Shown here: piece after piece, positions 1-64,000 of the stretch
Numbering within the stretch: the first letter of the stretch is position 1
How the letters are laid out: every line of letters starts with the position of its first letter
NCBI GenBank assembly: GCA_002376875.1
Contig: DFOT01000011.1
Coordinates: forward strand, 71,034 to 135,033
DNA from: Opitutia bacterium UBA3534
GTDB taxonomy: Bacteria; Verrucomicrobiota; Verrucomicrobiia; Opitutales; UBA3534
DNA: 64,000 nt
Direction of reading: 5' to 3'
Position numbers and translations under genes: made by a program
The notes under the pieces: generated by a model
Seen by the model: only the letters and a program-made list of their open reading frames with translations
Databases searched by the model: none
What the model was told of the DNA's origin: nothing

Positions 1-1879
1 TCTTTAACAAATCCTCTTTAGAAAAATCTTCGGCCTGGAAAGCAACCCTCATCGCCAGTTGAACTAAAGGGTGTGCTTGATTATCTGAGGCACGGTTAAT
101 AAGAGTCTTTGCGTATATACTACGCGTTGATCGCTCTAGCTCTTTATCTTTATTTTTGTACTCTAGAAAATGCTTGATACAATCCTCGGCTCCATCAATC
201 CCGTAAATCCAGCCCAAGACAACAAGCTCTGCATGTACTGTAGGGGGTCTATTCTTTGTATATTTAAACTCACGCTCGATAAATACTAGTGCTTGGTTTC
301 TTTGGTGCTGATCCTCAGAGTTATCTAAGATACAACGTGCTGCCTTAGCATAGCCCCATACCTTAGCAACCTCAAATTTATCCCTGAATACGCTTACACA
401 AAACTCAAGAGCAGCAGTTCTTTCAGCGATACAATCACTGTAATCTAAAATTAGCTCTGCAGCGTAAGCACGAATGGGTAAAGGAATGACCAAAGAAAAT
501 GGAATTTTATGGTCGTCTTTGGTCATAAAAACAGGCTCCGAAAACACTGAATTTTCTATAAACTTTTTAGCAATCACTAAGACACGTCTCTTCAGCCCTG
601 TGTCTGTTGAATGCTGAAGGACCTGACTCCCTGCAAATAATGCAGAGTTCAATACACCTACTTCGCCATTTCTTAACAACTGCATGCTACTCTCTACAAT
701 GAGCACACAGGCCTCTAGCACTTCTTTTTGTTTAGAAGCTGTTAGGTCATCTTCACCTAGTAAAATCACTGCAGATCGAACACGTTTTTCAATTAGGCAG
801 TTTTTATCCTTCACTAAGCACAAAAAACCTAAACTTTTTTGATTCCCTACCCCGTAATGATAACACAACTTAGCAAGACTGAAACATTCCTTTGATTCTA
901 AGTTTAATGCCCTATCCTTAAAGAACGACTCACAAGCTGCTACCGCTGAGGCTTGCTGCCATTTCTCTCCGTTAACCAAAATAGGCCTCACTACAGCTAG
1001 TAGTTGCTTAGCTTCGAGAGTATCCTTATACCTAGAAAGAATATTCCAATAGCCTAAAAGCTTCTCGGCAAGTTCTTCTGCGTACTCATCCATATGAGCC
1101 GCAACTGTAAAGTGATCATCAAAGCTTAGAAGATCACTTTTAGTGAACTCCAAACAAGCGGGGACAATTTTCGAACAAACAGGATCATCAGCGTACTTAG
1201 CAATGGCAGAAAATGCAATAAACGCCTGAGTATCCTCAAGCTCATTATTCTTACCCAACAATGCCTCTTGGCAAAAATCGAGCGCGAAACAACATTGTTG
1301 TTCTGTCCCATATTTACAAAGCCAATATGCACTCTTGATTCGCAACTCTAAAGGCGTATCTTCTTGTTCAAGCAACTCACTCGCTAAAGCTAAAGCCCCT
1401 TCCTGCTTCTTGCCTCTTTTTTTAGTGCTATCAAAAATAAACTCAAAAGATTTAACGCGGATGCTCTCAGGTAGATCGCCAGACCTGGCAAAAGCTAAAA
1501 CATTATCTAGAGCATTTTCTTTTTGCTGCTTATTGAAATAAATAAAGCTACCCTCAAAAGCCTGCAGGTATTCCTCAGCAGAAGCCTTTCTCTCTTTAAG
1601 GGCATTTAAAAGTTTTTGAATATAAGACTTTTGCCCCTGGCTCTGCCTTACATGGCCACTCAGAGGACTGCTGCGGTTTGGTGAATGCTTATTCTGAGCG
1701 CGGCTTTGCTCTTGGTACGCAGCAATAGCAGCTATAGTGCGGTGGATAAACTCATCTAGGGGCTCTTCCTGGGCTACACTACGCTGCCCCATTTGGGAGA
1801 GTAAGGTATTACCTGAAGAGCGTCGGGGAGACGCTGGGCTGTTTATAAGACTGTCCGGTATAATTGATAATGAATCCAT
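1..1879 (-). CDS. Hypothetical alpha-helical repeat protein (ORFan-like); N-terminal 626 codons present, 3' end lies beyond the window
   Basis: Not in the ORF track because no stop lies in the window. I translated the minus strand line by line from ATG 1879-1877 (MDSLSIIPDSLINSPASPRRSSGNTL...). The frame stays open to position 2 (...AFQAEDFSKEDLLK). No catalytic motif seen. The sequence looks helix-rich with Sel1/TPR-like stretches (AKLCYHYGVGNQKSLGF). Track ORFs 1126..1332(-) and 1335..1541(+) lie inside it in other frames. Confidence 0.6.
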   Translation of the reverse strand, partial: MDSLSIIPDSLINSPASPRRSSGNTLLSQMGQRSVAQEEPLDEFIHRTIAAIAAYQEQSRAQNKHSPNRSSPLSGHVRQSQGQKSYIQKLLNALKERKASAEEYLQAFEGSFIYFNKQQKENALDNVLAFARSGDLPESIRVKSFEFIFDSTKKRGKKQEGALALASELLEQEDTPLELRIKSAYWLCKYGTEQQCCFALDFCQEALLGKNNELEDTQAFIAFSAIAKYADDPVCSKIVPACLEFTKSDLLSFDDHFTVAAHMDEYAEELAEKLLGYWNILSRYKDTLEAKQLLAVVRPILVNGEKWQQASAVAACESFFKDRALNLESKECFSLAKLCYHYGVGNQKSLGFLCLVKDKNCLIEKRVRSAVILLGEDDLTASKQKEVLEACVLIVESSMQLLRNGEVGVLNSALFAGSQVLQHSTDTGLKRRVLVIAKKFIENSVFSEPVFMTKDDHKIPFSLVIPLPIRAYAAELILDYSDCIAERTAALEFCVSVFRDKFEVAKVWGYAKAARCILDNSEDQHQRNQALVFIEREFKYTKNRPPTVHAELVVLGWIYGIDGAEDCIKHFLEYKNKDKELERSTRSIYAKTLINRASDNQAHPLVQLAMRVAFQAEDFSKEDLLK

Positions 1880-2055
1880 AGCTCTTAAAAATGAAGAACC
1901 AGCAGAGCATAAATAAAATTTTCAAAAATAAAATACTGAATATAAAATAATCTAAAAACCGTTAAGAAACAGCGTTATCAAAATGTTTTTATTGCCAAAG
2001 ACGTAGCTCCAGATTTTAATGAGTGCCTCGTTTTAACATTAGGAAACAAATTATC

Positions 2056-2685
2056 ATGTCAGTACTCGTAGGTAAAAAAGCCCCCTCATTCAAAGCAAAA
2101 GCAGTTGTCGATGGACAGATTGTTGAAGAATTCTCCTTAGACCAATATCTTGGTAAGCAATATGTTGTGCTTTTCTTTTACCCAAAAGATTTCACCTTTG
2201 TTTGCCCTACAGAACTTCACGCCTTTCAGAAACACCTAGCCGACTTCCAAGAGCGTAATGTTGCGGTGGTAGGCTGCTCTACAGATACAGAATTTTCGCA
2301 TCTAGCTTGGACTCAAGTCGTTAAAAATGCGGGAGGGATTAAGGGCGTTACTTACCCACTCGTTGCAGACACCAACAAAACAATTTCCTCTAACTATGAC
2401 GTCCTGGTAGGTCAGTGGACCTTGGATGAGAATGACAACCTAGCAGCCGACGGAGAGCTCATCGCCTACCGCGGACTCTTCCTCATTGACAGGGAAGGGG
2501 TTGTGCAGCACCAAGTAGTCAACAACCTCCCTCTGGGCCGCAGCGTTACTGAGGTATTACGTATGGTTGATGCCCTCCAACACTTTGAAAACCACGGCGA
2601 AGTCTGCCCGATGGACTGGCACAAAGGAGAAGATGCCATGAAGCCTACTTTCGCAGGCGTATCCAGTTACCTTTCTAGCAACTAA
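2056..2685 (+). CDS. Typical 2-Cys peroxiredoxin (AhpC/Prx1 family)
   Basis: Track ORF 2023..2685 starts at GTG. I prefer ATG 2056 ([12 protein letters not shown]), a few nt after aggaaac. Peroxidatic Cys motif [13 protein letters not shown] and resolving Cys in HGEVCPMDW. Confidence 0.9.
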
Positions 2686-2690
2686 ATATT

Positions 2691-3623
2691 ATGGAAAAAG
2701 TCATCATCATTGGCACTGGGTGTGCCGGCCTAACTGCTGCTGTTTATGCGGCACGTGCAAACGTTGAGCCTTTAGTAATCGAGGGCAAGCAACCCGGCGG
2801 ACAGCTTACCACCACAAGTGAAGTCGAAAACTTCCCGGGCTTCCCTGAAGGAATTGATGGCTATACCTTAATGGACAGCATGCGCAAGCAAGCCCAACGT
2901 TTTGGCGCTCGCTTTGAGTCTGACACGATTGAAGATGCTGACTTTTCTGGCCCGGTAAAAAAGCTGATCACCAAAAATAAGACCTATGAGGCCAAGACAG
3001 TCATCATTGCCACCGGCGCTGCACCACGCTTCCTAAGCATCCCTGGGGAGCAGGAATTCTTTGGAGGAAAAGGTGTGAGCACTTGTGCGGTGTGTGATGG
3101 GGCCTTCTACCGTGACCAAGAAGTGGTCGTCATCGGGGGTGGAGACTCTGCCTGTGAAGAAGCTATCTTCCTGACCCACTTTTGCAAAAAAGTAACGCTT
3201 ATCCACCGCCGCGATCAATTGCGCGCCTCCCCCATTATGGCTAAGCGTGCTTTAGCACACGAGAAGATCACCCCTCTATGGGATAGCATCCCTGAGGCCT
3301 TTGTCGGAGATGAAAAAGATGGCATTACTGCAGTTCAGGTGAAAAACGTTAAAACTAATGAAGTAAGCGAAGTCCCCTGTAAGGCCGCTTTCATTGCAAT
3401 TGGCCATAACCCGAATACGGCTCCTTTCGCAAAGCAACTTAAGCTTGATGAAAACAAATACATCATCCCCGAAAACGGAAGTATGGTGAAAACCGCCTTC
3501 CCGGGTGTGTATGTAGCCGGAGACTGTGCAGACCACCTATACCGCCAGGCAATCACGGCTGCAGGGATGGGGTGCCAGGCTGCACTTGAGTCTATCCGCT
3601 GGCTTGAAGAGCAAGAGGGGTAA
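2691..3623 (+). CDS. trxB: Thioredoxin-disulfide reductase
   Basis: 310 aa. FAD fold [17 protein letters not shown], redox-active CAVCDG, NADPH fold [20 protein letters not shown] near the C-terminus. Starts 5 nt after the peroxiredoxin stop, so probably the same operon. Confidence 0.9.
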
Positions 3624-3631
3624 GAAAAGAC

Positions 3632-4576
3632 CTAACGGTCTTTCATGTCCATAAAGGCATCACTCACAGCTTCTAGCCGGACCATTTGATTTTGATCTAA
3701 AGACAGATCATAAGCTTTTACAAACTCGGCTACTTGCTCGGGCTTACGCGTCCCGACAAGGGCAGTGAGGATATTCTTTTGAGCTAACACCCACGCAAGG
3801 CTTACTTCGATAGGCTTGCGGCCTGTTTCACGCGCAATAGCCTCCACGACTTCAAACACACGCAAGGCGCGGTGGTATAAGGGAGGTTGATAGAGCTGAT
3901 CATCCCGACGGGTTGGATATTCTAGTTCTTCAGGCTCTAGCCGGCGTGCTAACAGACCCTTGGCTGTTGGCGAGTAAGCCATATAAGGAATGTTATGCTT
4001 CAGGCAGACATCAAGACTTTTGCCTTCATACTCGCGCTCTAGCAAACTGTAAGGAATTTCATTTACGGAAAAATCTGCTAACCCCTCGCCTAGCCGCTCG
4101 AGATTTTCGGAACGGAAATTAGAAAGCCCAATCAAACGTGCCTTTCCGCTGTACTTAAGCGCCTGCATAATATCATGAAGCTTTTTATTTTTATCCTTGG
4201 TGTTAAAATGCTCCCCAGGCCAATGAATTAGATAAACATCGACATAATCACGATCCAAGGCCTTGAGTGTACCGTCTAGGCGCTCTTGATAGCCTTCGAG
4301 AGTGAGCGCTGCATCAGGCCATACCTTTGAAACAATGATGACCTCATCCTTCTTTGAGCCCAAAGCTTCTCCTAGGCGCTTTTCAGACTCGCCATCGCCG
4401 TAGCCTTCAGCCGTATCAAAGGCAGTAATCCCACAATCTAGCGCATTTTTTATGACCGCTTCGGCATCTTTGGGGGTGCATAAATCCCCCCAGCCACCAC
4501 TGCGTGCAAGTTGCCAACAGCCTAAAGTAATAGCACTCCAGGGCTTATCAAGATCTTGATGATGGGTAGTTTTCAT
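3632..4576 (-). CDS. Aldo/keto reductase family oxidoreductase
   Basis: Track ORF 3632..4600. ATG 4576 (MKTTHHQDLDKPWS) avoids overlap with the upstream stop at 4585. AKR-like motifs FDTAEGYGDGESE, VDVYLIHWP, GLSNF. Confidence 0.8.
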   Translation of the reverse strand: MKTTHHQDLDKPWSAITLGCWQLARSGGWGDLCTPKDAEAVIKNALDCGITAFDTAEGYGDGESEKRLGEALGSKKDEVIIVSKVWPDAALTLEGYQERLDGTLKALDRDYVDVYLIHWPGEHFNTKDKNKKLHDIMQALKYSGKARLIGLSNFRSENLERLGEGLADFSVNEIPYSLLEREYEGKSLDVCLKHNIPYMAYSPTAKGLLARRLEPEELEYPTRRDDQLYQPPLYHRALRVFEVVEAIARETGRKPIEVSLAWVLAQKNILTALVGTRKPEQVAEFVKAYDLSLDQNQMVRLEAVSDAFMDMKDR

Positions 4577-4584
4577 AGGCAGTT

Positions 4585-5796
4585 TTATACTAATACACAA
4601 TTAGACTTCTGAGCAATCTTTTCTGCTATGGCCAGACAACTGGTCGCTGCGGGTGAGGGAGCATTACGCAGGTGAATAATGTTCTCCTGAGGGCAATCCC
4701 AGACGAAATCTTCCACCAAAGAGCCATCCTCGGCTAGGGCTTGCGCACGTACCCCAGAAGGCCCAGGCAAGCAATGACTAGCTTTTAAAGCCGGCATTGT
4801 ACGCTGAAGGGCTTTGACATAAGCGTGCTTAGATAAATCTTGATAAAGCTCGCTCAGCCCTACACGCCAATGCTTTTGGGCTAAGCGCCAGAAACCTTGG
4901 TAAGAGAAAACATCTGCAAGATCCTTCAAGGAAAGATCCGCAAAGCGGTACCCCTCTCGCTTGAATGCTAAAACAGCATTGGGCCCAAGCCAGACGCTCC
5001 CATCTAAGCGCGGAGTAAAGTGAACCCCCAGAAAAGGAAATTGAGGGTCAGGAACTGGATAGATCAAACCTTTAACCAAGTAAGCTGCTGAGGGTTTAAG
5101 GAGTAAATAATCCCCCCTGAAAGGAACTATCTTGGGTGTTTTTTGTCCTCCACTTGCTGCGGCTATACGATCAGAAAATAAACCTGCACAACTAATAAGT
5201 TTTTTAGCCTGCACACGTTGGCCTTCTCTACTCAAAAGTGTAACACTAGAAGCTTCAGCATTTATCTTACTAACTTCAAAACCTGTCATTAGTTGACCAC
5301 CTAAGCTTCTAATATCTTGAGCAAGCGAACGGCAAACCTCTGCAAAGTCAACCACAGCGACCTCAGGGCACAACACTGCGGCAATACCACCCGTACAATA
5401 AGGCTCTCGTTTCAGTAATTCGGTACGACTTAAATACTGAATACCCTCAACACCATTAGCTTGCCCGCGCTCATAAAGAGCTTCTAGCCGAGGGAGCTCA
5501 TCCTGAGAGGTCGCAACAATGACCTTCCCTAGGCGAGGTGTCTTAATTGATCTCTCAGCACAATAAGCGTGTAACAAGTGCTTCCCGCGTACGCACAATT
5601 GCGCCTTTAGGGAACCCGGCTTATAGTAAACCCCAGAGTGAATCACACCACTATTATGACCGGACTGATGCTTAGCCACTTGGCTTTCTTTGTCGATGAC
5701 CAGCAAGTTAAGGCCTGGAGTTTCTAACAAAAGCTGGCGGGCTGTGGCTAAACCGAGAATGCCAGCACCAATAATGACACAATCATAAAGGGGCAT
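4585..5796 (-). CDS. lhgO: FAD-dependent L-2-hydroxyglutarate oxidase-like oxidoreductase
   Basis: 403 aa. Dinucleotide fold YDCVIIGAGILGLATA, followed by HQSGHNSGVIHSGVYYKPGSLKA, which I associate with the LhgO/YgaF family. Confidence 0.65.
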   Translation of the reverse strand: MPLYDCVIIGAGILGLATARQLLLETPGLNLLVIDKESQVAKHQSGHNSGVIHSGVYYKPGSLKAQLCVRGKHLLHAYCAERSIKTPRLGKVIVATSQDELPRLEALYERGQANGVEGIQYLSRTELLKREPYCTGGIAAVLCPEVAVVDFAEVCRSLAQDIRSLGGQLMTGFEVSKINAEASSVTLLSREGQRVQAKKLISCAGLFSDRIAAASGGQKTPKIVPFRGDYLLLKPSAAYLVKGLIYPVPDPQFPFLGVHFTPRLDGSVWLGPNAVLAFKREGYRFADLSLKDLADVFSYQGFWRLAQKHWRVGLSELYQDLSKHAYVKALQRTMPALKASHCLPGPSGVRAQALAEDGSLVEDFVWDCPQENIIHLRNAPSPAATSCLAIAEKIAQKSNCVLV

Positions 5797-5812
5797 TCGC
5801 CCAAGCTAAAGC

Positions 5813-6526
5813 CTAGGAGGCCTCTTGGGAAGCGAAAAACGTTTCGATGAGCTGAGCGGAGGTTGCAATACTGCGGCAAAGCCAATCTAGATGCAGCTGC
5901 TCTTGTTCTTCTTGCTTAAGGGCCCACGGGAGGTTCGCCTTGCGCATGCGGCTAGTTAAGTCCCGCAAGCATAACGCTGCACATACCGAAAGATTAAAAC
6001 TTTGCGTAAAGCCTACCATGGGGATGTGTACAAAATGATCGGCAAGCTCGTGCGCTGTTTGGCTTAGGCCCTTTTTCTCCGTACCGATAAGAATCGCTGT
6101 GGGTCTATCCAGGGGAGCTTCTTCCAGAGGGATACTCCCCTCCCCCAACGTCATTGCTAGCAATTGTGTACCTTGTTCCTTAAGTGCCGTCAGGCAAGCT
6201 GTTGTATTATCTTCACCAGGTGTGTTCCAGCGGTGTTGATCCAGCCATTTGTCAGCCCCCATAGAAACAGGGGAGCCTTCATCATCAAAGATATTACGAT
6301 TTTCAATAGCATGCACATCTTGCACCCCAAAACATTCTGCAGAACGCAATACGGCAGCTACGTTATGAGGTTGGTAAATATCCTCTAAGACAAGGGTAAC
6401 AAAACGCGTACGCTGCTTAAGGACTGCATCCATGCGCTCACGACGGCTCTGTGTGAGAAAATCAGAAAGGTATGCAATGAGCCTCCTACGTACAGGAGGC
6501 TCTAAAGTTGCTAATGACTCTAACAC
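5813..6526 (-). CDS. trmH: tRNA 2'-O-methyltransferase, SpoU/TrmH (SPOUT) family
   Basis: 237 aa. NVAAVLRSAECFGV, ILIGTEKKGLS and IPMVGFTQSFNLSVCAAL match the three SPOUT motifs. Confidence 0.75.
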   Translation of the reverse strand: MLESLATLEPPVRRRLIAYLSDFLTQSRRERMDAVLKQRTRFVTLVLEDIYQPHNVAAVLRSAECFGVQDVHAIENRNIFDDEGSPVSMGADKWLDQHRWNTPGEDNTTACLTALKEQGTQLLAMTLGEGSIPLEEAPLDRPTAILIGTEKKGLSQTAHELADHFVHIPMVGFTQSFNLSVCAALCLRDLTSRMRKANLPWALKQEEQEQLHLDWLCRSIATSAQLIETFFASQEAS

Positions 6527-6528
6527 AA

Positions 6529-7866
6529 TTAAGCTACACGCTCGGCAACAAGTTCCGGCGGGTTCGGGCGCTTAGGTGCGAGACGGAAAGCGAGCTTCAG
6601 GTACTCTAAAGCTTCAGCAAGTTTCTTGTCATCATTGTAGTGGATCATCATCAAGGCCTCTCCTTGCTTAACCTGGGTACCCACCTTCTTGATTTCAGAA
6701 ACACCTACAGCGGGGTCATACTTACCGTCTTCATCTACAGCAAGGAGCTGCACTCCGCGAGCAATCATCCCGGCATTAATGGTATGCACGTAACCACGCT
6801 TAGGCGCAGGGAGCTTACGTACATATTCAGCCTTCGGGAATTTCTCTGGGTCATCGATGTAACTGGTATCACCGCCTTGGGCTGCGATCATTTCCTTAAA
6901 CTTCTTTAAGGCACTACCGTCTTTAATATGCTTTTGAACGGTTTGCTTAGCAGAAAGGGTCGAGCCGGCTACACCTGCTAAACGCACTACTTCCATACCA
7001 AGCTTAAGCACAAGCTCTTTAAGATCCTCAGGGCCTTCTCCCTTAAGTAAAGCGATTGCTTCTTGAAGCTCTAGGGCTGTTCCAACTGTGTCCCCTAAAG
7101 GCTGATTCATGTCAGTAATCAGTGCCACACAACGGCGCTTCATTGAGCGTGCTACACGAGTGAGTGAGCGCCCGAGTTGCTTAGCCTGATCAATATCTTT
7201 AATGTAGGCACCATTACCCCACTTAACATCAACAACCAAGCCTTCAGCACCTTCAGCCAATTTCTTACTAAGGACACCCCCAGTAATGAGTGGCAAACTT
7301 TGGATGGTGGCCGTGTTCTGACGTAAGTCATAAAGCATGCGATCTACTGGGGCGATCGTAGGGTCTTGGCGAACAATCGTACACCCGACCTTCTTGAGCT
7401 GCTTAATAAAGCCTTTGATATCAAGCTCTGGGTCAAACCCTGGGATAGCAGAAAGCTTATCTAGAGTACTGATGACGAAATCTTCATCCACAGCATTCAT
7501 AGCAGGCATCACAACGCCACAAGCAGCAGCCAAAGGCGCTAGTACTAATGTGGTTTTGTCTCCGACCCCACCAGTAGAATACTTATCGACCTTAGGCTTA
7601 CTGATGCTTGAAAGGTCCACAACTTCCCCAGAGAGCATCATTTCTTCAGCAAAAATGGCTGTCTCTTGGGCGGACATACCTTGGAAGTAAACGGCCATCG
7701 CTAGAGCTGCTTGCTGAGATTCTGGCATTTCCTCATCGAGGATAGAATCTACGATATAGCGGATTTCTTCATCAGAGAACTCCCCTCCATCACGCTTTTT
7801 CTCGATCAAGTAAGCGAAGGAAGGCTTAATAAACTTTCGTGTGGATACGACACTCTTTTTTTTCAT
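6529..7866 (-). CDS. deoA: Thymidine / pyrimidine-nucleoside phosphorylase
   Basis: 445 aa. N-terminal IEKKRDGGEFSDEEI and phosphate-binding DKYSTGGVGDKTTLVLAPL. Stop lies 2 nt before the trmH start. Confidence 0.85.
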   Translation of the reverse strand: MKKKSVVSTRKFIKPSFAYLIEKKRDGGEFSDEEIRYIVDSILDEEMPESQQAALAMAVYFQGMSAQETAIFAEEMMLSGEVVDLSSISKPKVDKYSTGGVGDKTTLVLAPLAAACGVVMPAMNAVDEDFVISTLDKLSAIPGFDPELDIKGFIKQLKKVGCTIVRQDPTIAPVDRMLYDLRQNTATIQSLPLITGGVLSKKLAEGAEGLVVDVKWGNGAYIKDIDQAKQLGRSLTRVARSMKRRCVALITDMNQPLGDTVGTALELQEAIALLKGEGPEDLKELVLKLGMEVVRLAGVAGSTLSAKQTVQKHIKDGSALKKFKEMIAAQGGDTSYIDDPEKFPKAEYVRKLPAPKRGYVHTINAGMIARGVQLLAVDEDGKYDPAVGVSEIKKVGTQVKQGEALMMIHYNDDKKLAEALEYLKLAFRLAPKRPNPPELVAERVA

Positions 7867-7971
7867 AAAGACGAGGGCTTTAAGCTAGATAATGTGATCT
7901 AACAATAATTGGTAACTAAAAATCAAACAAACCCGAGGCAACTCGGCGTTTTGTTATAGAACCAGGATAAC

Positions 7972-8003
7972 AAAAAATGTCGAGCCTTTTTCGTTGACTC
8001 GAC
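7972..8003 (-). terminator. Putative intrinsic terminator downstream of ndk, followed by a second weaker hairpin at 7921-7946
   Basis: Minus strand reads GTCGAG-(13 nt loop)-CTCGAC followed by ATTTTTTG, 36 nt after the ndk stop. A second hairpin CCGAG-TTGC-CTCGG followed by GTTTGTTTGATTTTT lies at 7921-7946. Stems are short (6 and 5 bp). Confidence 0.4.
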
Positions 8004-8039
8004 TATTTTTTTAACTAGGGCGTGCCGTAGATCTAAAAA

Positions 8040-8468
8040 TTAGACCGCTTCGGAAGCGAAGATTTCTTCAGCACTGAAGAAACGTTCCATCTCTTCCTTG
8101 GCAGCCTCAACGCTGTCAGATGCGTGAGCGATATTGAGCATCTTATTTTCCCCAAGGTCGCCACGAATGGTTCCTTCAGGTGCTTGCTCAGAATCTGTAG
8201 GCCCAAGCAAATCGCGTACACGCTCGATTACTTGTTCGCCTTCTAAAATGAGAACCAAAACAGGCCTAGAGCTCATAAACTCTTCAATCTCAGGGAAATA
8301 AGGCTTATCAGCGTGATGCGCATAATGCTCCCGAAGCAACTCGGAAGAAAGGCCCATCATCTTACAGGCAACAATATTGAAGCCAGCTTTGATAAAGCGA
8401 TCTAGAACGATACCTGAAAGACCTGCTTTCATGCAGTCCGGTTTGAGAATGATAACTGTTTTTTCCAT
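8040..8468 (-). CDS. ndk: Nucleoside-diphosphate kinase
   Basis: 142 aa. MEKTVIILKPD..., GTIRGDLG, NIAHASDS with the active-site His context. Confidence 0.9.
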   Translation of the reverse strand: MEKTVIILKPDCMKAGLSGIVLDRFIKAGFNIVACKMMGLSSELLREHYAHHADKPYFPEIEEFMSSRPVLVLILEGEQVIERVRDLLGPTDSEQAPEGTIRGDLGENKMLNIAHASDSVEAAKEEMERFFSAEEIFASEAV

Positions 8469-8706
8469 AGTAAAAAATAAGAGCTTTAATAATTAAGAAA
8501 CAATAAAGCTTTAATTAACCCCCATCGAAAAAATGACAAGGATTTATTTCTGAAAATAAAACAATAAAGCAAAACCAAAAACAACCTCTTATAGCTTGCT
8601 CTCTTGCCCAATATAGCGTTTAATGTATAGAGTTAATAAGTCAGATAAACCCCTGCTACTCAAACTTTAAAACACCTTGACCCCAAGCATAACACCCCAC
8701 TGGAGA

Positions 8707-10935
8707 ATGGGTAGGTTTATGTGGGCACTCTTAGTGCATACATGCCTTATCTCTGTGCCCCTAGGTGCACACGGAATCCCCCCGCCTCCGGAGGCCCCCT
8801 ATAGGCTTCAGCAAACAATCAATACTGACCTGATCTCAGAAGAATCAGGGCATATATTTGCATTTAGAGAAACACCTAAGCCTCAAGAAGCAGCACCTAC
8901 CCCACCTCCTGCTGCAACCAAGCCAGCACCTGTAAAGCCCAAGAAAAGAGTAGTCCTCGGCCAAGCGATTACATGGAATAACCCAGCAGCAAAGAAGCCT
9001 ACCCGAGTTCTCATTGCCCACACCATAGCCTTAACCAATACGGCCCCGGGAATTCCACTGAGAGAAACTGTAGGCCCACTTGAGCAAGAAGCTCCGGTAA
9101 TGCTTGCCCAAGACAACTACCAACCACAACCACTCACTCAGGAAGACATCCGAACCAAAGTATCCACACTCTTTAAGCTCGCACGCAAAAGACTAGAGCA
9201 CAACCTTGAGGCTCTAGCAGAAGCCACCCAAGAGGCTCAACACACGATAGAACCTACTGCAGTTGTAGACATTGAGGCATCAAGCGAGCCTGAGATCATC
9301 CAAGAAACACTCCTAGACATTGCTATCCCTGAAGAAATCAGCGTCAGTACAGTTGAAGAAGAGGCCCTACTGGCTAGCACCGTCTCTGAAGGAGAAGAAA
9401 ACTTAAGCTTCCCTTTCAAAGCCCACCGAAGTGCAACGCTTAACCGATACTACCTCCCCCTTGCAGCTAAAAAAGAGGAGGAAGAAGATGAAGATGCCTT
9501 CATTCCTTTTGACGTAGACACAACACAAACAGACATCTTAGCCCAAAAGGAAGAAAAAGCAGAAACAGAAGAAGAGGAAGAGGCAGAAATAAAGCGCTTT
9601 GGTGTAGAGAAAAGCGATGCTGAAATACGGCGTGAACTCTTCACTAGAGCCGTCGAACAAATACGTGATGAGCGTATTACACCAGAAGAACCCCTGGAAG
9701 ACGAAGTCATTGCACAAACAATTACTCCAGAAGAAGACTTGTCAGACCCACTTCTACTCGAAGAAAAACTCCGCTCTCAGCAACCTATCGCTGGGGCCCC
9801 ACTCGGGGTGACACCAAAAGGCCAACAAGACACCCGCTTCTTACTTTTGGGTAATGCGTCCATCTGGGCAGGATTTGTCGTAGGAGCGGATGCTACTACA
9901 AACGTGAGCTTTGCAAGCGTAAACCCACGACGCGACATCATCATGCGCCCTGCCCTATGGACCCGTATATACTGGCCTATATCGGAAGACCACTCCTTAA
10001 ACTTCTCGGGGCGTGGGGGCTATACTAAGTATACACAAAACACTACGCTTGACGAACGATTCCTGCTGATATCACCAGACTCTGAATTAAACTTTATCTT
10101 CTTCTTTAAAGATATCCGGTTTAATATTTACGATACAATTGCCTACCAAGAGGACCCTACAAACTCAGACAATGTTAGCAATGTCTCTACCTACCGTCGT
10201 ATAACCAATAACCTAGGCCTAGCAATCAACTGGAAACTGCGCATTATGGACCTAAACCTCTTGCTTGAGCGGACGGACTTCATGCCTATCGATGGTCAAT
10301 TCAAGGACCAAGAAAAGATCACTAATCGTATTGAGTTTGCCCCTACCTACACCTTATCTGATTCTTTGCGTCTAGGCTTACGATTTGGATACTCAAAAGA
10401 TACTTTTGAGCAGGCCTTCCATAACAATAGCGACTCTCGGATTATAGGACTAAACTCCTGGTACCGCTTCGGAGACTACCTCAGCAATAATAGCTTTATA
10501 GGTTTCGAAAACCGTGTTTTTGATGATCGAGGGACTATCAATGATACAGAACGCAAGATAAACACCTTTAGCTTTAATACAGAATTCATCCATCGTCTCA
10601 CGCCGAAGACAAACCATAGGCTCAGCCTTGCTAAGAAATTAGAATCTAGCGCTAGTTCTAACTTTGTCGATGTTTACAGAGCGGACTACCTCATTACAAC
10701 GGAACTAGGCCCTAAAATGACCGCAGAGCTGACCACCTTCTACGAAATCCTTAAGGAATCAGGAGCCAACAATGAAGATGCAACAAGATACTCACTTACC
10801 GGAAACTTACGCTATAACCTATCTCAGCGCACTGGACTCGGCCTTCAGCTACGCCATATAAATAAAAGCTCGAATCAACCCTCAAAAAGCTATAAAGAAT
10901 ATAGAGTGACCCTTGATGTTGCTTACGCCTTTTAA
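8707..10935 (+). CDS. Putative outer-membrane beta-barrel protein with a long acidic/proline-rich N-terminal region; first gene of the EPS-export cluster
   Basis: Track ORF 8677..10935 starts at TTG. ATG 8707 gives a signal-peptide-like MGRFMWALLVHTCLISVPLGAHG. About 370 aa of low complexity (PPPAATKPAPVKPKK, KKEEEEDEDA, KEEKAETEEEEEAE). The C-terminal half has alternating beta-strand-like sequence and ends YRVTLDVAYAF, an aromatic terminus typical of OMP barrels. Confidence 0.45.
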   Translation: MGRFMWALLVHTCLISVPLGAHGIPPPPEAPYRLQQTINTDLISEESGHIFAFRETPKPQEAAPTPPPAATKPAPVKPKKRVVLGQAITWNNPAAKKPTRVLIAHTIALTNTAPGIPLRETVGPLEQEAPVMLAQDNYQPQPLTQEDIRTKVSTLFKLARKRLEHNLEALAEATQEAQHTIEPTAVVDIEASSEPEIIQETLLDIAIPEEISVSTVEEEALLASTVSEGEENLSFPFKAHRSATLNRYYLPLAAKKEEEEDEDAFIPFDVDTTQTDILAQKEEKAETEEEEEAEIKRFGVEKSDAEIRRELFTRAVEQIRDERITPEEPLEDEVIAQTITPEEDLSDPLLLEEKLRSQQPIAGAPLGVTPKGQQDTRFLLLGNASIWAGFVVGADATTNVSFASVNPRRDIIMRPALWTRIYWPISEDHSLNFSGRGGYTKYTQNTTLDERFLLISPDSELNFIFFFKDIRFNIYDTIAYQEDPTNSDNVSNVSTYRRITNNLGLAINWKLRIMDLNLLLERTDFMPIDGQFKDQEKITNRIEFAPTYTLSDSLRLGLRFGYSKDTFEQAFHNNSDSRIIGLNSWYRFGDYLSNNSFIGFENRVFDDRGTINDTERKINTFSFNTEFIHRLTPKTNHRLSLAKKLESSASSNFVDVYRADYLITTELGPKMTAELTTFYEILKESGANNEDATRYSLTGNLRYNLSQRTGLGLQLRHINKSSNQPSKSYKEYRVTLDVAYAF

Positions 10936-10948
10936 GCGGCTCTACCCC

Positions 10949-11593
10949 ATGAAGATACGCCCCCTCCCATACCTAATACTCGTGATCTTGACCTCCTGGC
11001 TGACCCCACTTTGGGCTCAAGAGGACACAGGCCTTAAACGAGAGGACAGAGACATTCCCGTCATTGAAGAGCGAAAAATAAAAATTGGGGATGTCTTACT
11101 CTATCGCGTTATTGAAGATAAAGACCCACTAATCCCACTTCCCGTCTCTGCGAACGGAACCATTAACCTTCCCTACCATGGGTCCGTACCTGCTGCAGGA
11201 CAAACCCCTGAAGAGCTCGCTAGACACATTCAAAACTTGCTCGAAGATGGCCTCTACAAAACCGCAACGGTTATCTTGATTGTAGAAGCAAGCCCAGGGG
11301 CAAGAGAAGTAGGCACCGTATACCTGTCTGGACGTGTTAACCGCGTGGGCCCTGTAGAGATTGATTTAGCTAAAGAAAACACGATCAGTAAAGTTATCCT
11401 CTCTGTTGGAGGCTTCTCTGACTTTGCAAATAAAAGGCGTGTACTTATTATACGTAACAATCCATCCACTGATGAAAATGAACGAATCGAAGTAGATGTT
11501 CAAACGATTCTAGAAGATGGAAAACTAGAGAATGATGTAGAAGTGCAAGATGGAGACTTTATCATCGTCCCACAACGACTACTGAATTGGTAA
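10949..11593 (+). CDS. Polysaccharide export protein (Wza/EpsE-like, Poly_export + SLBB)
   Basis: Track ORF 10913..11593. ATG 10949 (MKIRPLPYLILVILTSWLTPLWAQ) gives a signal peptide and starts after the upstream stop. IGDVLLYRVIED...VSANGTINLPYHGSVPAAGQTPEELARHIQ resembles the Poly_export domain. Confidence 0.7.
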   Translation: MKIRPLPYLILVILTSWLTPLWAQEDTGLKREDRDIPVIEERKIKIGDVLLYRVIEDKDPLIPLPVSANGTINLPYHGSVPAAGQTPEELARHIQNLLEDGLYKTATVILIVEASPGAREVGTVYLSGRVNRVGPVEIDLAKENTISKVILSVGGFSDFANKRRVLIIRNNPSTDENERIEVDVQTILEDGKLENDVEVQDGDFIIVPQRLLNW

Positions 11594-11596
11594 ATC

Positions 11597-13681
11597 ATGG
11601 AAGAAGGCAAGCACTCATATCGCAGCAATAACTATTACTACAATAGTTACAACTCTTCGCTTTCTCACCACCCAAGCACCTTACTAAGACGTGTCTACCG
11701 CTATTGGTCTTTAGCAAAACATTACTGGTGGCTTATTTTAGGCTGTATATTGTTAGGCATTATTTGGAGTGTTTACTTTGACAAAAAAGACCCTCCTGAA
11801 TATCTCTCCGTTGGACGGATGATGGTCAGCCCTCGAATAACGCTCCCGGATGGAGTATCCTACAGTGAAGAACTCTCCCACTTCCTAGGCACACAAGTAG
11901 AGATCATGCAAAGCGCACAGATCATGCAAAAAGCCTATGAAAAAATTAAAGAGAGCCACCCTGACTTAGAGGCAAAGGCATCTTTTATTGCCCGACAAGT
12001 CCCCAAAACAAGCATTTTTGGACTAGAAGCCCGCAGCTTAAACCCAATGTTTGCGCATTTATTTCTCAATGCAGTGATGCATGAGTTTACAGAATTTAAA
12101 CGCTCTCAGCGCCAGCAAACGTCCCTAGAGACGATCTCTAATCTAACAGCCCAGCTTTCACGCTTACGCAGAGAACAAGAGCAACAGCAAAAAGCACTTA
12201 TTGAGTTTAAAAAGAAATACAATATTGCTTACTGGGAAGCCCAGGGAAGTGCTGCGGCAGAATACTTATCAGAGCTTAAAAATAAAGAAGCTGAGCTGCA
12301 AACACAGTTAAAATTCCTCGAGACTTTTGAAATTGAAAGTATTGTAGACCAGGATGGTGTTGCCGCGATAGCCAACGCAAACACTTTACTCAAAAATCTC
12401 CCTGTAAGTGAAAGCTTGAGTGATGAATATTTCAGTGCACAAAAAGAGCTCTATAAAGCAGAGGTAGAACGCCAAGAGTATCTTAAGTCCCTACAGCCTA
12501 ATCACCCTAAGATCAAAAGGATCGAAGAACGCATTGACCAGCTCAAGACGTTCCTAGCCTTACTACTCAAGCAAAACCTCAATGTTGCAACGGCTAATGT
12601 AGACACCATCCAAAAGGAGCTTAAGATTGTACGAGAAACAATCAAGGAATGGGAGGACAAGTCCTTACGCTCATCAAAAATTGAGGCTGAGTATGAACTC
12701 CTCGAAGTCACTCTTGAGCAAACAAAAGCCTTTTACAGCAACTTGCTGCACAACATCCAGCGCTTAGAAATCAACGAAAACATTAGCCAAGAAACAATAC
12801 AAATCTTAGCACAAGCATCCCCTGCTATGCTTGCCCCTAAGTCATGGTTTAGTGGGATCCCTCGAGGAATTTTTGTTGGCCTTAGTTTAGGCATGATGCT
12901 TTTGGTATTGATTGATGTCATTGATGACCGAATCACCTCTTCATTTGAAGTTCTTAATTTACCTGAGCCTATCTTATCTGAAATCCCTTCTGTCCCTACT
13001 TCTAAGGATGACCCGGCTGGTGCTTCACTTCAGCCGCAGGAGTCGCGACTGTTTTATGCGGAAGCCTATCGGCATTTGCGTTCTTCTTTGATTTTCCGCG
13101 AAGACTATAAGCCCTTAAAAACCATTATGGTCTCGAGTTCTCTTCCTGAAGAAGGAAAGACAACGATTGCGCTTAACCTTGCAGCAACTCTAGCAAACAC
13201 TGGCTATAGAATATTACTCATCGATGGAGACTTAAGGCGTGCGAATCTGTCAGAACGACTAGAGAAGAAAAAAGAACTCGGCATCACAGATGTACTCGAA
13301 GGAAGAAACACCTTGGAAGAGTGTGTACAGACAACAGAGTTTAAAAACCTGACCTTCCTACCCCGAGGTACTGATATTGAACAACCTGGAGAAGTATTCC
13401 TACGCAATGAACTGGATGAGTTCTTAAAGAAGATCCAGCGTGATTATGACCGTATTATTTTTGATAGTGCCCCAATCCTTTCTGTCACGGACTCTTCTTG
13501 CCTAGCTCCTAAGCTGGATGGAACCATGGTTGTATTGCGCACCCAACATACTTCTTTGGATAAAGTTAGACATGCACTCAATACCTTACACGCACACCAA
13601 GCCTATATCATTGGTTTAGTAGTTAATGGTGTTGAACGCTTCCCTTCCTACTACGGAGGCTATATCGAATATTATGGCTAA
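11597..13681 (+). CDS. Polysaccharide co-polymerase / BY-type tyrosine autokinase (Wzc/GumC-like)
   Basis: 694 aa. N-terminal TM segment, long coiled-coil periplasmic region, second TM segment. Then a P-loop domain with Walker A SSLPEEGKTTIALNLA, LLIDGDLRRANL, and Walker B IIFDSAPILSVTDS. C-terminal Tyr cluster FPSYYGGYIEYYG. Confidence 0.8.
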   Translation: MEEGKHSYRSNNYYYNSYNSSLSHHPSTLLRRVYRYWSLAKHYWWLILGCILLGIIWSVYFDKKDPPEYLSVGRMMVSPRITLPDGVSYSEELSHFLGTQVEIMQSAQIMQKAYEKIKESHPDLEAKASFIARQVPKTSIFGLEARSLNPMFAHLFLNAVMHEFTEFKRSQRQQTSLETISNLTAQLSRLRREQEQQQKALIEFKKKYNIAYWEAQGSAAAEYLSELKNKEAELQTQLKFLETFEIESIVDQDGVAAIANANTLLKNLPVSESLSDEYFSAQKELYKAEVERQEYLKSLQPNHPKIKRIEERIDQLKTFLALLLKQNLNVATANVDTIQKELKIVRETIKEWEDKSLRSSKIEAEYELLEVTLEQTKAFYSNLLHNIQRLEINENISQETIQILAQASPAMLAPKSWFSGIPRGIFVGLSLGMMLLVLIDVIDDRITSSFEVLNLPEPILSEIPSVPTSKDDPAGASLQPQESRLFYAEAYRHLRSSLIFREDYKPLKTIMVSSSLPEEGKTTIALNLAATLANTGYRILLIDGDLRRANLSERLEKKKELGITDVLEGRNTLEECVQTTEFKNLTFLPRGTDIEQPGEVFLRNELDEFLKKIQRDYDRIIFDSAPILSVTDSSCLAPKLDGTMVVLRTQHTSLDKVRHALNTLHAHQAYIIGLVVNGVERFPSYYGGYIEYYG

Positions 13682-14684
13682 GGAAGACCCTTTGGGGCAT
13701 CAATGCCTGCTGGAGCGAATTGGCAGCATTACTGAGAAGGCTGCAATACTACTAAAGGACCCGGTAAGTATCAGGCCTACTCACCCAGATGCACCTATAA
13801 TCGTCACAGGGGTTGGCTCTTCCCAGGCGCATGCTCAGTACTTGGCTTACCTCATTAATCAATACACAAGTACTACAGCAGTTGCATTGCCCCTAGTAAG
13901 CTTTACGAAAAAGCTGCCTCCTTCGACAAACGAACACACCCTTATTGTGTTTAGCCAGGGCCTATCAAGTAATGCACGTATAGCACTTAAGCATTGCAAT
14001 GCGTTTAAGGAAACTTTTCTGATTACAGCGCAGTCAAGCCCAACCCAAGACTTAGCCCCTGAAATAAAACCTATACACATCCCTTGTGATGAAGAAAAGG
14101 GGCTCCTTATCCGTACCATTGGACCTTTCTTAGGTTTTCTGGCAAGCCTCCAACTAGTAGAGTATGTCTGGCCTGGAGCTATCCCGTCATGCACCGAAGA
14201 AACTCTTTTAGAGGCTTTAAAAACAACGCCTCAAAAATCTCAAGCATTACAAAAAGAGCTCTCCCTCGAAGCATGCCAAGCTGGATGCACTTTTTTGACT
14301 ACTCCTGGACTTGCGCTTTCATGTTATAATTTAGGCTTTAAGTTCCTAGAAGGGCTTTTTTTACCCATGCCTGCCATATGGGACATTCTCACTTTTACTC
14401 ATGGGCCTTTTCAGCAGCTCAGGCAACACCCAGGGCCTATATTATCCCTGACAGGAAACCAAAAGGATAACATGCTCTTCCAAAAGGCTGAAACTATGAT
14501 AACAGCCTGCAGCACCACACATGCACAGCTACAAGCAACACTCTCTAGCCCTTGGAGCATCCTAGAATACGAGATGATCTTAAACCACTGGCTTTTGGGG
14601 GAGCTAAAAAAGAGCTCTATTGACCAAAAAAACTGGCCTGGCAAAGGAGAAGATGCTAAACTTTATGATATCGATTATTTATGA
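13674..14684 (+). CDS. SIS (sugar isomerase/phosphosugar-binding) domain-like protein
   Basis: Track ORF 13626..14684. ATG 13674 (MAKEDPLGHQ) overlaps the Wzc-like stop by 8 nt. IIVTGVGSSQAHAQY, LIVFSQGLSSNARIAL and TFLITAQS resemble SIS-domain motifs. The assignment is tentative. Confidence 0.45.
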   Translation: MAKEDPLGHQCLLERIGSITEKAAILLKDPVSIRPTHPDAPIIVTGVGSSQAHAQYLAYLINQYTSTTAVALPLVSFTKKLPPSTNEHTLIVFSQGLSSNARIALKHCNAFKETFLITAQSSPTQDLAPEIKPIHIPCDEEKGLLIRTIGPFLGFLASLQLVEYVWPGAIPSCTEETLLEALKTTPQKSQALQKELSLEACQAGCTFLTTPGLALSCYNLGFKFLEGLFLPMPAIWDILTFTHGPFQQLRQHPGPILSLTGNQKDNMLFQKAETMITACSTTHAQLQATLSSPWSILEYEMILNHWLLGELKKSSIDQKNWPGKGEDAKLYDIDYL

Positions 14685-16030
14685 AAATCATTATCGTTGG
14701 TGCAGGGAATGTAGGCTCCTTCTTATGTAAATGCCTCAGTGAAAAAGGCTATAACGTTACGGTTATTGAAGAAACCCACGCTATTGCTTCAAGCATTGAT
14801 GAACAATACGATGCTAAAGTCATTTGCGGAAATGGAAGCTCTGCAGAAATACTAGTAAAAGCAGGCGTCAGAGACTGTGACTTTTATATAGCCATGACAA
14901 GCGATGACCGTGTAAACATCGTTGGCTGTTCTATTGCAAAAGCCTTGGGAGCAAAAGCAACTATTGCTCGCATCCATGACCAAACCTACTCAGACAACAC
15001 CCTGATTAACTATCAGTTCCACTTCGGTATCGATTTTTTGGTAAACCCTGAAGGGCTCTGTGCCATGGAGTTAGCCAAAGACATCCGTAATCCAGGGCGT
15101 CTGGCCGTAGAGCGTTTTGCACAAGGACATATTGAAGTACAACAAATCCCTGTAACACAAAGTAGCAGCTTAACGAGCATTCCCCTAAGAGATCTTGAAT
15201 TAAGCCCTGAAGTACGTGTAGGTTATATCCAACGAGGAAATGAAACCCAGATTGCTTCTTCTAGCTCTACCTTCGAGCAAGATGACTTAGTTACTTTTGT
15301 AGGCCTTTCGGAGGAATTAGCTAAGATAAAACAAAAGCTTGCCCCGCATGACGGCCCAAAATCTGTCAGTATTGCTTTGTTTGGTGGCTCTGAGTCTGCG
15401 ATTACTTTAATTCGACTGCTCTCTAATCCACGCTTTAAAATCCTTCTCATTGAGCGAGAGGCGCCTATTTGTGAGGAAATTGCAGAGCACTTCCCTCATA
15501 TTACCGTCATTCATGGGGATGCAGCTTCTACACGCTTGCTCGAAGAAGAGCAAATTGGCAGCTATGACTACTTCATTGCAACTACCAAGAATGATGAAGA
15601 CAACATCATGACGACCTTGCTTGCTAAGCAACAAGGGGTGCAAAATGCTCAACTGATTATTAACCGCTGTGACTACGAGGATATCCTAGGGCAACTCAAG
15701 AACATCCTAGGTATAGAGAGTATCGTCTCCCCAAGGATAGCAACTATTACCGAACTTTTACACTACATATCAGAAGAGGCCACTATAGAATTGGCCACAC
15801 TCCCAGGGGATGCAGGGAAAATCCTTGAAGTACGTGTAGATTCAGAAAGCCCCTGCGTTGGCAAAACCATCCATGAGATTGCTTGGCCCCCCGATATTGT
15901 TCTGGTTGCCCTCCTTAATCAATTTCATGCAAAAGTCCCTTGTGCTGGGGATACCATTCTGGCCTGTAGCCGTATTGTAGTGATCGCTAAGCAGGATAGC
16001 GTGGCCCCGTTATTGGAGCTCTTGACTTAA
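14681..16030 (+). CDS. trkA: Trk-system potassium uptake protein TrkA (two RCK/NAD-binding modules)
   Basis: 449 aa. MKIIIVGAGNVGSFL Rossmann motif and a second module around IALFGGSESAITLIRLL. ATGA overlap with the preceding gene. Confidence 0.8.
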   Translation: MKIIIVGAGNVGSFLCKCLSEKGYNVTVIEETHAIASSIDEQYDAKVICGNGSSAEILVKAGVRDCDFYIAMTSDDRVNIVGCSIAKALGAKATIARIHDQTYSDNTLINYQFHFGIDFLVNPEGLCAMELAKDIRNPGRLAVERFAQGHIEVQQIPVTQSSSLTSIPLRDLELSPEVRVGYIQRGNETQIASSSSTFEQDDLVTFVGLSEELAKIKQKLAPHDGPKSVSIALFGGSESAITLIRLLSNPRFKILLIEREAPICEEIAEHFPHITVIHGDAASTRLLEEEQIGSYDYFIATTKNDEDNIMTTLLAKQQGVQNAQLIINRCDYEDILGQLKNILGIESIVSPRIATITELLHYISEEATIELATLPGDAGKILEVRVDSESPCVGKTIHEIAWPPDIVLVALLNQFHAKVPCAGDTILACSRIVVIAKQDSVAPLLELLT

Positions 16031-16061
16031 GGCAGGCCTTATTGGATACTCCCGATAACTT

Positions 16062-16568
16062 ATGGACCTATTTACACTGAAATACACTGTAATTGGCCTA
16101 CTTTTCCTGATTGGAGTTGTTGGGTCTTTCATGCCTATTTTGCCGGGTTGCTTTATTGTGTGGTTAGGCATTGTGCTCGATAAGTTTTGGATGCCTGAAC
16201 ACTCGGTAACTTGGGGCTTCTTTTGGACAGCTACCGGGCTTACCATCTTAGCGCAACTCCTTGACGCTGCCTGCGCGTACTGGGGGACCAAACGCTTTGG
16301 AGGCTCTTGGCGAGGGGGTCTAGGCGCTGTTGCCGGGGTTGTTTTCTTTCCTCTTTTCCTGTCACCCATGCTTGGGATTGGGCCTATCATTGGCTTTATC
16401 ATCGGCCCGATTGCAGGAGCCATGCTGGGTGAGCTAGCCGGAGGTCGTACCTTCCCTGAGGCCACCGCTGCAAGCTTAGGAACTTTAGTAGGAGGCATTG
16501 GGGCTTTCTTCATTAAATTCACGATTGCCTGCACAATGATTGCTGGCTTCTTTTTCTTCCGTACTTAA
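16062..16568 (+). CDS. Small integral membrane protein (DUF456-like)
   Basis: 168 aa. Four or more hydrophobic segments, Gly-rich, FMPILPGCFIVWLG near the N-terminus. Confidence 0.5.
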   Translation: MDLFTLKYTVIGLLFLIGVVGSFMPILPGCFIVWLGIVLDKFWMPEHSVTWGFFWTATGLTILAQLLDAACAYWGTKRFGGSWRGGLGAVAGVVFFPLFLSPMLGIGPIIGFIIGPIAGAMLGELAGGRTFPEATAASLGTLVGGIGAFFIKFTIACTMIAGFFFFRT

Positions 16569-16570
16569 CA

Positions 16571-17218
16571 ATGGGCTTGGTAGTGGAAGATTGGGGGCAG
16601 CTCGCTTATGAGGAGGCCTATGCACGTCAGCTCAAGACCGTTAAGGCACGTTTAGCGGATACGATCCCTGATACCCTTATTTTTACGGAGCACCCCCCTG
16701 TTTATACCTTGGGCAGGCGCAAAGATGCCCAAAAAAATTTACTTTTAGAGAAGGACGCCCTGGAGGCAAAAGGCATTCAACTCGTCCAAACAAATCGAGG
16801 TGGAGATATTACTTACCACGGTCCTGGGCAAATAGTGGGCTACCCCATCATTCATTTAAAGGCACGCAAAGACCTCCATGCTTATCTAAGAGACCTGGAA
16901 CAGGTTATCATTAACACCCTTGGGTGCCTAGGCCTAGCTGCCGCGCGCAGGCCTGAAAAAACAGGAATTTGGCTGGAGAACCGTAAAATCGCGGCCATTG
17001 GAGTCGCTGTGAAGCAATGGGTTAGCTATCATGGCTTTGCATTGAATGCAGTAAATGACTTAAGCCCCTTTGGGGATATCATCCCCTGTGGTATTGACCC
17101 AGAGGAAGGCACAGTTACCTCCATAGCCCAGGAGCTTGGGCGGACAGACCTTGACCTAGAAGAACTTAAGGCTATCATTAAGGCTGAATTTCAAAGAATT
17201 TTCTATGCAGAAAACTAA
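16571..17218 (+). CDS. lipB: Octanoyltransferase (lipoyl(octanoyl) transferase)
   Basis: 215 aa. TEHPPVYTLG, NRGGDITYHGPGQIVGYP, KIAAIGV. Confidence 0.85.
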   Translation: MGLVVEDWGQLAYEEAYARQLKTVKARLADTIPDTLIFTEHPPVYTLGRRKDAQKNLLLEKDALEAKGIQLVQTNRGGDITYHGPGQIVGYPIIHLKARKDLHAYLRDLEQVIINTLGCLGLAAARRPEKTGIWLENRKIAAIGVAVKQWVSYHGFALNAVNDLSPFGDIIPCGIDPEEGTVTSIAQELGRTDLDLEELKAIIKAEFQRIFYAEN

Positions 17219-18080
17219 ACCTAATTGGCTCCGAGCAAAACTCCCTAGTGGCAAAGGGTATGCAGATGTACGCAAGCTTGTTGATGATAATAAGCTCCAC
17301 ACTGTCTGCCAAAGTGCGCAATGCCCTAATATGGGAGAGTGCTGGTCTCGTGGGACGGCTACCCTAATGATATTAGGCAATACCTGCACACGTTCTTGTA
17401 CTTTTTGTGCCATTGATACCGGACGCCCTCAAGCCCCTGACTTAGGTGAACCTGCCCGCGCTGCAGAAGCTGTCGCCAAAATGGGCCTAAAGCACGCTGT
17501 CATCACCTCTGTTGCGCGAGATGATCTCAAGGACGGAGGAGCCTCTGTATGGGCTGCGACCATTCGAGCAATTCGTTACCGCAACCCAAATACTGCGATT
17601 GAAGTCCTAGTGCCTGACTTCCGGGGCAAGGAAGAATCCCTCGATATCGTCTTGGATGCGGCTCCTGATATTTTGAACCATAATATGGAGACTGTAAAAC
17701 GCCTGCAGCGCCCTATCCGTAAGACGGCACGTTATGACCGCACGCTTTGGGTATTGGAGCACTCTAAGTCTCGTGGGTTTGTTACAAAATCTGGCCTGAT
17801 GCTCGGCATTGGTGAAGAAAAGGATGAAATTGCTGAAACCTTGCGTGATTTACGCTCTGTGGGCTGTGACATCCTAACTTTAGGCCAATACTTACAGCCT
17901 ACACCTAAACATGCCCCCATCGACCGTTGGGTTACCCCAGAAGAATTTAAAGAATGGGAAGAGTTCGGCCTATCCATAGGCTTTGGCGTTGTAGAGTCTG
18001 GCCCGTTAGTCCGTTCTTCTTACCATGCGGACGAACAGTCTGATAAATACGGAATCCTCGGCATTAAAGCCTCTGCCTAA
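17205..18080 (+). CDS. lipA: Lipoyl synthase (radical SAM)
   Basis: 291 aa. Auxiliary cluster CQSAQCPNMGEC, radical-SAM CTRSCTFCAI, C-terminal RSSYHAD. 14-nt overlap with lipB. Confidence 0.9.
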   Translation: MQKTKPNWLRAKLPSGKGYADVRKLVDDNKLHTVCQSAQCPNMGECWSRGTATLMILGNTCTRSCTFCAIDTGRPQAPDLGEPARAAEAVAKMGLKHAVITSVARDDLKDGGASVWAATIRAIRYRNPNTAIEVLVPDFRGKEESLDIVLDAAPDILNHNMETVKRLQRPIRKTARYDRTLWVLEHSKSRGFVTKSGLMLGIGEEKDEIAETLRDLRSVGCDILTLGQYLQPTPKHAPIDRWVTPEEFKEWEEFGLSIGFGVVESGPLVRSSYHADEQSDKYGILGIKASA

Positions 18081-18085
18081 AGACA

Positions 18086-19468
18086 ATGACGCTTCTTACA
18101 GACAACACCATCGATGCGCACCCACAAGAACAAGCTGGGATGCCTACACAAGATGGCTGGAGGAATACCTTCTATAAGCCCTTCGACCTAGAGAACCTTG
18201 TTCCTCAGAAGAAGCGCCAAGCTAATAAAGCAGAGCACCGTACGCGTTTTCAAATCGACCGGGACCGTATTATTTTCTCTTATGCCTTCCGTAGGCTGCA
18301 GTCCAAGACGCAAGTCTTCCGCTCTGGGGAATATGATTTTTACCGTACGCGCCTAACCCACTCCATTGAGGTTGCACGTATTGGGCGCTCTATCTGTGAC
18401 TATTTAAAAGCCAAAGACCCGCTCTTAAATAATAACTTCTATATCGACCCAGACCTTACTGAAGCCTTGGGCCTTGCTCATGACTTAGGTCACCCACCCT
18501 TTGGTCATATCGGGGAGCGCAAGCTCAATGAGCTTATGGGCCCCTACGGAGGCTTCGAAGGGAATGCCCAGACGCTCAGGATCCTAACAGAGCTTATCTA
18601 CGAGCGCCCTGACGGGGCCACAGGCATGAACCCAAGCCGAGCGTTTTTAGATGGGGTATTTAAGTACAAGAAACTCTTCGGGGAATGTGTCCTCACTGAT
18701 GAGGCCGGCGGGAAGACTTACCCGGATAATCATTTCATCTACGATGAGCAAAAATACTACCGTGACTTTATCCTAGCAGAACAAACTATCCCTGAGGACC
18801 TGCAAAAAGGAGAAGCCCTCAATAAACTCAAAAGCATTGAATGCCAAATCATGGACTGGGCTGATGACTCTGCTTACTGTCTGCATGATATCTTGGATGG
18901 CGTACGCGCAGGGTTTATCTCTCAGCCAATTTTAGAGAGCTGGGCCGAAAGACAACCGCACATTACTGAAGACCAGCAAAAACACCTTGATACACTCCTA
19001 AGCGCTATCAAGAACGGCAAAATTGAAGCTATCTTCAGTAACAAGGTCGGGGGGTTCATACAATCCTGCCGCCTAGAGACTACAGAGAATTTTCTTTCAG
19101 GACTAACGCACCGCTATGGATTTAACCTCATCATCAATGAGGAAGCTCAAGCTGAGTGTGATCTTTATAAGCAATTTGCCAATGACCTAATCTTTAAGGT
19201 CCCGCAAATTCAACAAGCTGAATTTAAGAGCGGCCTAGTGCTGCAACGTCTGTTCGAGGCCTTCGTCGATCATCATATACACACCCAAAAACAATCCTTA
19301 AAGATCTTGCCTGCTAAGGTAGCGCAAGATTTGGCCTTGGTACAAACAGAGAAAGAGAAGATGCGTCTGCTGTGTGACTACTTGGCGGACCTCACGGATC
19401 GTCATGCTATACTAGCCTACAAGCAGCTGTATGATCCGGACTATGGATCGTTTACTGATTTGTCTTAG
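18086..19468 (+). CDS. dgt: dGTP triphosphohydrolase-like HD-domain protein
   Basis: 460 aa. FQIDRDRIIFSYAFRRLQSKTQVF, RTRLTHSIEVARIGRSI, GLAHDLGHPPFGH. Confidence 0.8.
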   Translation: MTLLTDNTIDAHPQEQAGMPTQDGWRNTFYKPFDLENLVPQKKRQANKAEHRTRFQIDRDRIIFSYAFRRLQSKTQVFRSGEYDFYRTRLTHSIEVARIGRSICDYLKAKDPLLNNNFYIDPDLTEALGLAHDLGHPPFGHIGERKLNELMGPYGGFEGNAQTLRILTELIYERPDGATGMNPSRAFLDGVFKYKKLFGECVLTDEAGGKTYPDNHFIYDEQKYYRDFILAEQTIPEDLQKGEALNKLKSIECQIMDWADDSAYCLHDILDGVRAGFISQPILESWAERQPHITEDQQKHLDTLLSAIKNGKIEAIFSNKVGGFIQSCRLETTENFLSGLTHRYGFNLIINEEAQAECDLYKQFANDLIFKVPQIQQAEFKSGLVLQRLFEAFVDHHIHTQKQSLKILPAKVAQDLALVQTEKEKMRLLCDYLADLTDRHAILAYKQLYDPDYGSFTDLS

Positions 19469-19524
19469 GGAGAGGGGAAAATAAAGGTAAAGGCTTAAGC
19501 AAAAATTTTAATACCTTAACTACA

Positions 19525-19839
19525 ATGATAAAGCTACAATACCGACCCTTCTCTGCCGCTGATTGGATAACTGTATGTACTCTATCAGACTACACTCTGC
19601 CACTTCCTCAATCTGATCACAGTGGATTAATAGATCCAGGTGAATTACATGTGTCTATTAATGAAGCAGATAAAGGGTCCGATGCCACTATATGGGATCT
19701 CATTAAAAATAGCACTGAATCAAAAGAGTGGAGATTAATAGAAAACAAAAATAATGTTTCAAAACAATATTTTGGCTTCATCAAAAACTATGATGGACAC
19801 CTACTTATCATAAAGCTATCAGGCGAACAACCTTCTTAG
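19525..19839 (+). CDS. Hypothetical protein (104 aa)
   Basis: ORF only. A+T-rich with no motif recognised. Confidence 0.3.
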   Translation: MIKLQYRPFSAADWITVCTLSDYTLPLPQSDHSGLIDPGELHVSINEADKGSDATIWDLIKNSTESKEWRLIENKNNVSKQYFGFIKNYDGHLLIIKLSGEQPS

Positions 19840-19899
19840 TTTTCAAAGCCCTCTTTATCGGGCAAGGGCAGAGGCAGGGGCACGGGCAAGTTTATGCAC

Positions 19900-20736
19900 C
19901 TAGGCCTGCTTTGCAGGGCCGGTGCATAGCGGGACTTGAAGAGCCGGGATCTCTATCCCCTCTTGGTCAAAACGCGCCTTTATCTCTGCACCTAAGCAAC
20001 GCTTTAGCGGGATGTAGTTCTTCGTCTGCGTCCAAACGCCGTAATGAATATCTAAATGAGTATCCTTAAAGGTACGCAGGGAAATCCAAGTCTCGGGCTC
20101 GTCCAAGCTGTATTTATTTTTAGCGGCAATGTCTTTTAGAACACTCATAACACGGTGGATATCTTCATCGACCTTCACCCGGACCTCTAGGTCATAACGA
20201 CGGATAGGAAAGCGTGTAATGTTAATTGTATTCTCTTTAGCAATGACGTTATTAGGGACACGCAGCATACTATTGTCTAGCATACGAATTTTGACCGAAA
20301 GCATATCAATGGCTAAAACAAAGCCGATCTTGTCATCAATCTCGACCATGTCCCCGACTTCAAAAGGCTTCTCCCAGAACATGAAGATACCATTCACCAT
20401 ATTAGAGAGGCTTGTCTGGGCGGCAAAACCTAAGGCTACCGTAATAATCCCTGCAGCACCCAAAAGCGTAGTGAGCTTCACCCCGAGTTGGTCTAGAATC
20501 GTAATAATAACTAAGACACTCCCGGCGTAAACAATGACCTTATGCCACACAAACTCCGCATGGGCGGAAACACGGTGGTGGCAAATCCCTCTGACCAGGC
20601 GAGCAAAAGCGTAAATCAAAGGAAAGCCTACTGCGGCAATAAATAGAGCAATAATCGCATTATCCCAATTCATCAGATCAAAAATCTGTTGAATATCGTT
20701 TATAGCTTCTGTGGGTGCTGAGTGTTTTGCGTCCAT
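19900..20736 (-). CDS. Mechanosensitive ion channel, MscS family
   Basis: 278 aa. Three N-terminal TM helices, then GFAAQTSLSNMVNGIFMFWEKPFEVGDMVEID, the pore helix/beta-domain signature. Confidence 0.8.
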   Translation of the reverse strand: MDAKHSAPTEAINDIQQIFDLMNWDNAIIALFIAAVGFPLIYAFARLVRGICHHRVSAHAEFVWHKVIVYAGSVLVIITILDQLGVKLTTLLGAAGIITVALGFAAQTSLSNMVNGIFMFWEKPFEVGDMVEIDDKIGFVLAIDMLSVKIRMLDNSMLRVPNNVIAKENTINITRFPIRRYDLEVRVKVDEDIHRVMSVLKDIAAKNKYSLDEPETWISLRTFKDTHLDIHYGVWTQTKNYIPLKRCLGAEIKARFDQEGIEIPALQVPLCTGPAKQA

Positions 20737-20737
20737 A

Positions 20738-21526
20738 TTATTCGCTCAGACCAAATGTCTTGAGTAAGAAATTGTGTGGAGGGTGTTCAATTGCTGCGGT
20801 CAGGAGCATCGGTGTGCGTGCTTGTGTCGGCGGCTTTGTTGCGTAAGAGACATTACTGAGCAAATGCGTGCCATGATAATGCACAGAGACCTGATTAGTC
20901 CATAGGCGCTGGATACCCTGGTAAATGTTAAGGTACTTTGCCCGTAAGCATACCTGAACGCAATCTAAAGAAAGGCTGGATTGATTGTGAATGAGGACTG
21001 GGCAAATGGCGCGATGAGGACTAACACTAAAGGCATCTAGACGACGACGGGCAAAGGTCCTCAAGGCGAAGCACAGCTGCCCCTCAGTATGCTCACCAAA
21101 CCAACTGTCTGAAGGCGGCTTCACGGGGATTTCATTCGTCACGACTGTATCTGCCCCTTGCCCGAGCACTGGGGTAATCCACAGAGGAATGCTTACATAA
21201 AATAAGATCTTGGCCTGACTCGGCAAAACCAAAGGGTGATTCGGCCGGAAGAGCAAGGGCCTACGGGGCATATTAGGGATAAAGCGCAAATGAGAAGTAT
21301 CCTGATTCAGGGCATAGCGCTGGAACTCCAACCCCTCCGGGAATTCGGCATCATACTCAATACGCATCTCATCGGTATCCTCATCTGCATAAGAACTTGC
21401 GATTAGCCAATCATATTCTAGACGGCGGACGTAGAGTGTTAAGTTCCCACACTGCCACAAGACAGAGCTGTCCTGCTCCACTTCAAGTGGACTCCAGAGA
21501 TCAAAAATAGAAAGTGAGGTGGTCAA
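20738..21526 (-). CDS. Hypothetical protein; its stop lies 1 nt before the MscS-family gene start
   Basis: 262 aa, soluble-looking, no motif recognised. Stop at 20738 and MscS start at 20736 suggest co-transcription. Confidence 0.45.
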   Translation of the reverse strand: MTTSLSIFDLWSPLEVEQDSSVLWQCGNLTLYVRRLEYDWLIASSYADEDTDEMRIEYDAEFPEGLEFQRYALNQDTSHLRFIPNMPRRPLLFRPNHPLVLPSQAKILFYVSIPLWITPVLGQGADTVVTNEIPVKPPSDSWFGEHTEGQLCFALRTFARRRLDAFSVSPHRAICPVLIHNQSSLSLDCVQVCLRAKYLNIYQGIQRLWTNQVSVHYHGTHLLSNVSYATKPPTQARTPMLLTAAIEHPPHNFLLKTFGLSE

Positions 21527-21639
21527 TGTTGATTTTAGTTAATTATTACCGAAAAATAAACCTACCATAAGCCTATTAAAGTATAACTAATAGCAAGACT
21601 CGTACCCAAAACGCTAGATTAATTCAACAAGACTACACT

Positions 21640-23553
21640 TCAAATATGCCATAACTCCCGATTACAAGGCTTAGGAGGCAACTGGACCTTCTCCTCCCGA
21701 AACTTGCCCCCACCCCAGACCATCCCCAGACGGGCTCCTAATAAATCCAAGTAATGATGCACGTTGTGCTCTTCAAAGAGCTTAGTTGTAAACTCACTGG
21801 CACATATTTCTGCAAAAACAACCAATGAACGAGGGTTTATGCATTTAGGCTCGTAGTCTTTTTTATATTTCTCAGCAGCCTTCAAAAATTCACTTTTATC
21901 TTTGTGTTTTTGGGAAAGAACCATAGCTTCCGTTCGTAAATTATTATTCTCCCAGTCCACAAACCTAACAACCGGCAAGGGCGCCTTGGGCTCTTCTTCG
22001 CGGCGACGCTTATTGCTCAAGGCATGCTCAAATAGGCTTTGAACAATTTCCTTATCCTCAGCCTGAGCGTACTTAACAATTAAGGCCTCTGCAGTCGCTT
22101 TGGCATCTTCATTTTTTATCCAGGGCTTACTTTTAAGAGACCGGTAGACCGTAATAGCAAATTCTGCAATGCTGTCAACCGGAGCGTCTTGCGCACAAGA
22201 AGCAATTTTTTTAGTATCCTCAAGCAAGGCATCGATATCTTCTTGTTTTTTGGCCAAAAGACTCCCTTGATTAAAGAAAATGCGTGCCATAGGCAGGTAT
22301 ATCCAATTTCTAGCATCATCCGTCTGAAGAGTTACTTTAAATGCAATTGCTTCATTATAAGCCTGCTTAAGTGTCTCTGGCGTACGCATGACCCAAGATA
22401 AATCTCTAAAGATTATAAGAGGCAAATTGCTCTGTTCATTCATTGTTGTATAAGCCCCACCCCCCCGACGATCATTAAATTGCCTAACGAGGGAAAGGAT
22501 CCCTCTTAAATCCTGACCTGGAAACGGATTATCCCTCAAGAGCGTCCAGAGCGAAATAGCGATATCGCCATAAACCCAATTATTGAACTTATTTATTTGC
22601 TTATTTTCTTCCAGAACACCTGCACATAGATTTATAACCTTTAAAAACTCGAGCACATTTTCTTCTTTTTTGAAATAAGGAAAGACGCTTTTAAAGGCTG
22701 CCTGTGCTAAATCTGTTGCTGCAAAAGTACGGTACTCTTCTTCATTTCTCATCCAAGAAACAACCTTGATTGCAGCCTGAGTCGCTTCAAGAATAGCATC
22801 AGCATTAAGGGCTCTTTCAAGCAAATACCTAAAAATAAACTCAGAGACATTACGAATATAACGGTTTTTACTACGTGCATTTTTGTCAGACCCCTCTAAG
22901 CAATAACCTTCCATAATTGCAGATAGGATAGGGCTAATAAGCTCTATGGCTTGCTCTATCTCTTTATAAGAAAACTCCCCCACAAGATTGCGCTCTAGAA
23001 TATGCTCGGATAAACCCTCTAAATAAGAATCTCGGGTGTGTTGGCTAGCTCGGGCACCTTCTGTAATGATACGTATTAAATAGGGTATAGATTCTTCCGT
23101 ATAGGCATAAGGAAACAATTTATAAACCGTACACGTGAAATGAGAACCATACTTACGGCCTTCAATTTTTTGAGCAAGCTCTTCAACTTTTTTTAAATCA
23201 GTAAACGCCCATATATACAATGACCCTAACATAGCATAGAGCCGGCTTTGAATAAGTTTATTTATTTCTTCATCTGTAGAAAAACCCCCTTCATCTGCAA
23301 GCTCTCCTATTATCCCACAAGCTTTTTTAAGCTTTAACTCAACCGTTTTTGTGAGTGTTTTTTCAAAAAACGCTGGGTTGTTTGCAAACTCTGAAGCCTT
23401 AGCTCGATGTAAGACCTGAATCCACCAAAGATTACCACGGGGTTCAGACTGAAATCGCACACGCCGTCCTCCAAAAACAGGATATATCGAAGGATCAAAG
23501 GCAGAGATTTCATGAGTTCCAGCACTCAGCGATAGAGCATTTACATCGGTCAT
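21640..23553 (-). CDS. Hypothetical large helical protein (ORFan-like, 637 aa)
   Basis: Long ORF with no signal peptide and no recognisable motif. Spot counts of 60-nt lines inside it gave 32-40% G+C, against about 53-58% in nearby housekeeping genes. Confidence 0.6.
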   Translation of the reverse strand: MTDVNALSLSAGTHEISAFDPSIYPVFGGRRVRFQSEPRGNLWWIQVLHRAKASEFANNPAFFEKTLTKTVELKLKKACGIIGELADEGGFSTDEEINKLIQSRLYAMLGSLYIWAFTDLKKVEELAQKIEGRKYGSHFTCTVYKLFPYAYTEESIPYLIRIITEGARASQHTRDSYLEGLSEHILERNLVGEFSYKEIEQAIELISPILSAIMEGYCLEGSDKNARSKNRYIRNVSEFIFRYLLERALNADAILEATQAAIKVVSWMRNEEEYRTFAATDLAQAAFKSVFPYFKKEENVLEFLKVINLCAGVLEENKQINKFNNWVYGDIAISLWTLLRDNPFPGQDLRGILSLVRQFNDRRGGGAYTTMNEQSNLPLIIFRDLSWVMRTPETLKQAYNEAIAFKVTLQTDDARNWIYLPMARIFFNQGSLLAKKQEDIDALLEDTKKIASCAQDAPVDSIAEFAITVYRSLKSKPWIKNEDAKATAEALIVKYAQAEDKEIVQSLFEHALSNKRRREEEPKAPLPVVRFVDWENNNLRTEAMVLSQKHKDKSEFLKAAEKYKKDYEPKCINPRSLVVFAEICASEFTTKLFEEHNVHHYLDLLGARLGMVWGGGKFREEKVQLPPKPCNRELWHI

Positions 23554-23671
23554 AGAAGTCTTTTAATTTGAAGGCTAGGAAGGTTTTTATCACAGCAAGA
23601 TTCACACCTAAGCTTGAAAGGCCCAGCAACAAACATTACAATTATTTTAACATATTCCTATACCCCTTGTA

Positions 23672-24928
23672 ATGCCAAAAAATATTGGATTTGTATCAAC
23701 TCGCTTCGCAGGCACCGATGGAGTTTCTTTAGAAAGCTCTAAATGGGCTCAAATTCTTTGGGAAGACGAAAGTGTGAGCTATTGGTACAGTGGATTGAGT
23801 GATCGGGATGCACACGTTTCTCATATTGTGCCTGAGGCACACTTCAACCACCCGGAAAATTTATGGATCAATAATAAAGTCTGGGGACATGCACACCGTA
23901 GCCCACTCGTTTCGGACCGCATTAGCAAAATCGCTCGCTACCTCAAAAGTACTTTATACGATTTTACAAATCGCTTTGATATTAACCTCATCATTGCTCA
24001 AAACGTTTTGGCAATTCCCATGCATATCCCATTGGGAATTGCACTGACTGAATTTTTAGCAGAGACAGGTATGCCAGCTATTGGGCACCACCACGACTTT
24101 TTCTGGGAACGCACCCGGTTTTCTTTAGGCTGTGCGCCCGACTACCTCAACATGGCCTTCCCACCAAATTTAAGGAATATTCGCCATGTGGTCATTAATA
24201 AAGCTGCTGAAGAGCAATTGGGATTCCGCAAAGGAGTTTCCTCTTTAATGATTCCTAATGTGTTTGACTTTGAAACCCCAGCCCCTGAGCCGGATGAATA
24301 CTCGCAAGACTTCCGAGAGGCCATTGGGCTAAAGCCTGATGATGTGCTCATCTTGCAGCCCACCCGCATTGTACCCCGCAAGGGAATTGAGCATGCCATT
24401 AAGTTGATTGGCATGCTGGGTGACAAGCGCTATAAACTTGTAATCTCTCATGAAGCAGGCGATGAAGGCTTAGAATACAAGCATATGCTCGAGGAGCTTG
24501 CTAAGGCTGAAGGTGTAGATGTGTTTTTTGTCTCTTCACGCATTGGAGAAGTCCGCCAGTATGATGCCCAAGGCAACAAAATCTATACTCTCTGGGATGT
24601 TTATCCTTTTGCTGATCTAGTCACCTACCCAAGTACTTATGAAGGCTTCGGGAATGCGCTGCTTGAAGCAATCTATTTCCGTGTGCCTATTTTGGTTAAC
24701 CGCTACTCTATTTTTGTTCAAGACATTGAGCCTAAAGGATTCCGCCTTGCCCTCATGGACGGGATTCTAACAAAAAATGTCGTCAGTGAAGTGCGGCGTA
24801 TCCTAGAGGATGAGCAGTATCGCCAAGACATGGTTGAACACAACTACCAAGTCGCGATGAAATACTTTAGCTACAGCGTACTTAAGCGTAGCTTACGGAC
24901 TTTAATCACTAGCCTTGCCGGACAATGA
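23672..24928 (+). CDS. GT-B fold glycosyltransferase (GT4-like), candidate glycoside compatible-solute synthase
   Basis: 418 aa. C-terminal GT4-like block YPSTYEGFGNALLEAIYFRVPILVN (E-x7-E region). ATGA overlap with the downstream GH13 gene. Confidence 0.65.
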   Translation: MPKNIGFVSTRFAGTDGVSLESSKWAQILWEDESVSYWYSGLSDRDAHVSHIVPEAHFNHPENLWINNKVWGHAHRSPLVSDRISKIARYLKSTLYDFTNRFDINLIIAQNVLAIPMHIPLGIALTEFLAETGMPAIGHHHDFFWERTRFSLGCAPDYLNMAFPPNLRNIRHVVINKAAEEQLGFRKGVSSLMIPNVFDFETPAPEPDEYSQDFREAIGLKPDDVLILQPTRIVPRKGIEHAIKLIGMLGDKRYKLVISHEAGDEGLEYKHMLEELAKAEGVDVFFVSSRIGEVRQYDAQGNKIYTLWDVYPFADLVTYPSTYEGFGNALLEAIYFRVPILVNRYSIFVQDIEPKGFRLALMDGILTKNVVSEVRRILEDEQYRQDMVEHNYQVAMKYFSYSVLKRSLRTLITSLAGQ

Positions 24929-26673
24929 TGCGCTCTTCACAAAAAAACTGGCGCAACATTGAGCGTCGCATGCACAAGCTCTATAAAGATGCCCCTATCG
25001 AACGCCTGATGGAGCGCTTTGAGATGCTCATAGGCCGCTACGGCGTCGGACTTAAGGCTCCCAAGACAAAAACTCATTTTAGCCAAGAAGATGTCTTACT
25101 GATCGCCTACCCTGACAATATTCAGAATGGATCAGAAGCAACCTTGGCTACACTGCATAAGTTTTGCGTGCGCCACCTCAAGAAAGCCTTCAACACGATT
25201 CACCTGCTTCCCTTTTTCCCCTCCTCCTCAGATGAAGGCTTCTCTGTCATCAACTACCGCAAGATTGAGCCCCGACTAGGCGCCTGGAAGCATATTCAGG
25301 CCTTCTCTCAGGACTTTAAGCTTATGGTGGACTTGGTATTGAACCACTGCTCACGAAAAAGCGCGTGGTTTAATAGCTTTATAAATGGCATCGAGCCTTA
25401 TCAACGTTATTTCATTACAGAAGATCCGCAGACAGACCTCTCTAAGGTCACCCGCCCTCGCACAAGCTCCCTCCTAAATAAAGTCTCTACACGAGATGGA
25501 GACGCTTACGTTTGGTGTACCTTCAGTCCTGATCAGATTGACCTTAACTGGAAAGACCCTGACGTACTCTTTGAGTTTCTTGATATTCTATTTTACTACA
25601 TATCTCAAGGAGCACGGATTGTCCGCCTGGATGCAGTCGGCTTCCTCTGGAAAAAGCCTGGGAGTAATTGCATTCATTTGCCTGAGACTCATCAACTCAT
25701 CAAGCTGCTCCATGACTGTCTTCAGATTGCAGCCCCTCATGTCTTACTTGTGACAGAGACCAACGTCCCTCATCAAGAAAATATTAGTTATTTCGGAAGC
25801 TCGGATGAGGCCCACATGGTCTATAACTTTGCACTCCCCCCGCTATTATTACACCTATTCCTAAAAGAAGATTCTAGCCAATTCATTGAGTGGCTTAAAG
25901 CGCTGCCAACACCCCCAAAAGGCTGTACTTTCTTGAACTTTATAGCAAGTCATGACGGCATAGGATTACGCCCCCTAGAAGGCATACTGCCCCCTAAGGA
26001 AATTGAATTCATACTCGAGACAACGGCACAACGCGGGGCTCAAGTAAGCTACAAAACAACTGAAAATGCACAAAAAACGCCTTACGAGCTTAATACGACT
26101 CTTTTAAGTGCGCTCACAATCCCTCAAGAACCCTCAGACATAAGCCTCAAGCGTTACCTGTGCTTACACGCGCTATTCCTAGCGCTCAAAGGAATCCCTG
26201 CGATCTACCTCAATAGCCTAATGGCTACACCGAACCTCCCGCAGGATCCTGAAAACCCGCGGGCAACAAACCGCAAAAAGTGGCAAGAAAAGGAACTAGA
26301 AACCCTCCTCAAAAAAGAACACAGCCCTCACGCGCGAGCTTTTAAACAGTTTCAACACTTACTTCAGACGCGTAACCAATGTAAAGCATTCAGCCCAGAT
26401 GCAGACATCAAGGTATACAGCACACCCTCAAGCCTTGTTGTATTCCAACGTACCTGCATGCAAACACAAGAGACGATCTTATGTCTTTTTAATGTGACCA
26501 ACACCCCTCAGTCCTTAGAAAGCCTAACGGACATGCCCTCAAACATAATTCAAGACATTATCGCAGGGGATACACTCGCACTAGAGGACACAACAGCTAT
26601 GCTGCAGCCTTATCAAGCAGTCTGGGGGCTTGTTGCCGTAGGGGCCCAATATAACCAACCGGTTACACCGTAA
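24925..26673 (+). CDS. GH13 sucrose-phosphorylase-like glycoside phosphorylase
   Basis: 582 aa. HLLPFFPSSSDEGFSVINYRKIEPRLG, VRLDAVGFLWK (nucleophile region), VTETNVP, NFIASHDGIGLRP. These resemble sucrose/glucosylglycerate phosphorylases. Confidence 0.7.
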   Translation: MMRSSQKNWRNIERRMHKLYKDAPIERLMERFEMLIGRYGVGLKAPKTKTHFSQEDVLLIAYPDNIQNGSEATLATLHKFCVRHLKKAFNTIHLLPFFPSSSDEGFSVINYRKIEPRLGAWKHIQAFSQDFKLMVDLVLNHCSRKSAWFNSFINGIEPYQRYFITEDPQTDLSKVTRPRTSSLLNKVSTRDGDAYVWCTFSPDQIDLNWKDPDVLFEFLDILFYYISQGARIVRLDAVGFLWKKPGSNCIHLPETHQLIKLLHDCLQIAAPHVLLVTETNVPHQENISYFGSSDEAHMVYNFALPPLLLHLFLKEDSSQFIEWLKALPTPPKGCTFLNFIASHDGIGLRPLEGILPPKEIEFILETTAQRGAQVSYKTTENAQKTPYELNTTLLSALTIPQEPSDISLKRYLCLHALFLALKGIPAIYLNSLMATPNLPQDPENPRATNRKKWQEKELETLLKKEHSPHARAFKQFQHLLQTRNQCKAFSPDADIKVYSTPSSLVVFQRTCMQTQETILCLFNVTNTPQSLESLTDMPSNIIQDIIAGDTLALEDTTAMLQPYQAVWGLVAVGAQYNQPVTP

Positions 26674-26968
26674 TCCTCAGGATGAGTTCTTTGCTTGCTC
26701 GCCTTCAGAGTCAGCATTTTGCTGATCATTCTGCTGCTGAGACTCTTCAGAAGATGTCTTCTCTTCAGCCGGATTCTCCTTCGAATCTTCCTTCTTATTG
26801 ACGACTTGTTCGTGTTTTCTAAAAGCTATGGGGCCCATGGCTGCTGCGGATTAAGTTGGTGCTATTGCTTAGCTAGTCCTATGCCAACTCCAATAAACAC
26901 TTACTAGCTAGGGATTTGGCCCAAGAAGGAAAATAATCCACATAAACTCAACCTAAACAATAAGGATC

Positions 26969-28201
26969 CTAGGAGTCGGAAACTGCGGACTTACGGCGAC
27001 GCAGGAAGTCCCGAACTGCGATAGAAAACACACCAAATCCCATGAACATGGTTGCGGGCTCAGGGATAGGTACAATCTCACCAGTACCTAATTGAACCGC
27101 TCCGGTAATCCCCTGATCAGCCCAATGCACATTGGAGAGAAAGTCTGAAGACAAGGTTGTGTTAAAGATCACTTGGTCATTACCGCCACCAGTACCAAGG
27201 CCGTCCCAATTATCAATGGTAAGCATTCCTGAAGAATGAGTACCAGACTCATAAGTGAGGGTATTGTTCCCTGAACCTAATTTGATAGTAGAGTCATCCG
27301 TTAGTGTCAGGCTATTCATTGTTTCATCCACGCCACCAGCAAGCTCGTAAGTCCCTCCGGCAAGGATCATATTCGCATCATCATTAATGGCAAAGCTACA
27401 CTCTTCTAAGAGGGTGCCTCCATTTACAATCACGTTGCTCACCTCTTCGAGTGAGTCGTGGTGCTGCAGTTTCATTGTGCCTGCATTTACGGTAACATCA
27501 CCGGTGAAAGTCGTGGCTCCCTGGATTTTGACAGTACCCGTATTATTTTTTACTAAATTCCCTGTACCTGTAATGTCATCCTGGGTACGAACCGTTCCTA
27601 CATTATTAAAGGTTAGTGTATTATTATTCAGGTTAATCTGGTCTCTAATTCTAAAGTCTCTGTTAACCTCTTGGTTAATCTCCAAGTCATTATTTAAGGT
27701 CATTTCGACCCAAATCTCGTGATTGTCTGAGCCCCACGCACTCGCCTCAATATTAATATAAGAACTACCCCCGCCAACACCTGAATCAAAGACAATCTCC
27801 TCATCGTTGTAAGTATCATCAATCGTGTACTTATACTTACCTCTAAAGGTCATACTATGGACCACTTGGCTATCGATCTTAAAATCGATAAATTGATCAC
27901 TTCCTACATAGTCATCGGTAAAAAAAACTTTAGGGGTAACCCCACCAATAGTCGTTGGATTGTCGTTAGAATCCCAATTATTGTCATCAGTACTGTTTAA
28001 ATCCCAGTCTCGATTACCTGTGTCATTATCCCAGTACCACTCACCATCTCCTGAGCCCCCTCCGCCACCACCGCCACTAGTGCTCGAAGAACTACTAGCC
28101 ACAAGGGCCCCTGGCATAGCCAAAAGCACACACGCTAAAGAAAGCTTGAAGGCTCCCAAAAAGCTTAGGGGGAAAGGGTTCTGTGGGGTTACTGTGCTCA
28201 T
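26969..28201 (-). CDS. PEP-CTERM-anchored autotransporter-associated beta-strand (PATR) repeat protein, paralog P1
   Basis: Track 26969..28207 starts at GTG; ATG 28201 is preferred. Signal peptide, Ser/Gly run SSSSSTSGGGGGGGSG, W-rich module EWYWDNDTGNRDW...NNW...NPTTIGGVTPKVFF, PATR-like TGTGNLVKNNTGTVKIQG, C-terminal VPIPEPATMFMGFGVFSIAVRDFLRRRK. Confidence 0.85.
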   Translation of the reverse strand: MSTVTPQNPFPLSFLGAFKLSLACVLLAMPGALVASSSSSTSGGGGGGGSGDGEWYWDNDTGNRDWDLNSTDDNNWDSNDNPTTIGGVTPKVFFTDDYVGSDQFIDFKIDSQVVHSMTFRGKYKYTIDDTYNDEEIVFDSGVGGGSSYINIEASAWGSDNHEIWVEMTLNNDLEINQEVNRDFRIRDQINLNNNTLTFNNVGTVRTQDDITGTGNLVKNNTGTVKIQGATTFTGDVTVNAGTMKLQHHDSLEEVSNVIVNGGTLLEECSFAINDDANMILAGGTYELAGGVDETMNSLTLTDDSTIKLGSGNNTLTYESGTHSSGMLTIDNWDGLGTGGGNDQVIFNTTLSSDFLSNVHWADQGITGAVQLGTGEIVPIPEPATMFMGFGVFSIAVRDFLRRRKSAVSDS

Positions 28202-28269
28202 AGACACAAAAAAGGTAATTCCTTAGAGAAATCGGCTATTTCTAGCTAGTCTTGAGCCTATCTGAGCCT

Positions 28270-29442
28270 CTAAAGGCCTTTTTTCCTGCGGCGCGCTAAT
28301 ATATCACACCCCGTAAGCGCCCCTAAGATACTGCCTACCAACAAAGTAGCAGGCTCAGGGATCGGAACGATCTCTCCTGTAGCGAGTTGCGTTGCTCCGG
28401 TAATTCCTTGATCCGCCCAATGCACATTGGAGAGAAAATCAGCAGATAAAGTCGTATTAAAGATCACCTGATCGTTGCCTCCACCAGAGCCTGAGCCATC
28501 CCAGTCATCAATGGTCAGTAGGCCGCCCACACGAGAGCCAGACTCATAAGTAAGCGTATTATTCCCTGAACCTAATTTGATGGTAGAATCAGCGGTGAGC
28601 GTCAGGCTATTCATTGTCTCATCTACACCATAAGCAAGCTCGTAAGTCCCGCCGGCAAGAGTCATGTTTGCATCATCATTAATTGCAAAACTACATTCTT
28701 CTAAGAGCGTACCTCCATTCACGATCACATTACTGATTTCCTCTAAGGAGTCATGATCTTGTAGCTTCATCACCCCAGCATTTATTGTCACGTCTCCGGT
28801 GAAAGTGGTTGCTCCTTGAATCTTTACCGTACCTGTGTTATTTTTAACAAGATTTCCGGTACCTGTAATGTCATCCTGGGTACGAATAGTGCCTACATTA
28901 TTAAAAGTTAGGGTATTATTTTGAAGGTTTATCTTATCCCTCAATCGTAGATCCTTATTGACTTCCTGGTTGATCTCAAGGTCATTGTTCAAGGTCATTT
29001 CGATCCAGATTTCATGGTCACTACTCCCTCCAGAGCTCGCTTTTACATGCAAATAAGATGTACCGCCCTCACTCCCTGTATCAAAGATAAGATCGGTGCT
29101 ATCAGTATAGTCATCTAAGGTATATTTACGCTTTCCCTTAAGCGTCAGGCTATGGATCGTTTTGTCATTCCCTTTGATGTTTATAAACTGATTACTACTA
29201 ACATATTGATCAGTAAAAAACACCTTGGGGGTAACCCCACTCCCAGAGATAGTTGGGTTACTATTGGGATTCCAATTATTCTTGTCTGAAGAGCTATCAC
29301 TCCAGTTACTATTGCCAGTGCCATTGTCCCAATACCAATTATCTGGAGGAATACCTGAGCCTCCAGAACTAGCCAACAAGCAGCTAGGCAGCAGCACTGC
29401 CACCAAGGTGCAAAAGCAAACATATGATGAACATTTGGACAT
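28270..29442 (-). CDS. PEP-CTERM-anchored PATR repeat protein, paralog P2
   Basis: 390 aa. Signal peptide, NWYWDNGTGNSNW...NNW...NPTISGSGVTPKVFF, same PATR core as P1, C-terminal VPIPEPATLLVGSILGALTGCDILARRRKK. Confidence 0.85.
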   Translation of the reverse strand: MSKCSSYVCFCTLVAVLLPSCLLASSGGSGIPPDNWYWDNGTGNSNWSDSSSDKNNWNPNSNPTISGSGVTPKVFFTDQYVSSNQFINIKGNDKTIHSLTLKGKRKYTLDDYTDSTDLIFDTGSEGGTSYLHVKASSGGSSDHEIWIEMTLNNDLEINQEVNKDLRLRDKINLQNNTLTFNNVGTIRTQDDITGTGNLVKNNTGTVKIQGATTFTGDVTINAGVMKLQDHDSLEEISNVIVNGGTLLEECSFAINDDANMTLAGGTYELAYGVDETMNSLTLTADSTIKLGSGNNTLTYESGSRVGGLLTIDDWDGSGSGGGNDQVIFNTTLSADFLSNVHWADQGITGATQLATGEIVPIPEPATLLVGSILGALTGCDILARRRKKGL

Positions 29443-29476
29443 AAAAAAGGACGACTTAAACTAGTAAATCGTCCTT
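29443..29476 (-). terminator. Intrinsic-terminator-like hairpin between paralogs P3 and P2
   Basis: Minus strand reads AAGGACGA-(14 nt)-TCGTCCTTTTTTAT, an 8-bp perfect stem. The T-run directly abuts the P2 ATG (29442). Confidence 0.55.
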
Positions 29477-29507
29477 ATCTCCTTAACCTTTAGCCGTTTG
29501 CTTACTA

Positions 29508-30686
29508 TTAGGAAGGCGCAGGGCCTTTGTTCTTCCTGTGGCGGCGCCAGAGGTCTGCCCCGGCTAAAGCGCTCATGAGGCCTCCTGCCAGGAGGGTGGC
29601 AGGCTCAGGCACAGGAACGATCTCTCCAGTAGCTAGTTGCTTGGCTCCGGTAATCCCTAGGTCCTGCCAGTAAACATTAGCTAAGAAATCAGATGACAGT
29701 GTGGTGTTAAATATAATCTGGTCGTTACCGCCCCCGGTGCCAAGGCCATCCCAGTCATCAATCGTAAGCAAGCCAGAGGTATAAACCCCAGAGTTATAGG
29801 TAAGGGTATTATTTCCAGAACCTAACTTGATGGTAGAATCATCTGTAAGAGTTAAACTATTCATTGTCTCGTCTACGCCATAAGCTAGTTCGTAAGTACC
29901 TCCAGCAAGGGTCATGTGAGCATCATTATTTATTGCAAAACTACATTCTTCTAGGAGGGTTCCCCCATTCACAATCACATTGCTAACTTCTTCTAAAGAG
30001 TCATGGTCTTGTAGTCTCAGTGTTCCTGCATTTACAGTCACATCCCCTGTGAAGGTTGTAGCTCCTTGAATCTTTACAGTACCGGTATTGTTCTTAATCA
30101 TGTTTCCAGTCCCTGTAATATCATCCTGAGTACGCACTGTGCCTACGTTATTAAAGGTAATAGTATTACTATTAAGATTAATCTTATCCCGCAACCGCAG
30201 GTCTGTATTCACCTGCTGTTTTACTTCTAGGTCGTTATTAAGAGTCATCTCGATCCAGATCTCGTGGTCACTACTCCCTGCTCCACTAGCAGCTACTTTC
30301 AGGACAGACTTCCCTCCGACACTTCCTGAGTCAAAAATCAAATCCGTACTATCCGTAAAATCATCTAGGGTATATTTATACTGCCCCTTAAGGGTTAACT
30401 TGTGGATAGTTTTATCAGAATCCTTAATGCTAACAAACTGGTCACTCCCTACGAACTGGTCATTAAAAACAACCTTAGGGGTTACTCCACTTATTGTGGT
30501 CGGGTTACTATTAGGCTTCCAATTATTCTGATCTGAAGCACTATCACTCCACTTACCTGTTCCTGCGCCTGCGTCCCACTTCCAAGTATTCGCTGCCTGC
30601 ACAGGCAAAGTCATTGATACCCAACACAATGCTGTGATAGCCCCTATACTAACAATCTTTGGAATCTGCTCCATAGTGTGACGCAT
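29508..30686 (-). CDS. PEP-CTERM-anchored PATR repeat protein, paralog P3
   Basis: Track 29508..30692 starts at TTG. ATG 30686 lies 8 nt after AGGAGG. NTWKWDAGAGTGKW...NNW...NPTTISGVTPKVVF, PATR core, C-terminal VPVPEPATLLAGGLMSALAGADLWRRHRK. Confidence 0.85.
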   Translation of the reverse strand: MRHTMEQIPKIVSIGAITALCWVSMTLPVQAANTWKWDAGAGTGKWSDSASDQNNWKPNSNPTTISGVTPKVVFNDQFVGSDQFVSIKDSDKTIHKLTLKGQYKYTLDDFTDSTDLIFDSGSVGGKSVLKVAASGAGSSDHEIWIEMTLNNDLEVKQQVNTDLRLRDKINLNSNTITFNNVGTVRTQDDITGTGNMIKNNTGTVKIQGATTFTGDVTVNAGTLRLQDHDSLEEVSNVIVNGGTLLEECSFAINNDAHMTLAGGTYELAYGVDETMNSLTLTDDSTIKLGSGNNTLTYNSGVYTSGLLTIDDWDGLGTGGGNDQIIFNTTLSSDFLANVYWQDLGITGAKQLATGEIVPVPEPATLLAGGLMSALAGADLWRRHRKNKGPAPS

Positions 30687-30708
30687 GCCCAAACCCTCCT
30701 ATAACTAT

Positions 30709-30737
30709 ATACTAATATATTTATATATTATTATCAA
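30709..30737 (-). promoter_or_regulatory. Sigma-70-like promoter for P3-P2-P1
   Basis: Minus strand reads TTGATA-17 nt-TAGTAT, about 20 nt upstream of the AGGAGG/ATG of P3, inside an 88-bp A+T-rich gap. Confidence 0.45.
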
Positions 30738-30780
30738 GAATATCTGGCTTTTATTGTTACTCCTTTACTCTCAACGAGAT

Positions 30781-31938
30781 TCACGATTGACGCCTACGGC
30801 GTAAGATATCTCCCCCAGTTAAAAAGCCCAAAATGCCTCCTACTAAGAGAGTTGCGGGTTCGGGAACAGGGACAATTTCGCCGCTACCGAGCTGGAATGC
30901 CCCCGTGATGCCTTGATCGGCCCAATAAACATTATCCAGGAAGTCCTGAGATAGGCTTGTATTAAATACGATACGGTCCGCCCCACCACCGCTCCAATTA
31001 CCGACCCAATCATCAATAGTGAGCAGCCCAGCGGTGTAAGTGCCTGAGCTGTAGGTAAGCCGGTTATTCCCTGAGCCCAATCTGATGGTAGAGTTTGCTG
31101 TTAAGGTCAAATTATCCAAGGTTTGGTCCTGCCCAGCGCTAAACTGGTAGGTACCCCCGGCTAAAACCATGTCGGCTGTTTGACTGATTGGATTGCCTGA
31201 CATGGCCAGCAAGGTCCCTCCATTAATAATGACTGAATTAACTTCTTCTAAGGAGCTAGCATTGCGCAGCTCTAGGGTACCAGCGTTCACAGTCACGTCC
31301 CCTGTAAAGGTCGTGGCAGTACGCATCTCGACAGTCCCTGTATTACTCTTCACTAGATGACCTGTACCGGTAAGGGGGTCTTTTATTTGAACCAAACCGG
31401 TACTATCGATGGTTAAGGTGTTTGCATTGAGATTAATAGCTTTTTGGAACTGGAGCGTCTCGTTTACTAGGTTTTTAACCTCCAAATCATCCAAAAGCTC
31501 AATTTCTACATTAAAGATATGGTTACTATCCCCACCTACATCGGAAACGACACTAATCGTACTCGCACCGCCTCCGGTACCAGAATCAAAAATAAGGCTT
31601 GAGGATCCTTTTTGCACAAGCTTGTAGCGATAGGGCCCGCTTAGCGTGATGGTATCAATTGTTTTATCCGCACCGCGCACTTCTACAGTTTGATTACTCC
31701 CAACAAAATCATCATTAAAGAAGATATTAGGGGTTACCCCACTGACTGTAGTGGGGTTGGTATCCGTATCCCAGTTAGGCGCATCAGCAAGGTCCTCACT
31801 CCAGTCCTTATTACCTGTGTCATTATCCCAGTACCAATCTCCTGCTTGCAGCGGTAAAGCAGGCGCACTAAGCAAAGCTGCAATGAGTAAACTCATTGCA
31901 AGGCGTTTGATAGGGCTATTTGGGGTTAATGGGGTCAT
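30781..31938 (-). CDS. PEP-CTERM-anchored PATR repeat protein, paralog P4 (more diverged)
   Basis: 385 aa. GDWYWDNDTGNKDW...PNW...NPTTVSGVTPNIFF, PATR repeats, C-terminal VPVPEPATLLVGGILGFLTGGDILRRRRQ. Lies 28 nt downstream of P5. Confidence 0.85.
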   Translation of the reverse strand: MTPLTPNSPIKRLAMSLLIAALLSAPALPLQAGDWYWDNDTGNKDWSEDLADAPNWDTDTNPTTVSGVTPNIFFNDDFVGSNQTVEVRGADKTIDTITLSGPYRYKLVQKGSSSLIFDSGTGGGASTISVVSDVGGDSNHIFNVEIELLDDLEVKNLVNETLQFQKAINLNANTLTIDSTGLVQIKDPLTGTGHLVKSNTGTVEMRTATTFTGDVTVNAGTLELRNASSLEEVNSVIINGGTLLAMSGNPISQTADMVLAGGTYQFSAGQDQTLDNLTLTANSTIRLGSGNNRLTYSSGTYTAGLLTIDDWVGNWSGGGADRIVFNTSLSQDFLDNVYWADQGITGAFQLGSGEIVPVPEPATLLVGGILGFLTGGDILRRRRQS

Positions 31939-31966
31939 GATAAATTTCTTACCACAGATTGTTATA

Positions 31967-34276
31967 CTATGTTGTATCTTTATCGTTTAGCAAACTATTA
32001 CGCATCTGCCTACGACGCAAAAAATCTTTACCAGCAAGTAAGCTTAAAAGCCCACCAACTAAGAGAGTCCCAGGCTCAGGAATTGGGACAATTTCTCCAC
32101 TAGGGAGTTGTACTGCACCTGTAATCCCTAAATCACCCCAATAAACATTGTTTAAGAAATCTTGAGAAAGGGCTGTATCAAAAACTAAACGGTCATCACC
32201 ACCACCAGTTCCCAGACCATCCCAATTAGTAATCGTGAGTAATCCAGAGGTATATACACCTGAGGTAAAGGTGAGACGGCTTGTGCCCGACCCTGTTACC
32301 CCGAGATCAATAGTTGAATTAGCCGTGAGTGTCAGCGTATCTAAGGTCTGGTCCTTTCCATCTGTAGCTAAGGTACCACCGTTTAAATTAAGGTCTGCGG
32401 TTGAATTAATCGTGTTGTTACGAGCTAATAGCAAGGTTCCGCCATTAATATTAATCGTCTCGGCAGATTGTAAAGCATCTACCCCACGAGACCGTAACGT
32501 TCCATCATTAATCGTAATATCCGTGGCAGACCCTAGAGAGCGCTCCCCAATAGCATTCAGTAATCCGTCATTGACGATAACTTCAGTCACGCCTCCTAAG
32601 GAGTCGGTAGCTTCCGCACGGATTTCTCCCTCATTCATAACAACTCTACCCGTAAAGTTTAGGTTGTCGTTTTCGATCTCGAGCGTCCCTACCCCTTCTT
32701 TAATTAAGTCACCCGTACCAGTGATTTCACGTGAGCCTGTAGGGTTATCACGATAACGCACCGTACCAATGGTATTTACGGTAAGGTCGTTCGCACCCAT
32801 ATCGATGTCACCCCTCAGCTGGAATGTGTGCGTATCGATCAGGTGGTCAATACGCAGATCATTATTCATTTGAATGTCTAGCTGAATCTGGTGGGCTGCG
32901 CCTCCTGTACCACTAGGGCTAATAACGATATTAGATTCTGTTGCTGCAGAAGTGCCTACATCAAAAATAAGTTTTGGGTTAAGGGTCGAGCTACCACTTG
33001 TAGGGTCCTCTGCCCTAAGGATGTACCGATACTGCCCACTAAAGGTCATGTTATTAATGGTTTTATCCCCATCGCGGACTCTAATCGTTTGGTTTCCACT
33101 AATGTAGCTATCCTGGAACACTACATGAGGCGTCTTGCCAGAAATGGTATAAGGGTTTACATCACCAAGCCAATTAGTCTCCCAGTCATTAGGCGCACCC
33201 GCTGCACCCCAACGACGGCCGCTGCCTCCTCCGGCATCATTATCCCAAAAGAAGGTACTTGGGTCTCCTGAGGCCACTATACCGAAATTACGGATTTCTA
33301 TGACCTGGCGAGCGGCTCCAGTACCAGCACTGAAGCCGAAGCCAAAGTCATCGGGGCGATCGTAGCTAGATAAGTCAGCAGTAAAGAGCGTGGTGTATCC
33401 GCTTCCGGAACCTACTTCAAGCTCTACGCTCAATTGCTCCATATCATCAAGAATTATCCGGACACCACGGTAGTCTACACCTGTAGTATCTGGACGAGAG
33501 GTTGCTGTTGGAAAGTCTAGGTCACTCGTGAGGCTAGGAATAGAAGGCGTACCGGGTAAGGTTTCATTTGTTCCTCCTGTGCCAGCTAAATATTCATAAC
33601 CTTCATACCATTCACCCAAATGAGGAGAGCCTCCATCTGTAACTTTTTCTCCAGGGCCTCGTAAGACAACTTCATTAGGTAAAAACCCTGGCCCACCGAT
33701 ACGGCCTTCAGTTGGATTTGAATAGTTCCCCCAATTATCAAAACCTACACCAATGTACCCTCCTGCCATACCTTCTTCATTAGAAGGGTTACTATCACCA
33801 AAGAATTTCTGGGCATACCCCATAGACCCACCTGTTGCCCCTGGGTCAAAACCCTCAGCAGCATCATACATAAAGAAGGTAAACCCATCCCCTGCACCTG
33901 CACCATCCTGCTCCCACATAGTAAATTCAAAGCTTACCGAGAGGACACCATCTGAGGACGGGATTGTAGGTGTAAAATAGGCAGAGTTTGCTTGGTCTCC
34001 GCTTAGGGTCGTCATACGCAACCACCCATCATCAACCGCATCAATAGTCCCTACTTCTGGGTCCGCAGCAATAGCTGTAGCCCCAGAGGTTAAACGAGGG
34101 CCAGGAGAACTCCCCTCTTGCACAAAATTCCAACCTGGAGCCGTACTGCCCTTAAAGTCATCAAGATAAGTAAAACTAGCAAATGCAGGGCTACTTAGAG
34201 CGACACAACATCCCACTACTGCCATGGCACGCACAGCAGCTGAAATATCTACTAGCCTATTTCTAATCCAACACAT
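31967..34276 (-). CDS. L-type (legume-like) lectin domain + PATR repeats + PEP-CTERM protein, paralog P5
   Basis: 769 aa with a signal peptide. Residues about 35-335 carry lectin-like motifs GDGFTFFMYD, GGYIGVGFDNWGN and FGFGFSAGTGAARQVIEIRNF. Then the W-rich module FFWDND...NW...NPYTISGKTPHVVF, several PATR-like repeats, and C-terminal VPIPEPGTLLVGGLLSLLAGKDFLRRRQ. Confidence 0.8.
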   Translation of the reverse strand: MCWIRNRLVDISAAVRAMAVVGCCVALSSPAFASFTYLDDFKGSTAPGWNFVQEGSSPGPRLTSGATAIAADPEVGTIDAVDDGWLRMTTLSGDQANSAYFTPTIPSSDGVLSVSFEFTMWEQDGAGAGDGFTFFMYDAAEGFDPGATGGSMGYAQKFFGDSNPSNEEGMAGGYIGVGFDNWGNYSNPTEGRIGGPGFLPNEVVLRGPGEKVTDGGSPHLGEWYEGYEYLAGTGGTNETLPGTPSIPSLTSDLDFPTATSRPDTTGVDYRGVRIILDDMEQLSVELEVGSGSGYTTLFTADLSSYDRPDDFGFGFSAGTGAARQVIEIRNFGIVASGDPSTFFWDNDAGGGSGRRWGAAGAPNDWETNWLGDVNPYTISGKTPHVVFQDSYISGNQTIRVRDGDKTINNMTFSGQYRYILRAEDPTSGSSTLNPKLIFDVGTSAATESNIVISPSGTGGAAHQIQLDIQMNNDLRIDHLIDTHTFQLRGDIDMGANDLTVNTIGTVRYRDNPTGSREITGTGDLIKEGVGTLEIENDNLNFTGRVVMNEGEIRAEATDSLGGVTEVIVNDGLLNAIGERSLGSATDITINDGTLRSRGVDALQSAETININGGTLLLARNNTINSTADLNLNGGTLATDGKDQTLDTLTLTANSTIDLGVTGSGTSRLTFTSGVYTSGLLTITNWDGLGTGGGDDRLVFDTALSQDFLNNVYWGDLGITGAVQLPSGEIVPIPEPGTLLVGGLLSLLAGKDFLRRRQMRNSLLNDKDTT

Positions 34277-34308
34277 CCTACAATTTTCCTAATTCAACCT
34301 ATATTAGT

Positions 34309-34337
34309 AATATACATCATATATCAAGATATGTCAA
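34309..34337 (-). promoter_or_regulatory. Sigma-70-like promoter for P5-P4
   Basis: Minus strand reads TTGACA-17 nt-TATATT, about 30 nt upstream of the P5 ATG (34276). AGGAAA lies just before the start. Confidence 0.5.
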
Positions 34338-34416
34338 TATCATGTTGTGTTTTGTGATGGCTATTATTCTCGACAGCTTGTAAGTAACTGTATATAAGAG
34401 TCTTAATTATCCATTA

Positions 34417-35553
34417 ATGCGACTACTCCGAGCCATTCACTCCGTTAACCCTCGAGGCGGAGGCCCTATCGAGGCCGTCCTGCAGTCTTCTCGCACCCTG
34501 CAAAAGCTAGGGCATGAGGTTGAAATCCTCTCTTTGGATGCCCCTACAAGCCCAGATCTTGCCTCTTTGGAATTCCCCTGCCATGCCTTTGGGCCTACTC
34601 AGCTAGGTAATTATGGTTACAGCCCAACACTCATTCCCTGGCTAAAAACAAATGCAGCCAACTATGATGCTGTGATTGTTGAAGGGCTTTGGCAGTTCCA
34701 TGGGCTTGCGGTATGGAAGGCTTTACACAACACCAACACTCCCTACTTTGTTTTCCCTCATGGAATGCTTGATCCTTGGTTTAAAAAAGCCTACCCCCTT
34801 AAACACTTAAAGAAATGGCTCTACTGGCCCTGGGCAGAATACCAGGTATTGCGGGATGCAAAAAAAACCTGTTTTACAACCCAAGCCGAAGCGGATCTAG
34901 CCCGACAATCATTTTGGCTTTATAAAGTCAATGAGGCTGTAGCCCCCTTGGGGATTGAGTCTGCACCGGGAGACCCCGAACAACAAAAAGCACTCTTTTT
35001 TGAAAAACTCCCCCAGCTCAAACATAAACGCTTTATCTTATACCTAGGGCGCATCACGCCTAAAAAAGGGCCCGACTTACTCATTGAGGCCTGGAAGCGT
35101 TTAAACCCTGAGCAGGTCGAACTCTTAGTTGCAGGCCCACCTCAAAGTACTGAGTACCTAAAACAACTCCAAAATGAAGCGCAGTCCTGCAGTACTATTC
35201 ATTTCTCGGGCATGCTTACGGGTGACCTCAAGTGGGGAGCATTTCAAGCAGCTGAGGCATTTATACTTCCCTCCCACCAAGAAAATTTTGGAATGGTTGT
35301 GGCTGAAGCCTTGAGCACCCAAACCCCTGTCTTGACGACTACAAAAGTTAATACAGCCTCCCTCCTAGAGGCAAATAACTGCGCCATTGTGCAAGAAGAC
35401 ACTCTAGAGGGAGTTAAGGAGCTGCTACAGATATGGTTAAGAATGAGCGATAAAGACCGATATACTATGCTGGAGCAGTGTATCCCCTGCTTTCAGAAAC
35501 ATTTTGAAATTCAACAAGCTTCGCACACACTAATCACACTCTTAAGTGCTTGA
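34417..35553 (+). CDS. Glycosyltransferase, GT4-like (GT-B fold)
   Basis: 378 aa. C-terminal ILPSHQENFGMVVAEALSTQTPVLTT (E-x7-E). Divergent from the PEP-CTERM array. Confidence 0.75.
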   Translation: MRLLRAIHSVNPRGGGPIEAVLQSSRTLQKLGHEVEILSLDAPTSPDLASLEFPCHAFGPTQLGNYGYSPTLIPWLKTNAANYDAVIVEGLWQFHGLAVWKALHNTNTPYFVFPHGMLDPWFKKAYPLKHLKKWLYWPWAEYQVLRDAKKTCFTTQAEADLARQSFWLYKVNEAVAPLGIESAPGDPEQQKALFFEKLPQLKHKRFILYLGRITPKKGPDLLIEAWKRLNPEQVELLVAGPPQSTEYLKQLQNEAQSCSTIHFSGMLTGDLKWGAFQAAEAFILPSHQENFGMVVAEALSTQTPVLTTTKVNTASLLEANNCAIVQEDTLEGVKELLQIWLRMSDKDRYTMLEQCIPCFQKHFEIQQASHTLITLLSA

Positions 35554-35558
35554 TTATT

Positions 35559-36110
35559 ATGGCTATCAATCAAGACACCTTTACGGGACCGAGTTTTTCT
35601 CTCAAAAACCGACTGCTCCGAGCACTCTGGGGTATTGTTTATAACCTATTTTTCCGCTTTAGCCCCCGGCCTTGCCATGCCTGGAGGGCTTTTTTATTAA
35701 GACTTTTTGGAGCTAACCTGGGGCGAGGCTGCCACATTTACCCTAAAGCAGTCATTTGGGCCCCCTGGAACTTGAGCTGCGGAGACGAAACGGGAGTGGC
35801 TGATCATGCAATTCTTTACACTCAAGCCCCCATATATCTTGGGAAACGCTGTGTAATTTCCCAGGGAAGCCACCTATGCACAGGGACCCATGATTATACC
35901 CAACGTGGCTTCCCCTTAACCGCTGCACCGATAACCATAGGTGACGATGCTTGGGTTGCTGCAGAAGCCTTCGTGCACGGAGGCGTCACGATAGGTGCAG
36001 GCAGTGTGATCGCTGCACGTGCTGTCGTAAATAAAGACATACCCGAGTGGATGATCTGTGCAGGGCACCCTTGTAAACCCATTAAACCGAGAGTATTAAA
36101 CGATGAATAA
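35559..36110 (+). CDS. Hexapeptide-repeat O-acetyltransferase (WcaF/LacA-like)
   Basis: Track 35550..36110 starts at TTG; ATG 35559 is preferred. Left-handed beta-helix repeats ITIGDDAWVAAEAFVHGGVTIGAGSVIAARAVV. Confidence 0.7.
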   Translation: MAINQDTFTGPSFSLKNRLLRALWGIVYNLFFRFSPRPCHAWRAFLLRLFGANLGRGCHIYPKAVIWAPWNLSCGDETGVADHAILYTQAPIYLGKRCVISQGSHLCTGTHDYTQRGFPLTAAPITIGDDAWVAAEAFVHGGVTIGAGSVIAARAVVNKDIPEWMICAGHPCKPIKPRVLNDE

Positions 36111-36963
36111 GGTACCTATCACAATACTCATTCCGGTTAAAAACGAAGAGGCAAACCTTCCACGTTGTCTGGACTGTATCCGTTGGGCCGATGAAGTCTT
36201 TATTGTAGACTCTCAAAGTACTGATAAGTCTGTAGAAATTGCTGAGGCTTGGGGAGCAAAAGTCTTCGACTTTAAATTCAATGGCAGATGGCCGAAGAAA
36301 AGAAACTGGGCCCTAGAAACCCTACCCTTTAGCCATGAATGGATCTTTATACTCGATGCAGATGAAGTGCTCCCCCCTGAATCTGAGGAGGAGTTTAGAA
36401 ATATAGTCACAAACCCCAATAACCCTTATAATGGCTATTGGATTAACCGCCGCTTTATGTTTATGGATAAGTGGCTCAAGCATGCCTACTTCCCTAATTG
36501 GGTATTGCGCTGCTTTAAGCACAAACTTGGCCGTTATGAGCAACTCACTGATACAGATGCTGCAACCACAGATAATGAAGTCCACGAGCCTTTAATTGTT
36601 CAGGGAGAGCTTGCACGTATGCATTGCGTGTTAGATCACTATGCCTTCCCTACGGTCGAAGTCTTTGTGACTAAGCACAACTACTACTCTAACTGGGAGG
36701 CTGCTATAGATTGTGACCCGAAATTAGGCTTAAGCTCTACAAACATCTCACGCAATCACCAGGGGTACTTTAAAATGAAGCTTAAACAGTGGTCTAGGAA
36801 GATGCCCTTTAGGCCGCTCATGCGCTTTTTATATATTTATATTTTCCAAAAAGGCTTCCTTGATGGCCGGGAAGGCTACTATTTCGCAAGACTCCATGGG
36901 ATTTACGAATTCCTCTCGGTAGCCAAAGCTTACGAACTTAGGAAACAACAAAAGAAAAAATAA
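36103..36963 (+). CDS. Glycosyltransferase family 2-like
   Basis: 286 aa. ITILIPVKNEEANLPRCL, VDSQSTDKS, LDADE (DxD). 8-nt overlap with the acetyltransferase. Confidence 0.75.
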   Translation: MNKVPITILIPVKNEEANLPRCLDCIRWADEVFIVDSQSTDKSVEIAEAWGAKVFDFKFNGRWPKKRNWALETLPFSHEWIFILDADEVLPPESEEEFRNIVTNPNNPYNGYWINRRFMFMDKWLKHAYFPNWVLRCFKHKLGRYEQLTDTDAATTDNEVHEPLIVQGELARMHCVLDHYAFPTVEVFVTKHNYYSNWEAAIDCDPKLGLSSTNISRNHQGYFKMKLKQWSRKMPFRPLMRFLYIYIFQKGFLDGREGYYFARLHGIYEFLSVAKAYELRKQQKKK

Positions 36964-36978
36964 ACACCCCTAAGCTTC

Positions 36979-38175
36979 ATGAAACTGACACACAACCCTT
37001 TCGAAAAGCATCCCATCACGATACTGATGATCGATGATGATGCTGTTTTTGGAAAGACTTTAAAAAATACAATAAAAGAAGAAAAAGATTTTAACCTCTT
37101 TTATTTTGAGGATCCTATTGAAGCATTAGAAAAAGCCAAAGACATCAAACCTACTGTTTTCCTTGTAGATTTACACATGCCCGTCATGGATGGCCTAGCT
37201 GTAGTAAAATCGATACGCAAAGACCCTGATACCTGCCAAATCCCTATCGTGATGCTATCTTCGGATAGTAACCCAGAAACCAAATCTAAGCTTTTTAAAT
37301 TTGGAGCCAATGGATATATCGAAAAAAACTCTGCAAAGATTGAGATCCTTGCCCAGCTACGTTATCACTCTGAAGCCTACATTCACCTATTAGAACGTGA
37401 TGAAGCCTATCAAGCTCTTTTAAAAAGCCAGAAAAGACTCAAAGACGACATTAAAGAAGCCGAATACTACATCCGTTCTTTGCTTCCTAAAGCACTAGAT
37501 ACGACCGAAGTTAAGGCAGACTGGGAGTTTTTAACTTCTCATAGCCTAGGGGGAGACTCTTTAGGGTACCACTGGATCGATCTTGACCACTTCGCCATGT
37601 ACTTAATTGATGTATCTGGGCACGGAGTGGGCTCTGCATTGCTTTCGGTTTCGGTACTTAGTACCTTACGCTCACAAACACTGTCCGGCGTCGACTTCAC
37701 TGACCCTTCTCAGGTGCTCAAAAAGCTTAATGAGACATTCCGAATTGATCAACACAATGACTTGTACTTTACGATCTGGTATGGGGTTTACTCGAAAACA
37801 GAAAGCAATTTGGTTTATTCTAGTGGAGGACACCCCCCTGCTATCCTAATACGCGAAGAAGACCAACAAAATACGGCAACGCTTTTATCCACCTCTAATG
37901 CTATTATTGGTGTTATTGAAGAAATGGATTTCACGAGTGAGACAGTCCCTATTAAACCCAATGATAAACTTTATATTTTTAGTGACGGGGCTTATGAAAT
38001 TGACCATGCCGATGGTTCCGGCATGATACAACCCGAAGACTTTTACGAAGTTTTAAAACAACCCCTCCCCCCTAATACGTCTAAGCTTAAAACTACCCTT
38101 GAGTGGTGTCAAAAAACACAAGGAAAAATGAGCTTTGATGATGATTTTTCTCTTATAGAGATCCTCTTCCACTAA
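36979..38175 (+). CDS. Response-regulator receiver fused to a PP2C/SpoIIE phosphatase (RsbU-like)
   Basis: 398 aa. Receiver ILMIDDD...VFLVDLHMPVMDG...IVMLS. PP2C region GGDSLGYHWID, YLIDVSGHGVGSALLS, IFSDGAYE. Starts 15 nt after the GT2 stop. Confidence 0.8.
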   Translation: MKLTHNPFEKHPITILMIDDDAVFGKTLKNTIKEEKDFNLFYFEDPIEALEKAKDIKPTVFLVDLHMPVMDGLAVVKSIRKDPDTCQIPIVMLSSDSNPETKSKLFKFGANGYIEKNSAKIEILAQLRYHSEAYIHLLERDEAYQALLKSQKRLKDDIKEAEYYIRSLLPKALDTTEVKADWEFLTSHSLGGDSLGYHWIDLDHFAMYLIDVSGHGVGSALLSVSVLSTLRSQTLSGVDFTDPSQVLKKLNETFRIDQHNDLYFTIWYGVYSKTESNLVYSSGGHPPAILIREEDQQNTATLLSTSNAIIGVIEEMDFTSETVPIKPNDKLYIFSDGAYEIDHADGSGMIQPEDFYEVLKQPLPPNTSKLKTTLEWCQKTQGKMSFDDDFSLIEILFH

Positions 38176-38180
38176 ATTGC

Positions 38181-38606
38181 ATGAAAAAGGTCTACGAAAA
38201 TAAAAGGTCTGAGCTTGAAGCACTCTGCCAAGATATTTCTGCCTTTGGTAGCGAGTTTTTTATTACAGAAGAAGATCTCTTTGCCCTACACCTTGTTGTT
38301 GAAGAAATCTTTATTAATATAGTAGATTATGGGTTTGACGACAATCAGCCCCATTCTATCGAAATCGACTTAAAATTTAATGAAGGGGATATTGTCCTTA
38401 TTACTATAAAGGATAAAGGAAAGCCCTTTAACCCCCTAACGGACACACAAGCCCCTAATTTAAGTGCACCTTTGGCCACTCGGCAAGCAGGAGGCCTTGG
38501 GGTTCATTTCATGAAGCAGATGATGGATCATGTTGATTATCAACGTATAGATACCGAAAACACCCTGACACTGACCAAGAAAGTCACTCTAAGAAAGAAG
38601 CCATAA
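38181..38606 (+). CDS. Anti-sigma-factor-type Ser kinase (RsbW/SpoIIAB-like HATPase)
   Basis: 141 aa. LVVEEIFINIVDYGF (N-box), IKDKGKPFNP, GGLGVHFMKQMMD (G-boxes). Starts 5 nt after the phosphatase gene. Confidence 0.7.
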   Translation: MKKVYENKRSELEALCQDISAFGSEFFITEEDLFALHLVVEEIFINIVDYGFDDNQPHSIEIDLKFNEGDIVLITIKDKGKPFNPLTDTQAPNLSAPLATRQAGGLGVHFMKQMMDHVDYQRIDTENTLTLTKKVTLRKKP

Positions 38607-38679
38607 CTCCTTCTTAATAAAAGAAATAAGGAAAAAATAAACTTATCTATAAATATATCGCTATATGTAGATGTATTTA

Positions 38680-38708
38680 TTGACAAAACAGCAATCATTG
38701 ATTATCAT
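38680..38708 (+). promoter_or_regulatory. Sigma-70-like promoter upstream of the Sel1-repeat gene
   Basis: TTGACA (38680-38685), 17 nt, TATCAT (38703-38708). About 70 nt upstream of GTG 38782. Confidence 0.4.
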
Positions 38709-38781
38709 TTATAAATAGAATAAATAATCTGTGCACCCTAGGGGCATAGCTTATTTGAGGGATAATCAATAAAATTCTGCT

Positions 38782-39780
38782 GTGGATAAGAAAACATCTT
38801 GGAGTATTGCCCAACTATTTAAAGGGTGTTTATTTGGAGGGGGAGATCCTGAAGGCTCTAATGGCATTCAGGACCAAGACACCTCAACAAGGGTAGCGGT
38901 TCTTGCAAAAGCATCCTACCCTCCTGAAGTTGCTGCTTATTATGAAGATGCTGTGGAAAAAAACTGCCCGAATGCACAATATAATCTAGGGGAGATCTAC
39001 CAGGAAGGAATCCGATCCCGCCCTCCTGACATGAATGAGGCTATCAAGTGGTATACAAAAGCAGCACGCCAAGGACACCCTCAGGCAAATATGAATCTAG
39101 CACTGCTCTATGAAAAAGGGATGGGAGTAGACCAAAGCTTCATTACTGCAGCGCGCATCTATCTACGCTGCTATACTAAGCTAGATCAAAAAAATAAGGC
39201 TTTGGCCCGCAACAGTCTCAAGGCTATTCTAAGCTCTATTCAAGACTCTCCTTTTTACCCGGAGATTCATTACAACTACCAAAAGACCACACAAGTTGAC
39301 TTTATCGATAAGATAATAGAACAGAAGATATTCCCTAAGGACCTTATCGTCGAAGACTTCCTTGAAGGGCTTCTTAATGATGCAGATTTAGGCTTAGACA
39401 AAAAAGAAGCACTGATTGATGTATTGCTCGAGCAGTATGACTTAAATAGCCTTATGGATATTAAGGGGGCTCAGATTCAAGAACGGGGCAGCGCGCTGCT
39501 CATAGAAATCGCCAAAAGTCTTATGGAAGTAGATCCTGAAAAAGCCGAGACTTACCTGAATCACGTCACTAAGAACTCTAAATACTATTTACCCTCAGTA
39601 CACCTACTCGGTAATATTGCACATAGGCAGGCACTTCAAAAAACCCAAAGCTTAGCCAAAGCGCATGAGGCCTCAACGCCTTTCCGCTCGGAAATTCTCA
39701 GGCAGGGAAATCTCTTGGCTCAGTCCAGGCGCCTGACCAAACACGAGCAAGAGGCCTTTAATTGGGGAGAAGCCCACTAG
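38782..39780 (+). CDS. Sel1-repeat (TPR-like) protein
   Basis: 332 aa with a GTG start. Two clear Sel1 units AQYNLGEIYQEGIRSRPPDMNEAIKWYTKAARQGHPQANMNLALLYEKGMGVDQSFITAARIY. The rest is helical and unassigned. Confidence 0.65.
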   Translation: MDKKTSWSIAQLFKGCLFGGGDPEGSNGIQDQDTSTRVAVLAKASYPPEVAAYYEDAVEKNCPNAQYNLGEIYQEGIRSRPPDMNEAIKWYTKAARQGHPQANMNLALLYEKGMGVDQSFITAARIYLRCYTKLDQKNKALARNSLKAILSSIQDSPFYPEIHYNYQKTTQVDFIDKIIEQKIFPKDLIVEDFLEGLLNDADLGLDKKEALIDVLLEQYDLNSLMDIKGAQIQERGSALLIEIAKSLMEVDPEKAETYLNHVTKNSKYYLPSVHLLGNIAHRQALQKTQSLAKAHEASTPFRSEILRQGNLLAQSRRLTKHEQEAFNWGEAH

Positions 39781-39819
39781 GACTTGATTAATACACGATT
39801 ATCTGTTTGAATAGGTGAA

Positions 39820-40827
39820 GTGCTAAGCTACCTCACCACATCACTCCCCACACTCCCTGGCAGTGCCCTTTTCCTAATTTTTATTGTAGGTCTAGGATTT
39901 TTATTTATGGGAGGAGACTGGCTCTGTAAAGGCGCCTCTAGTTTAGCCCTAAGGCTCAAGGTAAGTCCTATCATCATTGGGCTTACGATCGTCTCTGCAG
40001 CAACTTCTTTACCCGAGATGATTACTTCTCTTGCAGGAGCCCTTCAAGGCAGTTCAGGAATAGCCTTAGGGAATGTCATTGGAAGCAACCTTGCAAACAG
40101 TGGATTAATATTAGGGATAGCAGCCCTAGTCTACCCGATTACTATCCACAGCCGCATTATCCGCAAAGAGGTTCCATTTCTTATTTTAGTTACAGGGCTT
40201 TTTTCTATTTTCTGCTACACAGGGGTGATTCAGCGTTGGATGGGTCTTATCCTTATTGGCCTCCTTGCTGTTTATATTTTATTTTTAATCAGGCAGTCCA
40301 CTAAGGTAGATAAGCTTATTGAGCGAGAATACACCCAAGGAATCCCTCAAGAAACTTACTCTATCCTGGGTAGCCTACTGTTTATTGCAGGCGGCAGCCT
40401 CTTCCTGGCTTTCGGGGCAGAGCTTGCGGTAGATACTGCTATAGAACTGGCCTACCGCCTTAATGTTAGTGATACTCTCATAGGGCTCACCCTTATTGCA
40501 ATTGGGACAAGCCTCCCCGAACTTGCTGCGTGTGTGATTGCGGCTAAGCGAGGCCAAAGCGACCTGTGTGCTGGGAATATTATGGGTTCGAACCTCTTTA
40601 ATCTCCTGTTCATTGGAGGCGGTGTCTCTGCCATTATTCCGCTAGGCGTAGACCCAAGCTTGTTAGGCATAGAAATCCCTGCTCTAGTAATCACAACACT
40701 GCTGCTGTCGCTCATTTGCCTCACAGACCTTACTGTCACTCGTCTAGAGGGTGCTCTCTTAGTTCTTCTTTACATGTGTGTTATACTCCTGTCAGGGATG
40801 TCTCAAACAGGAATCTTTATCATCTAA
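39820..40827 (+). CDS. Ca2+/Na+ antiporter, CaCA (YrbG-like) family
   Basis: 335 aa polytopic protein. Alpha-repeat motifs [17 protein letters not shown] and [18 protein letters not shown]. Confidence 0.8.
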
Positions 40828-40828
40828 C

Positions 40829-42400
40829 ATGACTACACCCACACTTCTTATTATACGTGACGGCTGGGGCGCTAATCATAACCCAGAGCATGACGCATTC
40901 AATGCAGTCAAACTGGCTAATACACCGTGCTCGGATCAGCTTAGTCAGCACTGGCCTCGTACGGAAATCTTAGCCTGTGGCCTAGATGTAGGCCTTCCTG
41001 AGTCTATCATGGGTAATAGCGAAGTGGGCCACCAGAATATTGGAGCCGGGCGTATTGTTGACCAAGAGATTGTCCGCATCAACAAAGGCTTGTCAGGTAA
41101 AGATCTTTTAGAAAATGCTGAATTTAAAAAAGTGATTCAACGCACCCACTCTGGCGGGAAGCTCCATCTCTTAGGCCTTGTGTCTGATGCGGGGGTCCAT
41201 GCTATGATTGCGCACCTATTCCGCCTACTTGACCTTGCCAAAGAATCTGGGCTTAAAGAAGTCTACATTCATGTATTTAGCGATGGGCGAGATACCCCAC
41301 CCACGAGTGGCTTGGGCTTTGTACGTCAACTCGAAGCTTACTGTAAAGAAATTGGCTTAGGTAAAATCGCAACCGTTAGTGGACGCTTTTGGGCAATGGA
41401 CCGCGATAAACGTTGGAACCGCGTCCAGAAAGCATACGACTGCCTTACTGGGCATAAAACAGAACACACTGCCACAAGCGCCCAGGAAGCCATCCAACAT
41501 TACTATGACAACCCTTCTGAACCCTCATGCTGCGGAGATGAATTCATCCCACCGACGCAAATCCTTGACCAATCAGGAAACCCGGTTGCTAGAATTGAAG
41601 ACGGTGACAGTGTGATCTTTTTTAACTTCCGTGGGGACCGCCCACGAGAGCTCACACGTGCATTTATAGAAGAAGACTTTAGTGAGTTTGATCGCGGCCA
41701 GAAGAAGGACTTGCTCTACGTGACCATGACAGAATACCAGAAAGGACTGTGTGAGCATATTCTTTTCCGTAAACCTGCAAAAATGAAAGATATCCTTGGG
41801 GAATATATTTCAGAAAAAGGCATTGCACAGTTCCGCTGCGCCGAAACAGAGAAATACCCACACGTTACTTTCTTCTTTAATGATTACCGTGATGAGCCCT
41901 TCCCCCTTGAAGAGCGTGCACTCATCCCAAGCCCAAAGGACGTAACTACTTATGATCAAAAGCCTGAGATGTCTTCAGTAGGTGTCACAGAGGCAACGGA
42001 AGAAGCGATCCGTTCAGGCAAGTATGGGCTGATTGTTGTCAACTATGCTAACCCAGATATGGTGGGGCATACGGGCTCTTTAGAGGCTGCAAAAAAAGCC
42101 TGTGAAGCGACTGATGCAGGGATTACGCGCTTACTTAAGGCCATAGACGAGATGAGCGGCAATGCACTCATTACTGCAGACCATGGTAACTCTGACCAAA
42201 TGTGGGAACCCGAAACGAGCGCACCTCACACAAGGCATACGCTTAATCCGGTAGAGGTGGTTATTTACGGAAAAGACTGCGAAGGCTTAACACTTAAAGA
42301 AGGAGGACGGCTAGCAGACCTAGCACCTACGCTATTAAAGCTCATGGGCCTAGAGCAGCCTAAGGCAATGACAGGCGAATGCCTAATTCAGGTCAAATAA
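40829..42400 (+). CDS. gpmI: 2,3-bisphosphoglycerate-independent phosphoglycerate mutase
   Basis: Track 40778..42400. ATG 40829 ([14 protein letters not shown]) starts 1 nt after the antiporter stop. [29 protein letters not shown]. Confidence 0.9.
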
Positions 42401-42413
42401 CCCGATTCCGAAC

Positions 42414-42579
42414 AAGGGTTGCTTCGCAAAATTTCGGAGTTCAGGAAAAAGAAGGGTTTGGATGGGTAAGTCTTGAAGACAGATGAAGGAATACCCGTAG
42501 GGTCTTTCAAGTCTGGCTTCCTGGCTTACACGCCAAAAGCGCTTTTTAATGAACCCCTAAATTTTGCGAAGTAACCCTT
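42414..42579. other. 166-nt rod-like inverted-repeat element (candidate structured sRNA or MITE-like element)
   Basis: AAGGGTTGCTTCGCAAAATTT (42414-42434) pairs with AAATTTTGCGAAGTAACCCTT (42559-42579) at 20/21 positions. Pairing continues inward: GGAGTTCA/TGAACCCC, AAAAAG/CTTTTT, TTTGG/CCAAA, GTAAG/CTTAC. Confidence 0.5.
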
Positions 42580-42588
42580 AATAAAGAG

Positions 42589-42661
42589 TGCCCCCACCCA
42601 GACTCGAACTGGGATTAACGGTTTAGGAAACCGCGGTTCTATCCTATTGAACTATGGGGAC
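42589..42661 (-). tRNA. tRNA-Arg (anticodon CCU)
   Basis: Minus strand reads GTCCCCA TA GTTC AATAGGATA GAAC C GCGGT TTCCTAA ACCGT TAAT CCCAG TTCGAGT CTGGG TGGGGGC A. Full cloverleaf. CCA is not encoded. Confidence 0.9.
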
Positions 42662-42684
42662 TTCAATGAAGGCCCGAAGAGCTT

Positions 42685-43014
42685 CTAGAGATGTGCCTCT
42701 AGTTTTTCCTTGAGGTCCATCTTGTTGCTGAGGCCAACCATTTCTTCAACGACCACACCGTCTTTAAAGACAAGCATGGTAGGGATAGAGCGTACATTGT
42801 ACTGTGCAGCAAGTTCGCTGTTGTCATCGACGTTGACCTTAGCGATTTGGACTTTGTCGTTCATTTCATCGGCAAGCTCGTCAAGAATTGGAGCGATAGC
42901 CTTACAAGGCCCACACCAGGCAGCCCAGAAATCTACCAACAAAGGAACAGATACCTCTTTAAGGTGTGCATCAAAATTTTCAGAATTAAGTTCAAAGACG
43001 TTATCAGAAGCCAT
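42685..43014 (-). CDS. trxA: Thioredoxin
   Basis: 109 aa. VDFWAAWCGPCK active site. Confidence 0.95.
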   Translation of the reverse strand: MASDNVFELNSENFDAHLKEVSVPLLVDFWAAWCGPCKAIAPILDELADEMNDKVQIAKVNVDDNSELAAQYNVRSIPTMLVFKDGVVVEEMVGLSNKMDLKEKLEAHL

Positions 43015-43172
43015 AGCGCAAATAAGTTTAAATTGAAATTGATATTTTATTTCTTAAATATCTTTACTGATTCCATCTAATCGGCTCAACAATTTGCTGT
43101 CAAGAACCCTATTTGCTCGCATTCCCCAGAGTGGATACTTTATACAACTAAGTCTGAAGATACACGAATTTT

Positions 43173-46100
43173 ATGGACGGACAACAACAACCCAGCTTAC
43201 ACAGGACACAGCCTTTTTATGAGCTCCCTAATAGCTGCAATAATAGCATTAACAACCTACCCCCAATTCCTCACCTAAATCTCGAGAAAGTTAAAAGCCA
43301 GGGGAACACAACACCGCTTGCGCCTAAGACAGCCAGGCGTGGCTCCCAAAACTACGGGGAGCCGCCCATTTCAGTACGTGAGATCCAACAAAGAACAACA
43401 AACAGCAAACCCTATTATCCTGCAGTCTTCCGTAGCCTAGCTGCGAGTACTTCAAATGTTAATGGATTGCTTGTATTTTCAGCCCAACCAAAGCCTGGCT
43501 CTAGACTCAAACTCCCTCCTAGGGTTTTACGCCGGGTGAAGCACTCCCATGTACTTCGCCGCCGTACGGGCTCTTGCGAAGGCTTTGGAGGAACCCCCTC
43601 TCCTAAAGGAGGCTCAGTGAGTATTTCTCAATCAAGCCCAAATAAAGAGCATCAAAAAACAAAAAAGCTAATCGAATGCTTAGAAGCGTTTAAAAACACT
43701 CCTCCTTCTCGAAAAGCATTCAACCTCATCCCCCAACAAGTAGAAGAACTCTCTAGCCATATCCATGCGGATAGTCAGCTTCTAGAAAACCATGGGTTAT
43801 TCATCATAGACTTATTCTGTGCTCTATTTGAAAGCCGCTGCCAAGCAAACATGGATCATACCCTGAGGCACTGTTTTTTCCTAGCTAGGAAAGCTTTTGC
43901 CCTGTTTGAGGCCTACCACAAATCCTACGTAAGAGATAACTCTATTCATATTTTTGATACCTTCCTTAAGGTTTCCAAGAGACTTGCTAGGTGCACCCAA
44001 AAACTCTCGGCAATGGAGCGAAAAACGCTTTTCAGCGAAATGCCTGAAGAAGAGACTTGGGACATAGAAAAAGCAAAAGAGCACCTCCTCCTGCTTGAAC
44101 GCACACCTCACCAGCAAGCGACCTGCTGGCCTCAATGGCTTGTGGATTACCGAGATAATAAAGATAAAGAGCCATCCTCCATCGAGCCTCCCCAACAACA
44201 TCGCCAGAAAGGCTCTTTACTAAGAAGTAACTCTAGCGAACTTGCTGAGCTATTTATGCACACGCAAGCGGTGTCCTCTCCTGAATCTGTGGAGATAATC
44301 GTCCGAGAAAGCCCCAGGTCTCCTGCGATACGTAAAAGAAGCTCTCGAATTAAAAGCCCAGAAAACTCCAGAAGAAAGAGAGCCAAGCCTATCACCCTTC
44401 AGATGATCCATTCACGATCAAAAAAGAAGGCCTCTGAAGAGAAAATCGACATCAGTGTATTTACCCCCCTTAAAGAAGACGCAGATGACTTTTTTAGCCG
44501 TGAGCAGCTTGCAAAACGGTTTGAGTATTATGCCTTCGAAAAAAGAGTTCATAATCTCTATAAGCAAATCGCAGATACCCTCTACAGAAATATAGAGGGT
44601 GCACTCTTAGGAAAGATTAACCAAGAGGGAAAAAACGACCTGCTCAGTGCTCTCAGAGTTGCTGCAGACTTGCGCAGAGATGTTATCGACTTAAATAACC
44701 CTAAAGCCGTCAAAGCCTCTTCACAGTTCTGGCTATATGTCCTAGAAAAGCTCATTTTAGATTCAATTAAAGACCTGCAAGACACTCGAGCTGAGCTCAA
44801 TAGGAACGACCTTAGCTTTAGGCCGCTGGATGAGAACTTCTCTCCAAGAACAAAAGAGCTGAAGAAAAAAGATCCCCTTTTTATAAAAGCTTCACAAGCG
44901 CATGAAAGAGAAGCAAACCCGTTTAAGCGTGCCTTATATTATCGCAAAAAACAACTAGCTGATAAAAAATGTGCGGCAAGAAAGACAGCAAGAGTCATAA
45001 GAGAAGCTACGATTAAACTAGCCCAAGCTCAAAAAACTGTAAAAGCTGCTGAGCAGGAAAAAATTAAAAGTAAAAGATCCCGAAAACTCTCCTTACGCTC
45101 TGCAAAGAGAAGATTCTCAGCAATCCAAATGCTAGAAAGACGATGCCAGTGGGAACTTGAAGGACCTAAAAATCTTAAAACTTCTCCGAAAAGCAAAAAA
45201 CAGCCAAAAAAATCATCCCCACGTAAAATAGAACAGGTAATAGTAAACACCCTAAACCTAGAAAAAAGAATTCTAGGCTTCCTTGAGAACCCAAAGCTAA
45301 CAGTTAACCTTCAGGTCATACAATTATTAGGGGATATCCTGAGGGCAGACCAAGACAATCCAGAGGTAAAAGCTAAAGCCCTAGATCTCCTAAAAAAGGA
45401 AATCCCAAAACTAGAAAAAACACTTTTAGAGGCAAAACAAGAAGAATTAAAAGCCTGCTACCAAGACGAAATAAAAGAACTTGAGTCCTCTATCAGCCGT
45501 AACCAAACACGCGCTTCAACCCTACATAATCTGCTAAACCGCATTAAAACTGGGGATATTCCTAGCACAGATCTCAATCACTTTACAGAAAGCCTCAACA
45601 CACAAACCCGAGAAATCTTAAGAGAATTTAAAGACCTTTTAGTAGAGATCCCAAAAGATCAAGCAGGGGAATCAACCACTGTAATGCTTATCCACGCCCT
45701 AGAGCGCACAAAACGAAGGCTCATTAACCTCAAACAATGTGACACACTTAGCACACAAAATCATGTGTTATGTACAGAAACTTTAAGAGCTATAGAACGC
45801 GTAGCCATACAATTAAATTTAGTTAGCCCTGAAAAACCACAACCCAATAGTGAAAAGCTAAAAAGACTCAAATCAGTAAAATCTCTTGGTCAATCAAGGA
45901 AGCGCTCACAATCACTCATTCAACAAGCCAGAGAAAAAGCCAAATACCCAGATACACCAAGGCAAATCCAAGAGAGCAGCCATGTTTCTTCTAGCGAAAA
46001 AACGAAAGAAACCACTGAAAAGCTTACGACCCTTTATTACTCCCTAAAAAGCACTTATAACTACTTTCATTTACTCGAGAGTATTCCTCTTTACCCCCAT

Positions 46101-53946: not shown

Positions 53947-53977
53947 ACTCGTAGAGAAACAACTGCGAGTTTTTTTA
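53947..53977 (+). terminator. Strong intrinsic terminator, plausibly bidirectional
   Basis: ACTCGTAG-agaaacaa-CTGCGAGT (8 bp including one G.U) followed by TTTTTTT. It is preceded by an A-run, so the minus-strand reading (downstream of tRNA-Tyr) is also hairpin plus CTTTTTG. Confidence 0.7.
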
Positions 53978-54023
53978 TATTTTAGAGGTAAAGTGGCTTG
54001 TCACACGTAGCCTTGGCGAAGTG

Positions 54024-54109
54024 TGGTGGTGAGGGCGCGATTCGAACGCGCGAAGGGTTGCCCCGACAGATTTACAGTCTGCATCCGTTGGCCGCTTGGA
54101 TACCTCACC
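54024..54109 (-). tRNA. tRNA-Tyr (anticodon GUA), class II long variable arm, CCA encoded
   Basis: Minus strand reads GGTGAGG TA TCC AAGCGGCCAAC GGA T GCAGA CTGTAAA TCTGT CGGGGCAACCCTTC GCGCG TTCGAAT CGCGC CCTCACC A CCA (86 nt). Confidence 0.9.
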
Positions 54110-54234
54110 TTACACATTACCGTAGATGGCCATTTCAACGGTGAATAGCTACCCTATTTAATTCCTAAAGCTTGCCAAGCTTTTTTTGAAGATAAATATA
54201 AATCACCCCTTTTAGGGGATTTGCAAAATTAATA

Positions 54235-54504
54235 TTGCTCTTTCCTGAAAAGTTATTAACATTTATTCACATTCTCCCCTCAGGTACGCCCTATGCTGCG
54301 TACTTACTCACCATGCATCCTCTCCTATCAGAAACCAAAAAAGCCCTAGAGGCTTGCGCCCAAAAGCTCGGCGAATACTCTGAGACGGACCCCTCATCCC
54401 AATGCCTCCTAAAGCAAAAGGTTTGCAGGAACGAGTCCCCTCGCAGTATCAGCCGTGGTTTTAGCAAGACTCGAAGGGTTATCCCGGCACTCCATTCTCA
54501 TTAG
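54235..54504 (+). CDS. Doubtful small ORF (89 aa from TTG, 63 aa from ATG 54313) in an otherwise unassigned region
   Basis: ORF only. No RBS or motif. Listed because a strong + strand terminator follows at 54592-54628. Confidence 0.2.
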   Translation: MLFPEKLLTFIHILPSGTPYAAYLLTMHPLLSETKKALEACAQKLGEYSETDPSSQCLLKQKVCRNESPRSISRGFSKTRRVIPALHSH

Positions 54505-54591
54505 ATGACATTTTGATGCATCTTTGGGAAGGGATGATTACAGGAACTCAATAAAAGAGTCCCCAAGTCATAATAGACATGCTGTTTTGCA

Positions 54592-54628
54592 GTGGTTGTG
54601 CTCTATTGATAGAGCACAACCACTTTTT
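54592..54628 (+). terminator. Perfect 14-bp intrinsic terminator
   Basis: GTGGTTGTGCTCTA-ttga-TAGAGCACAACCAC followed by TTTTT. The flanks are T-rich only on the + strand reading. Confidence 0.8.
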
Positions 54629-54756
54629 ATGCAAACACCCATTAGATCCGCCTGGACTTAAGGAAGCTGGCAAGCAATCTGCTAATTTAGGAGGTTGCGC
54701 TAAGCGCTTGATTTAGAATACACTCCAGCTTCGATTAGTATACCCTATAATTTTTA

Positions 54757-55698
54757 ATGCCCCCTACTGCTTTCACATTAGATGAAAAAGTCCGGGCCAA
54801 AGTTGACGAATGTCCTTTGGTGAAGTCTCTGTTGAATATCGAAACAATGCTCGCGGTTCTATCGGGGGCAGATGAAATCCTAACTTCAGATATTGCAAAG
54901 ATCATTAAGGATGACCCGATCTTAACGGCACGCTTACTGAAGCTTGCTAATTCAGGTCTATTCGGGCTTAAGCAAGAGGTTACCTGTATTGAGCAGGTGG
55001 TCGCTCTTTTAGGGCTAAATAATATTCGAGAGCTCTTTTTGGCTAGCCCTATTATTGAGGAGGTAGACAAGCTTCACCGAGGTAACCCGCGAGTACTCCC
55101 GGCGATGCTGCACCAGCACTGCCATCACAGTCTTGGTGCAGCGATTATTACACGTGATATTATTTCCTACATCAATGTAGGCTTCCCGCCTGAGGCCGAC
55201 TACCTCATAGGCTTACTGCATAATGTAGGTAAAGTGGTTATAGATTTATCCTTCCCTGAAGAATGTCCGGCACCCCTTCTAGAAGAAGAGGAAAAAGAAG
55301 GAGCTATAACGCCTCCTGAAATGCGCCTCATGCCTATGGCCGAGCAAGATGAATTCGAAAAGGAGGTTACCGGGTATGATTATGGAGAAATTGGGGCGTA
55401 CTACCTTAGCCGCCATGAGCTATCTGAAACGATCATCGATGCGATTGCCGGCCACCGCAAGTTCAATACTGGGCGAGATAATGACAACCGCATAGCAGTT
55501 GCTCTAGGTCTAGCAGTCGAAACTACCCGTTTATTAGAAAAAAAGGCCTTAGGCCAAGGCTTTGCAAAAGCAAAGAATGTCTGGGAAGATTTAGAGGGCT
55601 GGCAGGTTCTCTTCAACCCTGATATTGAAGAAGAGCGCCTAAAAGCAAGGACCCTCAAGCGCAGACTCCTCGGGCGCGCATATAAGTTCGAGCTGTAA
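54757..55698 (+). CDS. HDOD-domain signalling protein
   Basis: 313 aa. IAKIIKDDPILTARLLKLANSGLFGLKQEVTCIEQVVALLGLNNIRELFLA is the HDOD signature. Later HNVGKVV. TATAAT lies 7 nt before the ATG. Confidence 0.75.
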   Translation: MPPTAFTLDEKVRAKVDECPLVKSLLNIETMLAVLSGADEILTSDIAKIIKDDPILTARLLKLANSGLFGLKQEVTCIEQVVALLGLNNIRELFLASPIIEEVDKLHRGNPRVLPAMLHQHCHHSLGAAIITRDIISYINVGFPPEADYLIGLLHNVGKVVIDLSFPEECPAPLLEEEEKEGAITPPEMRLMPMAEQDEFEKEVTGYDYGEIGAYYLSRHELSETIIDAIAGHRKFNTGRDNDNRIAVALGLAVETTRLLEKKALGQGFAKAKNVWEDLEGWQVLFNPDIEEERLKARTLKRRLLGRAYKFEL

Positions 55699-55791
55699 AA
55701 GAAAGCTTAAACTTGACCCAGTAAAGGGAAACTGTAGACCTTAAGGCTAAAGGAAAATCCCCTTTATATTTAAGAATAACAAGTCAAAAAA

Positions 55792-56028
55792 ATGGACCAC
55801 ACTACACTTCCCTCCCAACCACAACAAATAAACTGGCCTAGCCTAGAGGCAGAGGTATCAGATAAGATCGCAAGCTTAGACCCCGATAACACAGAAGCTG
55901 TACACGAACTCCAGACACTCATTAACCGCCTATCTCAGCAGGAAGCGATTCAGAACGCACTAAACTCAGCAACAAGACAACTGGAAGATCGAGCAATTGA
56001 CTGGGTAATAAGACATCTGCGACACTAA
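55792..56028 (+). CDS. Hypothetical small protein (78 aa)
   Basis: ORF only, helical, no RBS seen. Confidence 0.3.
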   Translation: MDHTTLPSQPQQINWPSLEAEVSDKIASLDPDNTEAVHELQTLINRLSQQEAIQNALNSATRQLEDRAIDWVIRHLRH

Positions 56029-56092
56029 ACAAGGGTTAAAGCCAATCACCGATCACCGGACTGGTTGAATAGAGTAGCGTAATTCTTGAGCC

Positions 56093-56863
56093 CTAAAAGA
56101 GCAACAAGTCCATCTGTACGGAGGGCTCTTTGCTACGCAGTAGGAACTTCCTTAAGAAGGAAGGACGGTGAACAGAAGCTTCCCCACTTTCCATAATACT
56201 AAGCTTATGCAGTTGGGTACCGTAACCTTTATGCCTAGCTAGGCCATACTCAGGGAACTCTGTGTCAAGCTCACTCATAATATGATCACGTTGGACTTTT
56301 GCTACGATTGAAGCCATTGCAATAGCGAGGCTTTTGTCATCTCCCTGAACGAGTCCTTCATGCTTAAAGCGGAAACGCTTCATGGGGCGTCCATCGAGCA
56401 AAACGCGCACCGTAGGCTTATTGACACGAGCATCCTTACTCACTGGGGTAAACAAGCTCGACTCATCCCAACGCGGCATCTTCATATTTGATAGAGCACG
56501 CTGGTCCAAAATTTCTAGGGCACGCTCCATTGCGAGCTGAGTAGCACCGAGGATATTATACTGCTCAATTTCCCCTACTGTGGCTTGAGCCCAGGAAAAA
56601 TCAATCACATCGGCCTCTTTCCAAATCTGCATCAGAGAAAAAAGATGCTCACGCTGAAATTCACTAATGCGCTTAGAATCCCGAATAGCACGGCAACCTT
56701 CAATACGCTCAGAATCGCGGTAAAACTCTTCGGTCAGGCGTACTGCTGCTGCCACTACAGGGCCTGCTAAAGCCCCACGCCCTGCTTCATCTACACCAAC
56801 AAGTGCAGAATAACCCTTAAGGGCCTGCAAGTCATAAGTCAGTCTGGGGTTTTTTAATTTCAC
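56093..56863 (-). CDS. rnhB: Ribonuclease HII
   Basis: 256 aa with a GTG start. VGVDEAGRGALAGPVVAAAV catalytic motif and SIVAKVQRD. Confidence 0.85.
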   Translation of the reverse strand: MKLKNPRLTYDLQALKGYSALVGVDEAGRGALAGPVVAAAVRLTEEFYRDSERIEGCRAIRDSKRISEFQREHLFSLMQIWKEADVIDFSWAQATVGEIEQYNILGATQLAMERALEILDQRALSNMKMPRWDESSLFTPVSKDARVNKPTVRVLLDGRPMKRFRFKHEGLVQGDDKSLAIAMASIVAKVQRDHIMSELDTEFPEYGLARHKGYGTQLHKLSIMESGEASVHRPSFLRKFLLRSKEPSVQMDLLLF

Positions 56864-56872
56864 AAAAATCTC

Positions 56873-57844
56873 TTAGCGTCTCCACTCTCGCTTCGGGGGA
56901 ACCGGGAGGCCTAAAACTTCACGAGCGGTTCTAAAATGAAGTTTAGCGTAGTTGATTAAAGCATCTTTTCCAAATTTTTCAACAATTTTTCCAGCCTGGG
57001 CCTTAACTTGTGCACTGGCCCCCTTCAAGAGCTGCTCCCCAAACTCCTTGGAAAGCTTCTGCATAGCCCTTATATAAGCGGCTCGCGCTACAATAGAAGC
57101 CGCTGCCACTACAGGGTCTTCTTCAGCCTTGGTCTGCATTTTTAGGTCTATGGGGTCCTCCTTAAAGTAATCTTGCACCAAGGGCTGCTTTGTAAATTGG
57201 TCTAACATTCCCCAAGGGGCTCGGCGCTTCTTGAGTGCATCCTCTAAGCTCTTAGCATGCATCCAGGCCAAGAGCTTATTAAGATTATCTCCAAATTTAT
57301 GATACAGCTCATTATATTTAGGCATGCTTGCGTAGGTAGTCGTCACTACGACCCCTTTAGTCTTACGGATCATCTTGTCTAACTTCAGCACGACTGCATC
57401 ACTACTCACGCGCTTAGTCTCCTTAAGGCCTTCCTGCATCCACTCCCTCACCATGTCGCCATCAGCGATCACACACGCAGAAACTAAAGGCCCGAAAAGG
57501 TCTCCCTTACCACTTTCATCCAAGCCTGCATGCAGCTCAAACCACTCTGGGTGGTGAACCTCTTCATAGCCCATCTCAGGCATGCCGGTAATCTCCCCCT
57601 CAATAACGTAAGTAACAAACTCTTCGGTCTTCTTCCCCTGAATAACAACCTTACCACTCTCGTAAGCGACAACATTTACCTTGTCTCCCTTGAAAGCAAA
57701 GCGGGCATAATCAACTTCATAATACATCCACAGCTGCGCATCACACCACTGCTTAAGCTTCTCCATTTGCTCGTCATTAAGCTCTATGGTATAAAGCGTA
57801 CGCTTTTTGGGCTCGTCAGAATTATCCTTTGCTTTTTTAGGCAT
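56873..57844 (-). CDS. rnhC: Ribonuclease HIII
   Basis: Track 56873..57868 starts at GTG; ATG 57844 (MPKKAKDN) is preferred. N-terminal TBP-like domain, then GLDESGKGDLFGPLVSACV and AASIVARA. Confidence 0.8.
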   Translation of the reverse strand: MPKKAKDNSDEPKKRTLYTIELNDEQMEKLKQWCDAQLWMYYEVDYARFAFKGDKVNVVAYESGKVVIQGKKTEEFVTYVIEGEITGMPEMGYEEVHHPEWFELHAGLDESGKGDLFGPLVSACVIADGDMVREWMQEGLKETKRVSSDAVVLKLDKMIRKTKGVVVTTTYASMPKYNELYHKFGDNLNKLLAWMHAKSLEDALKKRRAPWGMLDQFTKQPLVQDYFKEDPIDLKMQTKAEEDPVVAAASIVARAAYIRAMQKLSKEFGEQLLKGASAQVKAQAGKIVEKFGKDALINYAKLHFRTAREVLGLPVPPKREWRR

Positions 57845-57873
57845 GGCTGGCACCTTAATATAGGACACTTAAA

Positions 57874-58896
57874 ATGTATAGAATAAAGAACAAAAACGCA
57901 TTTATCAAGAATTTGAACACCTGGTATCAAGAAAGCGCTCGCGCACTGCCCTGGCGCGAAACTCCCTCTCTTTACAAAACTGTTGTTTCGGAATTCATGC
58001 TCCAACAAACCCAGGTCAGCACAGTGCTCCCCTACTTCGACCGCTGGCTGAAGCGCTTCCCAGACTTTGAAACCCTAGCCCAGGCCGAGGAAGAGCACGT
58101 CGTAAAACACTGGGAAGGCCTAGGCTACTACACGCGCGCACGAAACCTCCACAAACTTGCCAAACACCTCAGTAGCTTAGAGACAATCCCTACGGATGCT
58201 AAGAGCTGGCAAAGCTTCCCAGGTATTGGTCCTTACACATCGGCCGCTATTACAAGTATCACCTTTAGTACCCCCGAAGCGGTAGTCGATGGCAATGTTA
58301 TCCGCATCTTGGCTCGCCTGATGGGGGTAGAAACCACTTTTAAAGATAACACAAGCGCCTTCAAAGTATTCAAACCAGAAGCCCAGGCTTTAATTAACCA
58401 GGAAAACCCTGGAGACCACAACCAGGCTATGATGGAGCTAGGCGCCACTGTATGCCACCGCCAGAAACCGCTTTGCCTTTTATGCCCAGTTAACAAGCTC
58501 TGTAAAGCCTACGCACAAGGTAAACCCGAGGCCTACCCAAAACTAGCCCCACGCAAAACGACTCAAGTAACTATTGATCGAGTCTTTATTTTAGAGGAAG
58601 ACCAACTCCTCTTACACCGCACCCCAAGCAAAGCAAAACGCCTAGCAAATATGTGCGAGCTCCCTAAAGCCGAAGACCTAAAAATCAAAGTCTCCGAAAA
58701 AACAAAGCGCCTTTCTAAAAAACGTGGTATCAGCAATCAAAGAATCTCTGAACACATCCATACCCCTAAGTTAAATAAAACAGCCCAAAGCAGAATTAAA
58801 GAAAGTGACGAACTTTTCTGGACCCACAAAAACGACTTAAACACCCTCACCCTCTCCGGCCCCCACAAACGCTGGATCCTAGAACTCCTGGGTTGA
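57874..58896 (+). CDS. mutY: A/G-specific adenine DNA glycosylase
   Basis: 340 aa. LPWRETPSLYKTVVSEFMLQQTQV, HhH GIGPYTSAAI, [4Fe-4S] loop CHRQKPLCLLCPVNKLC, C-terminal NUDIX-like domain. Confidence 0.85.
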   Translation: MYRIKNKNAFIKNLNTWYQESARALPWRETPSLYKTVVSEFMLQQTQVSTVLPYFDRWLKRFPDFETLAQAEEEHVVKHWEGLGYYTRARNLHKLAKHLSSLETIPTDAKSWQSFPGIGPYTSAAITSITFSTPEAVVDGNVIRILARLMGVETTFKDNTSAFKVFKPEAQALINQENPGDHNQAMMELGATVCHRQKPLCLLCPVNKLCKAYAQGKPEAYPKLAPRKTTQVTIDRVFILEEDQLLLHRTPSKAKRLANMCELPKAEDLKIKVSEKTKRLSKKRGISNQRISEHIHTPKLNKTAQSRIKESDELFWTHKNDLNTLTLSGPHKRWILELLG

Positions 58897-58937
58897 GTAT
58901 TGATATCCACTAATAAAGCTGCTAGTAAGCTTATCTC

Positions 58938-59945
58938 ATGAGTCAAGCACCGACAAATTGGGTATTTATGGGGTCCGATACCATCGCACTCCCTGCCCTA
59001 GAATCTTTATATAAAAACCCCCACCTAAGCCTAAAAGCCGTTTTCACCCAACCGGATAGGCCCCAGGGTCGGGGCAAAAAGCTCCAAGAAAATGCAATTA
59101 AAACCTGGGCTAAAGAACGCAACCTCCCCATCTTTCAGCCTGAAAAACTCGGTAAAGAAGAGCGTAGCTGGCTCCAAGAGAACCAGATCCAATGGGCCCT
59201 AGTGATGGCCTATGGGCAATACATCCCTAGCAAATTTTTAGCGACACCCAATTTCGGCGTGCACAACTTGCATAGCTCCCTACTCCCAGCCTATCGTGGC
59301 GCCTCCCCTATTGAGACAGCAATAGCAATGGGTGACGCCCGCACAGGAACGACTCTCATGAAAGTAATCCCCGAAATGGACGCCGGGCCCATGCTTGATA
59401 AAGAGGAGCTTACGATCGAACCGACCGACACAGGCCTTAGCCTCCGGGATAAGATCGCACAGTCCTGTGTTCCTTTGGTAGAGCGAAACATCGATTCGAT
59501 TATTACAGGCCAGGCGACCCACCAAGACCAGGATCCTCAGCAAGTTACTTACGCGCGCAAGCTTCTTAAAGAGGATGGCTGGCTTGATTTTAATTTACCT
59601 GCCTCGACACTCCAGGCCCGTACACGCGCCTTCTCATCCTGGCCCGGATCCTTTTGTAACTATAAAGAAACCCGCCTTAAAGTAGGCGAATGCAGTTTTG
59701 ATAACGAGACGCCTTCAGAAACTCCAGGCACTGTAGTAGGCCTAAGAGACGCAGGCCTAGCCGTCTCAACACAAGAAGGAACCCTCATTATCCATGAACT
59801 CCAACGCCCAGGAGGCAAAATGCTGCCTGTTAAAGAATTCCTTAAAGGCTTTCCTATTCCAGAAGGAAATTTACTTCAGGGAAAAGAAAACCTTCCTTTA
59901 GTGTCAAAAGAGCCTTTTGGACGTGACTTTCCGGCAACAACGTAA
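58938..59945 (+). CDS. fmt: Methionyl-tRNA formyltransferase
   Basis: 335 aa. VFTQPDRPQGRGKK, HNLHSSLLPAYRGASPIETAI. Confidence 0.85.
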   Translation: MSQAPTNWVFMGSDTIALPALESLYKNPHLSLKAVFTQPDRPQGRGKKLQENAIKTWAKERNLPIFQPEKLGKEERSWLQENQIQWALVMAYGQYIPSKFLATPNFGVHNLHSSLLPAYRGASPIETAIAMGDARTGTTLMKVIPEMDAGPMLDKEELTIEPTDTGLSLRDKIAQSCVPLVERNIDSIITGQATHQDQDPQQVTYARKLLKEDGWLDFNLPASTLQARTRAFSSWPGSFCNYKETRLKVGECSFDNETPSETPGTVVGLRDAGLAVSTQEGTLIIHELQRPGGKMLPVKEFLKGFPIPEGNLLQGKENLPLVSKEPFGRDFPATT

Positions 59946-59960
59946 ACAATAGGGAGCACT

Positions 59961-60545
59961 ATGCATTTGAAGAAAACGTTTGGGCTTTTGAGCCTTTTGG
60001 CTCTGCCTCATTTTGCCTCAGCCTACGATGCCCAGGCCGTAGAGCTTGCGAACTTGCGCCAAGACATGATTGCCATGGCCGAGCACATCGGAAAGCTCCA
60101 ACTCGATATCGAAACCCTGCAGCGTGAAAATATCGGCCTGCGCCAAGCTATGAACACTCAACGTGCTCAGGCACCCTCCGACACTCACCTAAGCGCCCTT
60201 AAGGCAGAACTTTCCCAAAACTTCCAACTCCAGAAGCAAGAGATCTTCACCCAAGTCTCTAAGCAAATCGAGCAACTCGGCACACGCACCCAAGGCGCCC
60301 TCGACAGCCTTGCACGTGCTATTGGAACAAATAAACCAAGCATTGCAGGCACTATTAAATTTTCAGACGACTACCCCCAGGAAGGCATTGCCTATACTGT
60401 CCAACCCGGAGATACCCTTGGCGGCATTGCCCATAAACACAACTCAGCCATTAAAGATATTCAAAACGCTAACCGCATTGCAGACCCTACAAGAGACCTG
60501 ATTGCGGGCAACACCATCTTCATCCCTCAACGGAACACCAACTAA
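59961..60545 (+). CDS. Secreted coiled-coil protein with a C-terminal LysM domain
   Basis: 194 aa. Signal peptide MHLKKTFGLLSLLALPHFASA. LysM YTVQPGDTLGGIAHKHNSAIKDIQNANRI...GNTIFIP. Confidence 0.7.
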   Translation: MHLKKTFGLLSLLALPHFASAYDAQAVELANLRQDMIAMAEHIGKLQLDIETLQRENIGLRQAMNTQRAQAPSDTHLSALKAELSQNFQLQKQEIFTQVSKQIEQLGTRTQGALDSLARAIGTNKPSIAGTIKFSDDYPQEGIAYTVQPGDTLGGIAHKHNSAIKDIQNANRIADPTRDLIAGNTIFIPQRNTN

Positions 60546-60547
60546 CC

Positions 60548-61573
60548 ATGGCAGGAAAATCACGTTTAGGCCGAGGCCTCGGCAACCTTATCACAGGCGG
60601 CATTGCTACTGACGAAGCCCCTACTACAGAAACTAAAGAAAAGCCAAAAGTAAAAAAAGCTGCAAGCACACCTAAAACTAAAGCAGCTAAAACAACTAAG
60701 GCCCCTAAGGCTACACCCGTAGCTAAAGCAGCGCCTAAGGCTGAACCAACACCAGCCCCCGCTCCTACCGAACCTGAGACTCAGGACGGTTTTCGTGAGA
60801 TCCTGGTCGACAAGGTAATCCCAAACCCTCACCAACCCCGCAAAGAATTTAAACCCGAGCACATCGAAGAGCTTGCCAACAGCATCACTGCTGAAGGCCT
60901 CCTCCAGCCTATCGTCGTGCGCAAGCAAGGGAACACTTACGAGATCATCGCTGGGGAGCGCCGTTTGCGCGCCTTCAAACACCTCGGGAATAAACGCATT
61001 CCCGCACGTGTGATCGAAGTAAGCGATAGTTCCTCAGCAGTGCTATCTCTGATTGAGAATCTCCAGCGTGAAGACCTTAACCCGATTGAAGAGGCCTTAG
61101 GCTTTGCCTCTTTAATGCAAGACTTTGACCTTACCCAAGAAAGTATTGCTCAACGCGTTAGCAAGAGCCGCTCTGCTATTGCCAACATACTGCGCTTACT
61201 TCAGCTAGACAGTGAGATCCAAGGTTACTTGCGCCGAGGAAAAATCTCCACTGGGCATGCTAAAGTAATCTTGGGCCTACCCACCCCACAGCAGCAATTG
61301 CTCTTAGCCCGCAAAATTGTAGAAGCAGGGATTAGCGTACGGGAGACCGAACGCCTCGCCCAAAAGCTCAAAGCAGATGCTAAAAAGCCGGTTCAGATCC
61401 TCGATGCCTCCCAAAAAGAGGACACTATTATCAAAGACCTCGAGAAGAAGATCACGAGCCATTTACGCACCCGTGTTTCCCTAAAGCATTCACCCAAAAA
61501 GGGTAAGCTCGTTATTGAATACTTTGGCAACAGTGACCTGCAGCGTATTTTGGACAAGATTGGTGTCTATTAA
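60548..61573 (+). CDS. parB: Chromosome-partitioning protein ParB with a Lys/Ala/Pro-rich N-terminal insertion
   Basis: 341 aa. NPHQPRKEF, GLLQPIVVRK, IIAGERRLRA, and HTH region QESIAQRVSKSRSAIAN. Confidence 0.85.
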   Translation: MAGKSRLGRGLGNLITGGIATDEAPTTETKEKPKVKKAASTPKTKAAKTTKAPKATPVAKAAPKAEPTPAPAPTEPETQDGFREILVDKVIPNPHQPRKEFKPEHIEELANSITAEGLLQPIVVRKQGNTYEIIAGERRLRAFKHLGNKRIPARVIEVSDSSSAVLSLIENLQREDLNPIEEALGFASLMQDFDLTQESIAQRVSKSRSAIANILRLLQLDSEIQGYLRRGKISTGHAKVILGLPTPQQQLLLARKIVEAGISVRETERLAQKLKADAKKPVQILDASQKEDTIIKDLEKKITSHLRTRVSLKHSPKKGKLVIEYFGNSDLQRILDKIGVY

Positions 61574-61614
61574 TTGCTTGATTATCAGTACAAAGGGCTT
61601 AGGTTTTTAAGGTC

Positions 61615-61968
61615 ATGGCTACGTTTATTATTGGTTTTTTTACGGCTCTACTCATTTTGCTGAGCTTATTTGTGATCCTCTTGGTCCTTATGCAACGCCC
61701 AAGCGCTAATGCAGGACTCGGGGCTTCTTTAGGGGGCGGTGCTGCAGAGTCTGCTTTCGGGGGGCAAACAAATGAGGTCCTCACCAAAATGACTATCTAC
61801 GGAACGGTTGCTTTCTTTGTTATTTCAGCAGGGCTATACCTCTCCTACATGGCTAAAGGTAAACCCGCACGTGAGCACCAAACCGCACTCCCTGCGATCA
61901 TGAGCGTTGAAAAGAGCTCATCCCAAGAAGACCTTACTGCCCTCCCTGGATTAGCAGACGAAGAGTAA
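61615..61968 (+). CDS. secG: Preprotein translocase subunit SecG
   Basis: 117 aa. Two TM segments flanking [25 protein letters not shown]. Confidence 0.75.
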
Positions 61969-61979
61969 GCCATAACAAC

Positions 61980-62861
61980 ATGGGATTTTTTAACTTTGCA
62001 AAGAAGCTCCTACCCTTTTGTGTAGGAGCTTTTCTTTTGAGTGCACCTGTCCAACTCCACGCCTTTCGGGCGGAGCGGCGCGTCAAACAAATGGGGGTGC
62101 ATAAAATTGACCACGCAGAAGGCCTCAAGCGCATCGAGCACTTCCGTAATCAGCGCCTCAATGGGGATTACTCCTTAAAATTTGAACTGCAACACAAGCC
62201 ACGTAAGGGGAAGCAAATAAGCTATTCAGGCATCCTCTGGGGAACCTGGAACACCCAAGGGCCTCTAGTTCGCGTAGCCCTTTGGGCAGAAAACCCGGAA
62301 GCAGCACCACTAAACTTCATTATCCAAGGCGGGCCGAACCCGAAGTTCTGGAAGTCTATTAATGGAGGTTCCTTTGTTGCCCTAAAGAAAGAAGAGATTT
62401 TTGAACCACTACTGCCTGGGCTCATCTATACCCCCTTTGACTTACTCACCCCCTATGCCTACTGGGATGAAATGGACTACGAGGGTGTAAAGCGAATCAA
62501 AGGGCGACCTGCACACCTATTCTTAATGAGCCCACCTGAGGCCCTGATGCAAACAAACCCGGAGCTAGGCCCTGTACGTATGGCCCTCGATGCAGACTTC
62601 AATGCGATCATCCAAGCCGACTGGCTAACCCCCCAAGGCGATAAGGCGCGTGCTTTTAAAATCCTAAACATTAAGAAGACCCAGGGTGAATGGATACTCA
62701 AGACGGTTGATTTGGTTGATGAAAAATCCCACGACAAAACACGTTTTAATGTGACCGCTGCGGCCCTAGGCCTGTCACTCAACCCGAAGCACTACTTCAC
62801 CCCGAAGAAAGCACGTGCACAAGCCCCTGCTATTGACTGGAATGCCTATGAGCGCCTCTGA
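61980..62861 (+). CDS. Secreted hypothetical protein, possibly LolA-like lipoprotein-sorting fold
   Basis: 293 aa with a signal peptide. The fold guess rests only on size and beta-rich composition. Confidence 0.3.
   Translation: MGFFNFAKKLLPFCVGAFLLSAPVQLHAFRAERRVKQMGVHKIDHAEGLKRIEHFRNQRLNGDYSLKFELQHKPRKGKQISYSGILWGTWNTQGPLVRVALWAENPEAAPLNFIIQGGPNPKFWKSINGGSFVALKKEEIFEPLLPGLIYTPFDLLTPYAYWDEMDYEGVKRIKGRPAHLFLMSPPEALMQTNPELGPVRMALDADFNAIIQADWLTPQGDKARAFKILNIKKTQGEWILKTVDLVDEKSHDKTRFNVTAAALGLSLNPKHYFTPKKARAQAPAIDWNAYERL

Positions 62862-64000: not shown

Follow-up and report, generated by a model that had tools for sequence, protein, structure and literature searches.

What kind of proteins are encoded by five similar genes lying side by side in the 1.85 Mb genome of an uncultured marine Verrucomicrobium, and is each copy kept for a function of its own? 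Here we report on these genes in a window of 64,000 nucleotides (contig DFOT01000011.1; positions are counted from the first letter of the window), and confirm that they form an array of five PEP-CTERM/PATR paralogs, as had been predicted from the letters of the window. PEP-CTERM cargo was first described in Verrucomicrobium spinosum, with 65 copies, and is present in 23 copies in Akkermansia muciniphila (PMC1569441, PMC4960237). The array is clearly delimited, yet it is an ordinary new example of the PEP-CTERM/PATR cargo class of Verrucomicrobia, and the class itself is already known.

The array, its sorting tails and the exosortase

The array spans positions 26969-34276 and consists of five minus-strand paralog ORFs with intergenic gaps of 62, 65, 88 and 28 bp. 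The ORF calls match exactly the borders and the spacing of 28-88 bp originally given for these same-strand genes.

26969-28207, minus strand: P1, 412 aa, GTG start; headless, with a Ser/Gly-rich linker after the putative signal peptide
28270-29442, minus strand: P2, 390 aa; headless
29508-30692, minus strand: P3, 394 aa, TTG start; headless
30781-31938, minus strand: P4, 385 aa; headless
31967-34276, minus strand: P5, 769 aa, lead gene of the array; putative signal peptide and L-type lectin head, then the Trp-rich cap, a beta-solenoid that is longer by two coils, the C-terminal module and the PEP-CTERM tail

Alignment shows every part of the proposed common architecture in all five proteins: a hydrophobic N-terminus (a hydrophobic segment and then small residues, five of five as read from the alignment), a cap (W.WD..W..NW..NP.T..G.TP.V.F.D), a variable stretch and a repeat region, followed on the C-terminal side by the motif D(D/N)W.G...GGG.D and by VP(I/V)PEP with a hydrophobic segment and an RRR tail. 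Pairwise protein identity is 65-73% among P1-P3, 50-54% between P4 and these three, and 42-50% for P5.

The sorting tails follow one pattern in all five cases, VP(I/V)PEP(A/G)T, about 17-20 hydrophobic residues, and then RRR or RRK. Their scores with the Pfam PEP-CTERM model (PF07589, cut-off 20.7 bits) are given with each tail.

31970-32086, minus strand: tail of P5, VPIPEPGT, TM segment, RRR; passes the cut-off in the six-frame search with 21.4 bits
30784-30870, minus strand: tail of P4, VPVPEPAT, TM segment, RRRR; 20.2 bits alone, 21 with neighbouring matches in frame
29511-29615, minus strand: tail of P3, VPVPEPAT, TM segment, RRHRK; passes the cut-off in the six-frame search with 24.0 bits
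28273-28365, minus strand: tail of P2, VPIPEPAT, TM segment, RRRKK; 18.7 bits, below the cut-off
26972-27070, minus strand: tail of P1, VPIPEPAT, TM segment, RRRK; 16.0 bits, below the cut-off

In the six-frame search of the genome, P3 and P5 thus pass alone and P4 only with its neighbouring matches. When whole proteins were scanned (hmmscan), all five fell below the PF07589 cut-off (14.4-19.9 bits) and TIGR02595 matched P4 only, at 13.2 against 16 bits. The PATR model TIGR02601 (cut-off 19.85 bits) is passed by P1 (22.2 bits), P2 (22.1), P3 (25.1) and P4 (24.8), and the Pfam PATR model PF12951 stays slightly under its threshold (22-26 against 27 bits). P5 lacks a direct PATR match, and its stalk is homologous throughout (core HMM domain E ~1e-80). 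Both features are present, the tail with its motif, TM segment and basic cluster in five of five, and the family assignment holds.

Proteins with PATR repeats (PF12951, TIGR02601) share with P1-P5 the repeat unit and the rod shape, a beta-solenoid predicted to be right-handed. They differ in that P1-P5 possess a dedicated C-terminal module and no beta-barrel translocator; export of P1-P5 would probably proceed through Sec and exosortase. None of the five matches an autotransporter barrel in Pfam or NCBIfam, and one TM helix forms the C-terminus. Because they have no C-terminal outer-membrane beta-barrel translocator domain, P1-P5 are not autotransporters, and a classical (type Va) autotransporter is ruled out.

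The original prediction had found no exosortase in the window and would have been refuted by the lack of one anywhere in the genome. That objection falls away, as the genome search gave one, outside the window (C6:355512-356297; PF09721, 142.6 bits), with the motifs ACSG, NVVR and WHD at positions 195, 238 and 260, that is, with the catalytic Cys, Arg and His present. Besides the Pfam match, the sole exosortase model that it passes is the TIGR04178 signature (52.9 against 23 bits); it scores below the cut-offs of the generic model TIGR02602 (91.3 against 105.55 bits) and of the named subtypes XrtA (107.1 against 208) and XrtD (107.2 against 400). It is a long form with an extension of about 230 residues and belongs to no named subtype.

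Seven PEP-CTERM proteins were found in the genome, all of one family: the five of the array and two dispersed paralogs, which answers the earlier proposal that further copies be sought. Family HMM, tail HMM and regular-expression scans of all six-frame ORFs of the genome yielded no other PEP-CTERM candidate, and on these scans the seven appear to make up all the cargo of the single exosortase; as the genome is 96% complete, further cargo could be missing. The two dispersed paralogs lie apart from the array, and nucleotide-sugar genes flank one of them. Among 41 genomes of the order, all 17 carriers of the family have an exosortase, and none of the 12 exosortase-less genomes has the family (Fisher p = 3.8e-4). 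The array thus resembles known PEP-CTERM cargo (TIGR02595, PF07589) in its putative signal peptides, its PEP, TM and basic tail, the exosortase in the genome, paralogous expansion and neighbouring polysaccharide genes, and differs from it in comprising seven proteins of one family, in tails at or below the curated thresholds and in an exosortase of no named subtype.

Predicted rods and the lectin head of P5

The AlphaFold model of P3 (pLDDT 85.5) contains a continuous beta-solenoid over residues ~36-360 and a C-terminal TM helix at 364-388; like the model of P5 (pLDDT 84.3), it shows regular short strands throughout. Compared with the PDB by Foldseek, the P3 stalk has as its top neighbours beta-helix proteins without exception, none of them significant (best E 0.12). 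The predicted mature proteins are acidic (pI about 4) and rich in Asn, Asp, Thr and Gly. Based on these models, we suggest that mature P1-P5 are beta-solenoid rods, predicted to be right-handed, whose turns vary most at the N-terminus, far from the tail, and whose most conserved module directly precedes the tail. Within a collection of 1.84 billion proteins, cluster representatives of this C-terminal module of ~100 residues (NW.G...GGG.D ... GEIVP.PEP) number only 312. The idea of variable heads on a constant stalk holds in part: P5 carries a lectin head, while in P1-P4 the supposed heads are, in the model, N-terminal turns of the same solenoid.

33242-34183, minus strand: L-type (legume-like) lectin head of P5, spanning approximately residues 32-345, identified by Foldseek and profile

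Fold and sequence profile agree on this domain, as the original prediction of one lectin-headed member would have it. Foldseek places peanut lectin (2pel), soybean agglutinin and ERGIC-53 next to the head with E values of 3e-9 to 1e-7, probability 1.00 and TM-scores on the target of 0.65-0.74; 209 PDB chains match at E <= 1e-3, and the best 50 of these 209 all have the L-type lectin fold. A profile built from 12 homologous heads matches 56 legume lectin sequences (best E 1.8e-6). The P5 head as a single sequence reaches 17 bits on PF00139 against 26.3, and its more distant homologs are assigned to PF18483 or PF00139 in precomputed annotation.

Within the head family the blocks DG..FF, GG..GY, FD..GN and GFSAGTG are invariant or nearly so and occupy sugar-site-like positions. 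The P5 head is like legume lectins, ERGIC-53 and PF18483 in fold, in profile and in the DG-FF, GG-GY, FD..GN and GFSA.TG blocks, and unlike other L-type lectins in being fused N-terminally to a PEP-CTERM beta-solenoid, in its length of ~310 residues and in its extra loops. In our reading of the motif, the P5 block GVGFD has Gly where the metal site of legume lectins has Glu, and metal dependence may differ as a consequence. Since an L-type lectin is predicted at the distal end of the rod, we infer that P5 binds glycan.

Age and divergence of the copies

Between paralogs the proportion of synonymous differences is 0.72-0.81, which is saturation, and against the orthologs of the sister strain L012 dN/dS is 0.015 for P5, 0.018 for P4, 0.054 for P3, 0.067 for P2 and 0.077 for P1. 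Because paralog synonymous sites are saturated and ortholog dN/dS lies at 0.015-0.08, the duplications are old and each copy has been maintained. P5 is 99.9% identical to its L012 ortholog; for P1 the ortholog dS is 0.81, and its N-terminus and linker are rearranged between the strains. That the array consists of redundant or decaying duplicates without separate functions is a reading to which we give almost no credence: apart from the tandem arrangement of the paralogs no support for it was found, the five frames are all intact in five independent assemblies, ortholog dN/dS is far from the value near 1 expected of decay, and the proteins are 42-73% identical despite saturated synonymous sites.

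Gene conversion (concerted evolution), rather than purifying selection on independent old copies, could also make the stalks similar. The stalks do group by genome, identical residues of P1, P2 and P3 share codons slightly more often than at random (0.43-0.49 against ~0.37), and in codons 241-300 of P1-P2 the proportion of synonymous differences drops to 0.40-0.49. Of the seven remaining pairs, six do not depart significantly from random in codon identity, and P4-P5 is marginal (z = 2.1). No conversion tracts were found among the paralogs by codon comparison or in 30-codon segments of L012, every one of which is nearest to its positional ortholog and not to a paralog; the synonymous differences are high overall, identical DNA runs reach only 28 nt, and the patches that diverge between strains are almost without amino-acid change, unlike what import from a 50-70% identical paralog would bring. 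We consider conversion improbable as the source of the similarity. The results support instead the original view of an old duplication under purifying selection without recent gene conversion; its two counts for P1 against P2, 14 of 160 residues different from HEIW to TLTYESG and 28 nt as the longest identical DNA run, were exact.

On a deeper scale, the stalk tree clusters by genome or lineage and not by head type, and an AU test rejects monophyly of the lectin-headed stalks (p = 1e-4; the group was defined with the tree already in view). Clustering of stalks by genome across lineages requires either repeated duplication or episodic concerted evolution over deep time. In three other, more distant lineages, and in different genomic contexts, a headless gene again comes directly after a lectin-headed one.

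The array is also a hotspot of divergence between strains, with 3-17% nucleotide difference against ~1% (about 0.2-1.6%) in most flanking windows between the same two strains. The extra divergence is almost all synonymous, because dN/dS in the divergent patches is 0.01-0.05, and it looks like the import of older alleles under purifying selection. Other divergent patches lie outside the array. In P3 and P1 the amino-acid changes fall together in one N-terminal turn common to both (125-138 in P3, 139-164 in P1), which is also the turn most variable between paralogs. Such a hotspot, with its changes in the most variable part of the protein, might be viewed as the mark of rods recognised by phages or grazers, with variant alleles swapped between strains under diversifying or balancing selection. 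We regard this as rather unlikely, given the low dN/dS of the patches, their presence outside the array as well, and a comparison that comprises two haplotypes only.

Proposed role and genetic neighbourhood

In the mechanism that we propose, a predicted N-terminal signal peptide would export each protein, the C-terminal helix and Arg cluster would hold it in the inner membrane, and the exosortase would cut at VP(I/V)PEP, after which the protein would be handed on, either to the surface of the cell or to its exopolysaccharide layer. There P5 would present an L-type lectin at its distal end; P1-P4 are headless versions. The proteins would probably be rods of the surface or matrix, non-redundant among themselves, that act in adhesion and in the binding of glycans; candidate ligands are polysaccharide of the cell itself, particles or a host. 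A glycan-binding role fits the context, as glycosyltransferase genes flank the array and nucleotide-sugar genes flank one dispersed paralog.

Zoogloea resiniphila and Aquincola tertiaricarbonis cannot form flocs without their PEP-CTERM proteins (PMC9012009, PMC9850573), Nostoc punctiforme has CrtB-dependent cargo (PMC12188702), and floc or biofilm phenotypes of other bacteria require exosortases as well as PEP-CTERM proteins (PMC9850573, PMC9012009, PMC12188702). By analogy, these floc and aggregation proteins may be taken as a functional precedent for a matrix or aggregation role of P1-P5. The cargo of these three species shares the sorting signal and the exopolysaccharide association with the array, and its passenger domains are unrelated to those described here. 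The genes for this cargo depend on RpoN and PrsK/PrsR, whereas the intergenic gaps of the array contain no sigma-54 promoter.

Instead of acting as independent adhesins, the paralogs might co-assemble as one hetero-oligomeric, lectin-tipped fibre or coat, with the C-terminal module as assembly or anchoring interface. Consistent with this, long and short paralogs of one genome are still 70-90% identical over their C-terminal halves while synonymous sites are near saturation, stalks cluster by lineage with lectin-headed monophyly rejected (AU p = 1e-4), the order of lectin-headed and then headless gene recurs in the three other lineages, and all five copies are under strong constraint. Lineage-specific duplication with head loss would yield the same tree without any interaction, the AU group was chosen after the tree had been seen, and two paralogs lie away from the array, so that we hold co-assembly to be possible but unlikely. 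Equally tentative is our suggestion of a minimal single-family system, in which the lone long-form exosortase would serve the beta-solenoid family only and the C-terminal ~100-residue module would co-evolve within each genome, as a fibre assembly or exosortase recognition domain; if true, the array would be a genetically compact model for exosortase cargo recognition and envelope assembly.

Three features of the neighbourhood were noted.

34309-34337, minus strand: sigma-70-like promoter candidate upstream of P5, TTGACA-17-TATATT, 11 of 12 consensus matches
29447-29476, minus strand: conserved terminator-like hairpin with U-run, which lies between P3 and P2 and extends as far as the AUG of P2
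34417-36963, plus strand: divergently transcribed cassette of GT4, hexapeptide acyltransferase and GT2 genes, from Pfam matches

Two positions of the 140-bp region upstream of P5 differ in L012. The hairpin (-21.9 kcal/mol, z = -3.1) is identical in L012, though the adjoining coding DNA differs by 6-15%. A functional link between the glycan-synthesis cassette and the array is possible from its position, and the synteny of the two is kept in L012-L015.

A tandem family of predicted beta-solenoid proteins

Our best-supported reading of the five tandem paralogs, P1 to P5, is that they are exosortase-sorted, acidic beta-solenoid rods of the cell surface or polysaccharide layer. One rod, P5, would be tipped by a lectin on the side away from its tail, and each paralog would be retained for a non-redundant role. 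We infer processing and location from the established PEP-CTERM/exosortase model (PMC1569441); the analogy with Zoogloea, Aquincola and Nostoc suggests that the proteins act in aggregation or attachment (PMC9012009, PMC9850573, PMC12188702). PEP-CTERM proteins detected by mass spectrometry in cell fractions of Akkermansia are evidence of production only (PMC4960237). Co-assembly of the paralogs into one lectin-tipped hetero-oligomer is allowed by the data and not required by them.

An ORF listing returned five minus-strand genes exactly where the original prediction had placed them.

Genes of the array
P1, 26969-28207, minus strand, 412 aa, GTG start
P2, 28270-29442, minus strand, 390 aa, ATG start
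P3, 29508-30692, minus strand, 394 aa, TTG start
P4, 30781-31938, minus strand, 385 aa, ATG start
P5, 31967-34276, minus strand, 769 aa, ATG start

The genes are separated by 62, 65, 88 and 28 bp and their repeat period is about 1250-1295 bp. The protein alignment contains every element of the common architecture that had been described from the sequence, from putative signal peptide and Trp-rich module through PATR-like repeats to the sorting signal; pairwise identity is 65-73% among P1-P3, 50-54% between P4 and P1-P3, and 42-50% for P5. Two hand counts for P1 and P2 proved exact: 14 of 160 residues differ from HEIW to TLTYESG, and the longest identical DNA run is 28 nt. The mature proteins have acidic pI values (4.05-4.33) and contain much Asn, Asp, Thr and Gly, with no enrichment of N-glycosylation sequons over the composition-based expectation.

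The assignment to known families, as originally proposed, is borne out in part by profile searches. The NCBIfam PATR model TIGR02601 is passed by P1-P4 (22.1-25.1 bits vs a cut-off of 19.85), and a six-frame genome search with the PEP-CTERM model is passed by P3 (24.0 bits) and P5 (21.4 bits). P4 scores 20.2 bits alone and passes (21) only with neighbouring in-frame matches, and P2 (18.7 bits) and P1 (16.0 bits) fall below the cut-off. Also sub-threshold are the Pfam PATR scores, by a small margin (22-26 bits vs 27), and the Pfam PEP-CTERM scores of the whole proteins (14.4-19.9 bits vs 20.7). The complete tail signature of VP(I/V)PEP, hydrophobic helix and Arg/Lys cluster is present in all five, and no autotransporter barrel was found in them by Pfam and NCBIfam searches.

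The C-terminal 101 residues of P4, which span the final turns, NW.G...GGG.D and the tail, match 312 cluster representatives, and no more, out of 1.84 billion proteins. The matched proteins are 100-1800 aa long, and nearly all matches fall at their extreme C-terminus. Judged by sequence, proteins with this module are a discrete sub-family of PATR proteins. An alignment-based scan of named genomes, from which records of the window's own genome may have been excluded, gave no confirmed relative.

The model of P3 (pLDDT 85.5, pTM 0.81) consists of an unbroken run of short strands over residues ~36-360, with confidence above 94 from residue ~150 on, followed by a helix (364-388) predicted to be the membrane segment of the tail. 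Foldseek found no significant neighbour of this stalk among solved structures (best E 0.12); the non-significant list is composed mostly of beta-helix proteins, including the MpAFP antifreeze domain, UpaB, VacA, IcsA and tailspikes. Since the P3 model is one continuous strand run, the variable regions of P1-P4, originally taken for heads, are better viewed as N-terminal turns of the predicted solenoid (~88-150 in P3) than as separate domains. The model of P5 (pLDDT 84.3) has a distinct N-terminal domain.

That this head is a lectin, as had been suggested, is supported both by fold and by profile. Foldseek matched it to L-type lectins, among them peanut lectin, soybean agglutinin and ERGIC-53, at E 3e-9 and weaker, with probability 1.00 and TM-scores of 0.65-0.74 on the target, and a profile built from 12 homologous heads matched legume lectins at E 1.8e-6. 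The blocks DG..FF, GG..GY, FD..GN and GFSAGTG, invariant or nearly so in the family, align with the sugar and metal loops of legume lectins.

PATR proteins that end in a PEP-CTERM tail are plentiful in Verrucomicrobia and have been annotated there before, and the array is otherwise an ordinary example of a database-annotated family. It adds three modest points: one unclassified exosortase has a cargo set drawn from one family; lectin-headed and headless genes are conserved as a pair, their stalks alike within each genome; and divergence between strains is concentrated here and nearly silent.

A lone exosortase and its probable cargo

The exosortase expected to process the tails, seen nowhere in the window, is encoded exactly once in the genome (1.85 Mb, 12 contigs, 96% complete), outside the window (C6:355512-356297; 516 aa; PF09721 142.6 bits). 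It fits none of the named subtypes (XrtA 107 vs 208 bits, XrtD 107 vs 400 bits) and passes the TIGR04178 signature model only. Its motifs ACSG, NVVR and WHD are present, and we take them to contain the Cys, Arg and His that are conserved in the family. A C-terminal extension of ~230 residues has no convincing family match, with DUF3485/EpsI-like only at E 0.034; elsewhere in the order, open frames of ~515-575 aa are often seen around exosortase matches. The genes next to the exosortase (L001:1450-3000, on C6) are truA and one for a coiled-coil protein, and polysaccharide genes are not among them.

All six-frame ORFs of the genome were searched for cargo with a family-core HMM, a tail HMM and two regular expressions. 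This census found seven tail-bearing proteins, 7/7 in the P1-P5 family, two of them dispersed.

Dispersed paralogs
C9:367342-368484, tail-bearing paralog of P1-P5
C6:188982-190079, tail-bearing paralog of P1-P5

Other regular-expression matches were rejected as cargo, as their extreme C-terminus lacks PEP motif, membrane helix and basic cluster and they have the support of neither HMM. On present evidence the lone exosortase appears to serve one protein family, since all seven tail-bearing proteins fall into it. Across 41 genomes of the order, an exosortase is present in 17/17 genomes with family relatives, and a family relative is present in 0/12 genomes without an exosortase (Fisher p = 3.8e-4).

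In most model genomes several exosortases occur together with dozens of PEP-CTERM proteins that are unrelated to each other, and to our knowledge little has been established about where exosortase cargo goes, what accepts it and what it does. With one exosortase and seven detected cargo proteins of one fold, one of them bearing a recognisable lectin, the relation between enzyme and cargo is unusually simple to study in this widespread Tara Oceans Verrucomicrobium.

One dispersed paralog adjoins DegT, GNAT and epimerase/ATP-grasp sugar genes. The paralog at C9:367342-368484 has as its neighbour a TpsA-like protein (at least 1698 aa, TPS domain; L020, C9:362000-374000), a two-partner-secretion exoprotein and another large beta-helix surface protein.

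Duplication, pairing and divergence between strains

Synonymous differences between the paralogs are saturated (proportion 0.72-0.81; non-synonymous 0.18-0.41). The same codon is used at identical residues in 43-49% of cases among P1/P2/P3 vs ~37% expected from shuffling, and of the other seven pairs six are not significantly off random and P4-P5 is marginal (z = 2.1), so that only the youngest copies still show a faint sign of shared ancestry. Selected codon divergence as a guard against repeat recombination is rejected, as codon identity is at or above random, never below. The stalk tree, P5(P4(P3(P1,P2))), with support of 96/94 or better, follows gene order, as expected of serial tandem duplication. 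Neither inverted repeats nor simple-sequence tracts suggestive of phase variation were found in or between the genes.

Homologs of the P5 head at 52-56% identity belong to proteins of 801-813 aa. In contigs of three uncultured relatives (L017, L018 and L019) a lectin-headed gene is directly followed by one headless PATR gene, which has a PEP-CTERM tail in L017 and L019 and is truncated by the contig end in L018. The genomic context of the pair differs among the three and is unrelated to that of the window. Stalks group by lineage: the long and short genes of L019 join with support 96/96, and the short gene of L017 joins the long genes of L017 and L018 with 100/100. An AU test rejects the lectin-headed stalks as one group (p = 1e-4), the group having been chosen post hoc from the tree. 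Neighbour genes in these lineages are ~70-80% identical in the C-terminal stalk, with codon identity near random. Repeated origin of headless copies from headed ones would fit this clustering, as would episodic stalk homogenisation or co-evolution, and the pairing itself offers a concrete, testable hypothesis.

The array, with the same flanks, is present in four other assemblies. For three of them, which are NCBI, Tara and JGI records, divergence from the window is 0.000 throughout, measured per 500-nt window, and only the sister-strain contig L012 (ENA, 47 kb) differs: its flanks diverge mostly by ~0.2-1.6% per 500-nt window, P5 is near-unchanged and P4-P1 diverge by 3-17%.

Divergence of each gene from its ortholog in L012 (dS in flanking genes, 0.01-0.15)
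P5, dS 0.04, dN/dS 0.015
P4, dS 0.19, dN/dS 0.018
P2, dS 0.20, dN/dS 0.067
P3, dS 0.52, dN/dS 0.054
P1, dS 0.81, dN/dS 0.077

In every 30-codon segment of each L012 gene the positional ortholog is closest, so the extra divergence is not the product of conversion between paralogs; it looks like that of older alleles, imported or retained, under strong purifying selection. The original prediction of purifying selection on an old duplication is upheld by ratios (0.015-0.077) clearly far from 1, and recent gene conversion is rejected by synonymous saturation, the closeness of positional orthologs and the short identical runs. Amino-acid changes cluster in one N-terminal turn (P3 125-138, P1 139-164), where dN/dS of only 0.04-0.05 gives no support for positive selection.

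Divergence from L012 is mosaic (26528-32001, 35002-36001, 20033-21027), reaching 5-7% at GT4/acyltransferase genes and 25-29% at DUF432/MscS genes, and looks like recombination with more distant lineages. The signal-peptide region and Ser/Gly linker of P1 (28056-28207) are strongly rearranged between the strains, which differ there by a six-residue indel, by many substitutions and in the start codon (GTG in the window, ATG in L012); the start position of P1 is therefore uncertain.

Neighbourhood and candidate regulatory elements

P5 is divergent from a GT4/hexapeptide acyltransferase/GT2 cassette followed by a receiver-PP2C gene, and the opposite flank of the array carries a GT4 and GH13 pair. 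A candidate sigma-70-like promoter (11/12 consensus) lies ~30 nt upstream of P5 in a region nearly invariant between strains. No sigma-54 promoters, as in proteobacterial PEP-CTERM genes, were found in the intergenic gaps, and pattern matches across the window are at chance level.

The P3-P2 gap (29443-29507, minus strand) holds a strong hairpin with a U-run (-21.9 kcal/mol, z = -3.1), identical in L012 while the flanking coding DNA is 6-15% different. Its predicted features suggest an element that might link termination or attenuation to the start of translation. The 11-12-bp hairpin has AAGGAG at its 5' foot and the P2 AUG after the U-run at its 3' foot, and folding would bring this Shine-Dalgarno-like sequence and the start codon to normal spacing.

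Downstream of P1, a 53-codon ORF (26677-26838, minus strand) encodes an acidic, Ser/Glu/Gln-rich and probably disordered peptide; two other assemblies annotate it as a gene, and L012 keeps the frame open at similar length, with several changes.
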